Shown here: positions 1-45,661 of the stretch, piece after piece
How the letters are laid out: the number at the start of each line of letters is the position of its first letter
How positions within the stretch are numbered: position 1 is the stretch's first letter
From: Leptospirales bacterium
Lineage (GTDB): Bacteria; Spirochaetota; Leptospiria; Turneriellales; JAOUFE01
DNA length: 45,661 nucleotides
Direction: 5' to 3'
Assembly: GCA_040326155.1 (NCBI GenBank)
Contig: JBEQLE010000026.1
Span: 1 to 45,661 of the forward strand
Notes under the pieces: model-generated
What the model was told of the DNA's origin: nothing
Seen by the model: the letters and a program-made list of their open reading frames with translations, nothing else
The model's database searches: none
Made by a program: the position numbers and the translations under genes

Positions 1-169
1 AATCCAGTATTAAACCGCGGGGGGTCAGTCGCAACCATGTGCGGCGGAGGGGCGGGCTAAGCCCCTTTTAAAACGGGTTCGATTTTGTATTAAACATAAA
101 TTAAAAAACATTTGACCCTGTGTCATACCAAGGTATGGTATAGCCACAATAACACCTGTAAGGAGATTT

Positions 170-1501
170 ATGATGAAAAAAACTATTATCGGCACTATTA
201 TACTGACAGTGCTCTCAACCGCTATGCTGTTTGGCGCACCAATTGACGACTTTAAAAAGTCCGCAAAAAAAGGTGAAGCTCACATACTACGCAAAATGAT
301 CGAAGATGGAGAGATTAAACCAACGGACGTAGATAGAGATAAAAATACCCCATTGCACCTGGCAATTGGCGATCCCGATTCCATAAAACTTTTACTGGAA
401 AAAAAAGCGCCTGTGAATGCTAAAAATAAGCTGAATGAAACGGCATTGCACCATGCAGCGTTTCTCGGAATTAAAGCTACAGTTGAAATTCTTGTAAAAA
501 ATAAAGCTGATTTAAATATCGTCGGGAAAAACGGAACACCCGTTCAATACGCTTTTAAAAATGGTAAAGACGACATAGGAAAATATCTTTTAAGCAAAAA
601 AGCCAACCCCAATATTGTCGGCCCCGATGGAATGACTCTACTACAATGGGCGATTGTGAACGATAAAACCGATCTAATTCAGACCCTTTTAAAATATAAA
701 GCCGACCCGAATATTGAAACCAAAAACGGAACCGCTTTAATGCTCGCAATACGAAAAAATGACATAAAACTGGTTGAATTATTAGTGAAGGCCAAAGCCG
801 ATGTCAACAAAGGCAACGGTGAAATTCTAAGCCCTCTCTATTATTGTGTTCGAAGCAAAAAAATAAAAATTGCCGAAATTCTCATTAAAGCTAAAGCCAA
901 TATCAATATTTTGAATGGCGGAGGCAGTACGCTTGTTTATCTTGCTTCAGGTGAAGGCGATCTTGAAATGGTCGAATTCCTGATCAAAAACAAAGCAGAT
1001 ATAAAGATAGCCAACGAACAGGGTGTTACACCTTTATTTCGAGCCATCTACAACAATCACACAAAAGTTGCCGTTCTACTAATCGACAAAGGTGCTAAAG
1101 TCAAGCTCAAAGACGATAAGGGAAGAACTGCGCTGCACCTGGCCGCAGAAAATGACGATGTGGTACTTGCCGAATCTTTGCTTAAGAAAAAAGCAAAGAT
1201 TGATGAGCTGAACAACGAGGGTAAAACCCCACTTTGGGTCGCTATTCTAAAAGGAAAAACGAAGGTGGCCGTTTTACTTATAAATAAAGGAGCCGACCCT
1301 GATCAAAAAAATAAAAATGGGGATACCGTTCTCATTTACACCATTTACAAAGGGTATACTGATATTGCTAAATCTTTAATTAAAAATGGCGCAGACCTGA
1401 ATTACAAACATGCCAAAGGCAAATACACTGCCCTTATGGTTGCAAAACAAAAAGAGAATAAAGAAATCGAAGAATTGCTTGTTAAAAAAGGCGCAAAATA
1501 A
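170..1501 (+). CDS. Secreted ankyrin-repeat protein
   Basis: N-terminal signal peptide; many TPLH/TALH/TPLF...GADVN-type ankyrin repeats; AGGAG RBS upstream. Confidence 0.93.
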   Translation: MMKKTIIGTIILTVLSTAMLFGAPIDDFKKSAKKGEAHILRKMIEDGEIKPTDVDRDKNTPLHLAIGDPDSIKLLLEKKAPVNAKNKLNETALHHAAFLGIKATVEILVKNKADLNIVGKNGTPVQYAFKNGKDDIGKYLLSKKANPNIVGPDGMTLLQWAIVNDKTDLIQTLLKYKADPNIETKNGTALMLAIRKNDIKLVELLVKAKADVNKGNGEILSPLYYCVRSKKIKIAEILIKAKANINILNGGGSTLVYLASGEGDLEMVEFLIKNKADIKIANEQGVTPLFRAIYNNHTKVAVLLIDKGAKVKLKDDKGRTALHLAAENDDVVLAESLLKKKAKIDELNNEGKTPLWVAILKGKTKVAVLLINKGADPDQKNKNGDTVLIYTIYKGYTDIAKSLIKNGADLNYKHAKGKYTALMVAKQKENKEIEELLVKKGAK

Positions 1502-1506
1502 TAGTA

Positions 1507-1530
1507 AAGGGGTCGGTCTTCCGGCCCCTT
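1507..1530 (+). terminator. Probable intrinsic terminator after the ankyrin gene
   Basis: AAGGGGTCGG-TCTT-CCGGCCCCTT hairpin just after the stop, followed by a pyrimidine-rich tract. Confidence 0.6.
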
Positions 1531-1631
1531 CCCCTTCCTTATACATTTTTATAAATTTTTTCTGAGTCGTATCACTACTTTTTATTAAACCCTTTACGTG
1601 GTATAACTCTGAAAAAATAATTCCCTGAAAT

Positions 1632-2648
1632 ATGAACGATTCTCAAAAAAAGTATACCATTTACTGGCTGGTCTCTGTGTGCATTTTAATATTTATAATG
1701 GTCCTGGTTGGTGGAATAACCCGACTTACCCACTCTGGCTTGTCTATGGTTGACTGGAAGCCAATTCTGGGCACGATACCGCCGATCGGGGAACAAGCAT
1801 GGTTAGAAACCTTTGAACAATATAAGCTGTTTCCTGAATACCAGAAAGTAAACTTTGGAATGACTCTTTCAGAGTTCAAGACGATTTTTTTCTGGGAATA
1901 TCTGCATAGAATTCTGGGACGAATTATTGGCATGGCTTATGCCATTCCCTTTTTAATTTTTGGAATTAAAAAATACTATAATGCAGCCTGGGTTAAAAAA
2001 CTTTTAGTCGGTCTAGTTTTAATTGGACTACAAGGACTCATGGGATGGTACATGGTCATGAGTGGTCTTGAAAGTCGTCCTAGCGTCAGCCATTACCGTC
2101 TCGCCGCTCACCTGACATTTGCTTTTATTATCGCGGGTTATATTCTCTGGATAATACTCGATCTTATTCGAAATAAAAGCTCCCACTCACCGGCGCCCTG
2201 GTTTAAATACACCGTCTTCATAACCAGTGGAATTATTTTACAAATTATTTATGGGGCTTTCACGGCAGGCTTAAAAGCCGGTTTTGACTATAATACCTTT
2301 CCTCTTATGCGCGGTGAAATTATACCTTCCGGCGCTTTCAGTTTTATCCCTTTTTTAACGAATTTCTATGAAAATGAGATTATGGTTCAGTTTATACACC
2401 GAACCATAGCCTGGAGTTTATTAATATCCATAACGGTTTTTTTCTATATGGCAAAGAAAATGGTCCTTTCACCGGAACAAAAAAAAGCAAATCATATGCT
2501 CATTGCTACGTTGGGTATTCAGTTTTTACTGGGTGTATTTACTCTGATTTATGTTGTGCCAGTTGCGCTCGGTGTTTTGCACCAGGGCGTCGCTTTTATT
2601 TTATTCCTGACGGCTATTTATGTAAACCACACTTATTCAAAAGTTTAA
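1632..2648 (+). CDS. ctaA: Heme A synthase (COX15/CtaA)
   Basis: GGITRLTHSGLSMVDW, FFWEYLHR, GWYMVMSGL, SHYRLAAHL, QFIHR and LHQ motifs; multi-TM. Confidence 0.95.
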   Translation: MNDSQKKYTIYWLVSVCILIFIMVLVGGITRLTHSGLSMVDWKPILGTIPPIGEQAWLETFEQYKLFPEYQKVNFGMTLSEFKTIFFWEYLHRILGRIIGMAYAIPFLIFGIKKYYNAAWVKKLLVGLVLIGLQGLMGWYMVMSGLESRPSVSHYRLAAHLTFAFIIAGYILWIILDLIRNKSSHSPAPWFKYTVFITSGIILQIIYGAFTAGLKAGFDYNTFPLMRGEIIPSGAFSFIPFLTNFYENEIMVQFIHRTIAWSLLISITVFFYMAKKMVLSPEQKKANHMLIATLGIQFLLGVFTLIYVVPVALGVLHQGVAFILFLTAIYVNHTYSKV

Positions 2649-2705
2649 TTGTATAACTTACTTGACGCATTAAAGAACATAAAAATATATTGAATTGAGG
2701 TTAAA

Positions 2706-3158
<453 letters not shown>

Positions 3159-3186
3159 GAAAAACTATTAAAAATAGGAAAAACAA

Positions 3187-3381
3187 ATGCGAAATAAAAT
3201 TATAATACTCATTTCACTTGCAGCGCTCTCTTTGCAATGCAACGGAGGGTGTTCTGGCAATAAAACACCAGACACAGATTCTGCAACCCTGGAAGAAACC
3301 ACTACTCCTGCGGCAGAAATTACAAAAGAAAATGCTCAAGTGGAAGCTGAGAAGCTAATAAAAGAACTTAAAAATATGTAA
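3187..3381 (+). CDS. Small lipoprotein (LSLQ-C-NGG-C)
   Basis: Basic N-terminus, hydrophobic core, spirochaete-like lipobox Cys; AGGA RBS. Confidence 0.7.
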   Translation: MRNKIIILISLAALSLQCNGGCSGNKTPDTDSATLEETTTPAAEITKENAQVEAEKLIKELKNM

Positions 3382-3511
3382 CGGTCCGCGTATATGGAAA
3401 AGAGGGCCGATAAGTTGAATAGAAATTGCAATTTATTTTTATCGATTGACTGCCCCGCTCGAAAAAAAACGTTGATACTTAAGTTGAAGAAAAACTATTA
3501 AGGAGTTTATT

Positions 3512-3694
3512 ATGGGAAAAAAATTATTACTTGCATTAGCTATTACAGCATTTTCTTTTAATTGTGGTGAAGGTTGTGGATCAGAAGCTACAAAAGAACC
3601 AGTTGCAGTTGAAAATCCATGCGCTGCGGAAAATCCTTGCGCTGCTGAGAATCCTTGCGCTGAAGCTGCAAATCCTTGCGCTGAAGCTCATTGA
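3512..3694 (+). CDS. Small lipoprotein with four NPCA repeats
   Basis: AAGGAG RBS, lipobox FSFN-C-GEG-C, tandem (A)ENPCA repeats. Confidence 0.8.
   Translation: MGKKLLLALAITAFSFNCGEGCGSEATKEPVAVENPCAAENPCAAENPCAEAANPCAEAH
3611..3688 (+). repeat. About 18-bp tandem coding repeat (gaaaatccttgcgctgc-like), four units
   Basis: Directly visible tandem units encoding ENPCAA. Confidence 0.9.
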
Positions 3695-3711
3695 TCAAAT
3701 AACAACACTTG

Positions 3712-3749
3712 AATGTCGGGTAATTGAAAATTTTCGTTTATCCGACATT
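3712..3749 (+). terminator. Hairpin after the NPCA lipoprotein gene
   Basis: AATGTCGGGTAA...TTATCCGACATT inverted repeat. Confidence 0.55.
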
Positions 3750-3764
3750 TGAACTAACTTTAGA

Positions 3765-4544
3765 ATGCGTATTGGTTATTTCTCAGGCTTCACTTATCCC
3801 GCGAAAGGGATTTTGTTTTTATTCAACAATGCCAAACTCTGGAAATTTTTTTTAATACCTTTAGTAATCAACATTGGTCTGACTTTTGTAATTTATTTCT
3901 ATTTTTTTTCAAGTATTCCTGAAATGGCTACATCTATTTCCGCTTCTCTGGAGAACTGGTTACTTGGGCCGGAAGACGCAGATACCAGCTTTTGGGTCAA
4001 AGCGATTTTTGGCGGAATACGTTTTATAATCTCTGCTTTCATGTATTATTTAATCATTATTATTTACCCTCTATTTATTGCTGTCTGTTCAACCCTTATT
4101 ACACCGCTATTTCGCACTTATCTTTTTGACGCAACAATGCATATACATGAAGGAGTAACTCCGGCTTCCATCCCCTTTGCCGATTCCCTGAAATATGCGC
4201 TCAAATCCATTGGAACTACCCTACGCATATCTATAATGTACCTGCTTCTAACGATTGTAATCTCTTTTCTAAATTTTGTACCGGGCCTTGGTATTGTTTT
4301 GCAATTTATTCTGACTGCCTACTATATCGGGTGGGAATTTATTTTACCCTATTTTGAAGAGAAGCAAATGCTATACTCAGAACAGTCGAAATTTTGCCGT
4401 AAAAACTTCAGAGCCATCTTCGGGTTTGGAACTCTGGCATATATACTCATATTAATACCCCTGCTTTCAGGTATATTTTTAACCACGCATACAATCGGAG
4501 GCGGTTTATTGATCTCTGATCTGAAGAAAGATCTAGCCGAATAA
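3765..4544 (+). CDS. EI24/CysZ-like membrane protein
   Basis: G..YP.KG..FL...KLWKF.LIPL.IN N-terminus, GWEF...Y and FGFG C-terminal motifs, multi-TM. Confidence 0.8.
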   Translation: MRIGYFSGFTYPAKGILFLFNNAKLWKFFLIPLVINIGLTFVIYFYFFSSIPEMATSISASLENWLLGPEDADTSFWVKAIFGGIRFIISAFMYYLIIIIYPLFIAVCSTLITPLFRTYLFDATMHIHEGVTPASIPFADSLKYALKSIGTTLRISIMYLLLTIVISFLNFVPGLGIVLQFILTAYYIGWEFILPYFEEKQMLYSEQSKFCRKNFRAIFGFGTLAYILILIPLLSGIFLTTHTIGGGLLISDLKKDLAE

Positions 4545-4596
4545 TTAATTATTTATTATATTGACATACCCATTTGCACCTATAAATAAGTACAGT

Positions 4597-5871
4597 ATGT
4601 CCTCGAAAGAAAAAATTCTACAACATTACAAAAATACTCGACTGAAAACTCACGAAATATGTTCCCCGCTTGAACCCGATGATTACAATATGCAAGCCAT
4701 GTATGATGGCAGCCCTCCTAAATGGAACATAGGGCATTGCACCTGGGCTTTCGAAGCTTTTGCTCTTTCTGCCTGCGTCCCGAATTATAAACCTTATAAT
4801 GAAAAATTTGCATATTGTTTTAACTCCTATTATGAGACTGTCGGGGAAAGAATACAGCGCCATAACAGACATCTCCTTTCACGCCCTACGCTGGACGAAG
4901 TTTATGCCTATCGCAAATTCGTTGATGAACAAGTTGAGGAATATTTAACAACCTCGGTAAAAAAAGTCTCCAACCTGGATGATTTTATGATGCGGCTTGA
5001 AATTGCCATTAACCATGAACAACAACACCAGGAACTATTTTTTACTGATCTAAAACATATCTTTTTCATGAGTCCCTTACAACCTGCTTACGCTGAAAAA
5101 AAAGATGTACTATCGATCTCAACAGAATATCGCCCTGCAAAATTCAACGAATTTGAACCTGTACTGACCGACATAGGCCATACAGGAGATGGTTTTAGCT
5201 ATGATAATGAATTGGGACGACATAAAGTCTATCTAAACCCTTTTTCCATGATGAACAGGTTGGTTACCAACGGTGAATTTATTGAATTTGTGGAAGACGG
5301 GGGATATTCCGATTTCCGCTGGTGGCTTTCAGATGCCTGGGCAACCGTTCAAAAAGAAGACTGGAAGCAGCCTTTATACTGGACAAAAGTAGATAAGGAC
5401 TGGTATGAATTTACCCTGCATGGAATGAAAAAAATTAATCATTCGGCCCCTGTGTGTCATGTCAGCTTTTTTGAAGCCGATGCATATGCAAAATATAAAG
5501 AAGCTCGCTTGCCTACAGAATTTGAATGGGAACATGTTGCCAACACTCAACTTCAAGAAATAGAATCGGGCCACTTTATGGATAATAACTATATTCAACC
5601 TATAGTTGCCAAACCAGAATCTGACGCATGCGCCGAGTTTTTCGGTAATGTCTGGGAATTAACCCAGAGCTCTTATTTACCATATCCAAATTTTGTAACC
5701 CCGCCCGGAGCTCTTGCCGAGTACAACGGTAAGTTTATGAACGACCAAAGAGTTTTACGTGGCGGCTCCTGTGCTACGCCTCAAAATCATATTCGTAGTA
5801 CCTATCGAAACTTCTGGCAATCGGATAAAAGGTGGCAATTTTCCGGGTTTCGCCTGACGAAAGATTTATAA
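4597..5871 (+). CDS. egtB: Ergothioneine sulfoxide synthase EgtB (probable ATG at 4597)
   Basis: SPPKW..GH.TW.FE, FNSYYE, NHEQQHQEL iron-binding motif, FGE-sulfatase domain RLPTEFEWE, EYNGKFM, RGGSCATP; adjacent to egtD. Confidence 0.95.
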   Translation: MSSKEKILQHYKNTRLKTHEICSPLEPDDYNMQAMYDGSPPKWNIGHCTWAFEAFALSACVPNYKPYNEKFAYCFNSYYETVGERIQRHNRHLLSRPTLDEVYAYRKFVDEQVEEYLTTSVKKVSNLDDFMMRLEIAINHEQQHQELFFTDLKHIFFMSPLQPAYAEKKDVLSISTEYRPAKFNEFEPVLTDIGHTGDGFSYDNELGRHKVYLNPFSMMNRLVTNGEFIEFVEDGGYSDFRWWLSDAWATVQKEDWKQPLYWTKVDKDWYEFTLHGMKKINHSAPVCHVSFFEADAYAKYKEARLPTEFEWEHVANTQLQEIESGHFMDNNYIQPIVAKPESDACAEFFGNVWELTQSSYLPYPNFVTPPGALAEYNGKFMNDQRVLRGGSCATPQNHIRSTYRNFWQSDKRWQFSGFRLTKDL

Positions 5872-5879
5872 ATTGACCT

Positions 5880-6908
5880 ATGGCACCTGTAAAAGACAGT
5901 ATCGAAATTATTTCAAAAGAGAATGTCAACATTAAGGTTTTTGCTGAAGAAGTAGAAACCGGTTTATCGAAAAACCGAAAATCTTTGCCTGCACGTTTTT
6001 TCTACGACGCGCGTGGCTCAGAAATATTTCAGCAAATTACCAAAATGCCCGAGTATTACCTTACCGATTCAGAAAGATCGATATTAAATTTTCATGCAAA
6101 AGAAATTATAGATAGTGTAGTCCAATATAGAGACCAGCCGGGAAAAGAGCAGACGACACTGCAAATAGTCGAATTCGGCGCCGGAGACAGTGACAAGCCC
6201 TACCCCTTAATAGATGCCATTCTGGAGACCGGTCTTCCCTTTGAATACATTGCTATTGATATCAGTATCACCGCTCTGGAGAACTTTGGCGAAAAACTGA
6301 ACCGTCGTTATAATAATATAAACTATCGCGGTATTGCAGGTGAGTATTTTGAATGCTTGGAAAAAATCAATTTAGCTGATAATACCGTGAAATTAGTACT
6401 TTTTCTCGGGTCAAATATTGGTAACTTCTCTTTTAAAGATAGTGTTTCGTTCATGCACAAAATCAATCAATATTTAAGTATAGACGACCATTTGTTGGTA
6501 GGGTTCGACATGGTCAAAAATCCGACGAAACTAATACAGGCGTATTCTGACAGCACAAACATTACCGCCGAATTCAACCTGAACCTGCTTGATCGCATGA
6601 ACCGCGAACTGGGAGCTGACTTTCATCGAGATAACTTCTTTCACTATGCAACATTCAATCCTACTATGCAAGCTATGGAAAGCTTTATTATAAGCAAAGT
6701 TGACCAGAAAGTCTATATTAAAACCCTGGATAAGACATTCACTTTTGATACTTTTGAACCTATTCACACTGAATATTCCAATAAATATACGGCTAAAAAG
6801 ATTAAAGCCCTGGCAGAAGAATCCGGGTTCAAAACACAATCTTATTATACCGATCTCGATTGTAACTTCAGGAACTACCTCTTTACACCTGTAGAAAAAA
6901 ATATATAA
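5880..6908 (+). CDS. egtD: L-histidine N-alpha-trimethyltransferase EgtD
   Basis: K.LP..FFYD.RGS..F..IT..PEYY, EFGAG, FLGSNIGN, AY.D...ITAEFNLN and IHTEYS.KY motifs. Confidence 0.95.
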   Translation: MAPVKDSIEIISKENVNIKVFAEEVETGLSKNRKSLPARFFYDARGSEIFQQITKMPEYYLTDSERSILNFHAKEIIDSVVQYRDQPGKEQTTLQIVEFGAGDSDKPYPLIDAILETGLPFEYIAIDISITALENFGEKLNRRYNNINYRGIAGEYFECLEKINLADNTVKLVLFLGSNIGNFSFKDSVSFMHKINQYLSIDDHLLVGFDMVKNPTKLIQAYSDSTNITAEFNLNLLDRMNRELGADFHRDNFFHYATFNPTMQAMESFIISKVDQKVYIKTLDKTFTFDTFEPIHTEYSNKYTAKKIKALAEESGFKTQSYYTDLDCNFRNYLFTPVEKNI

Positions 6909-7032
6909 AAAATGCCCAAATGATCATTTCTTTTGTTTACGTACCTTTGAATATATTCAATTTAGCCGTAGTAAGCGGGAAGAAAGTTCAAACGTTTCTG
7001 CAAACCAATATAAGTCAGGTAAATAATATATA

Positions 7033-7392
7033 ATGGATAATCTATCTTTTGTTAGAATTGAGTACGAAAACATTAGCAATAGTGTAGTGAAAGTTGTATA
7101 TCTGCAAGGAAAAATTACCGCCATGAACGGCATTGAAATTAACAATAAGTTGAAAAACTTGTTTGAAGACAACAATTATAACGTAATTGTAGATATCTCA
7201 GAAATAGATTATATGGACAGCAAAGGCATGGCGATGTTATTGACGCTCGCTAAGACCATTGATCAAAACCAAGGCAAGCTAATATTATCCAAACCATCGG
7301 CTTTTGTAAAAGAGTTACTCGATTTAACGAATCTATCATCTTTTTTCAACATCGCATCCGATTTAGCCAGCGCCCGAAACGAATTTTCATAA
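7033..7392 (+). CDS. STAS domain anti-sigma-factor antagonist
   Basis: VD.S.IDYMDS.G motif, about 119 aa. Confidence 0.9.
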   Translation: MDNLSFVRIEYENISNSVVKVVYLQGKITAMNGIEINNKLKNLFEDNNYNVIVDISEIDYMDSKGMAMLLTLAKTIDQNQGKLILSKPSAFVKELLDLTNLSSFFNIASDLASARNEFS

Positions 7393-7422
7393 ACATTCCG
7401 GACGCTGGAAAAACTGAAAAAC

Positions 7423-8874
<1,452 letters not shown>

Positions 8875-8916
8875 CTAAAGTACGAAGATATAGTGTCAAC
8901 CAATATCTTAGTGATT

Positions 8917-10566
8917 TTACAGCAATGCTTTTTTCAGGCAGTGAAACAAAGCCTCTTGCCACTCACCCGCGTCCGCCGAGGAGGTATCGACCGTCATAAA
9001 GTCTGTTCTGTGCTGTTCTTGCAATTCTGTAGGTGGTTCATACGAGGCGTCCATCAGCTCTTTTTCTGTATGAGTAGCATCCGAGGTATTATTTTTTTCG
9101 TTTGGTCGGTGTTTCAAACGGCTTTCGATAATTTCGCTATTAGTTGTAGTCTCGATAATTATACAAGAGAAGCCTTCTTTGTGGAAAGCCTCCATAAAGT
9201 TTTTCCGAACCTCTTTTTTTGAGAAAGTGGCATCAATTACAGCCGGCGAGCCCTGTTTCAAGGTCTGTACGGTTTTTTGCAGCAGGCTGTTATATGTTTT
9301 TTGCGTCTGCTCAGGCGAGTATAACTCTTTTCGCGCCTCTTCACACGATGGTTTGTACGGATCCAGTTGGGCCAGCGATTTTCGTATGTAGTCAGAATTC
9401 AAATGGGGTATGGTAAAACTATCGGCGATATATCTTGCCACGGTTGTTTTTCCCGTTCCGACTTTACCCATAACCAGTATTGCAACCGGTTTTTCCGGTA
9501 AAAGCGCATATCGAAAACATAAAGCCAGGTATTTTTTCGCTTCGTTTATACTATTTTTCTTTTCATCGTCCGGAACTTCAGGTTCCGACGCTCGCAACAT
9601 GTTGACCTTAACGCGAACATAAGCCCGGTAGCACTTATAAAACCGAAAAAGCTCTCGAAGAGAAGAATCATTTTCATCCAATAAAACCAACTTTGCCAGC
9701 CTGTTACTTTCACGGGGTTTTTCATGATAATCTAAATCCATTGCTAAAAACGCAAGATCACTTGCTATATCAATGAACCTGAAATTGTCATTAAACTCAA
9801 TACAGTCATAAATACAGACAGATTTGTTTAGCTCACTATTTTGCAGATATATATGTTCTAGTCTGAGGTCGCCATGACAATCGCGAATCCATCCATCATG
9901 TAATCTTTTTTGTATAAATTCTTTGTGTGTATCAAAATAGTTTGTAGAATAATTGTAAATATACTTTGTTTTGAAAAGATCTTCCTCATCAAGTAAATTA
10001 TTTACAACCTTGAAATTATCTAAAACGGCATTTTGCACAACCTGCGCTGAGCCGAACCCGGAAAAATCAGGTTTTAAATTCTTATAAAAACCTCTCAAAC
10101 AATTGGCAAGAAGTTCAATATGATTCTGGGTTAGGCGACCAGATTTTGTAATCTCCTGTAAGCAGTTTTCAGTTTTCAAGTATTTCATTTTAATACCATA
10201 TTCGAATAATTCCCCCTTCTCAAAAGAGAATCTATTATTCTCTATGTATACTTTAATAATCTCTTCATATATTTCATCACACAAACGTTTATTCAAAGTG
10301 AATTCTTTGAACACATTTTGCCTGCGCTTTTCTAAACTAGAATAGTCAATAAAACCAAAGTTTATACTCTTTTTGAATTTATAGACATACGGCGGGGCAA
10401 TGGCAATAATAGAAATATGAGTTTGAATAATCTTTATATATTCCGGTTTATACGGGTAAGATTCCGCCTTAGATAAGAAATCGATTAACTGCTGTTCTCT
10501 ACTCACTCTGTACCAAAGATATATATTACAAACCGCTGCGAACAGAATTTTAACAGGTAAAACCAT
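8917..10566 (-). CDS. Bifunctional aminoglycoside-phosphotransferase-like kinase / AAA_33 P-loop protein (true start may be GTG at 10506)
   Basis: QTHIS, YKFKK, RDCHGDLRLEH, DCIEFN, DLAFLAMDL; C-terminal GKVGTGKT P-loop, SD.IRK and DATF. Confidence 0.9.
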   Translation of the reverse strand: MVLPVKILFAAVCNIYLWYRVSREQQLIDFLSKAESYPYKPEYIKIIQTHISIIAIAPPYVYKFKKSINFGFIDYSSLEKRRQNVFKEFTLNKRLCDEIYEEIIKVYIENNRFSFEKGELFEYGIKMKYLKTENCLQEITKSGRLTQNHIELLANCLRGFYKNLKPDFSGFGSAQVVQNAVLDNFKVVNNLLDEEDLFKTKYIYNYSTNYFDTHKEFIQKRLHDGWIRDCHGDLRLEHIYLQNSELNKSVCIYDCIEFNDNFRFIDIASDLAFLAMDLDYHEKPRESNRLAKLVLLDENDSSLRELFRFYKCYRAYVRVKVNMLRASEPEVPDDEKKNSINEAKKYLALCFRYALLPEKPVAILVMGKVGTGKTTVARYIADSFTIPHLNSDYIRKSLAQLDPYKPSCEEARKELYSPEQTQKTYNSLLQKTVQTLKQGSPAVIDATFSKKEVRKNFMEAFHKEGFSCIIIETTTNSEIIESRLKHRPNEKNNTSDATHTEKELMDASYEPPTELQEQHRTDFMTVDTSSADAGEWQEALFHCLKKALL

Positions 10567-10608
10567 TTACAAAGTTTCTAACCCGAAAAACCTGACAGCG
10601 GCAACGTT

Positions 10609-12198
10609 ATGGTTTATATTATTCAATTAATTCTGGGAATTGCGCTACATTTATTTCTGGCGGCTCAATTTTCGAGTGGTACAATACATGGGAAAATTGT
10701 ATTCATAAGCTTCAGTTCTGTATTTGAGAAAGTTACACTGATTGCGCTTGTTATCCTTATGCAATTTTCCATTTATCTCGGGTTAAAAAAATGGGGGCGT
10801 TTCCATAAAACAGCAAAAATCGACCTGGGTCCTCATGACCGATTTTTTGTATATCTTTTATCGGTAATTCTATGTAGCTTTATAGTCTACTCCATTTTTG
10901 CAACCGAAACATGGGTTTCCAAAATTTCCATCGCTACGGTCATACTGAACACCTTGTTCATATTTTTTGCGGCTTTTTTTGAAGAGCTTGTATTTCGTGG
11001 TTATTATTTCAAACAACTCATCACCAGGTTCCCAAAGGCCATGTGGGGAATAATTATCGTACAAGCCGCTTTTTTCGCGCAGGGCCATATGGATAATCCC
11101 GATTCCACTGTTATTATGATGATGAACATATTCCTCATAGGTGTCATCTTGGGAATTGCCGCAATAAACCATTTTACAGCAGTTGTGGTTTTTCATTTTT
11201 TATGGAATTATTTCTCGGGATTTGTGTTCGGTTTACCCGTATCGGGTTATCTGTTTTATGAGTCACTGGCAAGACCAAAACAGGTATACAACTGGGAGGG
11301 TTCTGTTGTGCTTTTCTTTTTGTTGCTTCTTCCGACTATGGTTTTGATCTATTTTATGATTCAATCGGCAAAAAAAAAATCATTCAAAATCGGGGTTGTG
11401 GACTTTTTAAATGCTTACCCTCTTTACTATGGGCTCGAAAATCTTCCTCATGTTGAACTTGTTCGCGAAATTCCCAGCCGGTTGTCCACTTTACTAAAAG
11501 AAAAAAAGCTCGACGCCGCTCTGGTTTCATCGATTGAATATTATAAAAATCGAACCTTGTGGAAATACCATCCCGATCTTTGCATCAGCTCTAGTAAGGG
11601 AGTAGAATCAATTCGAGTTTTCTTCAAAACGCAGACTGCCGAACAAAACGGCGATTTCAATACATTGACCGAACGGCTATCATCAGCAAAACTTATAACT
11701 ATATATTATGATCGGGCCAGCCGAAGTTCGGTCGAAATTTTAAAACTATTGCTTATTGAAAAACTTCCCCGCACCCAAACCCGATTTATTGAAATTAACC
11801 CACCGTTTGAACAAAAACTTGACAATCTAAAACCCGAAGAACTTTTACTGCTTATTGGCGATGAGGCGCTGCGAAATCGTAACCGCGCTTCCATCGATCT
11901 TGGCTCCTGGTTCACCGCCACATTTCAACAGCCCGCAGTTTATGCATTATGGTGTTACCCAGAAAACCATTCCCCTGAATTACCCTCGATTTTATTAGAA
12001 GGGTTCGCCCAGAGTAAAAGTAAATGGAATCAAATGCTGCAAAAAGCCGGCGAAATATTTAAATTTGACTTCGACTTTGTAAAAAAGTATCTGGAAATAA
12101 ACATACAATACACACTAGATGAAAGTCGGTCTAAAGCGCTTACTTTCTTCTTTGAAAAATACTCTGCTGTTGCAAAACAAACAGACAAGGACAAATAG
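10609..12198 (+). CDS. mqnA: CPBP (Abi) intramembrane metalloprotease fused to chorismate dehydratase MqnA
   Basis: N-half has EELVFRG, FAQGH, HFLWN. C-half has IG.V.FLN..PL, PS.L...L....LD.ALVSS.EY, V.SI, SRSS, LLIGD.AL, DLG..W. Confidence 0.85.
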   Translation: MVYIIQLILGIALHLFLAAQFSSGTIHGKIVFISFSSVFEKVTLIALVILMQFSIYLGLKKWGRFHKTAKIDLGPHDRFFVYLLSVILCSFIVYSIFATETWVSKISIATVILNTLFIFFAAFFEELVFRGYYFKQLITRFPKAMWGIIIVQAAFFAQGHMDNPDSTVIMMMNIFLIGVILGIAAINHFTAVVVFHFLWNYFSGFVFGLPVSGYLFYESLARPKQVYNWEGSVVLFFLLLLPTMVLIYFMIQSAKKKSFKIGVVDFLNAYPLYYGLENLPHVELVREIPSRLSTLLKEKKLDAALVSSIEYYKNRTLWKYHPDLCISSSKGVESIRVFFKTQTAEQNGDFNTLTERLSSAKLITIYYDRASRSSVEILKLLLIEKLPRTQTRFIEINPPFEQKLDNLKPEELLLLIGDEALRNRNRASIDLGSWFTATFQQPAVYALWCYPENHSPELPSILLEGFAQSKSKWNQMLQKAGEIFKFDFDFVKKYLEINIQYTLDESRSKALTFFFEKYSAVAKQTDKDK

Positions 12199-12939
12199 TT
12201 ATTCAAATACGTTAAAAGAATTCAAAATACCATCGCGAGCCAGCGAATACACCGTATCTAGTGCAATGCCACGTTCAAACTCAAGTGTTATAGTGGGAAT
12301 TTTTCTTTCCATACCGGCATAGGTACCCAGAGAGCCCGGTGTGGGGTAGCCAATATCGGGCGTTACCGGCATTGGAAGTTTTTCTGCAATTAAGGCGGCA
12401 AATTTTTCCGAAGGCCCATTTGTATTGATCATTGGTTTCCAGGAATGAAATGAAATAATAAAATCGGGTTGAAAATTTTCCATCAAATCTACAATCGCCT
12501 TCGTTTCAATTTCACTATTTGCCGCTTTTCCGGGATTATACCGAGGCTCTTCAAATTCAGCGGTCCAGTCTTTTGTCTGCATATTTCGATTCAAATCTAC
12601 GCCGTTTGAATTTTGCCGTTCAAATGCGAAAAAACCATCCGGGTTCACAATAGGAAGCAAATACAAGTCAATATTTAAATTTGATTTTGCATCGCCTGTT
12701 CCGAATTCATGAGTAAAATCTTCCATAAAACGAACGCCTTCCGTTTCATTTCCATGGACGCCACCAAGCAACAATACTTTACCTTTTGAATCTCTGGAGG
12801 CCGGAATAAACTTTCCCGAAATATCTCTACCCTGTAAAGATTTACCCAGCGTTTGCCAACCGGGTCCTGAGAACACAGCTGTGTCTGGTTTTTCATATGG
12901 AATAGATTTCTTTATCTCTTCGTTATCAATTTCTTCCAA
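12199..12939 (-). CDS. mpaA: M14 zinc carboxypeptidase, murein peptide amidase A-like
   Basis: GGVHGNETEG, NPDG, GVDLNRN, ISFH, GYPTPGSLG, ITLE. Confidence 0.85.
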   Translation of the reverse strand: MEEIDNEEIKKSIPYEKPDTAVFSGPGWQTLGKSLQGRDISGKFIPASRDSKGKVLLLGGVHGNETEGVRFMEDFTHEFGTGDAKSNLNIDLYLLPIVNPDGFFAFERQNSNGVDLNRNMQTKDWTAEFEEPRYNPGKAANSEIETKAIVDLMENFQPDFIISFHSWKPMINTNGPSEKFAALIAEKLPMPVTPDIGYPTPGSLGTYAGMERKIPTITLEFERGIALDTVYSLARDGILNSFNVFE

Positions 12940-12941
12940 AC

Positions 12942-13820
12942 TTATTCTCCTATTGCATTTCTGTATGTATTATACATTAGCATAGCTATAGTCATAGGGC
13001 CAACGCCTTTTGGAACAGGCGTAATAAACGAGCTTTTGTCTACCATATCTTTGTAATCAAGATCTCCGCATAACCCTGAATCGGTTCTGTGCATTCCCAC
13101 ATCAATTACAACAGCGCCTTCTTTTATATCTTCCGGCTTTACCAGACCACGAACACCCATTGCAGAAACAAGTATATCGGCATTTTTTACGTACTCAGTT
13201 AAGTTCCTGGTTTTTGAGTGGCAAATGGTCACTGTCGCTTGACCGGCGTCCATTAGCATTTGCGCAATAGGTTTTCCAACAATATTAGATCGCCCTAATA
13301 CAACGGCGTTTTTACCGGTGCAATCAATACCCGCCTGTTGAATCATAACCATAATACCCAGTGGAGTACAGGGAATAGTCCCGGGCGCTTTGGCGTATAA
13401 TCGACCTATGTTTTCAAAATGAAAGCCGTCGACGTCTTTTTCCGGGAGAATTCTTTGCAGAACAGTTCGCTCCTCAATATGGCCTGGCAAAGGTAGCTGG
13501 ACCAGAATACCATGAATTGCAGAGTCCTTATTCCATTCTTCAATCTGGTCTATTATAGCATCCTGACTGGAATCTTTGGGTACTCTTTGAATTATAGAAT
13601 GATATCCCAGCTCAGCGGCGGCTTTTTCTTTATGTGACACATAAACCTGACTGGCCGAGTCTTCACCTGCTAATAACACGGCTAAACCGGGAGTAATATT
13701 AGAAGCGGCCACCTTTTCAGTCAATTTTTCACGTATTTTTTTACCAAGTTTGTTTCCGTACAACAACTTACCGTCTATCCAGTCGCTTTTTTCAATATCA
13801 AAATTCGGGATATGAATCAT
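12942..13820 (-). CDS. folD: Bifunctional methylenetetrahydrofolate dehydrogenase/cyclohydrolase
   Basis: HGILVQLPLP, KDVDGFH, PCTP.G, GRSNIVGKP, TPVP.GVGPMT. Confidence 0.97.
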   Translation of the reverse strand: MIHIPNFDIEKSDWIDGKLLYGNKLGKKIREKLTEKVAASNITPGLAVLLAGEDSASQVYVSHKEKAAAELGYHSIIQRVPKDSSQDAIIDQIEEWNKDSAIHGILVQLPLPGHIEERTVLQRILPEKDVDGFHFENIGRLYAKAPGTIPCTPLGIMVMIQQAGIDCTGKNAVVLGRSNIVGKPIAQMLMDAGQATVTICHSKTRNLTEYVKNADILVSAMGVRGLVKPEDIKEGAVVIDVGMHRTDSGLCGDLDYKDMVDKSSFITPVPKGVGPMTIAMLMYNTYRNAIGE

Positions 13821-13833
13821 GCCTTACCTTACC

Positions 13834-14709
13834 TCATGAATGAATTAATGTCATAGAAAATATTACAAATAAAACGAGAACGCTGTATATATTAATGGCA
13901 ATAAATGTTTTTTTATAATTCATATTTTTACTGGGAAAGATCAGGTTTCGTGACATCCACAAAATACCAATAGAGATTACGATTAAGGCAACCCAGACAG
14001 CTTTAATATAAATATCGCCGGCAATCGGAATCGCAAGTGCGGAAAGGACCGTAACAAATATTCCGGCAAATGTTAAATAACGTAGCGTCTTTTCTGAAGT
14101 TTGTTTAATAAGAGTGGGTAAACCAGCCTTTTCATAATCGTCTCCGTATAAAAACAGCAAAAGCCAGAAATGGGGAATTTGCCATACAAACATAAAGAAA
14201 CAAACCGCAAGAATAAACGGGTCGAGTATATCTCCCCCGGCGGCAGCCCACCCCACCCCTGGCGGAACTCCGCCAATAACAGAGCCTGGTATTACCGCAA
14301 TCGGTGAAACTCGTTTCAAATAGGTATAAAAACCATTGTACCAGATAAACGCAGAAAGGCCAAGTGCAGTTGCAATCCAGTTTGTTTTTAAGACGAGTAT
14401 TGTAAGGCCTGCGACTAAATAAAGTAAAATAAAAATAACGACATGTAGTGGTTTTACACGACCAGAAGGAAGCGGACGATCTTTTGTCCGATTCATTTTT
14501 GCATCAAGCTTCCTGTCTTGTAACTGGTTCAACGCAGCCGAGCTGAGTCCGATTAATAATATCCCGAGAACGGGCCAGATAATATGAGAAGTCCTTGGCG
14601 CATCAACAAGCAAATACCCAATAGCCGTAGTAATAGTCACAGAAAAAGTAATCCGTATTTTTCCTAGCTCCAGGGACAGAAGAATCCATTTTTTTAACCA
14701 AGCGATCAT
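13834..14709 (-). CDS. ctaB: Protoheme IX farnesyltransferase (heme O synthase)
   Basis: NQ..DR..DA.M.RT..RPLPSGR, YT.LKR, WQ.PHFW, DY..AG.P. Confidence 0.95.
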   Translation of the reverse strand: MIAWLKKWILLSLELGKIRITFSVTITTAIGYLLVDAPRTSHIIWPVLGILLIGLSSAALNQLQDRKLDAKMNRTKDRPLPSGRVKPLHVVIFILLYLVAGLTILVLKTNWIATALGLSAFIWYNGFYTYLKRVSPIAVIPGSVIGGVPPGVGWAAAGGDILDPFILAVCFFMFVWQIPHFWLLLFLYGDDYEKAGLPTLIKQTSEKTLRYLTFAGIFVTVLSALAIPIAGDIYIKAVWVALIVISIGILWMSRNLIFPSKNMNYKKTFIAINIYSVLVLFVIFSMTLIHS

Positions 14710-14923
14710 TTGTTTTTTGTTTTTCGCACATGGCGCGAATATCTAACGAGTATATGCAAACTGATAAAGGTGCATGGCCTGCCAAGTGAAAAACAAATCC
14801 TTTACAAACTATTTTGAAATAACGGGATGTTAAATATATGCAGCTTCTTACCTGAAAATTTTCCAGGAGTCGGTAAATCGATTTCTAAGTTGCTATACAA
14901 TTATTATCAAAAGGAGATTATCA

Positions 14924-15340
14924 ATGATGCAAAATTTACCCGCTATATTTTCTTCGTTTAACGCACTTGCCTTTATCTTTATTATAGCTGCTTACATAGC
15001 TATACGGGCAGGAAATCAAGATAGACATAAAAAATTAATGATAGGAGCCCTTGGCGCCTCTGTAGTTTTTCTTATACTTTATCTTTTTTATCATTACACA
15101 AATGAAGCCCCAACGAGATACCAGGGAACAGGTTTTATACGGTTTGTATATTTTACAATTCTGCTTTCCCACACAATTTTGGCCGTTATTATACTGCCTA
15201 TGATTATAACTACGGTGATGTTTGCTGCAAAAGGGAAATTAGAAAAACATAAAAATTTGGCGAAGTGGACCTTCCCGTTATGGGCATACGTATCCATTAC
15301 CGGAGTAATTGTTTATCTAATGCTGTATCAGTTTCAGTAA
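14924..15340 (+). CDS. DUF420 family membrane protein
   Basis: H...M..A...S..FL..YL.YH, YF.IL.SH..LA, H...A.WT.P.W.YVS.TG..VY.MLY. Confidence 0.9.
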   Translation: MMQNLPAIFSSFNALAFIFIIAAYIAIRAGNQDRHKKLMIGALGASVVFLILYLFYHYTNEAPTRYQGTGFIRFVYFTILLSHTILAVIILPMIITTVMFAAKGKLEKHKNLAKWTFPLWAYVSITGVIVYLMLYQFQ

Positions 15341-15360
15341 TTTTGAAAGAATTTTGAAAG

Positions 15361-15395
15361 AAAAAAAACCGGAAGAGAAAGTTTACTCTTCCGGT
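15361..15395 (-). terminator. Intrinsic terminator of the oxidase operon (between convergent genes)
   Basis: CCGGAAGAG-N8-CTCTTCCGG stem with an A-run on the left, read as a U-tract on the minus strand. Confidence 0.75.
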
Positions 15396-15410
15396 CATTG
15401 ACCAGCACTA

Positions 15411-15647
15411 CTACTCACCGGAATCGGATTCAGCTTGCTTAGTACCTTTTCGATAAACATAGTAAATGGTCAGCCCGATCGATGTCGGAAGAATTGATAG
15501 TATTAGAACTGTTAAACCATATGCACCCATTTTGGATTCCGAATATCCGGCTGTGCAAGTTGAACAAGCCATCAAAGAAGATACCGAATACACACTGTAA
15601 ACAAGAACTGCTATCAGGATTTTACCTGTTTTCATTATATTTTTCAT
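15411..15647 (-). CDS. Small membrane protein with CxxC, last gene of the oxidase operon
   Basis: Signal-like N-terminus, AC STC motif, one TM helix; co-oriented with the cox genes. Confidence 0.7.
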   Translation of the reverse strand: MKNIMKTGKILIAVLVYSVYSVSSLMACSTCTAGYSESKMGAYGLTVLILSILPTSIGLTIYYVYRKGTKQAESDSGE

Positions 15648-15670
15648 AGTAAGACCCTATTTTGTTTTTA

Positions 15671-16279
15671 TTAGTACATGTAAACCAGTACATACAATAT
15701 TGGCCAAAGACCAACTACGAAATACCAGTAAATACTAGATGATGAAATAGACTTTTTAATTAAGTCAAAATCGGAGGCTTTTGCTATTTTTATTACAATA
15801 GCAGTTAAATAAAACAGACCGCCTAATGCGTGAATTCCATGCGCTCCAATAATCAAGTAGAAAAAGGAGCCATACAAATCGGTAGTCATACTTTTATTTT
15901 CACTCATTAAGGCCACCCACTCAGCGCCTTGTAGAGCTACAAATAAATAGCCTAGAAACAATGTAGCTACAAGTAATAAATTTACTTTTTTCTTATCCAT
16001 CTCTTTGGATTTACCAATTTCACGAACGACTAAATACATCGTAACTCCACTCATTAATAGAAAGGAGGTATTGATTGCAGTCCAGGTGAAAGGTAGTACA
16101 CCAAGCCAATCTACAGGAGGCCAGGCACCGGTATAATCTGCGCGATTAACTATAAGCGCACTGATTAAACCACCAAAAAGCATTACTTCAGTAGCGAGAA
16201 ATATTAAAACCCCGAGAACTCCGTTATGAATAACGGAGTTCCGGGAAGTTCCTCGCCTATGTTGAGAAACTGTTTCCAT
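15671..16279 (-). CDS. ctaE: Cytochrome c oxidase subunit III (second copy)
   Basis: FLATEVMLF.GL, NT..LL.SG, Q..EW, FY...G.H..H, YWYFV..LW. Confidence 0.9.
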   Translation of the reverse strand: METVSQHRRGTSRNSVIHNGVLGVLIFLATEVMLFGGLISALIVNRADYTGAWPPVDWLGVLPFTWTAINTSFLLMSGVTMYLVVREIGKSKEMDKKKVNLLLVATLFLGYLFVALQGAEWVALMSENKSMTTDLYGSFFYLIIGAHGIHALGGLFYLTAIVIKIAKASDFDLIKKSISSSSIYWYFVVGLWPILYVLVYMY

Positions 16280-16282
16280 AAT

Positions 16283-16657
16283 TTATTTTACAGTACCTTC
16301 AAGAATCTCGTATAGATTTACAAAATCTACAGCAGGATCAAGTGCGGTAAAGTTCACTGACAATATTTGATGAATATTCGCTGAATCCGGATATACTCCG
16401 GCAAAGAAAATAATCATACAAGCTATTGAAAGATATGGGAACAAATCAACTAACTTTGGCTCATACTTCAGGTGCATAAAATTTGCAATAACCAAATATG
16501 CTTTGATTGTTGAAAAACCAAAAATAAGTGTTACGGATAACAATTTATTCCCGGTGACCACGAAGTCAACGACAACGCTAAGGGCCATTAGTACTACAAG
16601 TACTATACCAATAACATTGTAATTTGGATGTCCATGATAATCTTGTTCGTTTGACAT
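16283..16657 (-). CDS. ctaF: Cytochrome c oxidase subunit IV
   Basis: KA.LV...FMHLKYE motif, three TM helices. Confidence 0.88.
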   Translation of the reverse strand: MSNEQDYHGHPNYNVIGIVLVVLMALSVVVDFVVTGNKLLSVTLIFGFSTIKAYLVIANFMHLKYEPKLVDLFPYLSIACMIIFFAGVYPDSANIHQILSVNFTALDPAVDFVNLYEILEGTVK

Positions 16658-16675
16658 ATTTATCTCCTTTTACTC

Positions 16676-17323
16676 TTACTGAGCTAAATAGAACATAGGA
16701 AACAAGAAAATCCAGATCAAGTCAACCATGTGCCAGTACATACCAGCTAGTTCAACTCTGTGAAGATTCTTACCTTTGCTCGCACTCAGCATCACGATAA
16801 AAATGGCAAGCGCACCAATAACAACATGCAAACCATGAAAACCAGTCATAATAAAGTAGTATGACCAAAATAATGTTTTCACTGATTGCAGTCCGCCGTC
16901 AGCAGCGATTGCGCCGTACTCAGTTGGAAGCCAATCAAAACTTCTTAAGCTTGCGCCAAGATGAAAATCGTGGCTCCACTCAAAATAAAATTTGATAAAC
17001 AAGAAAACTGCCGCCAAAGCGATAGTGACCAAGCTAAACATCTTAATTTTACTAAGTTCGTTGTTCATTGCCGCTTCATGAGCTTTAACGATCGACCAGC
17101 TACTCGCTAGTAAAATCGTCGTGTTAATTGCGCCCCAATACCAAAGAATAATCGGTTGATCACCGTCCATCATTGCCGCTGGAAAAGCACCACCGTACTC
17201 AAAACGAGCCAATAGGTAACATGCTATAAATCCACCGAAGATGATTAACTCACCAGCAACCAACAACCATATAGCCAAACGGCCTTTTGGTACTTGTTCT
17301 ATAGTTACATTTTCAGCACTCAT
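16676..17323 (-). CDS. ctaE: Cytochrome c oxidase subunit III
   Basis: W...GE..IFGG, NT.ILL.SS, YF.MTGFHGLHV, GMYWH.VDLIWIFLFP. Confidence 0.92.
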   Translation of the reverse strand: MSAENVTIEQVPKGRLAIWLLVAGELIIFGGFIACYLLARFEYGGAFPAAMMDGDQPIILWYWGAINTTILLASSWSIVKAHEAAMNNELSKIKMFSLVTIALAAVFLFIKFYFEWSHDFHLGASLRSFDWLPTEYGAIAADGGLQSVKTLFWSYYFIMTGFHGLHVVIGALAIFIVMLSASKGKNLHRVELAGMYWHMVDLIWIFLFPMFYLAQ

Positions 17324-17349
17324 ATATTCCTTCCTTATAGTTTCCTGAA

Positions 17350-19038
17350 TTACTGCTCATTCTGAGGCCAGTAATCAGAACCACTTCTATCGGGATGACT
17401 GTACTCGTATGGTCCTCTATAGCAAGTCGGATACGTTTCAAAGTTTCCGTGCGGAGGAGGTGAGTCAGCAACCCATTCCAGTGTATTGGATTTCCAGGGA
17501 TTTTTGCCAGCAGGTTCGCCACTGACAGCACTTTTGAATATATTGATAAACAACAATAACTGAGAGGCAGCAAGAATAATAGCTCCAATAGTCGCTACTA
17601 CTCTAAACTGTAAAATCCAGTCTTGTTCTACCATAAAGTCATAGACCTGGTAGTCAACAATTCGTCTGTGTTGTCCCCACATTCCAGTAAAGAAAAGCGG
17701 AAATGCGAAAACGTTCAATCCGATAATAGTTAACCAGAAATGAAGTTTTCCCAAACCTTCGCTCATAAATTTACCGCTAAATTTCGGGAACCAGTAATAA
17801 ATACCGGAAATACCACCGAAAAATACGACTGGAATGAGCGTATAATGGAAGTGAGCTACCACGAAATAAGAATCGTGGGCATAAATATCAAAAGCACTTG
17901 AACCAAGGTAAATACCAGTTACACCACCAACAAGGAACATCGATACGAAACCGGTGGCCCAAAGCATTGGTGTTTTCATTTCAATCTGCCCGCCAAAATA
18001 GGATGCAATGTATGCAAACATAATTAAAGCAAACGGAATTGAAATAATAATAGTGGTAATACTGAAGAATGTCGCCATTCTTGGGTCAATACCTGCAATA
18101 AACTGATGGTGAGCCCAAACAATTAAAGCGATAAACGCTGAAGCAACAGCTGATATCAAAACTAATCGATATGCAAAAAGTGGCTTACGAGTAAAAGTTG
18201 GAATAATCTCAGCAACAATACCTAAAGCTGGAAGTAATACTACGTATACTTCAGGGTGTCCGAAGAACCAAAACAGGTGTTGGAATAAAACCGGGTCTCC
18301 CCCGCGAGCGGGATCGTAAAAACCAGTACCAAAAACCCTGTCAAACAGAAGCATTACAGCGCCTGCAATTAGAGGTCCTACAGAGAACATGAAGTCAAGC
18401 GCAGCAAGGTTTACAAACCATACTACAATTGGAATATCCATGAACTTCATACCTTTAGCTCTCATATTAAGAGAGGTTACCATGAAGTTAATACCACCCA
18501 TTAGCATAGAAGCAAATTCTAATGCTACAGCAAGAATCAATAGTGAAGGACCTGAAATCAGGTTACCTAACACTGCGCCCACCGTTGAGTAGTCTCCACC
18601 GTAGCTCGCCGAGAGAGGCGGGTAAATCGTCCAGCCTGTCGCAGTTGGTCCTCCGCCGCCCCATAGGCCGCTAATTAATGAAAGAACCAATACCAAAGTA
18701 CTGACTAAAAATATCCAGAATGACATCATGTTCAATTTAGGGAACGCCATATCATCGCAACCGATCATTAAAGGAATAACAAAGTTTCCTAAAGCTGCCA
18801 ACAATACGGGCATTGCAGCCCAAAAGAACATAATCATAGCATGGTTAGTCACCAAACCATTGTACACAGTTCCACTCATATCCATTGAACCTGGCCAAGC
18901 CAGTTTGATACGAAATACAACCGCAAACATTCCGCCAATAAAGGCAAACAATAGTCCTGTGAAGAAATACTGTTTCCCAATTACTTTATGGTCTGTAGAA
19001 AATATTTTTCCTAATAGACCAGTTTCATGTGAACTCAT
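17350..19038 (-). CDS. ctaD: Heme-copper oxidase subunit I (A-family-like)
   Basis: STDHK.IG, DMAFP.LN, GWT.YPPLS, FWFFGHPEVY, WAHH, HD.YFVVAHFHY, RR. Confidence 0.96.
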   Translation of the reverse strand: MSSHETGLLGKIFSTDHKVIGKQYFFTGLLFAFIGGMFAVVFRIKLAWPGSMDMSGTVYNGLVTNHAMIMFFWAAMPVLLAALGNFVIPLMIGCDDMAFPKLNMMSFWIFLVSTLVLVLSLISGLWGGGGPTATGWTIYPPLSASYGGDYSTVGAVLGNLISGPSLLILAVALEFASMLMGGINFMVTSLNMRAKGMKFMDIPIVVWFVNLAALDFMFSVGPLIAGAVMLLFDRVFGTGFYDPARGGDPVLFQHLFWFFGHPEVYVVLLPALGIVAEIIPTFTRKPLFAYRLVLISAVASAFIALIVWAHHQFIAGIDPRMATFFSITTIIISIPFALIMFAYIASYFGGQIEMKTPMLWATGFVSMFLVGGVTGIYLGSSAFDIYAHDSYFVVAHFHYTLIPVVFFGGISGIYYWFPKFSGKFMSEGLGKLHFWLTIIGLNVFAFPLFFTGMWGQHRRIVDYQVYDFMVEQDWILQFRVVATIGAIILAASQLLLFINIFKSAVSGEPAGKNPWKSNTLEWVADSPPPHGNFETYPTCYRGPYEYSHPDRSGSDYWPQNEQ

Positions 19039-19790
19039 TAAGAACCCTCCTCATCAGGAAAACGGCTAGTGTATTGTGGAGGTTTAATATCTGCTATACC
19101 TTCATAGAAAGCGGCAGGATTTGCTAGAAATTCTGCATAATCTTCCGGAGATACAACTTTTACTTCCCCACGCATCGAACCGTGGTTACTACCGCAAATT
19201 TCAGCGCATATTAACTCATAGTTCTTCCCGCTAATTTGGGTAGCTTCAACCCATCGTACAATAACACGGCCCGGGATTACATCTTGCTTAAATCGAAATT
19301 CTCTCACAAAAAAGTTGTGAAGCATATCGACAGAGCTTAGATTTAACTCAGACACCTTGTTCACGGGTAAGATTAATGGTTTCCCATAATCTCCATCAAA
19401 ATCATCAGTAGTACCAAGTTTTCCATCCGCTCCTGCGTACTGAAAACTCCATTCAAACTGCTGTCCTGTAACCTTAACAGGAACAGATTTTGCCTTCTGA
19501 TCATCCGTCATAAATTCAACCTTGGTCCATACTTTAGTTGTTATTATGTCAATATACATATCACATGCAACAACAAGTATTAAGGGTATCAAGATCCATT
19601 TAGTTTGCTCCCAGCCGATACCAGGGATATACTTAGCTTTCCCCCCCTCGGTTTTAAGGCTGGTAAAGATACCATAGAATAGAGCTGCGGTAGATACGAC
19701 AAACCAAGCAACTACAAATATTGTAATCTCAATAATCAGTCCATCAATATCTGCAGCATAGCTACTAAAACTATCCGGTAATATTTTCAT
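19038..19790 (-). CDS. ctaC: Cytochrome c oxidase subunit II (CuA)
   Basis: Two TM helices, G.QF.W.F.Y, D..H.F, KQD..PG, CAEICGSNHGSM CuA motif. Confidence 0.94.
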   Translation of the reverse strand: MKILPDSFSSYAADIDGLIIEITIFVVAWFVVSTAALFYGIFTSLKTEGGKAKYIPGIGWEQTKWILIPLILVVACDMYIDIITTKVWTKVEFMTDDQKAKSVPVKVTGQQFEWSFQYAGADGKLGTTDDFDGDYGKPLILPVNKVSELNLSSVDMLHNFFVREFRFKQDVIPGRVIVRWVEATQISGKNYELICAEICGSNHGSMRGEVKVVSPEDYAEFLANPAAFYEGIADIKPPQYTSRFPDEEGS

Positions 19791-19956
19791 ACTTCCTCCT
19801 TATCAAAAAATTAAAAAAGTGAATAACACCTTAATGTAAAAAAGAGCCTTCCTCAACTCTATCTTATCATCAAAGATAGGCCAGTTACTCATAAAACTCT
19901 TATCTGTCAAACTTTTTTTAGATTCGTTGTTTCTACCGGTAAAAAATATTCACAGG

Positions 19957-20403
19957 TTAAATCTCTTTTTGCAGAACAATAGCATCAATAAGACCGGCAT
20001 AATATCGTTTTCGCACTGATATCTTATGAAAAGCAAATTTTTTATACAGCTTTAAAGCCGGTTTATTCGTAATGGCCACTTCACCCAGTATATTATCCAC
20101 TTCAAGTCGTTTTGCTTCTTTAATTAAGAAGTCCAGCATCTGTGAACCGATACCGCGTGCGCGAAATTCTGTTGCAACACCTATTTTCTTCAGTTCTATG
20201 GCTTCGCCTGCAATGCCAAAACTTAAAAAACCCATAGGAACTCCATCTTCCAAGGAAGTAGTCGCCAGATACAAACGATTTGATTCATTATAAATTTCCT
20301 GAATCCACTGTTTTTTTGTCCAGGGTGGGGTAAATATGTAGGTATCTAGCATGACAACGAGGTCAAAATCGGAACTATTTTTATCGACAGGCGTTAAGAT
20401 CAT
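19957..20403 (-). CDS. rimI: GNAT N-acetyltransferase, RimI-like (start at ATG 20403 avoids overlap with the next gene)
   Basis: PW......E, IGV..EFR.RGIG, EV...N.PA..LY.K..F.....RK.YY..DA. Confidence 0.8.
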   Translation of the reverse strand: MILTPVDKNSSDFDLVVMLDTYIFTPPWTKKQWIQEIYNESNRLYLATTSLEDGVPMGFLSFGIAGEAIELKKIGVATEFRARGIGSQMLDFLIKEAKRLEVDNILGEVAITNKPALKLYKKFAFHKISVRKRYYAGLIDAIVLQKEI

Positions 20404-20457
20404 AAAAATTTGTTGCAGAACTGTTTTCTCTCGGTGAACTAACGTAGGTAAAGCACT

Positions 20458-21384
20458 ATGATAGAACAATTTATAAACCGATTAACATCAAATCCAAATT
20501 TTATAGGGCAACCGTCAAGCACAGTAGAGATACATATTTGTAATTTTATTCAACAAAACAAGCAAAACCTGGCCCCGGTTTTGACCCAGCAGCTCTTCCC
20601 TGGCAGTGCTCTGGATGCGGCTACACAACAATTAACCGAAGCAGTAGCCCTGTATATTGGCGCCAATGTCCTGGAACAGTCCAGGAAGGTTATTACAAAC
20701 GTTATTGATTTGAATGTTTTATCTTCAAGCGGTATAAACCTCACCACGACAAATGAAGAACTTATTCAAATGATTCTCGTTTACTATGAAAAAATTATAA
20801 AACACCGGGAAGCAAGACAACAAATCGATGCTGTAAATACAATTTTGTCGGAACATATGATAGAAAATTACATCAACGCGGCATTTGAGAATAAAACCTA
20901 TCTTTATAATGAAATATATAGAATCGACTCTCACCATTTTAAAGCCGATGCCGTCATAGAGTACCTGAAACTTGTAACTTTAATTGTACCTGGCTTTGGA
21001 ATAGCCATGCCTGTACCGGGTAGCGCTACTCCGCTCTGCGCCACGGAGTTAAGAAAAGATAAAAAGCGGCTGGAAAAATATTTTCAACAAATTGTTCCCG
21101 TTTTACGCCAGATGCTGCCGCCTATTAACGAAGATTTGTGGAATACCGCAAAATCTATTTTTTTAGACCACTCCGAAAACCCCGACCAGGAACCAACTTC
21201 CAAATTTCTTGCCATTTTACTTTTACGCGCTAAAGATTTTCAACAAATAACAAAATTAGATAAGGGAGCTGAAACTCCCGATAAATCCTGGTTTTCAGTG
21301 CATATGAGAAATGCGGGCTTCTTAGGCCTGGATAAAACTCTACTGGAAGATCTAAACAGACTTGCTTTCGAGATGAGGAAATAA
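20458..21384 (+). CDS. Conserved-looking hypothetical protein
   Basis: 308-aa ORF in an operon-like arrangement with the two downstream genes; no motif recognised. Confidence 0.7.
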   Translation: MIEQFINRLTSNPNFIGQPSSTVEIHICNFIQQNKQNLAPVLTQQLFPGSALDAATQQLTEAVALYIGANVLEQSRKVITNVIDLNVLSSSGINLTTTNEELIQMILVYYEKIIKHREARQQIDAVNTILSEHMIENYINAAFENKTYLYNEIYRIDSHHFKADAVIEYLKLVTLIVPGFGIAMPVPGSATPLCATELRKDKKRLEKYFQQIVPVLRQMLPPINEDLWNTAKSIFLDHSENPDQEPTSKFLAILLLRAKDFQQITKLDKGAETPDKSWFSVHMRNAGFLGLDKTLLEDLNRLAFEMRK

Positions 21385-21388
21385 AAAA

Positions 21389-22603
21389 ATGGAAAAACGA
21401 AACAGGCAGGCAAACGATCTTGGTTCTATAATTGAAAACTTTATTATTATAGCCATTGTATTTGTTTTAATCGTCACTCTTCTGGATGAAGTTGCCATAA
21501 TCAATGGTTGGTCCATTCAAAGCAAAAATTACCTGCTAATAGCGGGGTTTGCCTTCGACCTGATTTTCACAATCGAGTTTACAACAAGAATAATTATTAC
21601 TTCCAGAGCTGGAGAGGCCAGGCATTACCTGATACATGAAAGAGGCTGGGTCGACTTTTTTGCTTCGATTCCTCTGCTTCTACTGAATTCGGGCCCTGAA
21701 ATGATATTATACCTGAATCCTGATCTTTTCGAAGGCGGCGGCGGCAGTCTTGCTTTTTTCGGCGCCCTGAAAGTGGTAAAAGCAATTCGAGTTACTCGTA
21801 TTCTACGACTTCTTAGAATGGTAAAAATTCTCGGGAAAATACAAAACACAGAGTCTGCAATGGCTAATCGGCACTTGTCGGTAATTTCAACAACGGTTGT
21901 CATCAGTATTATTACCACATTTGCAATTTCGCTGGCGATGGGGCTGGGCGGACTGGGAAAACTGGAGGAAAAAAGAATCGATTCCTATAAACAACAATTG
22001 CGCTCGATTTTGGTCGATGATACTTTCGGGGAAAAACTGAATGAAATGACAGATGCGGAAGTAAAAGATTTCTTAGGAGCTGTCTTTTTTCAACCTCAAA
22101 CAGAAACTCCGGAGTTAATGCATCTTTACAGGGATGGTAAGTTGATACTCTCTAATTACACAATAGAGGAGCTGCGTGGCCATTACTTTTACTATGAAAA
22201 TAAATCTTCCATTGCGGACAGGTACCAGGACCCCCACCTGCAACATTTTAAAATGGGCAAGTTCAATGTCGTTATTAATCTTGCGTCTATTCATATCGAG
22301 AAGTCGAAAATACAGCTGTTAATTTTCTTAATTATTATAGCAGTTATTCTAACTCTGCTATTTGTATACTCCAGACATTTTGTGCAAAATGTTACGGACG
22401 TTATCCACGTTATGAAACTCGGCTTTCAGGACGATAAATATTTACTTGAAGTGAAGGTAAAAGAAGAATTCGACGATGATGAAATTTTTATACTCGCAGA
22501 TGAATACAACCAAAAGTTTTTACCGGAGAAGGCACGAAAAACACATGAAACAAAGGAAGAAGGTACAGGCGGTCTAACTATGGACGATTTTTTAAACCAT
22601 TGA
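21389..22603 (+). CDS. Ion_trans (voltage-sensor-like S1-S4) membrane protein with extracytoplasmic domain and HAMP-like tail
   Basis: FD.IFT.EF..R, GWVD..ASIP, S4-like KVVKAIRVTRILRLLRMVK; no GYGD pore signature. Confidence 0.75.
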   Translation: MEKRNRQANDLGSIIENFIIIAIVFVLIVTLLDEVAIINGWSIQSKNYLLIAGFAFDLIFTIEFTTRIIITSRAGEARHYLIHERGWVDFFASIPLLLLNSGPEMILYLNPDLFEGGGGSLAFFGALKVVKAIRVTRILRLLRMVKILGKIQNTESAMANRHLSVISTTVVISIITTFAISLAMGLGGLGKLEEKRIDSYKQQLRSILVDDTFGEKLNEMTDAEVKDFLGAVFFQPQTETPELMHLYRDGKLILSNYTIEELRGHYFYYENKSSIADRYQDPHLQHFKMGKFNVVINLASIHIEKSKIQLLIFLIIIAVILTLLFVYSRHFVQNVTDVIHVMKLGFQDDKYLLEVKVKEEFDDDEIFILADEYNQKFLPEKARKTHETKEEGTGGLTMDDFLNH

Positions 22604-22640
22604 TTTTCTTCATCGTCTATATATAAACAAAGTTGATATT

Positions 22641-23201
22641 ATGGATTTTCTCGACAGCATTCGAATTTTTGACGAAAGGCTTTTTGAATGGATGTTTGTC
22701 TATTTAAGCGCCGACTGGCTGGCAAATATTTGCAACTTTTTAGTTCGCGATCATAACCTTTTTCCTGTTTTGCTTGTTTTTTTCGTTTTCTACACAAAGA
22801 AAGACCGAAAAAAAGCGCTTCTCTTCTTTATTATGGTTATTGTTACGCTTGCTGTATCTGAGCTGGCGGTCTCGGGTCTTAAAGAACTCTTTGAACGACC
22901 TCGTCCTGCGGCATATTTTGGCATCCAGTTGAATACGACGAGCCTCTCTTTTCCTTCGGCGCATGCATTTAATACTATGGTACAGGCAGTGTTATGGAGT
23001 TACTGGCTGGGTTCGAAACGAGGACTATTTTTTTCAATGTCATTCAGTATCGGCGTCGCGAGAATGATTGCACGGTACCATTTTCCTGGTGATATATTCG
23101 GGGGGTGGGTTCTGGGTCTCTTATTCGGCCTGCTTGTTGTCGCGCTGATAAAAATCGTTGTTCGGAAATTCGATACACAAGGTCAATTTTCGCCCGGTTA
23201 G
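22641..23201 (+). CDS. PAP2 family phosphatase
   Basis: K..F.RPRP, SFPSAH, R.....H.P.D...G motifs. Confidence 0.92.
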   Translation: MDFLDSIRIFDERLFEWMFVYLSADWLANICNFLVRDHNLFPVLLVFFVFYTKKDRKKALLFFIMVIVTLAVSELAVSGLKELFERPRPAAYFGIQLNTTSLSFPSAHAFNTMVQAVLWSYWLGSKRGLFFSMSFSIGVARMIARYHFPGDIFGGWVLGLLFGLLVVALIKIVVRKFDTQGQFSPG

Positions 23202-23459
23202 TTTAAACGAAGCTTTTATCTGCGAGATAATGTCCTTACAATCCGACATATCATTTATACAAAAAATAGCTGTAAACACATATGATGCGCATCTAAACAT
23301 TATGTATTATACATATCAAGAGTTTTTCCATCTTCCGCTTGTTTTAAAATGACGCAGCTGGTAAATTACGTCAAACCGAGACGCCGTGAATTAATGTTCT
23401 TTACATTCGTGTGTCCGGGCTATGTATGGGAGTAGAAATATATTTGAGACGGGGAAAAA

Positions 23460-23861
23460 ATGAGTACATTAATAAACGAATTAAAAAAAGATCACGAAAG
23501 AATTTATACCGAGATAAGCGATGCCAAAAAACTTGGAATCAGTACCGAGGCTGGCAAGAAACTGTTATTATCGATTAAGACCGATCTAATAAATCACCTG
23601 AAAAAAGAGGACGAATTATTATATCCAAAACTAAAAGAACTGGCGCAATCAGATGAGGGTATAAAAAAAACTCTGGATACCTTTGCAAAAGACATGGAAG
23701 GAATTACAACAAGCGCAATGGAGTTTTTTGATAAATACACGCATCAAAGTTCTGACATAGAATTCTTTAAAGACATCGGTCGATTTCTTGCGGCATTGAC
23801 AGACCGAATTAGAAAAGAAGAGAATACATTGTATCGTATATACGATGAGGCTACCGTGTAA
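23460..23861 (+). CDS. Hemerythrin-like (HHE) domain protein
   Basis: L..DH..I, HL..EDE.LYP, RI..EE..LY. Confidence 0.82.
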   Translation: MSTLINELKKDHERIYTEISDAKKLGISTEAGKKLLLSIKTDLINHLKKEDELLYPKLKELAQSDEGIKKTLDTFAKDMEGITTSAMEFFDKYTHQSSDIEFFKDIGRFLAALTDRIRKEENTLYRIYDEATV

Positions 23862-23867
23862 CGCGCC

Positions 23868-24428
23868 TTAGTTCATTTTTACAGAATATATCTCTTTGTA
23901 TTGCCGGTCTTGACAAAAAGATCGGTTTTCCGACCAGGTGTACAACGACAGAGTGTTGATTAAAATTTTATTCCGGGGAGTCGATAGTTTTTGAATACTT
24001 TTTGAAAACTTCCTATTCTCACCTACAGTTGTTTTCTTTGGAGGCCGAACAATGGTAACATGAGGAAGCGGAGGCCTGCTATCAACATCTTGCTTAGCTG
24101 CAATAAAAAACTGGTCACGATATTTTTGTATATAGTTTTGTAAAACCGCATTCCCCTCGTCGACACTATAAGATACTGCGGAATATTTTTGCAACGTCGG
24201 CAGAAACAAAAGTTTTCCAAGAGTTACGAGAAGAGATTTCTCGTCAAAAGTATCCATCACACGTTTTACCCTTTCGACGCCCTCTTCATCCAGAGAACCA
24301 AAAAAAGCCACCGTCGAATGAAGATCTTCGGGGTGGTATTTATACATCGGTTCTTCCACCGTCTTGTAAACTTCTTCATACCATGAGTCAGGAGAAACTG
24401 AAAACGCGACAAACCAGTTTGGCTTCAT
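23868..24428 (-). CDS. thpR: 2H phosphoesterase (RNA 2',3'-cyclic phosphodiesterase / 2'-5' RNA ligase family)
   Basis: Two HxT motifs: DLHSTVAFFG and PHVTIVR. Confidence 0.85.
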   Translation of the reverse strand: MKPNWFVAFSVSPDSWYEEVYKTVEEPMYKYHPEDLHSTVAFFGSLDEEGVERVKRVMDTFDEKSLLVTLGKLLFLPTLQKYSAVSYSVDEGNAVLQNYIQKYRDQFFIAAKQDVDSRPPLPHVTIVRPPKKTTVGENRKFSKSIQKLSTPRNKILINTLSLYTWSENRSFCQDRQYKEIYSVKMN

Positions 24429-24596
24429 AACACAATATCTTCGACTATATACAAACTGACGAGCAAAAAATGTATTTAGCTTGTCCTTTAAATAAATTTC
24501 AGATGAAACTGACTGGAATTTGGTAAGATTTTTAGAGCTGCTTCGTGAAAGTCTATTAAATTCTTTTTAAACTGAATGAAAAATAAAGAGTGAACC

Positions 24597-25109
24597 ATGG
24601 TTCAAAAGAAGGAACAGAAAAAAAAATATCTGCCGGTGATGCTCGATATAACCGAGAAAAGAATCCTGATTATTGGCGGCGGTCGGGCCTGCCTCGAAAA
24701 GCTTCGGTCGCTCTCTCAGACAGGAGTTACAGTCGATGTAATTTCTCCTGAGTTTGAACCAGGGTTTTCTGGAAAAGATTGGCTCAATCTGATTCAAAAA
24801 GAGTACACTCCTGGTGATCTTAAAGGGTACGACCTTGTTTATTCTGGAGTGAACAGCCCGATCGTAGAGCGCCAAATACGAGAAGAAGCGAAAATGGAAA
24901 ATATTCTCATAAACTTTGTGGATAATGTAGAGTTTTCAGATTTTATATCACCGTCTCTCATTCAAAAGAAATTCTTTTCTATTTTCATTTCTACCTTTGG
25001 AAAAGGGCCCGGCATGACAAAAAAAATTCGAAAAACAATAGAAGCAACCATCGACCTCGATGGTTTAGACCAGGAAGCGGAAGAGTACATTCGCAACAGG
25101 AATAAATAA
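24597..25109 (+). CDS. sirC: Precorrin-2 dehydrogenase / sirohydrochlorin ferrochelatase (CysG N-terminal-like)
   Basis: YLPV.L....K.ILIIGGG...EK, N.VD.....DFI.PS, IST.GK.P. Confidence 0.85.
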   Translation: MVQKKEQKKKYLPVMLDITEKRILIIGGGRACLEKLRSLSQTGVTVDVISPEFEPGFSGKDWLNLIQKEYTPGDLKGYDLVYSGVNSPIVERQIREEAKMENILINFVDNVEFSDFISPSLIQKKFFSIFISTFGKGPGMTKKIRKTIEATIDLDGLDQEAEEYIRNRNK

Positions 25110-25110
25110 T

Positions 25111-25908
25111 ATGAAAAAAGGAATATTCAAAAAAATTACCTGGGCCGGAATTATATTTTCAGGGTGGGTTCTTACCATACATCAGATTTTCCCCAATGAT
25201 GTAGCATCAAATTCTGGAACACAGGAATTTATACAAAACACACAATTTACCTCATTTTCAGCGGCAAAAAGAGCCCTGTATAAACTAGAACTACCCAGGT
25301 TTACTTTTTATTGCGAATGCCCTTATAGTGAAAAGCGAGAGGTCGACCAACTTAGCTGCGGATTTACAACCACCCGATATCTCAATAGAGCGAGCGTAGT
25401 TGAGGCGGAACATGTTGTTCCTGCAAGCAAACTATGCGGAAAAACAAGGCAATGGCTGGAAGGCAGTCCGGAATGTATTTCAAAAAATAAACCTTACAAA
25501 GGAAGGAAGTGCGCAGAAAAACACAATATAATCTGCAAACGGGCTCATAACGATCTTCATAACCTGCGTCCTGCGGTGGGGGCGATTAACGCAGTGCGCA
25601 GCAACCACGAATTCGGAACAGGTTTAGCCCCCAAAAACCAGTTTGGGACCTGTGAATTTAGCGATGAAAATAAAATATCCAATCCGGCGGATAATCTGCT
25701 TGGCAATATTGCCAGAGTTTACCTGTTTATGCATTACACTTACACGGAACTTGATATTCTAACAGGGGAAGAAATTAAACGCTATGAGAAATGGAGCAGG
25801 CAGGACGTGGTTTCGGAACAAGAGTGTAAACGAAACGATTTAATCTTTGAGGTGCAACACACTTATAATGAAATTACCAGGCAAGAGTGTAACAAAGCGG
25901 GGCTTTAA
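25111..25908 (+). CDS. endA: Endonuclease I (EndA/Dns/Vvn family), secreted
   Basis: TFYC.C, E.EHVVPAS, GRKCA, DLHNL.PAVG..N..RSN, G.IAR.Y.FM...Y. Confidence 0.9.
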   Translation: MKKGIFKKITWAGIIFSGWVLTIHQIFPNDVASNSGTQEFIQNTQFTSFSAAKRALYKLELPRFTFYCECPYSEKREVDQLSCGFTTTRYLNRASVVEAEHVVPASKLCGKTRQWLEGSPECISKNKPYKGRKCAEKHNIICKRAHNDLHNLRPAVGAINAVRSNHEFGTGLAPKNQFGTCEFSDENKISNPADNLLGNIARVYLFMHYTYTELDILTGEEIKRYEKWSRQDVVSEQECKRNDLIFEVQHTYNEITRQECNKAGL

Positions 25909-26240
25909 ACACAACCGGTAGGTTTAGGCAGACCTGAATACTTTGCCGCTTGTCTTGCAGGTGAATCGGGAAACAATGACTTTAAATACTTCATATCAGA
26001 TTTATCTTCACTCAGTCTTTTAGCGACGACTTTGCTTAAACCACGTATATTTGGAATAAACTCATACTCTTCGTAATAGTCTTGCAGCATATGAATAAGC
26101 TCCCAGTGACCGGAGTTTAGCTCAATACCCTCCAGCGAAGCGCAATATCGGGCAAAATCTTCTGTCCATTGCTCTCTATTTTCCAAGAACCCTTCGGTAT
26201 CTACCTCATATTCAGTATCTGTAATTTGAAGAACTGCCAT
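25905..26240 (-). CDS. tusE: TusE/DsrC family sulfur relay protein (penultimate Cys only in the C-terminal arm)
   Basis: D.EGFL.....W, HW, YY.EY, LFP..PA.QA.K..GLPKPTGCV. Confidence 0.88.
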   Translation of the reverse strand: MAVLQITDTEYEVDTEGFLENREQWTEDFARYCASLEGIELNSGHWELIHMLQDYYEEYEFIPNIRGLSKVVAKRLSEDKSDMKYLKSLFPDSPARQAAKYSGLPKPTGCV

Positions 26241-26286
26241 GGCCTACAATCATCATCATGCAATAAAATGTAAAGAAATTAACTGT

Positions 26287-27684
26287 CTATTTAACGTTAT
26301 TTTGATATTCGAGAGCGACGCGAGCAAGAGCCCCGGCCCACCAGGAAGCGGAAAGCGTATGCAAATGAACATACCCGGCAAGTACGTTTTTGTACAAAAG
26401 ACCATCGAAATTACCGTTCAGCCCAAACCCACGTTCTATGGAGTATGCAAAAGAAATATCTTTCGAAAGAGGAAGCGCTTTGGTGTAGTGAAATTCGTGA
26501 CCGCGAAATAGAGCGCCGGGCGGCAAGCGCCAGAGTGTTTCTTTATTGTTATATTCCAAAACACGAAGATGAACATACCCTCTAGCCTGAGATTTTGCTG
26601 TCATGGTAAACTCAAGGGGTAAAGCTGCGACGAGTTCATGCCGAGTGTCCTCATGAGTGATGGCGTTGGAAAGGTAAATTAACCCCCCACATTCGGCGTA
26701 TACAGGCAAATTTGTTTCGATCGCTTGTTTCATGGATTGCAACATTGGTTTATTCAAAGAGAGCTGTTCAGCGAAAACTTCGGGAAAACCCCCGCCAAGA
26801 TAAAGGGCCGACACGGCAGGAATTTTGTCATCTTTTAAAGGAGAGAAGAAAACAAGCTCTGCGCCGAGATTTTCCAGAGCTTCGAAATTGTCTGGATAGT
26901 AAAAATTAAATGCCTCGTCTTTAGCAATACCAATTTTAAACTTTTTAGCAACCGGAACTTTCGAAACGGTAGACAATTCTGGGGAAATATCTAAAGTGGG
27001 AGCTTTTCGAGCAATTTCAACCAGCTTATCAATATCAACGGAAGACTCCAGAAGTTTGGCCAGAGAACTCACGAGTTGTTCTGCCTGACCCGATTCAGTT
27101 GCAGGAATAAGACCAAGGTGACGCATTTCGAGGGTCGTTTCCTCCGTTTTTGGAAGGGAACCTAAAACCGGAACTCCTACATAGATATCTATTGCTGTAA
27201 TAATTTTTTCAGTGTGCCGCGAACCACGAACATTGTTTAAAATAATTCCACTTATATTTACTTCGGGGTCGAATTCGATTAACCCTTTGACAATAGCTGC
27301 AACCGTTCGGTTTGACCCGGCCGTATCCATTACGAGTATAACCGGAGCGCGCAAGCGACGAGCAAGGTCGGCGGTGGAACCGTCGCCATCTGGAGAAGGC
27401 GAATCGTGCAGTCCCTGGTTTCCTTCAATAATCGAAATAGAAGCATTGCGAGAGTGTTGTGCAAGATATGCCGATACATCCGTTTCAAAAATTGTGGTGT
27501 CTACATTATAACAAGGGGTGCGAGAAGCCAGGGATAACCACATGGGGTCCAGATAGTCAGGACCTTTTTTATAAGGTTGAACTGATAGCCCCCGGTTTGT
27601 CAGGGCTCGAATTAGTCCCGTTGCAACGGTACTTTTACCGGTTCCTCTTTGCGCAGCTGCAATTACTAATCTAGGTATTTCCAC
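26287..27684 (-). CDS. dsrN: Cobyrinate a,c-diamide synthase family, DsrN-like (siroheme amidase)
   Basis: GK(S/T)T, KKGPDY.DP.WL, EGN.GL.D, RHLGL, AF.FYY..N, GGGFPE, AECGG, GHEFHY; next to a dsrC/tusE homolog. Confidence 0.72.
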   Translation of the reverse strand: MEIPRLVIAAAQRGTGKSTVATGLIRALTNRGLSVQPYKKGPDYLDPMWLSLASRTPCYNVDTTIFETDVSAYLAQHSRNASISIIEGNQGLHDSPSPDGDGSTADLARRLRAPVILVMDTAGSNRTVAAIVKGLIEFDPEVNISGIILNNVRGSRHTEKIITAIDIYVGVPVLGSLPKTEETTLEMRHLGLIPATESGQAEQLVSSLAKLLESSVDIDKLVEIARKAPTLDISPELSTVSKVPVAKKFKIGIAKDEAFNFYYPDNFEALENLGAELVFFSPLKDDKIPAVSALYLGGGFPEVFAEQLSLNKPMLQSMKQAIETNLPVYAECGGLIYLSNAITHEDTRHELVAALPLEFTMTAKSQARGYVHLRVLEYNNKETLWRLPPGALFRGHEFHYTKALPLSKDISFAYSIERGFGLNGNFDGLLYKNVLAGYVHLHTLSASWWAGALARVALEYQNNVK

Positions 27685-27697
27685 TATAATGGACTAT

Positions 27698-28408
27698 CTA
27701 AAGATCATCTTCGTCGTCAGGTAAATCCAGAAGGGGGTCGTTCTTAATTATTGTGTCAGAATGGCCGGCTGAACTGCCTTTTGTGTCGGCTGTTCCTCCG
27801 TCTACTGTACGACATCCAATTTTAAGAACTTCTTCTATAGTTATATGAGAATCGAGAGGTGGAAGTACACATTTTTCATCCCTCAGGTATTTCAAAGCTT
27901 CTTCAACCTTATCATATTGGGGGTCATTTGGTGCTTCTTCCAGAAATTGAGTCCAATATTTAATAGTTCCTTGTTTATTGCGCATCATCACCAGGTAAAC
28001 ATACCCGATCTGGTAAAGTGTGGGCTTTAGGGATGGGTTTGTGGTATAAGCCCGTTGAAAATTATCGAGCGCCAGATTTCCTTTACCAAGTTTTATATAA
28101 ACCTGACCAAGGCGGTAATATTCAAGAGCAGGGGTCGGGGAAACTTCAACGGCAGTTTTATAGTAATTAATAGCAACTTCGTATTTTCCATTTGCAAGCG
28201 CAATGTCACCCAGATAAGAATAAGCTTTCGGGTGTGCAGGCTCTGCTTTGATCACTTCAAGCAATAAATTTTTTGCTACTGTTATCTTCTTCTGAAAATA
28301 AAACTTTTCAGCTTTCTCGAAAGTACTCTCTTCTACTCCAAAAGGAGCTTCGAAAGGCGAAAGTACCAGGATGGCAAAAATTAATGATAAAATCTGTAAT
28401 CTACCCAT
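27698..28408 (-). CDS. Secreted tetratricopeptide repeat protein
   Basis: Signal peptide; A...LG.I.......A...Y..A.E..P TPR repeats. Confidence 0.85.
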   Translation of the reverse strand: MGRLQILSLIFAILVLSPFEAPFGVEESTFEKAEKFYFQKKITVAKNLLLEVIKAEPAHPKAYSYLGDIALANGKYEVAINYYKTAVEVSPTPALEYYRLGQVYIKLGKGNLALDNFQRAYTTNPSLKPTLYQIGYVYLVMMRNKQGTIKYWTQFLEEAPNDPQYDKVEEALKYLRDEKCVLPPLDSHITIEEVLKIGCRTVDGGTADTKGSSAGHSDTIIKNDPLLDLPDDEDDL

Positions 28409-28535
28409 AATCCTATTATCGACCTATTGAACGAAACCTTTATCCATTTATATATTACATTATTTTCTAAAGATGGGCAATAGCCGTGGGGAAAAAAATT
28501 TGACATCTCGTTATGCTTTTGAATTCAATGAAATT

Positions 28536-29258
28536 ATGAAGCTCCATATCGTTTTCTTTGCCCTGTTTGTAATTCTTGGTTGCCAGCCTGACGTAAACAG
28601 TGCTGATAACCCCTGCTCTGAATCTAAAGAGGCAAAAACCAAGGCTAAGAAATTGCACCCGAGCTTACAAAAAGTATACGATAATCCCGATTTTGTGGAT
28701 GTGTCTAACTACCCTCACGTTAAAGTAGAACTTCGCTACGCTACTGAAAACAATTTTATGAAAACCAACGTATATGGTGAGTTTACTGTCTGTTTTTTAC
28801 ATAAAGAAGCTGCTACAAAGTTAAAAAAAGCCACACAAAACCTGCAAGAAGTTAAACCGGGCTGGAAACTGCTTCTTTTAGACTGCCTTCGCCCCAGATC
28901 TGTACAGCGCAAACTGTACGAGTACGTTTTTGGGACCGACCAGCAAAAATATGTAGCAAATCCGGACAGAGGAAGCATTCACAACTATGGTTTTGCCGTT
29001 GACCTTACCCTGGTCGATGAAAACGAAATAGAAGTCGACATGGGAACTGAATTTGACTCTTTTACAAAACTAGCCCAACCCCGCCTCGAAAAACAGATGC
29101 TCACAGAAAACCAACTGACGCAAGCTCAGCACGCAAACCGCCTGATTTTACGAAATTCAATGGTAGACGCTGGTTTTCGACAACTTTCTTTTGAATGGTG
29201 GCACTACGACGCCGCAAATGCCTCTACGGTTCGCAAGAATTACCAAATTCTAGAATAA
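28536..29258 (+). CDS. ddpX: D-Ala-D-Ala dipeptidase (M15D, VanX/DdpX), lipoprotein; probable ATG at 28536
   Basis: LRYAT.NNF, D..RP..VQ, S.HN.G.AVDLT, DMGT.FD, EWWHY; lipobox ILGC. Confidence 0.9.
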   Translation: MKLHIVFFALFVILGCQPDVNSADNPCSESKEAKTKAKKLHPSLQKVYDNPDFVDVSNYPHVKVELRYATENNFMKTNVYGEFTVCFLHKEAATKLKKATQNLQEVKPGWKLLLLDCLRPRSVQRKLYEYVFGTDQQKYVANPDRGSIHNYGFAVDLTLVDENEIEVDMGTEFDSFTKLAQPRLEKQMLTENQLTQAQHANRLILRNSMVDAGFRQLSFEWWHYDAANASTVRKNYQILE

Positions 29259-29355
29259 ATTTTAGTATAAAAAAACATTTTTTTGCATAATCTAATGATT
29301 TTACAATCTTTAGAAATGTTCTTTACAAAATGTATTTTCTTTAGTAACTTCAACT

Positions 29356-30705
29356 ATGTCTAAGAAAAGAATATTATTGTTAAGCCCGAGCAACCCGGTT
29401 GGTGAAAGAAACGTTCTTCCACCACTTGGTCTTTGCACAGTAGCCGCATACATACCAGAAGGATACGAACTCACCCTCATCGATGAATCTTTTAATGCTA
29501 TTAATTACGATACAGACCTTGCAATGATCAGTTCTAACTCAATAACCATTCGACGAGCCTACGAACTTTGCGCTGAATTTAAAAAGCGGGGAATACCCAC
29601 TATACTTGGAGGAATTCACGCCTCTCTTATGACCGAAGAAGCCATGAAACACGCTGACTCCGTTGTTGTTGGAAACGGAGAAGAGATTATACCTGAAATA
29701 ATAAAAGACTTTGAAAACAATTCGTTAAAACCCAGCTATCACCCACCCGTTTTTGATATTGCTAAAAGCAAAGTACCGCGGCGCGATATATTGAGTCCCC
29801 AATACAAGTACGACCTTATTGAAACAGCGCGAGGTTGTCCATTTGACTGCGAATTTTGTTCCGTCACCTTGATGAACGGTAAAAAATACCGATATAAACC
29901 AATAGATGTTGTTCGCAAAGACCTGCAATCGATAACTCGAAAAAAAATCGTTTTGGCAGACGACAACTTTTTTGGGTACGGTTCCAAAGCCGAGCCAAGA
30001 GCCACCCAACTAATGGAGCTACTGAAAGAGTTTGATTTTACATGGTTTGGCCAAACTTCAATGAATATAGCCGAATATCCCAATATATTACGACTTGCCA
30101 GAGAATCAGGAGCCGACGCTTTTTACATCGGGTTTGAGTCCATTAATGAAGATTTTTTAAAGTCGGTTGGCAAATCGATCAACCTGAAAAAGGGTATTGG
30201 GTACTATAAAGAAGCTGTACGTAAAATTCACGACCAGGGAATAACGATCATGGGTTCTTTCATGATCGGCAGCGATTACGACACTGCTGAAAGCCTGGAA
30301 AAACTTAAAGAATTTATTGTAGAAACACAAATCGATACTGCTATGGTAAAACCCATTAGTCCGCTTCCTGGCACAAAATTTTACCAGAAGATGAAGGACG
30401 ACAAGCGTTTTTTCAACGAACAATTCTGGCTGGAAGACCCCTACCCGCTTTTCACCTTTCAACCGAAAAAGATTTCTATGGAAGACCTGTTTACCGCATC
30501 GTATAATTTTCTGAAAATTCGTAAACCCATACGAAATGTCGGGTCGTTTTTACGATCTTACAAAAACACGGGAAACCTGAGCGGGTCGGCTTTAAACCTG
30601 ATTACCAATACCGGCGATTATATAAGCCATACAAAATACATGCGTAAATGTATCGAAGAGCACCACCGAAAATATTCCAGCCCTCCGGCGGTTATTTCAA
30701 AGTAA
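29356..30705 (+). CDS. B12-binding domain radical SAM protein
   Basis: PPLGL..VAA, GGIHAS, RGCPFDCEFC (CxxxCxxC), DDNF, IGFES, PLPGT. Confidence 0.92.
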   Translation: MSKKRILLLSPSNPVGERNVLPPLGLCTVAAYIPEGYELTLIDESFNAINYDTDLAMISSNSITIRRAYELCAEFKKRGIPTILGGIHASLMTEEAMKHADSVVVGNGEEIIPEIIKDFENNSLKPSYHPPVFDIAKSKVPRRDILSPQYKYDLIETARGCPFDCEFCSVTLMNGKKYRYKPIDVVRKDLQSITRKKIVLADDNFFGYGSKAEPRATQLMELLKEFDFTWFGQTSMNIAEYPNILRLARESGADAFYIGFESINEDFLKSVGKSINLKKGIGYYKEAVRKIHDQGITIMGSFMIGSDYDTAESLEKLKEFIVETQIDTAMVKPISPLPGTKFYQKMKDDKRFFNEQFWLEDPYPLFTFQPKKISMEDLFTASYNFLKIRKPIRNVGSFLRSYKNTGNLSGSALNLITNTGDYISHTKYMRKCIEEHHRKYSSPPAVISK

Positions 30706-30708
30706 TAA

Positions 30709-33582
30709 TTACTCTTTTATGTAGAACTTTTCTTTGATCGGTTTCAAAGGACGGTTCATCCAGAGGGGCCGGCGAAGACCTTCGGGTCCGGGCGCGGGTC
30801 TGGTTTTTGCCAGCCACTCTTTGTATACTGCCATTGATTTTTCTGTGTCAACCACTACGTCTGCGTAGCGATCTTCCGGTTGAGCTTTTTCGACTGTAAC
30901 TTTCTGGTGCCAACAGTGAGCTCCGCTAATCGGGTCGGGGTGAACCGCGTGAATGGCGTTCTGGTGAACTCCCCCGTCGCTCCAGTAAATTCGTTGCGAG
31001 TCTTTATCGCTCGACTTGTAAGGGCGGACCCCTTCTATTTGCCTCATTTTATAAAGGCTTCCCTCTTTTTGAATGTCTACAAGACTGGTGGCCCACTTAT
31101 TTGCCGACGGATCGCCCAATCGCCTCCAGCGACCAATGTGGTGTGAACAAGCGACAACGCCCGGTTTTATACCTTCGCACACCCATGCTTTATTAACAAA
31201 GTATCCGATGTCGCTGGTAACGCGTATTAAGTCCCCGGTTTTTACACCGAGAGTTGCGGCGTCTGATGTGTGAATCCAGACGGGGTTTTTATGCGCCAGC
31301 TCGACCAGCCATTTTGCGTTGGCCGAACGGGAGTGAATTAAATTGGGAAGGCGAAATGTCGGCAATAAAGCAAACTCGTTTTTTGCACGGTCAATTTTGT
31401 CTTCATGTATATGACTTTTCAAATAGCCCGGCAAGCGGTATTCAGGCCATTTCCAGTCTACCATCGTCTGAGAAAAAAGTTCCTGCTTACGAGAGGGAGT
31501 TGGAAAACCATGTACCGGTTTACCGTTGATCATGACACCAACGGCAGCGCCATCTTTCTGAATGACCCCTGAAGTTTCATCCACCTCTGTGCCCTCCAGA
31601 GAGACTTCTTTCATATGATGCAACGTCGTATCTTTTTCAACTTCGTAGACGCCGTACTTTTTCATATACTCCAGCGGTTGAAGATCTTCTTTCGCGGCCT
31701 TCTCTTTTAGACCTTTTAATTTTTCAAAAGAATATTGATAATACTCGTCAATGGTTATTTTTTTTCCTTCTCGATAAGGCGATATAAAATGTTTGCGAAT
31801 ACCTAGAGACTCATCGTTGTCGATCTTCCATGAAAGTTCAATCCAGAATTCGTCTTCTTCCCAGACTTCCCCCGGATTCGTTTCATACGTAAACTCAACT
31901 TTTTTACCCATCTTCTCAGCCGCAGCTCGTAAAACTGGCTGGCGAAAACCAACCCACTTGCCCATGTAGGTTTCATACGAAATCCAGTCATGTCGCTCAG
32001 ATGAATGACCCATGGGTAATACATAATCGGCATAAAAAGCTGTCTCGTTCCAGGTCGGGGTCAAAGCCACATGAAGACCAATTTTCGACTCGTCTTTTAG
32101 AGCTTCCATCCAGGTAAAACCGTCGGGGTAAGTCCACACCGGGTTAAACACTCTTGTAAAATAGACGTCGAGTTTATTGCGACCCTCTTTCAGCATATGT
32201 GGCAAAAGAAAACTCATCTCGTAATGAGACAAAGGATATTCTTTAGGAAAATGTAGTTCGTTCCAGAAAGTATGCGCCGGCGGTGAGTTAAAAACCTGCG
32301 GTTTCTGTTTTTGCCATGCGCTCGGGGAAGTTCCACCTTCGGTGCCAACGGCCCCCGTTAAAACACTTAAAAAATGTAAGGCGCGAGCCGAAGCCCAGCC
32401 CCCTTCATTACCCATTGTGGCGGCGCGCCAGGTATGGGCAGAAAAACGGGTTCCCGCTCGACCAATTTCCCGGGCAACTTCCACGACCATTTCGGCAGAT
32501 AAACCGCACTCTTTCGAGGCAAACTCAGGTGTAAATTCCTGGTAATGATCAATTAACGATGCAATAAAATTCTCAAAACTTTCTTCTTTAGAAGTACTGT
32601 CTTTTGGTACTTCTATTTTCAATTCTTTTTGTACATAGTCCGACCAGTTCACCCAGTTTCGCAGAAACTCTTCATTGTATAATTTCTCTTGTAAAATAAT
32701 TCGGGCCATGGTCAAAAACAAAGCCGCCTCGGTACCAGGGTAAGTGGTCATCCAGTAATCGGCCATACTCGCGGTGTTCGACAGACGTGGGTCGATAACG
32801 GCTATTTTCGTACCCTTCATTTTTGCTTCCATTATGCGCTGCGCATGGGGGTTAAAATAGTGACCGGACTCCAGATGAGCGCTCATAAGCAAAATAAAAT
32901 CTGCGTTGGCATGGTCTGGCGAAGGGCGGTCATAACCATGCCATATGGCATAGCCAAAACGAGCTCCCGCTGAACAAATATTTGTATGAGAATTATGACC
33001 GTCGACTCCCCAGGCGTTTAAAACCCGTTCCATGTAACCTTCATGACCGGGACGACCCACATGGTAGGCAACTTCATTATTTCGCTCTTCTTTCAGGGCC
33101 TTTCGAAGACGCCCCGAAATATCTTCCAAAGCCTCTTCCCAGGAAACCCGTTCCCACTCGCCACTGCCGCGTTCCCCTTTTCTTTTCATGGGGTACATTA
33201 TACGATCAGGGTCTTGTATCTGGTTTATCGTCGCCGGACCTTTAGCACAATTTCTACCACGACTGCTGGGATGATGAGGATTACCTTCGAATTTTCGAAC
33301 CTGCATTGTATCTTTATCGATGTATGCGAGAAGTCCACAACCGGCCTCACAGTTAAAACAATTGGTCGGTACAATCATGTACTTCTTTTTATCTTTTCTG
33401 GGCCAACTGGTAGACTCATACTCTTCCCAGTGATCCCATTTTTCAACAGGTGGAAATCCACTGAGGTCTGCTGTAGAATTTTCAGGCAAATCGTTTTGAC
33501 CGGGACCATGCAGTTTTGGTATAATCTTCAACGATTCGGCGATTTTTTCTATGATGGATGGTTTGTAATGGGGTGATGCCAT
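30709..33582 (-). CDS. Molybdopterin-dependent oxidoreductase catalytic subunit (DMSO reductase superfamily), no Tat signal seen
   Basis: CFNCEAGC...C 4Fe-4S motif, R..YPMKR.G.RG.G.W..VSW.EAL, HTNICS, DPRLS.TA..AD, ETA.YAD.VLP, C-terminal molydop_binding domain. Confidence 0.93.
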   Translation of the reverse strand: MASPHYKPSIIEKIAESLKIIPKLHGPGQNDLPENSTADLSGFPPVEKWDHWEEYESTSWPRKDKKKYMIVPTNCFNCEAGCGLLAYIDKDTMQVRKFEGNPHHPSSRGRNCAKGPATINQIQDPDRIMYPMKRKGERGSGEWERVSWEEALEDISGRLRKALKEERNNEVAYHVGRPGHEGYMERVLNAWGVDGHNSHTNICSAGARFGYAIWHGYDRPSPDHANADFILLMSAHLESGHYFNPHAQRIMEAKMKGTKIAVIDPRLSNTASMADYWMTTYPGTEAALFLTMARIILQEKLYNEEFLRNWVNWSDYVQKELKIEVPKDSTSKEESFENFIASLIDHYQEFTPEFASKECGLSAEMVVEVAREIGRAGTRFSAHTWRAATMGNEGGWASARALHFLSVLTGAVGTEGGTSPSAWQKQKPQVFNSPPAHTFWNELHFPKEYPLSHYEMSFLLPHMLKEGRNKLDVYFTRVFNPVWTYPDGFTWMEALKDESKIGLHVALTPTWNETAFYADYVLPMGHSSERHDWISYETYMGKWVGFRQPVLRAAAEKMGKKVEFTYETNPGEVWEEDEFWIELSWKIDNDESLGIRKHFISPYREGKKITIDEYYQYSFEKLKGLKEKAAKEDLQPLEYMKKYGVYEVEKDTTLHHMKEVSLEGTEVDETSGVIQKDGAAVGVMINGKPVHGFPTPSRKQELFSQTMVDWKWPEYRLPGYLKSHIHEDKIDRAKNEFALLPTFRLPNLIHSRSANAKWLVELAHKNPVWIHTSDAATLGVKTGDLIRVTSDIGYFVNKAWVCEGIKPGVVACSHHIGRWRRLGDPSANKWATSLVDIQKEGSLYKMRQIEGVRPYKSSDKDSQRIYWSDGGVHQNAIHAVHPDPISGAHCWHQKVTVEKAQPEDRYADVVVDTEKSMAVYKEWLAKTRPAPGPEGLRRPLWMNRPLKPIKEKFYIKE

Positions 33583-33615
33583 AATTATTTCCTTCTTATT
33601 ATTATCTCAATTATC

Positions 33616-35202
33616 TCAACTTCCGGCGATCAGTTGCGGGGCCTTAATCCAGATATGTTCGTTTATGTAAAACCCAACCAGGGCCAAAGCTCCGGCAAGG
33701 GGCAAGACAATCGGTAATAAAGCAACAGGCGCCTGCCATAAAATTCCTGCGGGTATAAGATTTCCTAAAAGAATTACACCAACAAAAAAGACCGCTCCGA
33801 ATCTTTTCCCGGTAATCATCTTCACGGTAAGTTTCGCATCCGAGGTCGGGTGAGACATGGTAATTTCGGCCAGCAATATAGCCAGGTTAAAAAGGAGCGA
33901 AAGACCAAAAACAGTTTTTACAAGGTCGAGAAAACCGGGGTTTATAGTTACAAGCAAACTCGCCACCAGAAAAAAGGAAGAACCAGCCAGCGCGCTCTGC
34001 ACTGCCATATGTATGGGCAGCAATGAACTTTGCCAGAAATCAATTCCTTTCGCCTGGGCGAGTAAAAAAGCCGTATAGATAGCCAGAAATCCACCGGAAA
34101 TTAGAGCTCCCCAAAGAGCTACAGTTTCAACCATAGGTATTTGCAGGTAGTTACCGGCCATCCAAAGAGCGATAAAAAACCCGAAAGAGGCAATAATAAG
34201 CCCTCCCCGCGTTAACCAGGAAGAGTATTGAGGCCGCAAAAATATATAAGCAAACCGGGAAGGTTTATCAAGATCTTTTACCAGAGCCGCCGAAGTCAAT
34301 ACGACAAAGCCAAGAGCCGAACTCGCACTAAACCAGGCAACACCCTCAGAAACTTCCGAAAGAGAAAACAGTGAAGCGACCGCAGTTAAAACAAACACTC
34401 CAGCGGCAATCGCCTTGGTCCAAAGATAAGCGGGAAGCTCCCATCCCCATAAAATTCCTTTCGAGGGGACATCGTGGGTTCTTCGAGACTGCCCTTCTAG
34501 CAATTTCTGACTCTCACCAGCTCCGTCCAAAACCGGAACAGAAGCAGATTCAGAACCTGTACGTTTCTCATTATATTTTGCATAATGACCGACACCACCA
34601 GCTTGTTCAGTCTGCTGGTATTGACGAGATGGCGGCGCAGCCATAGGATTTAACGAAGCCGCGTCACCTTGAATATAAAACAGTTTGGGAATAGTCCCTT
34701 TTTCCACTTTTCGGGCCTGAACCTGCTCACGACCAATCGTTTTGCTGATGGTCGAATCGGGGTTTTCCAGGTCGCCTGCAAGTATGGCCTGCTCGGGGCA
34801 AACATTCACACACGCGGGGTTCAACCCGGCATCAATTCGATGAGCGCAAAAATTACACTTCGCAGCGGTATCGGTATCGGGGTTTATATAAATAGAGTCA
34901 TAAGGACAGGCCAACGTACACGATTTACAACCGATGCAACGCTCCTGGTTAAAGTCGACAATACCGTCTTCCCGATTAAATAGAGCGCCAACAGGACAAA
35001 TTTTTACACAAGGGGCGTCGTCACAGTGGTTGCACCTCATGACAGTAAAAAACCGGCGGGAATTCGGGTACGTTCCGCGTTCCACATATTTTACCCATGT
35101 TCGGTTTACCCCAATGGGCACACTGTGTTCCGATTTACAAGCCACTGTGCAAGCGTGGCACCCAATGCATTTTCTATGATCTATCAGAAATCCGTAATTC
35201 AC
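33616..35202 (-). CDS. 4Fe-4S dicluster (NrfC/PsrB-like) fused to an NrfD/PsrC membrane anchor
   Basis: CIGCHACTVAC, CNHC...PC..ICP, CIGC.SC..ACPY, KCNFC.HR; C-terminal WGW..P.YL, DL..P.RF, SW..RG and multi-TM region; GTG start. Confidence 0.92.
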   Translation of the reverse strand: MNYGFLIDHRKCIGCHACTVACKSEHSVPIGVNRTWVKYVERGTYPNSRRFFTVMRCNHCDDAPCVKICPVGALFNREDGIVDFNQERCIGCKSCTLACPYDSIYINPDTDTAAKCNFCAHRIDAGLNPACVNVCPEQAILAGDLENPDSTISKTIGREQVQARKVEKGTIPKLFYIQGDAASLNPMAAPPSRQYQQTEQAGGVGHYAKYNEKRTGSESASVPVLDGAGESQKLLEGQSRRTHDVPSKGILWGWELPAYLWTKAIAAGVFVLTAVASLFSLSEVSEGVAWFSASSALGFVVLTSAALVKDLDKPSRFAYIFLRPQYSSWLTRGGLIIASFGFFIALWMAGNYLQIPMVETVALWGALISGGFLAIYTAFLLAQAKGIDFWQSSLLPIHMAVQSALAGSSFFLVASLLVTINPGFLDLVKTVFGLSLLFNLAILLAEITMSHPTSDAKLTVKMITGKRFGAVFFVGVILLGNLIPAGILWQAPVALLPIVLPLAGALALVGFYINEHIWIKAPQLIAGS

Positions 35203-35669
35203 GGCTTGTTCCTCTCATTATGTATTATTCTATTTCGTGGTTATATTTATTTGCTGCGATACAAATGCAACAAATATTAAATAAAATAATCTCATAATAT
35301 ACTAATATTCTTATACTAATATGGTTGGCGAAGCTGAGGAGGAAAAACGAGGCGTAAAGGTAACCACACCATCGGTACGCATTACGGTAGCAATCGAGGT
35401 ATTTCTGGGGTTTATTTTTAAAGTACTGTAGCCTCATTTTCGACAACAAGACGTATTATACCATTTTCTATTTTGGCGCGAGCATAGGGTGGGGATTTCG
35501 GTATTTATGGGGGAATTCCCTGGTCTGGATACTGCTGGTGTGGAAATCCACATGCGACGGCGGGCGCTCACGCGTTGGGGAAATCCACAATGTTGTTGCA
35601 CATGACGACTTGATTTTATCTGAAGTATTAAGGCTTGCAAGCCCCACTTGCCTGTGGCTTGAAGTCAGG

Positions 35670-35936
35670 CTAAGAGCTCAAATCTTCAATGCGCTTGAGA
35701 TATGCCTTTGCTGGAATATCTGCCGAATTAGCATCATAGACTTGTTGAAATAGAGCTTTTGCTTCGGTAAAATTTTCATCTACGAAGGCATCAACGGCTT
35801 TTTCAAAGCCTGACTTTGTGGCTTCTTTGTTTTTTTTGTTTTCTTCAGAATCTGCTTCATAGACTTCAAATATCTTTACTAGCTGGTTTTTCCCTTTTAC
35901 CTTAACAGTGTCTAATTTTCGATGAGCGAAAGCTGT
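35670..35936 (-). pseudogene. C-terminal remnant of a class III adenylate/guanylate cyclase
   Basis: Manual translation gives HRKLDTVKVKGKNQLVKIFEV...FTEAKALFQQV...AYLKRIEDLSS*. In-frame stop upstream and no start codon. Confidence 0.75.
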
Positions 35937-36115
35937 TTATTCTTTTCAAGATCTTTTTCAATCTGAGCTGAAGCCACTTTAGGAATGTAGACCGTTACCT
36001 TGTCAGAACCTGCCTCGCCCGTGATACCAAAACCAGGCTGTAGATCGTCTGAGCATGTGCCCACTGGTAAGGATATGGCGCCAGTGAAATGCTGTACTAA
36101 TTCTTCACTAATCAT
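35912..36115 (-). pseudogene. Short or truncated hypothetical ORF (possible N-terminal remnant)
   Basis: 67-aa ORF with a protein-like N-terminus that ends abruptly inside the cyclase remnant. Confidence 0.4.
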
Positions 36116-36179
36116 GTGACATTTTCTAGATGAATTTACTTAGTGCAATTATTTAGTATCTTTCACTTCTATAATTAAA

Positions 36180-36401
36180 CTATGGAAGATCACCTTTTAT
36201 TTTTCTAAAATTGATTGCAAAATTACGTCCTTCTTTAATGATTTCTTCAATGCTCATTCCTTCAAACAAAGTTTGTCTCCATTTTGTATAATCAAACCGA
36301 TTACAATTTATAATCGCGATGAAATGTTCCGCATCAACAGAATCCATATTATTAAAAAGTGCTTTAAAGCCTTCATGATATAATTCTTGTTCTGATTTCA
36401 T
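36180..36401 (-). CDS. Putative antitoxin (DYTKWR-type small protein usually paired with PIN toxins), orphan here
   Basis: G..AL...M..V.AE.FI......FDYT.WR..LF..MS.EE pattern, 73 aa; no PIN ORF adjacent. Confidence 0.6.
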   Translation of the reverse strand: MKSEQELYHEGFKALFNNMDSVDAEHFIAIINCNRFDYTKWRQTLFEGMSIEEIIKEGRNFAINFRKIKGDLP

Positions 36402-36633
36402 ATTTCTTCCGTTTCAAGTCAGAACGGCTCCGATCTGGAAGAGGGTTATTCTACAGTCTCGTTATACGCTGGAAAGAGTGCCTCTTTAGTATTTATTTAT
36501 AAATTTTGCCCTTTCCATTGCCGGAAATGAAAGTATTGATGTCGGTTCAGAGTAGCCAATATTAATAGTTAAGTGCAATAGCCATATGCATTTTTAGTGG
36601 TCTTTCTATAGGTTATTATCGATAGTTAAATTA

Positions 36634-37590
36634 ATGATAGAAATACTTGAGGTTTTAGCTGAAACATATCAAAAATCTACAAGAGAAGATTTTGTTTCAT
36701 TTATAAATCAGTACCCTGAGCAATTATCATGGCATTTAATCTCAGATTACTGCTTTGATGATTTAAATAAGCAGAATGATACGGCAACTTTCTCCGTACT
36801 ACTAAATCATGACAAGATTCCCACAATTTTGGATGCCATTAATAGTCATTCGCCAAAAGACTTAAAAAATACCCGAACTATAAATCCAAAGTTCCTAAAC
36901 TATATCAATTCAAAAGTGTTCTTCCATTTCACTTTTATTTTTGATAGAAAAGATTCATTTCTGAAAGATCTTGAAACAGATTCATTTGCCGCAAACACTG
37001 TTGATCAATTTATAATCCATTTGGGAAATTGGGAAAAGAATGTGCCAGAAGTAAAGGGCTATGTGGCTGCGGTAAAAAAGAGGCTTTCGTTACTTAAAAA
37101 TGATACTAAGAAAAAAAGTTTTAACCGAAAACTATTTAGAAAAATGTTTATTATAAGTTTACTATCTTCTTTCTTATGTCACGAACTAAATATTTTATCA
37201 AAACCGAAATATATTTCTTGGATTTCAGACCGTGATTCCATTATAAACTCTTTTGACGGTGTAACTTTTGATTTATCTTTTGTACTTATGTTACTTTTTG
37301 CACAAGATTATAACAATAACCATATTGAGAATCCAGTAAATCCACCAGTAATAAAATATATTTTACCAGAAGACGGGAAATCTAATTATTTAGATCCTTT
37401 GATTCGTATACCTGATTATTTAACAGGCACATTAGCTGATCTGGACATCTTAAAAAAGGAGTTTTCAAAAGATAAATATTATGATATATGTTTTTCATCT
37501 CTATTGGAAGCCCCAAATCACTCAATTATTTGGACTTCGAAAAACAAAAACACTTTAAGATACAGCACAAAAAGAATAAAAGTGATTTAA
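36634..37590 (+). CDS. AT-rich hypothetical protein, possibly RNase H-fold (DUF3800-like)
   Basis: 318-aa ORF; spaced acidic motifs ISDYC, WISDRD, IRIPDY..G..A. Confidence 0.6.
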   Translation: MIEILEVLAETYQKSTREDFVSFINQYPEQLSWHLISDYCFDDLNKQNDTATFSVLLNHDKIPTILDAINSHSPKDLKNTRTINPKFLNYINSKVFFHFTFIFDRKDSFLKDLETDSFAANTVDQFIIHLGNWEKNVPEVKGYVAAVKKRLSLLKNDTKKKSFNRKLFRKMFIISLLSSFLCHELNILSKPKYISWISDRDSIINSFDGVTFDLSFVLMLLFAQDYNNNHIENPVNPPVIKYILPEDGKSNYLDPLIRIPDYLTGTLADLDILKKEFSKDKYYDICFSSLLEAPNHSIIWTSKNKNTLRYSTKRIKVI

Positions 37591-37655
37591 TAAATATGCT
37601 ACCAAGTTGAACAAAGTCTATCTGTGCAGGAACGACTTAGCGCGCCTGCACTGCA

Positions 37656-37876
37656 CTATTTTATTATAGTTTTTATGAGTTGCGCGTTTTTTGTACTTAC
37701 TCGACCAAAAAATACATAATCCTTACATTTCGTTTTATCCCTGCATTTCTGACAAACCATTTTCTTATTAATCACTTGCGGTAGAAAGTCCATAATATCT
37801 TCTGCTGTTTTTGTCATAGGCTTACCGACAGCCCAGGCAATTCTTCTTAAAGTTGAACTCGATTTCATACTAAATT
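37656..37876 (-). repeat. Copy A of the repeated small Cys-motif gene (5'-truncated, inverted; ORF 37656-37868)
   Basis: Homologous to 41519-41755; encodes MKSSSTLRRIAWAVGKPMTKTAEDIMDFLPQVI...CQKCRDKTKC. Confidence 0.9.
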
Positions 37877-37971
37877 TCGAAAAGCGGAGAGGGAGCTTGG
37901 TTTAGGATTTTTTCGCAACAATCATACCTTTTCTGCTTGCCGAAATACATGGCTACCAGTATGTTGCGAAT

Positions 37972-40653
37972 ATGTCTGAATTCACACACACTCACAAGAG
38001 TGGGGGTGGAGAGAAAAACTCAACTACTAGAACTTCGACCAAAACAAACTCTTCCAACCAAGCTTCTAATAATATTCCGCATCAAAGGCCTTACAGTAAT
38101 CCTCGCGAATATATAATGTATTTGCAAAGAACTATAGGTAATCAAGCTGTAGGTCGATTGTGGCGATCCGGCGTTTTACAACGCAAACTCAACATAGGTC
38201 CGGCCAATGACAAGTATGAGCAGGAGGCAGACCACATTGCCGATCAAGTGGTCTCTATGAATGAACCCACTTCAGGTGTTCAGCAGAGTGATGCTACTAC
38301 AAATCCCCTTCCAAATGCAATATCCCGAAAGCCCTTGGTAAATGAAATAACACCGCTTCAAAGAAAACCATTGCAAAGGCAAACGGAAAAAATAGAGGAA
38401 GATGAAAACGTTCAAGGTAAACAGCTACAACGTCAAACAACAGAAAATAAAGGCCAGGAGACTTGTTCTACTTGTCAAAACGAATATAGTAACGCCAAAT
38501 TCCAAAGGCGAGCTGCCTTGGGTTCTACCCTCTGTCCGAATTGCAGATCATCCTGGATGCAAAAAATGATGACAAAACCCAACACTGCAACAGGACATGG
38601 CTCTGTTAGGATACCGCTCAATTCCTCTGTCCAACGGAAAGAATTGTCTACACCTGCCCCGTATGGGATTGAATCTGCGATTAATTCGACCAGAAACGGT
38701 GGAAAATCTCTTTCACAAAATGAGCGTTCCTATTTTGAACCACGGTTTGGTACAAGCTTTGCCAATGTACGTTTACATACGGATTCAAATGCCTCTCAAC
38801 TTTCACGCTCCGTAAATGCACGTGCATTTACTACGAGGAATAATATATATTTTGGAGCTGGAGAATACTCCCCTAATAGTATTCAGGGTAAACGGTTAAT
38901 GGCTCATGAGTTGACACATACTGTGCAGCAAAGAGGTCATCAAGGGAGTATGAACGAAGTAAAAGGAGTTTTACTTAGAAAACCAAGCCCTTTATTAAAT
39001 TATGACACGCTCGCTCAAAAAATTTACGATGCGATATCCGGATTTGGAACCGATGAAGAACAGGTTTATCGAGCACTTGGTAGACTAAATAGGGATCCAG
39101 GAAAAATTGCTAAGTTAAAAAAAATATACAAAAATAAATACAGCGAAAGTCTTATCAGTGCAATCCAGGGTGATTTCAGCGGTACTGAACTGGAATATGC
39201 GTTACAGTTACTGAATAAGGGTAAATCTGCCACTCCGCAGGCAATAAAAGCAGCCCCTGGCAATAAAGATGAGTACACCCTTGCAGCAAACAGAATCCGT
39301 AAAGCTGTAGAAGGAGTCGGTACAGATGAAGAAGCTATCTTTGCAGTTTTGATTTCTCTTACACGACTAAACAAACCCCTTACAAAATTATCCTATAGAT
39401 ATTATGATCTATACCATGAGAATATGCGTGAGCGCATTGGCAGTGAACTTAGTGGTTCAGAAAAAGCGTATGCATTCTACTTATTAAATGAAAGTGATTT
39501 AGCCAAACAAGGAACATTGGCTATTTTGCAGTATATAAAATCCGAAGCAGAAAAGCAGGCAAAAAACTCCCCCCTAACCATCGATCCGTCATCCAAATTC
39601 TATAAAGAGTTAAAAAATGTTTACTTAAAAGATTACTTGGCAAATCCTTCGCAAGCGACGGGCAAAAAAGGGGTTAAAAATATTGGACGACAGCTTGAAG
39701 GACGATTCAATCCAAAGAATTCCAATCAGGTTGATGTAAGACCTGAAAATGGAAAATGGCGACCCGCTGAAAACAAATGGGAAAAAGGCGGTTTTTTATA
39801 TTGGAACAAACAGAAAGTTCCCGAGATACCGTCGGCACTACGAGATCTTCCGATTTTTAAAAATATAATAACTCTTCCGCCGGAACTGGCCGCCGGTACA
39901 GATGTACTCATTAAAGAAAAAAGTACCCGAGTTCCATTTATTGATGTACCTTTTTTACTTGGCGTAGGCAATGCAAACACAACAACTCTTGTTGCTGATG
40001 TCGTAGGGGGCGGTACAAATATATCCCAACTGATGCACTGGGCTACCGGCGTCAAGTATTCAGATAACTCGCCTGAAGCCATGCGTGAGCTGTTTCTGGC
40101 ATATGAAATATGGCACTTGGAAGCGTGGGATGTTTTTGGTCAAGATCCTTTAAACGATATGATAGCAGAAGAACAAGGACGATTGCTCGGTACGGAACTT
40201 AGGAAAGGTAAAAAAGGCTCAATTAAAAAAGAAGCCGATCTGCTCCCTTTTCTAGATCGTTCTTTTCGTGAAGCCCGAGCGTGGGTAGGATCACTACTAA
40301 AGTTACGTAAAAACGAACTTGACAATTGGATAACAGCTATAGATCAAAAACGGGCAGTTATTCATTGGAATGAAAATGTCAAATATGAGATCTGGCCGGA
40401 AACATCGTACCAAAAGCTGGCAAAAGGAACGACGTTAGACGATGTTAAGAAGTCCAGTTTGGTAGAATCACAGATAGAAATTTACCGCCTTATTTTTGAA
40501 GCACAAAACTGGGAGAAAGCCAACGGGAAAATAAACATTACCCCATTACAAAAGGCATTGGTTGAAGGAAAACTCAATTCCATATTCATAGCAATGGCTA
40601 ACAATAAACCCCTGACCACGATGGAAAAGTTAATTATATACAATGATTTATAG
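37972..40653 (+). CDS. eCIS-type polymorphic toxin/effector: LQRxxGN leader, DUF4157 domain, two annexin repeats, unknown C-terminal domain
   Basis: LQRTIGNQAV, D.YEQEAD..AD.V, FEPRFG..F..VR.HTD...ARAFT....I.F..G.Y.P......AHELTH.VQQ, G.GTDEE twice. Confidence 0.88.
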   Translation: MSEFTHTHKSGGGEKNSTTRTSTKTNSSNQASNNIPHQRPYSNPREYIMYLQRTIGNQAVGRLWRSGVLQRKLNIGPANDKYEQEADHIADQVVSMNEPTSGVQQSDATTNPLPNAISRKPLVNEITPLQRKPLQRQTEKIEEDENVQGKQLQRQTTENKGQETCSTCQNEYSNAKFQRRAALGSTLCPNCRSSWMQKMMTKPNTATGHGSVRIPLNSSVQRKELSTPAPYGIESAINSTRNGGKSLSQNERSYFEPRFGTSFANVRLHTDSNASQLSRSVNARAFTTRNNIYFGAGEYSPNSIQGKRLMAHELTHTVQQRGHQGSMNEVKGVLLRKPSPLLNYDTLAQKIYDAISGFGTDEEQVYRALGRLNRDPGKIAKLKKIYKNKYSESLISAIQGDFSGTELEYALQLLNKGKSATPQAIKAAPGNKDEYTLAANRIRKAVEGVGTDEEAIFAVLISLTRLNKPLTKLSYRYYDLYHENMRERIGSELSGSEKAYAFYLLNESDLAKQGTLAILQYIKSEAEKQAKNSPLTIDPSSKFYKELKNVYLKDYLANPSQATGKKGVKNIGRQLEGRFNPKNSNQVDVRPENGKWRPAENKWEKGGFLYWNKQKVPEIPSALRDLPIFKNIITLPPELAAGTDVLIKEKSTRVPFIDVPFLLGVGNANTTTLVADVVGGGTNISQLMHWATGVKYSDNSPEAMRELFLAYEIWHLEAWDVFGQDPLNDMIAEEQGRLLGTELRKGKKGSIKKEADLLPFLDRSFREARAWVGSLLKLRKNELDNWITAIDQKRAVIHWNENVKYEIWPETSYQKLAKGTTLDDVKKSSLVESQIEIYRLIFEAQNWEKANGKINITPLQKALVEGKLNSIFIAMANNKPLTTMEKLIIYNDL

Positions 40654-40661
40654 GATTTATA

Positions 40662-41207
40662 GTGAGAAAAATATATCGTTTTCGCATTGTCATATTTGTA
40701 CTTTTTATTGGAACATTTTCCTGTAAAATGTATAAAAACCAGAATAAAAATATTGAATCCATTAAGAGAAATTATTTCTGGGGTTCTGAATGTATCGATG
40801 TCCTTTTCGTTGGGCTTGCCGTTAGTACAACTGCAATTCAATATGGACAATCCCTCAAGCTATTTTATGCTATTAAAAACCAATCTAAAAAAGAAAGAAC
40901 TGTTACGATACAGCATGACCTAGATAGTAGTTGGCGCTTCTGGGTTCATCTATTTTCGCGAAATAGTGAAAAATCGCTATTTAAGTTTTATCCTAACTTT
41001 CAATCTGATAATTCAGAAAATAAGGTATCAATAATTTCTCATCAAACAATAATTATTCCCCAAGAACAAATTATAGAATTTATGGAAGATGAATTCCGGT
41101 TTGCATCGATTGTACCCCGCGGAAAATATCGCCTGCAACTACTGTTCGGTGGGCCGGATTTTGACTTTTCGTGCCGTAGTGACTTTATTCCTATTGAAAT
41201 CTTTTAA
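40662..41207 (+). CDS. Putative immunity lipoprotein (Ig-like fold?) for the upstream effector
   Basis: GTG start 8 bp after the toxin stop; lipobox GTFSC; beta-rich pattern ending PRGKYRLQL...S..IPIEI. Confidence 0.6.
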   Translation: MRKIYRFRIVIFVLFIGTFSCKMYKNQNKNIESIKRNYFWGSECIDVLFVGLAVSTTAIQYGQSLKLFYAIKNQSKKERTVTIQHDLDSSWRFWVHLFSRNSEKSLFKFYPNFQSDNSENKVSIISHQTIIIPQEQIIEFMEDEFRFASIVPRGKYRLQLLFGGPDFDFSCRSDFIPIEIF

Positions 41208-41264
41208 AGAACAGTCTCCAATATATAATAAAATGCTAGCTGCCCATATTGAAATATGACAACT

Positions 41265-41513
41265 CTAATTAACCGTTGCATGACAAAATAATATTATTTG
41301 AAGCTGTAAATTATTTACAATGCTACGTCTTTGCTTCGAACTATTAAGTAACTTGTTAATTACCTCAAAAGATGGCCTTTGAGAACCAGCTTCTATGTGG
41401 GAAATAAAAGAACGACCAATGCCCGTTTTTTCTGCGATCACTTTTTGCGAATAACCAATTGACTTTCGAAATTCTAACATCCGATGTCCCAGCCCGTCTA
41501 AATCTACTACCAT
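41265..41513 (-). CDS. XRE-family helix-turn-helix protein, C-terminus probably degenerate
   Basis: LG.R....RK..G.SQ...AE..GI.RS.IS.IE.G...PS. Confidence 0.75.
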   Translation of the reverse strand: MVVDLDGLGHRMLEFRKSIGYSQKVIAEKTGIGRSFISHIEAGSQRPSFEVINKLLNSSKQRRSIVNNLQLQIILFCHATVN

Positions 41514-41518
41514 TATTT

Positions 41519-41755
41519 ATGGCATATACACCTGAATTTAGTATGAAAGCGAGTTCGACATTACGACGAATTGCCTGGGCTGTGGGCAAGCCTATGACCA
41601 AAACGGCTGAAGATATTATGGACTTTTTGCCGCAAGTGATTGATAGGAAAATTGTTTGTAAGAAGTGCCGGGATAAAACGAAGTGTAAGGATTGTGTTTT
41701 TTTTGGCCGAGTTGATACGAAGAATGCGAAGTTGATTAAGACTATTATTAAGTAG
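41519..41755 (+). CDS. Copy B (full length, 78 aa) of the repeated small protein: helical N-terminus plus CxxC-x5-CxxC motif
   Basis: MAYTPEFSMKASSTLRRIAWAVGKPMTKTAEDIMDFLPQVIDRKIVCKKCRDKTKCKDCVFF...; mostly synonymous divergence from the other copies. Confidence 0.8.
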   Translation: MAYTPEFSMKASSTLRRIAWAVGKPMTKTAEDIMDFLPQVIDRKIVCKKCRDKTKCKDCVFFGRVDTKNAKLIKTIIK

Positions 41756-41764
41756 TTTGGTGGG

Positions 41765-41783
41765 GGCGCGTGCAGGGCGCGCC
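41765..41783 (+). terminator. GC-rich hairpin after copy B
   Basis: GGCGCG-TGCAGGG-CGCGCC followed by TTT. Confidence 0.45.
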
Positions 41784-41992
41784 TTTGGGGGGTTTATTTT
41801 GTTATGCGAAAGAATAAGTCAATCTTGGCCTAATTTAATACGCTGAAATTGTTTGAACGCTGTGAGTAAACAGTCCCCGGTCAAACAAAATTGTCACGCC
41901 CATATTTTCTGTTATGGGGGTATGCTTTTTTGAAGTTATATATTTCAGAAAAGTTCTTGTCATTTTACAATACTGTTGCAAAATGAACTGTA

Positions 41993-44020
41993 ATGTCTCA
42001 ACCTGCCCAGCCGCAAAAATCTCCCGGTGAAAAAGGTTCATCTTCTAAGACATCGACCACACCTGCGCCCTCTCATATTTCGTTTCCGAAAGGCATTCGT
42101 AATCGTCACGATTACATAATGTACTTACAACGTACGATTGGCAATCAAGGCGTCGAGCGTCTTTGGAATTCGGGCTGGTTACAAAAAAAGCTCAACATAG
42201 GCCCGGCTAATGATAAGTACGAGCTGGAGGCTGACGCGGTCGCCGATAAAGTCGTTTCGATGGATGCTCCGGTGGCCGATTCGAAAAGCGACTCTGCCGA
42301 TAAGGTCGGTAATTCCACACCTGCTGCAACGCCACAAATTGCCAGATCTCCTGTTGTTGACTCGATCACCCCTCTGCAACGTGAAACATCGAAAGAAGAC
42401 GAATTGCAAGAAAAAGAGGTGCAGCAAGGGGCGAGTCTTAGAAGAAAAGCTGGTACTGCTTCTGCAGAATCGATGATGGCGGGAGTTCCTGTAAGCAAAA
42501 GGGGAATAGCTTATCAAAAAGTGGGTGTCAACTTAAGACAAGAGCCACTCTCGAAATCAACGGTTCTGGAAAGACTTCCCCAAAATAAGAAGTTTTTTGT
42601 TTCTCGAGAAATTGATGATTGGTATCAGGTCTACCTCGACTCCGGCCAAATGGGCTACGTCGCAGCAGCCTATGTAAAGATCGATCTTCCCGAACCTAAC
42701 GCCAATATTTACTTCATCGAAAAGGACGACTATGCTCTGAACATAGCTAAACAGAATTATGATTCAAGTATTTTCTCATGGGGCAATGACCTTCGTTTTT
42801 TTGTCAATGTGATGGAACATATCAACGGTAAAAAGGGCGCACTCTATAAAGATAATCCAAAAGACGACTGGGATAAGGTAAAAGTTAAAGCCGGTCAATA
42901 TATCTGGGTACCGAGCCAGGAGTTTGCCGATACCCTGCGAGGGAAAGTGGGTTCTGGTTCAATCACCCACGATCTTTTTTCAAAGGCACAGGAGCACGGC
43001 CTAGGTGGAGCGGCAGAATTTATGATGTCGGTTGGTGGCTTTCACGCTGGTTTGGTCGAAGGGCTCTGGCTCTCCATCTGGGAAACTCTGGTAGGCCTGA
43101 AAGATGCTGCGGTGATGATTTACGACTTTGTGGCTTCTATATTCACAGGGACGATTATCCAGGACTTAAAAAATCTCTGGGAAGCTTTGAAAAATTTGCC
43201 CGAGGCGGTCAAAGCTGGGTGGAAAAGTTTCAAAGAGAAGTGGAACCAACCAAGCCCCCTCAGGCGATGGCAGTATCGAGGTAAAATAGCGGGCCAGGTG
43301 GTCGGGGAAATCGCCTTAGCTGTTTTGACCGCCGGAGCCGCCACCGCACTAAAGCTCGTTGCCAAAGGTAGCAAGTTTGCTAAGTTTCTACAGACCCTCG
43401 CTCCGGTAAGGAAATTCGTCGCCACTGTTGAAAAAGGCAAAAACAAAATTGCTCCTGTGCTGAACAAATTGAAGTTGAAGAAAAAGCCTGGTATTAAAAA
43501 AGATATCGACCAGCCGAAATCAAAAGAAGAATTGGAAATGCACGAGGCGACTTTGCGTGCATCCCTGGAGGGCGACGATCTTATAAAAAATATGAAAAAG
43601 TCTGAATCTTCTTATCTCATTGCAAAAGGTAAAAAGGGACTCCAGGTAAAACATCGAATAAAACCTGAAAAGTTGTGGGAATTATCAGAAAAGACTGGAG
43701 TAGAGTGGGCGTATATCGACAATGGTTTTGAAAAAATAGTTCAATCGGGGACACGCTTGGAGGTTAATTTTAAATACTATCCATCTACAACAGAGATTAT
43801 ACATACACATTTAGCAAACCCGTTACCATCATGGGAGGATTTTTTCTTTTACAAGCAAGCCACTGCTGACTTCGGTATTCCAATTAAAAAATTTGGAATA
43901 TACTCAAAAGAAGGTTATCAGGAATATACAAAAGTGAATTTTTTAAAACTGGCTAAAGAAGGTAAATTGAAACATGCAGGTCGTCAAGATGAAAAAAATA
44001 AAAAAAAACTCGGTTACTAA
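41993..44020 (+). CDS. eCIS-type polymorphic toxin/effector: LQRxxGN leader, SH3b, LysM-like segment, hydrophobic helical linker, JAB/MPN-like C-terminal domain
   Basis: Leader shared with the 37972 gene; VNLR.EP......WY.V....G..GYV...YV (SH3b); E...IIHTH....PS..D near the C-terminus. Confidence 0.8.
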   Translation: MSQPAQPQKSPGEKGSSSKTSTTPAPSHISFPKGIRNRHDYIMYLQRTIGNQGVERLWNSGWLQKKLNIGPANDKYELEADAVADKVVSMDAPVADSKSDSADKVGNSTPAATPQIARSPVVDSITPLQRETSKEDELQEKEVQQGASLRRKAGTASAESMMAGVPVSKRGIAYQKVGVNLRQEPLSKSTVLERLPQNKKFFVSREIDDWYQVYLDSGQMGYVAAAYVKIDLPEPNANIYFIEKDDYALNIAKQNYDSSIFSWGNDLRFFVNVMEHINGKKGALYKDNPKDDWDKVKVKAGQYIWVPSQEFADTLRGKVGSGSITHDLFSKAQEHGLGGAAEFMMSVGGFHAGLVEGLWLSIWETLVGLKDAAVMIYDFVASIFTGTIIQDLKNLWEALKNLPEAVKAGWKSFKEKWNQPSPLRRWQYRGKIAGQVVGEIALAVLTAGAATALKLVAKGSKFAKFLQTLAPVRKFVATVEKGKNKIAPVLNKLKLKKKPGIKKDIDQPKSKEELEMHEATLRASLEGDDLIKNMKKSESSYLIAKGKKGLQVKHRIKPEKLWELSEKTGVEWAYIDNGFEKIVQSGTRLEVNFKYYPSTTEIIHTHLANPLPSWEDFFFYKQATADFGIPIKKFGIYSKEGYQEYTKVNFLKLAKEGKLKHAGRQDEKNKKKLGY

Positions 44021-44021
44021 T

Positions 44022-44363
44022 ATGAAAGATGCAGATATCAAAAAAGATGATTTACGTGATTCAACAGGAGAGTATTATCAACTCAAGTTGACCATGAACA
44101 TCCCCGTAGAAAAGTATGTTCCTCCCGAAATCGACTACCCAAATTCTTTTAGATATTTGATTATCTCGCACAATACAGAGGACCCCAGAGCATTGGGGGA
44201 GGTTCGCTTGATAGAAGATTATGATTATAAAGAAATTGTAATAAAGAAATTGAAAGAGATTCATGGTATTGTTGATCCCTGGGACTTGGAACCTGAGAAA
44301 TATAGAAAAAAATGGGAAGAGACTCCTTGGACTGGTTATGATGAAAACGATTGGTCTGGCTGA
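44022..44363 (+). CDS. Putative cytoplasmic immunity protein for the upstream toxin
   Basis: ATG 1 bp after the toxin stop; small acidic protein with no signal peptide. Confidence 0.6.
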   Translation: MKDADIKKDDLRDSTGEYYQLKLTMNIPVEKYVPPEIDYPNSFRYLIISHNTEDPRALGEVRLIEDYDYKEIVIKKLKEIHGIVDPWDLEPEKYRKKWEETPWTGYDENDWSG

Positions 44364-44763
44364 CTCCACTTTCTATTAATTATTTATTTATTTCTATAGC
44401 TAAATCATTACCCGATATTCATGAGGCTATAGAAGATATACCGGAAACTTTTCGAGAGAAGGGCGCTGAAGCTTTAACTGAATTTAACGGAACAACGTTG
44501 GCGATGAAAAAAAATATTACCTCTTTGGCCTCAAATCCCAAAACGGAGGTACAAAAGTATACTTTAAATTCATTTGGAAACTAAGATACTATTGCTTAAA
44601 CGGATAATCCTTTCATTTGTAAAAATGATTCGGTAATTCGAGGTTTCAAGTGTGTGTTTTAAATGATAGATGCTGCCTATCTATTAGTTCTGTAAAAAAA
44701 AAGGCGCTCTTTCCTTCGCATGCAGTAAGAGCATTTTCCCTTTTCCTATTAGCAACCAGTCAA

Positions 44764-44976
44764 TTGAAAGCGAGTTCGACATTACGAAGAATTGCCTGGG
44801 CTGTGGGCAAGCCAATGACGAAAACGGCTGAAGATATTATGGACTTTTTACCGCAAGTAATTGATCGGAAAATGGTTTGTAAGAAGTGCCGGGATAAAAC
44901 GAAATGTAAAGGTTGTGTTTTCTTTGGCCGAGTTGATACGAAAAATGCGAAGCTGATTAAGACTATAATTAAGTAA
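44764..44976 (+). repeat. Copy C of the repeated small Cys-motif gene (lacks MAYTPEFS; ATG replaced by TTG)
   Basis: Near-identical to 41543-41755. Confidence 0.92.
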
Positions 44977-44997
44977 TGTGGTTTACAAATTTCATTA

Positions 44998-45309
44998 CTA
45001 ATCCTTCAATAGCAAGACTTCTTCTTTTTTCGATTTCGATCCCATAGGTCGTGCTTTAATTTCGACTTCCATTCCGATGCTGTGTAAATAATCTCTTAGT
45101 GTAGATAATTTGATATCTTTGCGATTTTCTATTTTTGAAATACTGGACTGGGCGAATTTGCCAATGTCGACTTGTTTGATACCCATGTTTTCTCTCAATT
45201 CAGCTAGTCGAATATTCAAGATCATTGATTTTGCATTCTCTTCTGCATTGGCGATTCTACTTGCAGATAATCTAGATTTAATATTTTCTATTGCTTTTGA
45301 TTTATTCAT
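44998..45309 (-). CDS. higA: XRE-family HTH antitoxin (HigA-like)
   Basis: L.ELRE..G..Q......Q..ISKIE.R.D.KLSTL..Y....G..VEI.A; directly downstream of a RelE-type toxin. Confidence 0.8.
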   Translation of the reverse strand: MNKSKAIENIKSRLSASRIANAEENAKSMILNIRLAELRENMGIKQVDIGKFAQSSISKIENRKDIKLSTLRDYLHSIGMEVEIKARPMGSKSKKEEVLLLKD

Positions 45310-45310
45310 T

Positions 45311-45559
45311 TCATTCCCTCAAACTATTCAAATGTTTCTCATATAACTTATCAGCGATCGGAATCATTTTTTCATAAAATTTATTCTTACCACGTTTGTC
45401 CCCGGCTATCAACAATACACCGGTTTGCTTTGGATCAAAAGCAAAGAATATTCTGTAAACATGTTTTCTATTTTGCACACGCAATTCCTTCATATTCGGA
45501 TACCTACTTTGTTTTATATGATCCACATAATGATATTCCGTCAAGGGAATATTTACCAT
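45311..45559 (-). pseudogene. higB: RelE/ParE (Gp49/HigB-like) toxin, probably N-terminally truncated
   Basis: YVD.IK.S.YPNMKELRVQ....YRIFFAFDP....VLLIAGDK.G..KFY..MIP.AD.LY..HL; the usual N-terminal part is missing. Confidence 0.75.
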
Positions 45560-45579
45560 TATTACGATGTTTTGTAATC

Positions 45580-45661
45580 TGTAAGAAGTGCCGGGATAAA
45601 ACGAAATGTAAGGATTGTGTTTTCTTTGGCCGAGTTGATACGAAGAATGCGAAGTTGATTA
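45580..45661 (+). repeat. Copy D of the repeated gene (3' half only; runs off the window)
   Basis: TGTAAGAAGTGCCGGGATAAAACGAAATGTAAGGATTGTG...GAAGTTGATTA matches copies B and C. Confidence 0.92.

Follow-up and report, generated by a model that had tools for sequence, protein, structure and literature searches.

Reduction of the binuclear centre in the A-type heme-copper oxidases is held to require K362 (R. sphaeroides numbering) and the pathway to which it belongs; in the textbook enzymes the reductive phase depends on this lysine, and its substitution in model enzymes nearly abolishes turnover. Among proton inputs, the K-type pathway is frequently presented as the one that all O2-reducing families have in common. 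According to the available text of bioRxiv 10.1101/2020.03.01.968255, the B- and C-family oxidases (ba3, cbb3) run on a single proton-input pathway. Lys-less enzymes of the A family have been catalogued by Degli Esposti et al., who, in the available parts of that preprint and of PMC8239418 (Table S1, Fig. S7), assign them to 'modified', 'KC' and 'hybrid' K-channel classes, with examples in the Acidithiobacillus rus-operon aa3, in Elusimicrobia, Calescamantes and Methylacidiphilaceae, and in Halobacteriovorax. In these enzymes, as far as the same parts of the two sources go, a hydrophobic residue stands in place of K354, the entry Glu of COX2 is often lost too, and the D-channel is kept. Given that such enzymes are already in print, the premise of a preliminary description of the present locus, which took A-type enzymes without this lysine to be unknown, was too strong.

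The window, that is, the whole stretch of DNA that was analysed, comprises 45,661 nucleotides of contig JBEQLE010000026.1 from a Leptospirales bacterium (GCA_040326155.1). On its minus strand (13834-19790) lies an operon for an aa3-type cytochrome c oxidase that is complete and encodes CoxII, CoxI, CoxIII, CoxIV, a second CoxIII (CoxIII'), a small ORF and heme O synthase (Table 1), and in which the CoxI and CoxII reading frames lie exactly where the preliminary description had placed them. CoxIV also scores above the cut-off of the NCBIfam model caa3_sub_IV (41.2 versus 37.25), and CyoE/CtaB reaches 188.5 bits against cyoE_ctaB, under the cut-off of 210.3. Genes for both heme O and heme A synthase were found, and the presence of CtaA/COX15 supports a predicted aa3-type haem complement. 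The two COX3 genes of the operon recall the Bacteroidota 'a-III subtype' aa3 oxidases (F. johnsoniae ACIII-aa3 type; PMC8239418). The F. johnsoniae enzyme is given a full, canonical K-channel (Y S K S N E ... E) in Fig. S7 of PMC8239418, for which reason it was rejected as a member of the group described below.

Table 1. Oxidase genes and key residue positions in the window (residues in brackets follow R. sphaeroides numbering unless stated).
Feature	Positions	Strand	Basis
CoxII, 250 aa, CuA-type subunit II without cytochrome c domain	19038..19790	-	Pfam COX2 E 4.3e-12
CoxII Q62, at K-channel entry Glu position (R.s. E101 / P.d. E78)	19605..19607	-	HMMER alignment to 1m56_B, codon checked
CoxI, 562 aa, A1-type (GHPEVY) catalytic subunit	17350..19038	-	Pfam COX1 E 5.5e-133
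CoxI D95-D96, doubled carboxylate at D-channel mouth (D96 = D132)	18751..18756	-	Residue alignment
CoxI E174, Glu at S197 position, helix IV, D-channel lining	18517..18519	-	Alignment to 1m56_A
CoxI A276, K-channel S299 position, helix VII; E277 next	18211..18213	-	Alignment to 1m56_A
CoxI helix VIII, TIIISIPFALIMFAYIAS: F336 (T359), I339 (K362), A342 (S365), S333 (A356 position)	18001..18054	-	Translation and alignment
CoxIII-like subunit a, 215 aa	16676..17323	-	Pfam COX3 E 2.2e-17; syntenic in 13/14 clade loci
CoxIV, prokaryotic subunit IV, 124 aa	16283..16657	-	Pfam COX4_pro E 5.2e-10
Second CoxIII-like subunit b, 202 aa	15671..16279	-	Pfam COX3 E 4.7e-19; syntenic in clade
Small membrane ORF, 78 aa	15411..15647	-	No family assignment
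DUF420 membrane protein	14924..15340	+	Pfam DUF420 E 4e-40
Heme O synthase (CyoE/CtaB)	13834..14709	-	Pfam UbiA; NCBIfam cyoE_ctaB E 2e-55
Heme A synthase (CtaA/COX15)	1632..2648	+	PF02628 E 1.1e-100, domain at 1662-2615

CoxI is recognised by Pfam COX1 at 444.5 bits (cut-off 34.8) and aligns to subunit I of R. sphaeroides (1m56_A) with an E-value of 1.2e-117 in phmmer. Its AF2 model (pLDDT 94.2) superimposes on 1ar1_A with TM scores of 0.87/0.92 and an rmsd of 1.7 Å (Foldseek) at an identity of about 38%, and it has the same 12-helix fold as subunit I of the canonical A1 aa3 enzymes of R. sphaeroides (1M56) and P. denitrificans (1AR1), with which the haem, CuB and Mg ligands, the GHPEVY motif, the Asp/Asn set of the D-channel and the CuA site of subunit II are shared. 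Conservation was followed in a clade set of 120 sequences, made up of the query and 119 of its best 120 database relatives (57-92% identical; the truncated sequence P0020 was left out). The histidines of the haems and CuB (H66, H261, H310, H311, H396 and H398, equivalent to H102, H284, H333, H334, H419 and H421) are 100% conserved in this set, and within GHPEVY, which starts at residue 260, E263 (Glu286) and the cross-link tyrosine Y265 (Y288) occur in all 120 sequences. The equivalents of D132, N121, N139, S142, N207 and Y33 of the D-channel are likewise all present in CoxI and 100% conserved, and those of H411/D412 and R481/R482 are invariant. The retention of active-site and D-channel signatures that had been read from the translation is borne out by the alignment to 1m56_A, and complete conservation of redox ligands and D-channel residues down to 57% identity indicates purifying selection on an O2-reducing enzyme that uses its D-channel.

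These observations weigh on two explanations of the locus. A decaying or non-functional paralogue would suit the score of CoxI against the NCBIfam equivalog model TIGR02891 CtaD_CoxA (572.4, under the cut-off of 670.75), but the operon is intact, all ligands are retained in members from several phyla, six genomes show no other A-type oxidase and the structural model is confident, and this explanation is effectively refuted by the pattern of conservation. A different substrate or coupling ion, as raised in the preliminary description and taken here as a NO reductase or a Na+ pump, has the unusual proton channels as its sole support and is very improbable, given that the hallmarks of O2 reductases (the cross-link Tyr, the three CuB His, Glu286 and the CuA site) are invariant and that fold and sequence are closest to the aa3 oxidases; the similarity to ba3 is low (E about 1e-16). 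In addition, the NOR families described in the available text of PMC11214002 have an altered active site, with no cross-link Tyr or with changed CuB/FeB ligands, and such changes are absent from the clade.

The K-channel is where CoxI departs from the canonical enzymes. In the phmmer alignment the CoxI segment 'ipfalimfay' lies under 'vptgikifsw' of 1m56_A, which replaces T359, K362 and S365 by Phe, Ile and Ala, in agreement with the preliminary reading, and together with the alanine at S299 and the glutamine at subunit II E101 gives the changes S299A, T359F, K362I, S365A and E101Q relative to the canonical A1 aa3 oxidases. The K362 column holds no lysine in any of the 120 clade sequences (I 81, V 19, M 9, W 6, L 5), and because of this the pattern is not due to chance; it was confirmed as genuine, and not an error. 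Phenylalanine occupies the T359 column in 112 of the 120, and the S299 column contains A 61, G 42, S 9, C 6, T 1 and L 1. A search of the transmembrane helices of CoxI for a relocated lysine or another ionisable substitute returned only E174; neither the K position nor its surroundings held such a residue. The earlier proposal of a distinct oxidase subfamily without a canonical K pathway is thus upheld by the absence of lysine throughout a monophyletic clade, and without that pathway the chemical protons must take another route. From conservation and alignment, the protein is very probably a working O2 reductase that does without the K-type lysine pathway.

Subunit II keeps the CuA ligands H, C, C, H and M (LHNFF...CAEICGSNHGSM), as do 15 of 15 aligned clade subunits II, and scores 116.6 against the NCBIfam CoxB model, under the cut-off of 147.7. 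The channel-entry Glu that had been reported as missing corresponds to Q62, in a pairing with E101 that is anchored by W..P within a weak stretch of the alignment (HMMER i-Evalue 1.8). E61, which the preliminary description overlooked, directly precedes Q62 in this genome and is not conserved across the clade, where the entry position is occupied by Q, H, E or K, most of the Bacteroidota loci having H and single loci E or K.

Because Y265, T329 and S333 at the top, E277 at the bottom and the subunit II His of the Bacteroidota persist, there is some chance that the K region offers a path made of water alone. The K region would then conduct protons without the lysine, through a file of water running from E277 (and the His, Gln or Glu of subunit II) to S333, T329 and Y265, and E174 would have a separate role in the D-channel. 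The small residues at S299 (Ala or Gly in 103 of 120) and the Ala at the G360 position would make room for such a file, position 277 is acidic and S333 is present in all 120 sequences, T329 is conserved, the variable subunit II entry offers protonatable residues in the loci named above, and comparable cases are classed as 'modified' or 'hybrid' K-channels in the available parts of PMC8239418. On the other hand, the bulky Phe at T359 and the invariably large hydrophobic residue at the lysine position stand in its way, helices VI to VIII have gained no new ionisable residue, and at the four C-family-specific ('KC-specific') positions (P. denitrificans G304, M308, A311 and G319) CoxI has A, V, S and A, so that only S311 would be protonatable in this provisional mapping, made by hand onto the column key of PMC8239418, and the 'modified' class would suit the enzyme better than 'KC'. 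A conducting K region is, on balance, unlikely.

The changes in the D-channel point in another direction. The additional helix IV Glu that had been noticed earlier is E174, which is a glutamate in all 120 clade sequences and the only clade-specific conserved ionisable residue within a transmembrane helix; S197, whose place it takes, is named as a D-channel residue in the available text of PMC10341450. From the alignment and helical periodicity, we infer that E174 would lie near E263. At the mouth of the channel, position 95 is acidic in 119 of the 120 sequences (D in 113, E in 6) and is P in 43 of 67 Lys-containing representatives. S200 and S201 are partly lost in the clade, the latter being replaced by M, F or I. 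Glu at S197, Asp beside D132 and a hydrophobic S201 distinguish the enzyme from the canonical A1 aa3 oxidases, together with M335 to Gln, H472 to Phe and P480 to His beside the Arg pair, and a C-terminal tail that is conserved inside the clade. Q23, at the L32 position, was rejected as a clade-specific residue, since Lys-containing sister sequences share the Gln.

The reading that we favour, at a confidence just short of even, is that of a functional aa3-type (A1) cytochrome c:O2 oxidoreductase whose K pathway has been dismantled and in which all protons would be taken up via a reinforced D pathway. The canonical K pathway would have been lost through the replacement of S299 by Ala or Gly, of T359 by Phe, of K362 by Ile, Val, Met, Trp or Leu, and of Glu101 of subunit II, and the D pathway would have been kept and strengthened by the second carboxylate beside the entry Asp and by the invariant E174 near the level of Glu286. 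That K362 substitutions are so damaging in model enzymes speaks against a D-only route, which would need compensations. Chemical and pumped protons would both enter via the D pathway, and E174 might form a second relay or reservoir for protons inside the enzyme, through which Glu286 could be reprotonated fast enough for the reductive phase too. A proton supply by the D pathway and no other is possible, with the balance tilted somewhat against it. The wider proposal is more tentative still: a widespread A-family clade might run the whole cycle, with its chemical and pumped protons, on one reinforced D pathway, whose mouth holds the doubled carboxylate and whose top holds the E174/E263 pair of glutamates.

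In the phylogenetic trees the sequences of this Lys-less clade form a monophyletic group that branches from within the Lys-containing A1 oxidases; the clade has no characterised enzyme, and its members come from Spirochaetota, Bacteroidota and other MAGs. Its closest sister group with the lysine is the Bacteroidota 'a-III subtype' aa3, and an Elusimicrobia-type group (P0134/P0265) appears beside the clade with weak support (SH-aLRT 84). The nearest Lys-containing sisters, L099 and L100, have no ALEF motif or Glu at S197, keep S200/S201 and read IPSAIK in helix VIII, and ALEF, the motif of E174, is shared by three Lys-less relatives at a greater distance (L016, L017 and L102). Glu at S197 was rejected as a general companion of the loss of the lysine, given that all ten Lys-less rows with Glu there (query included) belong to this clade; a Gln-type Lys-less lineage has Glu at N207 instead, and several other Lys-less lineages have Glu at neither position. 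E174 and the loss of the lysine represent a single evolutionary transition and not replicated evidence.

The K-channel of the enzyme, written Y-A-I-F-A-E, also differs from the Lys-less classes of Degli Esposti et al. (Y-L-I-T-A-E in the rus enzymes, Y-A-I-S-C-E in Elusimicrobia), and extra N-terminal helices are absent. The signature formed by Glu at S197, the doubled Asp and HHQ does not appear in their catalogue (PMC8239418), and Turneriella, Kapabacteria and names beginning with Spirochaet or Saprospir are absent from the five supplementary files of PMC8239418. No published description of the signature was found in a literature search outside subscription papers (e.g., Degli Esposti 2020 BBA). 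Lys-less A-family oxidases were known before; what appears to be new, as judged by that search, is a clade with Glu at S197 and a doubled Asp. As the preliminary description had anticipated, its members are already in the databases, as unannotated entries or misnamed 'cbb3-type', and given that these genes fail the NCBI CtaD and CoxB equivalog models and bear this label, metagenomic inventories of aerobic respiration may misclassify them.

The host is a spirochaete, and among named relatives a Turneriellaceae MAG is closest to it. The host genome (94.7% complete) has three COX1 matches, among which the Lys-less enzyme is the sole A-family oxidase; cytochrome bd was not detected in this genome, which carries ACIII, cytochrome b and heme A synthase. 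The Lys-less type was found in 6 of 61 genomes of the same class (the host and five related ones; 64-100% identity), with a single A-type match in each, and the same-class genomes without it have IPTAIK in nine of nine sampled. A genome that is 99% complete and in 4 contigs (G049) carries a copy with 64% identity. Two of the three Bacteroidota genomes sampled, both of them MAGs, contain a Lys-containing aa3 of the 'a-III subtype' as well, so that the Lys-less enzyme need not be the main oxidase there.

This coexistence with a canonical aa3 in Bacteroidota would fit an enzyme that reduces O2 with altered energetics, at a lower H+/e- or with slow, high-affinity turnover, acting as an O2 scavenger or specialised oxidase and not as a fully coupled pump. 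Both channels have changed together (the lysine lost, S200/S201 partly lost, a D-channel carboxylate gained), and extra acidic residues in the D-channel, of the N139D type, uncouple pumping in model enzymes. Nonetheless, in the host and the five related genomes the enzyme is the sole A-family oxidase with no bd found, and the pump-associated E286, R481/R482 and H411/D412 are invariant, which makes altered energetics quite unlikely.

The importance of the clade lies in its being large and strongly conserved, with a K pathway filled by hydrophobic residues and one invariant buried carboxylate added to the D pathway, and in its enzyme being seemingly the one A-family oxidase that several genomes of aerobic spirochaetes possess. 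In the B and C families the K-analogue is kept and the D pathway is missing, whereas the reverse is proposed for this enzyme; if this is true, a D-only clade would be the mirror image of those families, which have a K-type pathway only, and a natural counter-example to the rule of a universal K-type proton input. E174, D95 and F336/I339 provide a concrete, mutable hypothesis for rerouted reductive-phase protons, and the protein is a candidate enzyme and natural test case for models of proton gating.

The gene order CoxII-I-III-IV-III' is kept in 13 of 14 clade loci. The 78-aa ORF that follows has no match in Pfam or NCBIfam and recurs, in tblastn against the clade loci, only in the closest one (L007). 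The DUF420 gene lies within the span of the operon on the opposite strand; it adjoins the oxidase in L007 and L009 and is found nearby in L006.

As judged from its genes, the window carries an aa3-type cytochrome c oxidase operon, given that its Pfam gene content is accompanied by a heme A synthase and that subunit II has intact CuA ligands and no cytochrome c domain. The start of CoxI overlaps the stop of CoxII, and the gene order CoxII-I-III-IV-III' is found again in 13 of 14 loci of the clade, that is, of the related A1-type aa3 oxidases without a lysine at the column of R. sphaeroides K362.

Coordinates of the features in the window and of two further loci of the same genome (G000)
Feature	Position	Strand	Description
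Oxidase operon	13834-19790	minus	
CoxII	19038-19790	minus	250 aa; Pfam COX2
CoxI	17350-19038	minus	562 aa; Pfam COX1, E 5.5e-133
CoxI C-terminal tail	17350-17463		residues ~525-562
F449/H457 pair	17668-17694		CoxI
COX3-like protein (first)	16676-17323	minus	Pfam COX3
Prokaryotic subunit IV	16283-16657	minus	Pfam COX4_pro
COX3-like protein (second)	15671-16279	minus	Pfam COX3
Membrane ORF	15411-15647	minus	78 aa; no Pfam family
DUF420 gene	14924-15340	plus	Pfam DUF420; amid the oxidase operon genes
Heme O synthase	13834-14709	minus	Pfam UbiA
Fusion protein	10609-12198	plus	529 aa; Rce1-like CAAX protease domain and VitK2_biosynth (menaquinone via futalosine) domain; near the oxidase operon
Heme A synthase	1632-2648		
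L002, second oxidase operon	G000:C83:36292-40572		B-family type; CuA subunit II 183 aa, subunit I 478 aa, SCO-like protein, 213-aa membrane protein
L003	G000:C44:45658-49794		430-aa HCO-like protein downstream of a 126-aa monohaem cytochrome c (CISCH)

It is clear that CoxI has lost the canonical K-channel residues, an observation that is real and robust. In the phmmer alignment with R. sphaeroides subunit I (1m56_A, E 1.2e-117), which runs without gaps across helices VI to VIII, T359, K362 and S365 are replaced by F, I and A, as the preliminary description had stated, and hydrophobic side chains occupy the path between S299 and K362. The active-site and D-channel residues said to be kept (ligands, E286, Y288 and the D-channel Asp/Asn/Ser residues) are matched in the same alignment, and the D-channel set D132, N121, N139, S142, N207 and Y33 is complete as D96, N85, N103, S106, N184 and Y24. 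The additional helix-IV Glu is E174, at the position of S197, while S201 is replaced by M178. We take S197 to lie one turn above S200/S201, about level with E286, from helical periodicity and known structures. The entry Glu reported missing from subunit II is likewise absent in the HMMER alignment anchored on W..P, which places CoxII Q62 opposite E101 within a weak stretch (i-Evalue 1.8); the Glu immediately N-terminal of it, E61, is not conserved in relatives. The codon coordinates of the mapped residues were confirmed, and the description was right on all points tested.

These replacements were followed in an alignment of 120 sequences, comprising CoxI and 119 of its best 120 matches (P0020, with 509 aa, is incomplete and was excluded). 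These 120 matches, 92-57% identical to CoxI among 8000 candidates scored in a word-indexed search, bear out the expectation that the subfamily is already in databases.

Residue equivalences and composition of the clade alignment (n=120)
R. sphaeroides	CoxI	Clade
Residue preceding entry Asp	D95	D 113, E 6, P 1
S197	E174	Glu 120
H284 / E286 / Y288	H261 / E263 / Y265	
S299	A276	A 61, G 42, S 9, C 6, T 1, L 1
H300	E277	
H333 / H334	H310 / H311	
M335		Gln 120
T352	T329	
A356	S333	Ser 120
T359	F336	F 112, I 7, L 1
K362	I339	I 81, V 19, M 9, W 6, L 5; Lys 0
S365	A342	
H472	F449	Phe 120
P480	H457	His 119

On this alignment, the K-channel loss is a property of the clade and no accident. The 67 representatives used for comparison were picked by the motif P[TS][GA]xK, so that their Lys count is true by construction; elsewhere they have S or A at S197, P before the entry Asp and M at M335. 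In a sub-branch of the clade (P0103, P0113, P0115, P0117-P0119, P0121; 6/120 in the alignment), a Glu occupies the position of I361, just before the former Lys ('PIAE', helix VIII), and this may be another solution inside the same clade. Beside the haem-propionate Arg pair there is a reciprocal swap (F449/H457), with GQHRR in place of GMPRR, and the change on the input side may thus have a counterpart on the proton-exit side.

Every metal ligand is kept in 120/120 clade sequences, as are E286, Y288, R481/R482 and the Asp/Asn/Ser residues of the D-channel, and a decayed enzyme is effectively excluded. A different substrate or ion is most improbable; of the earlier interpretation, the distinct subfamily without a canonical K path stands on the clade alignment, and this part does not. 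The AlphaFold2 model of CoxI (97-row alignment; pLDDT 94.2, pTM 0.94) has P. denitrificans and R. sphaeroides subunit I as top PDB matches (TM 0.87/0.92, rmsd 1.7 Å). Among the conserved ionisable residues scanned inside the helices of this model, no relocated lysine was found, and E174 is the sole clade-specific one. The K path retains its top (Y265 and T329, joined by the new S333) and, at the bottom, the acidic E277, with the hydrophobic filling between S299 and K362; a lysine-free water path across this region is conceivable but rather unlikely. The D path is complete and has gained two carboxylates, and S197 is taken as a lining residue of this channel in the consulted part of a published channel definition (PMC10341450). 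It is possible, and tentatively proposed from these residues, that every proton comes in via the D path. In this scheme, protons would be gathered at a mouth strengthened by D95 and D96, and E174 would be a second relay or reservoir, so that E263 could supply the pump site as well as the binuclear centre at each step. Its main rivals are the lysine-free water path and an oxidase with altered coupling or kinetics, the latter also an unlikely reading. The clade-specific C-terminal tail is strongly conserved (H530, G531, R541, G542, Y544, E545, S547, D555, Q559), is modelled with pLDDT >90 and is expected on the cytoplasmic side, where the two proton channels have their openings.

In an exhaustive search of 50%-identity representatives, the signature was found only in P0121, P0122, P0157, P0182 and P0263, the first two of which match most of the query length (57% identity for the better one); the representatives ranked after them have at most 46% identity. 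The named members are without exception MAGs, among them spirochaetes (Turneriellaceae, 75%; Spirochaetia, 70%; Leptospiraceae), Bacteroidota (including Chitinophagales, Saprospiraceae and Kapaibacteria), Calditrichia, Oligoflexia and Planctomycetota. The clade has a support of 100 and a long stem (0.37) in a FastTree tree of 128 rows. A quick IQ-TREE tree of 54 rows used the B-like oxidase of the window's own genome as outgroup, and its root is tentative because this outgroup is a long branch. There, an extended Lys-less clade (16 rows, support 100) adjoins the Elusimicrobia-type Lys-less pair P0134/P0265 (support 84), both within a group (support 98) that includes the Lys-containing Bacteroidota aa3 type (L099, L100, P0124, P0253) and is nested several nodes deep in Lys-containing A1 lineages. 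Under this rooting, the Lys loss is derived. The outlying Lys-less members L016, L017 and L102 (~50% identical) already have the ALEF Glu and lack the doubled Asp, with the Gln after the His pair absent in two of the three; the Lys-containing sisters have neither Glu nor doubled Asp and keep S200/S201. One Planctomycetota MAG (G065) has two Lys-less paralogues, L101 and L102, reading IPFFILMVCL and IPFFILSVAF, both with the ALEF Glu and with HHM instead of HHQ.

Of the 61 genomes of the class, counting the one that holds the window, six have the Lys-less type (at least 64% identity): the window's genome, all three others of its family, G019 and G049. Each has a single A-type match (E<=1e-50), and the remaining genomes with a match have enzymes 38-44% identical to CoxI, with IPTAIK in 9/9 fetched; for this reason, the Lys-less enzyme takes the place of the canonical one in this lineage. 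Two of three sampled Bacteroidota MAGs have a Lys-containing aa3 alongside the Lys-less enzyme. The host genome (171 contigs, 94.7% complete) has three COX1 matches: one is the Lys-less enzyme, another is B-like and the third is a divergent NorB-like protein. A search of this genome for cytochrome bd found none; a cytochrome b is encoded, as is ActD from alternative complex III. In L002, subunit I has GHTIVNITMY in place of the expected GHPxVY, and the gene content is reminiscent of the eNOR operon in the available part of a 2026 preprint. The HCO-like protein of L003 has VVAHSM in place of the expected HFH haem-ligand motif.

Lys loss is common in sequence space, given that 65 of 157 aligned rows, from several unrelated lineages, have no Lys in the K362 column; a few of these 65 are fragments with a gap there. 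The rows comprise the query and six clade members together with the nearest 150 representatives of 50%-identity clusters. One large fused I+III lineage in this sample has Gln or His at K362 and Glu at N207, and another Lys-less lineage has the sequence TELISxPF, in which Glu takes the M353 position. According to the sections consulted of bioRxiv 10.1101/2020.03.01.968255, hydrophobic residues replace K354 and COX2 E78 in acidophilic iron oxidisers, for which retention of the D-channel alone was suggested; a K-less COX in Ferrigenium appears in the accessible text of a 2026 preprint, where its consequences are called unclear. PMC8239418, in the portion seen, sorts K-channels into canonical, KC, hybrid or modified across ~30 COX1 subclades. 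The combination Y-A-I-F-A-E with Glu at S197 is absent from the rows compared in its K-channel tables, by which the F. johnsoniae aa3, unlike the clade, has a canonical K-channel, and the clade's typical taxa do not occur in its five supplementary files. Judged on its residues, the clade is a well-defined new variant of a catalogued phenomenon, with the K path erased and the D path apparently strengthened by an invariant Glu. Annotation-based surveys will misfile its members, since A1-type proteins of the clade (P0027, P0043, P0050, P0055, P0107, P0114) are labelled 'cbb3-type cytochrome c oxidase subunit I' at NCBI and the query does not reach the NCBIfam equivalog cut-offs for CtaD_CoxA and CoxB.

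Follow-up and report, generated by a model that had tools for sequence, protein, structure and literature searches.

Near the end of a 45,661-nt contig from a Leptospirales bacterium (the whole of which is referred to here as the window), the same small gene occurs four times, and between its copies lie toxin-like effectors, putative immunity genes, and a toxin-antitoxin (TA) pair. The question raised by this arrangement is what the small gene is, and whether it is the terminal, conserved part of a small integrative element that stacks at the locus, as proposed in a first-pass annotation, or has come to lie between the cargo blocks in some other way.

Gene copies and cargo in the window

The four copies are found where the annotation had placed them, between 37.6 and 45.7 kb (Table 1). 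Copies B and C form a direct repeat (41544-41761 and 44765-44982; 218 nt, 93% identity), an 82-nt family relates both to copy D (41657-41738, 44878-44959, and 45580-45661; 93-98% identity), and copy A provides an inverted arm that aligns with B at 82% over 236 nt (37641-37876 versus 41535-41770) and with C at 83% over 214 nt (37654-37867 versus 44765-44978); as judged from the sequence, identity over such lengths cannot be chance. The four are not equivalent, with the whole 78-codon ORF present only in B. The first 8-9 codons are missing from A and C, the homology of A to full copies begins ~8-11 nt upstream of its internal ATG, and A has a tyrosine in place of the fourth cysteine of the family (C59, invariant in 58 sequences). 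Read in this way, and with the junctions described below, all four window copies are damaged or truncated relics.

Table 1 Features of the copy-bearing part of the window
Feature	Position	Strand	Remarks
AT-rich ORF, 318 aa	36634..37590	+	convergent to copy A; GC 0.33
GC-rich hairpin 3' of copy A stop	37601..37668	+	weak match to repeat R
Copy A	37656..37868	-	70-codon ORF without first 8 codons
Effector 1	37972..40653	+	eCIS_core (DUF4157), annexin repeats, uncharacterised C-terminal region
Putative immunity gene 1, 181 aa	40662..41207	+	named from position
Truncated XRE/cI-type partner of B	41265..41513	-	HTH_3 E 3e-11
Copy B	41519..41755	+	complete 78-codon gene; true start 41519
GC-rich hairpin 3' of copy B stop	41760..41800	+	present after most other copies too
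Effector 2	41993..44020	+	SH3_3; without eCIS_core domain
Putative immunity gene 2, 129 aa	43974..44363	+	named from position
Partner-gene remnant (from ~codon 59 onward)	44726..44769	-	runs straight into codon 10 of copy C
Copy C	44764..44976	+	first 9 codons replaced; TTG at internal Met position; ORF otherwise open
HigBA-type TA pair	44998..45559	-	antitoxin 44998-45309; Gp49/HigB-like toxin 45311-45559
Copy D	45580..45661	+	3' fragment beginning at first Cys codon

Effector 1 matches eCIS_core (PF13699, E 4.7e-28) and Annexin (E 1.2e-15) and is 48% identical over its first ~150 residues to effector 2, which groups with five eCIS_core proteins by BLASTP. The ORF that follows each effector matches no Pfam, PHROG, or NCBIfam family, and its immunity role is presumed from position. 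The same three collections contain no family for the AT-rich ORF, which has no paralogue near other copies, while the TA toxin matches PF05973 (E 9.9e-15) and its antitoxin matches HTH_37/HTH_3 weakly. The annotation was also right that an integrase or transposase is absent, with no such domain in the 32 ORFs of at least 120 aa between 1 and 35.2 kb or in 14 scanned ORFs of the island.

The predicted protein and its divergent partner

The small gene belongs to a family without a Pfam, PHROG, or NCBIfam match, which comprises 364 clusters among 1.84 billion representatives and whose members occur mostly in mobile elements and phages. An AF2 model built from a 58-sequence alignment (pLDDT 82.7) predicts a ribbon-helix-helix-like N terminus followed by a CxxC-x5-CxxC knuckle that probably binds zinc, so that the earlier description of a helical, ribbon-helix-helix-like protein with a four-cysteine site is sustained by modelling. 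With residues 1-50, the top VIA structural matches are nearly all ribbon-helix-helix proteins, among them Arc, Mnt, NikR, omega, ParD, PutA-RHH, PrpA-RHH, and Reg576, with a best Z of at most 4.4-5.0, under the tool's own reliable level. The Pfam ribbon-helix-helix families give no match even at E up to 5, a PDB sequence search gives no significant match, Foldseek has no match with an E of 0.001 or lower, and the N-terminal strand is absent from the monomer models. The homodimer model scores 0.80 compared with 0.00 for the best of three controls, passing a mark that is reached by 20 of 30 one-chain-pair structures and by 1 of 23 single-chain structures, although this pass may partly reflect likeness, because ribbon-helix-helix dimers have already been solved. 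Contact agreement among the runs is 100%, partner pLDDT is at least 85, and the interface includes residues 1-18. The protein is confidently predicted to be an intertwined homodimer, which presumably binds DNA.

In this Leptospira-like lineage the small gene is, in its intact form, one half of a two-gene unit, with a divergent cI/XRE-type repressor on the other side of a 127-156 bp promoter region that carries TTGACA/TATAAT-like boxes. The partner, an HTH_3/Phage_CI_repr protein of 116-122 aa, stands beside the copies on four contigs of the genome (C29, C3, C77, and C140), and the same divergent pairing is present in eight of nine close metagenome loci (L089-L097), the ninth of which begins at the small gene. 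In the window, only residues 1-58 of the partner fragment beside copy B are homologous to full-length partners, and 57 of these 58 residues are identical to the 119-aa protein of L089 before the match stops. Compared with L089, copy B has lost ~135 nt of promoter/control region at a short shared ATTA motif, so that the start codons of the two genes are now 5 bp apart, and no promoter-like site was found upstream of it. In copy C the deletion begins at about codon 59 of the partner, ends at codon 9 of the small gene, and has TGAAA as its shared motif, and the same junction is found in three copies elsewhere in the genome (C14_a, C14_b, and C14_c), with homology to C14_a extending from -38. The junctions of B and C would be best explained by microhomology deletions.

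That the XRE and small genes are themselves an addiction-like or abortive-infection pair, multiplied in the manner of TA families and independently of the cargo, would fit the high copy number, deep divergence, and frequent decay described below, as well as islands full of other TA genes (HigBA, PIN, Phd/ParE, and a ParE-like pair on contig C64) and two folds, XRE-HTH and ribbon-helix-helix, that are both typical of antitoxins. We consider it improbable, in that the genes are divergent and form no operon, both products look DNA-binding and contain no toxin-like domain, and in other phyla the small gene has no XRE partner and is instead found in RadC, Rad52, or PDDEXK operons or fused to these enzymes.

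Copies across the genome and the origin of the junctions

A TBLASTN check of the organism's own genome yields 22 matches, corresponding to about 20 copies on 12 contigs; four of these are intact units and the rest are truncated. Two of 41 related genomes, with this one counted, contain any match. The copy-bearing islands are variable and rich in eCIS and RHS toxins, TA pairs, and defence genes, with an eCIS_core gene within 5 kb of a copy in 5 of 12 cases compared with 2.4% of the genome (binomial 5e-6, for loci that are not independent). Many copies are on short contigs or at contig ends, and the window itself ends inside copy D at a 77-mer common to the ends of contigs C5 and C64, an assembly fork that might suggest collapsed strains or chimeric contigs as the source of the repeats. 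Such an assembly or binning artefact is very hard to credit, however, given that a single contig carries A, B, and C with 7-18% difference among them and flanks unique to each, that estimated contamination is 1.71%, and that the unit architecture recurs in independent metagenome contigs.

The differences among copies are those of a selected protein. Between codons 2 and 70, copies B and C have 12 synonymous and 2 non-synonymous differences, the 16 counted earlier being reached by adding ATG/TTG and TAG/TAA. In 17 of 28 pairs dN/dS is 0.012-0.076, and dS runs from 0.34 up to saturation, which it reaches in the other 11; this combination of low dN/dS and high dS indicates paralogues that are either old or were acquired separately. 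The annotation's view, that the family has diverged under strong purifying selection and is not a local duplication in decay, is borne out. Truncated copies follow the same pattern, with 12 synonymous to 3 non-synonymous differences between C and C14_a. Simple relic status does not predict this excess, which can be explained only if truncation was recent, intact copies have converted the truncated ones, or some function remains. Homology between loci does not reach beyond the small gene (about -24 to +220), within which four-gamete incompatibility is seen among sites. No exchange event between copies was observed, and a role for the gene as a homology handle for swapping cassettes is possible but unproven.

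Homologues elsewhere sit in mobile elements, which upholds the suspected link to mobile DNA. RadC is encoded within two genes upstream or three downstream at 21 of 51 loci, PDDEXK_1 at 8, ArdC-N at 5, and Rad52 at 4, with an adjoining large serine recombinase at 2 and a phage capsid gene at 1. Among 16 longer family members two are fused to RadC and one to PDDEXK, and IMG/VR holds six loci with RadC, SSB, or capsid neighbours. An origin in mobile elements rests on these homologues in other taxa, because no phage or conjugation genes were seen adjoining copies in the organism's own genome.

A dispersed attC-like repeat of ~265 nt (repeat R), with GCCTAAC...GTTAGGC ends and a single orientation within arrays, organises cassette-like arrays elsewhere in the genome. 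Typical attC sites are about half that length. In the window its only match, a weak one, is the hairpin 3' of copy A (nhmmer E 1.4e-4, profile positions 9-79).

Could the gene, or a site within or next to it, be the conserved end of cassettes that integrate site-specifically and stack, each integration leaving a partial copy, as do islands at tRNA genes? Its boundaries are sharp and recurrent, with one 5' junction common to C and C14_a-c, those of A and C3_b within ~11 nt, and the 3' fragments D, C99, and C142 beginning within ~17 nt of one another, a clustering that might point to a favoured site of recombination. In a related Spirochaetia MAG the gene is divergent to a large serine recombinase at both of two loci, the two-gene units lie in R-punctuated arrays elsewhere in the genome and at nine of nine close metagenome loci, and the assembly splits inside copy D into two different continuations. 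Against this, a Resolvase-family search of the genome (94.7% complete) gives no match, its four tyrosine recombinases (the one checked being XerD) are on contigs without copies, and no integron integrase scores above cut-off in it or in 40 relatives. The window and six copy-bearing contigs contain no tRNA, the window and those contigs with copies that were examined contain no recombinase or att-type duplication, and no full R element lies in the window. Cargo lies on either side of the gene and in either orientation, the sequence across the shared 5' junction is collinear with the HTH/small-gene unit apart from a simple internal deletion, and the small-gene codons 1-9 that reciprocal integration predicts to the left of B's partner fragment are absent there. 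With relic copies, two junctions that read as microhomology deletions, and a natural unit in which the gene diverges from that of an XRE repressor, the proposed terminal module is not supported, and we regard site-specific integration as unlikely.

The explanation that we favour, and hold to be somewhat on the probable side, is that the copies are relic regulator genes at seams between separately acquired or rearranged blocks. The protein encoded, 78 residues long, would be dimeric and ribbon-helix-helix-like, would bind DNA, and would have a four-cysteine knuckle at its C terminus; its family is uncatalogued and occurs on phages, conjugative elements, and other mobile elements. With its partner the gene forms, when intact, a self-contained unit in which both genes diverge from a control region with a TTGACA-type promoter. 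This would be a two-repressor switch of the type with which mobile elements control immunity or establishment. Each incoming block would have brought its own copy, already under strong purifying selection, and the copies would be conspicuous because they were selected while everything around them is unrelated. The junctions may have arisen by ordinary recombination, that is, homologous exchange within the gene and microhomology deletions, with no dedicated integrase. The small gene would thus mark an island prone to recombination; it is not proven to define a new type of mobile cassette.

Comparison with known systems

The cI/Cro-type divergent switches of temperate phages consist of two small DNA-binding proteins and one short control region, and in cryptic prophages their relics outlast the remainder of the element, as with DicA/DicC of Qin and Arc/Mnt of P22. 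The partner here matches Phage_CI_repr and, weakly, the RstR and DicA models, but the second protein is predicted to be a ribbon-helix-helix with a Cys knuckle rather than an HTH of the Cro type, genes for phage structure or lysis are absent near every copy in the organism's own genome, and about 20 copies is far above the usual count of prophage relics. The ribbon-helix-helix antitoxins of type II TA systems (MazE, ParD, TacA, VapB, and CopG-like) are the best structural matches and are likewise multi-copy, island-borne, and often decayed, but the small gene has no cognate toxin gene, is divergent, and has a Cys knuckle in place of the toxin-binding tail. In Rhs, CDI, and other polymorphic toxin loci, short conserved stretches in tandem effector-immunity pairs allow recombinational swapping. 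The window effectors similarly have a common N-terminal region, whereas the homology of Rhs/CDI loci is inside the toxin gene and the most conserved repeat of the window is an unrelated regulator gene between pairs.

Integron cassette arrays, which reportedly include TA-rich sedentary chromosomal integrons and attC clusters without integrase (PMC4889954, PMC3607928), also contain blocks of one to three genes, TA pairs among them, and a recurring separator sequence, but the separators in the window are relics of a protein-coding gene and not attC sites. Another counterpart is Reg(p576), a ribbon-helix-helix repressor of establishment genes in pLS20-family conjugative plasmids, a small dimer that represses its own and neighbouring promoters in a variable setting of establishment and anti-defence genes that includes ardC (PMC8708921; PDB 6gyg). 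Homologues of the window gene are similarly found amid RadC, ArdC, DUF932, Rad52, and PDDEXK genes, and 6gyg is among the best structural matches (Z 4.2, 58 residues aligned, rmsd 3.9). Reg(p576) differs in having no detectable sequence similarity and no Cys knuckle, while the window family, a putative regulator, is paired with an XRE repressor in its own lineage.

The small Cys-motif gene and its divergent partner

Public homologues of the small Cys-motif protein start eight codons upstream of the 70-codon frame adopted in the first-pass annotation and carry a near-invariant MAYTPE(L/F)S; the ATG at 41519 of copy B matches the start of the homologues, and B is the sole complete, 78-codon copy in the window. 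Invariant positions in a 58-sequence alignment include four Cys-motif residues, Cys59 of CxxC-x5-CxxC among them. The protein has no usable match in Pfam, PHROGs or NCBIfam, one member matching an unannotated PHROGs family at E 0.0014; a PDB sequence search gave no significant match (best E 0.31), no ribbon-helix-helix Pfam family was among the matches of 20 members at E up to 5, Foldseek against the PDB gave nothing at E 0.001 or better, and the ESM atlas gave unnamed clusters only, some of them phage-rich. At E 0.001 or better, the 58-member profile retrieved 364 clusters (clustered at 50% identity) from 1.84 billion representatives, nearly all of them stand-alone proteins of 60-110 residues.

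The AlphaFold model made with the 58-sequence alignment (pLDDT 82.7) begins with an extended octapeptide, followed by helices at residues 9-22 and 26-40; the Cys pairs are surrounded by short helices, and the C-terminus is helical too. DSSP assigned no strand in the monomer models, and the strand of a ribbon-helix-helix protein normally forms only upon dimerisation. When the model was compared with 48,161 chains in the VIA structural comparison, the list for residues 1-50 was almost wholly ribbon-helix-helix, at Z of at most 4.4 (5.0 for the first model), which is under the tool's reliable level; the fold is stated in two row titles (PutA RHH and PrpA RHH), and the rows for Arc, Mnt, NikR, omega, ParD, TacA, AmrZ, FitA, TraM, NikA, ORF56 and Reg576 are ones that we take to be ribbon-helix-helix as well. 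The predicted homodimer, which includes two zinc ions, scores 0.80, compared with 0.00 for the best of three controls. Of the proteins solved as one-chain pairs, 20 of 30 reached the mark for this score, against 1 of 23 of those solved as single chains; the score may partly reflect likeness, because solved structures include many ribbon-helix-helix dimers. The contacts agree across all three runs (pLDDT 85-86), with residues 1-18 of both chains in the interface, and the obligate intertwined homodimer with paired N-termini that is typical of the superfamily is present in prediction only. The earlier guess of a ribbon-helix-helix-like protein with a zinc site holds up as a prediction, and the protein is probably a ribbon-helix-helix-type dimer with a C-terminal zinc knuckle, which we infer to bind DNA.

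In its own genome the small gene gave 22 tblastn matches, representing about 20 copies on 12 contigs, and among 40 related genomes there were matches in one other only, two in number. Complete copies on four other contigs of the genome (C29, C3, C77 and C140) are flanked by a divergent cI/XRE-type repressor gene, the partner gene, whose 116-122 aa products match HTH_3 and HTH_19, Phage_CI_repr in three of the four, and RstR and DicA weakly. The same divergent pairing is found in eight of the nine metagenome loci that carry close relatives of the small gene (L089-L097, 74-96% protein identity), the ninth contig beginning at the small gene itself. The spacers measure 127-153 bp on the four contigs, or 127-156 bp with the metagenome loci included, and place TTGACA-type -35 and TATAAT-like -10 boxes before the small gene; as for shared operators, inspection of three related spacers by eye picked out no more than candidate inverted motifs of the TGCCAT type. 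An all-against-all BLASTP of the ORFs around the copies produced two recurrent neighbours only, the HTH family with 15 members and eCIS-type effectors with 6. Because the pairing recurs and few other neighbours do, the unit is best described as self-contained, its two predicted DNA-binding proteins being encoded divergently, which is how a cI/Cro-type switch or an autoregulated establishment/immunity module is laid out. The unit does not look like a type II TA pair, in which toxin and antitoxin genes would be co-transcribed, since its genes are divergent and include no toxin domain.

In the species-representative genome collection the family has 54 loci, mostly in Desulfobacterales and other Desulfobacterota, with a few in Spirochaetia, KSB1, Verrucomicrobiota, Gemmatimonas-like and Anaerolineales MAGs. 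In the 51 of these with an ORF callable at the match, RadC lies directly upstream in 14 and at most three genes downstream in 7, and downstream of the small gene there are PDDEXK_1 nucleases in 8 loci, ArdC-N in 5 and Rad52-type annealing proteins in 4; UvrD helicases, DUF932, DUF2958, a HerA/TraG-like ATPase and Sipho_Gp157 are further neighbours. One Spirochaetia MAG has two copies, each of them transcribed divergently from a large serine recombinase gene, and in a Spirochaetaceae MAG the small gene adjoins a phage capsid and prohead protease. Among 16 longer family members scanned, two are RadC fusions and one is a PDDEXK nuclease fusion. IMG/VR contributed six loci, with RadC, SSB (twice), DUF1064 and a capsid with protease among their neighbours (50 of 80 ORFs scanned, leaving out L109, which has the layout of L108, and the shortest ORFs). 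The RadC, Rad52, PDDEXK, ArdC-N and capsid neighbours point to a mobile-element gene of an early, establishment or recombination region. What is new is an uncatalogued small protein family from the phage, conjugative-element and island DNA of several phyla, together with a concrete two-gene regulatory unit that can be tested.

Probable relics of the unit in the window

The first 35.2 kb of the window hold housekeeping genes (cytochrome oxidase, FolD, AdoHcyase and molybdopterin oxidoreductase among them), and the island begins after 35202, where GC falls to 0.33. No recombinase or transposase domain occurs in the 32 ORFs of at least 120 aa in the first 35.2 kb, and the domain scans of that part and of the island found no recombinase domain, in line with the original statement that the window lacks an integrase or transposase; Rfam found no family in 35000-45661. 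Two small ORFs at the left edge of the island are possibly another TA-like pair.

Repeat search and ORF listing recovered the four copies of the small gene at the coordinates first assigned to them, and the domain scan agreed with the cargo as first described, finding the eCIS_core effector, the HTH_3 protein and the Gp49/HigB-like toxin with a weak HTH. In the repeat search the B region (41544-41761) and the C region (44765-44982) form a direct repeat of 218 nt at 93% identity, an 82-nt repeat family starts at 41657, 44878 and 45580 (93-98%), and inverted arms of 236 nt and 214 nt (82-83%) link 37641-37876 to both direct copies. Copies B and C differ across codons 2-70 by 12 synonymous and 2 non-synonymous changes, and with ATG/TTG and TAG/TAA this makes the 16 differences counted originally.

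Coordinates of features in the window, on other contigs of the same genome (C) and at metagenome loci (L)
Position	Strand	Feature	Remarks
8917-10566	minus	549-aa ORF	AAA_33/zeta-toxin-like kinase domain; amid housekeeping genes
35912-36115	minus	67-aa ORF	no family match
36180-36401	minus	73-aa ORF	no family match
36634-37590		AT-rich ORF	no match in Pfam, PHROGs or NCBIfam
37601-37668		R, weak partial match	only R match in window; hairpin after copy A
37656-37868	minus	copy A	starts at internal Met; first 8 codons lost; Tyr at Cys59
37972-40653		effector 1	PF13699 (eCIS_core, formerly DUF4157), E 4.7e-28; annexin repeats
40662-41207		putative immunity ORF (by position)	no match in Pfam, PHROGs or NCBIfam
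41265-41513		HTH_3 protein	partner-gene fragment of copy B
41519-41755		copy B	
41993-44020		effector 2	no eCIS_core; first ~150 residues 48% identical to effector 1
43974-44363		putative immunity ORF (by position)	no match in Pfam, PHROGs or NCBIfam
44764-44976		copy C	first 9 codons replaced; TTG at internal Met position
44998-45309		HigBA antitoxin	weak HTH_37/HTH_3
45311-45559		HigBA toxin	Gp49/HigB-like, PF05973, E 9.9e-15
45580-45661		copy D	begins at first Cys codon; ends with contig
C14:4070-4276		paralogue of 73-aa ORF	adjoins other small TA-like genes
C21:4116-4289		second subfamily	45-49% identity
C163:13448-13642		second subfamily	45-49% identity
C140:17183-17386		second subfamily	45-49% identity
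C48:3030-4234		contractile sheath (PF04984) and T4 gp19-like tube (PF06841) genes	side by side
C16:70-8889		R, example	
C106:6922-12386		R, example	
C14:5660-7515		R, example	
C140:13369-16249		R, example	
L090:3768-4040		R, reference copy	
L096:122-2095; C142:18458-19771		group II intron RNA domains and intron-type reverse transcriptase/maturase	near cassette-like arrays

Breakpoints were placed against the intact unit on L089, whose partner protein is identical to that of the window at 57 of 58 residues, up to residue 58. In the case of copy B, the 135-nt spacer has been deleted at a short shared ATTA motif, leaving 5 bp between the start codons, and the homology of its partner gene ends after codon 58. 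Copy C is preceded by sequence collinear with the 3' portion of the partner gene, beginning near codon 59, which passes directly into small-gene codon 10 at a shared TGAAA motif. An internal deletion has thus removed partner codons 1-58 together with the spacer and small-gene codons 1-9, and three copies on C14 (C14_a, C14_b and C14_c) have this junction too. The promoter scan found no convincing promoter before any window copy. Products of one reciprocal integration were also considered for B and C and rejected, since small-gene codons 1-9 are absent to the left of B's partner fragment and the partner-gene breakpoints are also about 10 nt apart. The window copies are read as relics, and the two junctions as ordinary microhomology deletions.

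Several observations nevertheless stand against a plain relic account. Copy C and C14_a have the deletion in common, yet they differ at 12 synonymous and 3 non-synonymous positions, and in C14_a a stop codon takes the place of the internal Met; either the junction arose repeatedly, or gene conversion from intact copies is overwriting these ones, or selection still acts on a shortened product. The closest copies show all four combinations at pairs of sites (e.g. positions 14 and 56), a pattern that, with few sites, is compatible with recombination between copies. The 5' breakpoints cluster, at +1 in four copies and at about -8 to -11 in A and the C3 copy C3_b, and those of the three 3' fragments cluster around codons 34-39. 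The clustered breakpoints, the site patterns and the C/C14_a differences keep a site-preference model alive beside the reading of the window copies as relics.

Copies across the genome and their islands

Nucleotide homology among the loci covers the gene only, from about -24 to +220 relative to the internal ATG, sometimes with the hairpin 3' of the stop. For the eight open-frame copies (B, C, A, C14_a, C29, C77_b, C3_a and C140; C77_a, C3_b and C14_b were left out for frameshifts or replaced ends), dN/dS is 0.012-0.076 in 17 of 28 pairs and dS is saturated in the other 11, with a lowest dS of 0.34. The copies are old paralogues or separately acquired genes, each under purifying selection, and the original view of a diverged family selected at the protein level stands on the low dN/dS and on dS that runs from 0.34 to saturation.

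Most copies are damaged. There are four intact units, one of which (C3_a) has Arg at the invariant Pro25; copies A, C and C14_a are without a 5' end, and fragments or frameshifted copies are C14_b, C14_c, C3_b, C77_a, D, those on C99 and C142, and contig-end pieces on C5 and C64. Of the second subfamily listed in the table, one copy has unknown genes on one side and an RHS toxin on the other, and another, with an in-frame TAG, follows an AAA ATPase and subtilase pair.

The surroundings of the copies are typical of weapon and defence islands. Two eCIS_core effectors lie on C14 and one each on C3 and C142, C140 has two RHS toxins, and there are pairs of the PIN, Phd/ParE and HigBA kinds. Other genes nearby are an AAA_15 ATPase, a DUF5131 gene accompanied by its partner and an HNH nuclease, a ResIII helicase, a fragment of a C5 methylase, and an AAA ATPase together with a subtilase. 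The genome has 12 eCIS_core genes, spread over 9 contigs, and 5 of the 12 are within 5 kb of a copy, compared with 2.4% of the genome (binomial 5e-6, with loci that are not independent). The sheath and tube genes on C48 indicate that an eCIS-type particle locus lies far from the effector islands. Multiplied some 20-fold inside such islands, the small gene is a practical marker of the hypervariable weapon and defence islands of this lineage; these hold eCIS and RHS toxins, TA pairs and defence genes, and the small gene is a candidate recombination anchor for the turnover of their cargo.

Repeat R and comparison with known systems

The first-pass annotation had proposed that the small gene is the end module of an integrative element or else a homology handle, a mechanistic reading that is only partly supported. 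Its first form is not supported, since a recombinase domain and a tRNA are absent from the window and the flanks of the partial copies fit internal deletions; no tRNA or tmRNA target occurs in the window or on six copy-bearing contigs, no Resolvase-family match was found in the genome (94.7% complete), and its four tyrosine recombinases are all on contigs without copies. The small gene is one half of a two-repressor unit of mobile-element type and not the end of an integrative element, and it may serve as homology for block exchange. There is as yet no evidence for a new kind of integrative cassette, and the original claim is lowered.

The contig's terminal 77 nt (45585-45661) recur without a mismatch at the ends of contigs C5 and C64, which places an assembly-graph fork inside copy D. 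The C5 branch runs through the stop and hairpin into a partner-gene fragment and a large kinase/GGDEF gene, and the C64 branch (1.2 kb) carries a ParE-like toxin with its antitoxin and a HigA-like gene, the 77-mer at its far end being found at C14:3956-4032, beside C14_c. From these shared 77-mers, the island is an assembly-graph tangle with at least two continuations, one with further TA genes.

Many contigs of the genome and the loci L089-L097 also carry R, a dispersed non-coding repeat of about 265 nt, for which an nhmmer profile found 95 pieces on 49 contigs. Several copies have inverted ends (GCCTAAC...GTTAGGC), and R folds as a long single-strand hairpin (z -5.3). Each array keeps R in a single orientation (5 of 5 copies on C16, with further runs on C106, C83, C7, C41 and C161). 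Copies are 1-4 kb apart and separated by one to three genes, for example an eCIS effector pair in the case of C16 and HTH/small-gene units in those of C14 and C140. On three R-bearing loci Rfam found nothing but two group II intron matches on L096. R may belong with MITE/REP-like elements or else represent an unusual kind of attC-like site.

The end motifs of R resemble attC core sites, a likeness that lies in the ends and the hairpin, and the window appears to differ from an integron in having no attC-like sites between cassettes, since it gave one weak partial match to R only. For IntI, TIGR02249 gave no match above its 265-bit cut-off in the 94.7% complete genome (best piece 102.7 bits), and none was found at E 1e-40 in 41 genomes (this one and 40 relatives) in a search without a positive control. 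The recombinase beside the R array on C106 was rejected as an integron integrase, being XerD (356 bits, cut-off 329.6), and a GTTAKGC core site after the hairpin was rejected as a cargo boundary, occurring after B and the C5 and C29 copies only and not after most of 21 aligned copies. It is improbable, in our estimate, that units and R form an integron-like cassette system of Leptospira-like bacteria that works without a canonical IntI, through Xer or another recombinase. Were it so, such a system would shuffle cassettes of toxin, immunity, TA and defence genes. The small gene would then serve both as a switch carried on the cassettes and as a favoured point of crossover, and the array in the window would derive from one of this kind while being poor in R.

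Effector 1 has the PF13699 domain of eCIS-associated (DUF4157/eCIS_core) effectors, with which effector 2 shares the N-terminal leader only, and at 44998-45559 a Gp49/HigB-like toxin gene lies upstream of an HTH antitoxin gene on one strand, as in HigBA. For the unit itself, the two DNA-binding genes and one short promoter-bearing region of a divergent cI/Cro-like switch are found in the intact units and the metagenome loci and in no window copy. Reg of plasmid p576 is a ribbon-helix-helix autorepressor that holds variable establishment genes, e.g. ardC, off in the donor, and these genes fire briefly once transferred (PMC8708921). In its role, Reg of p576 is the closest described analogue of the small gene's family.
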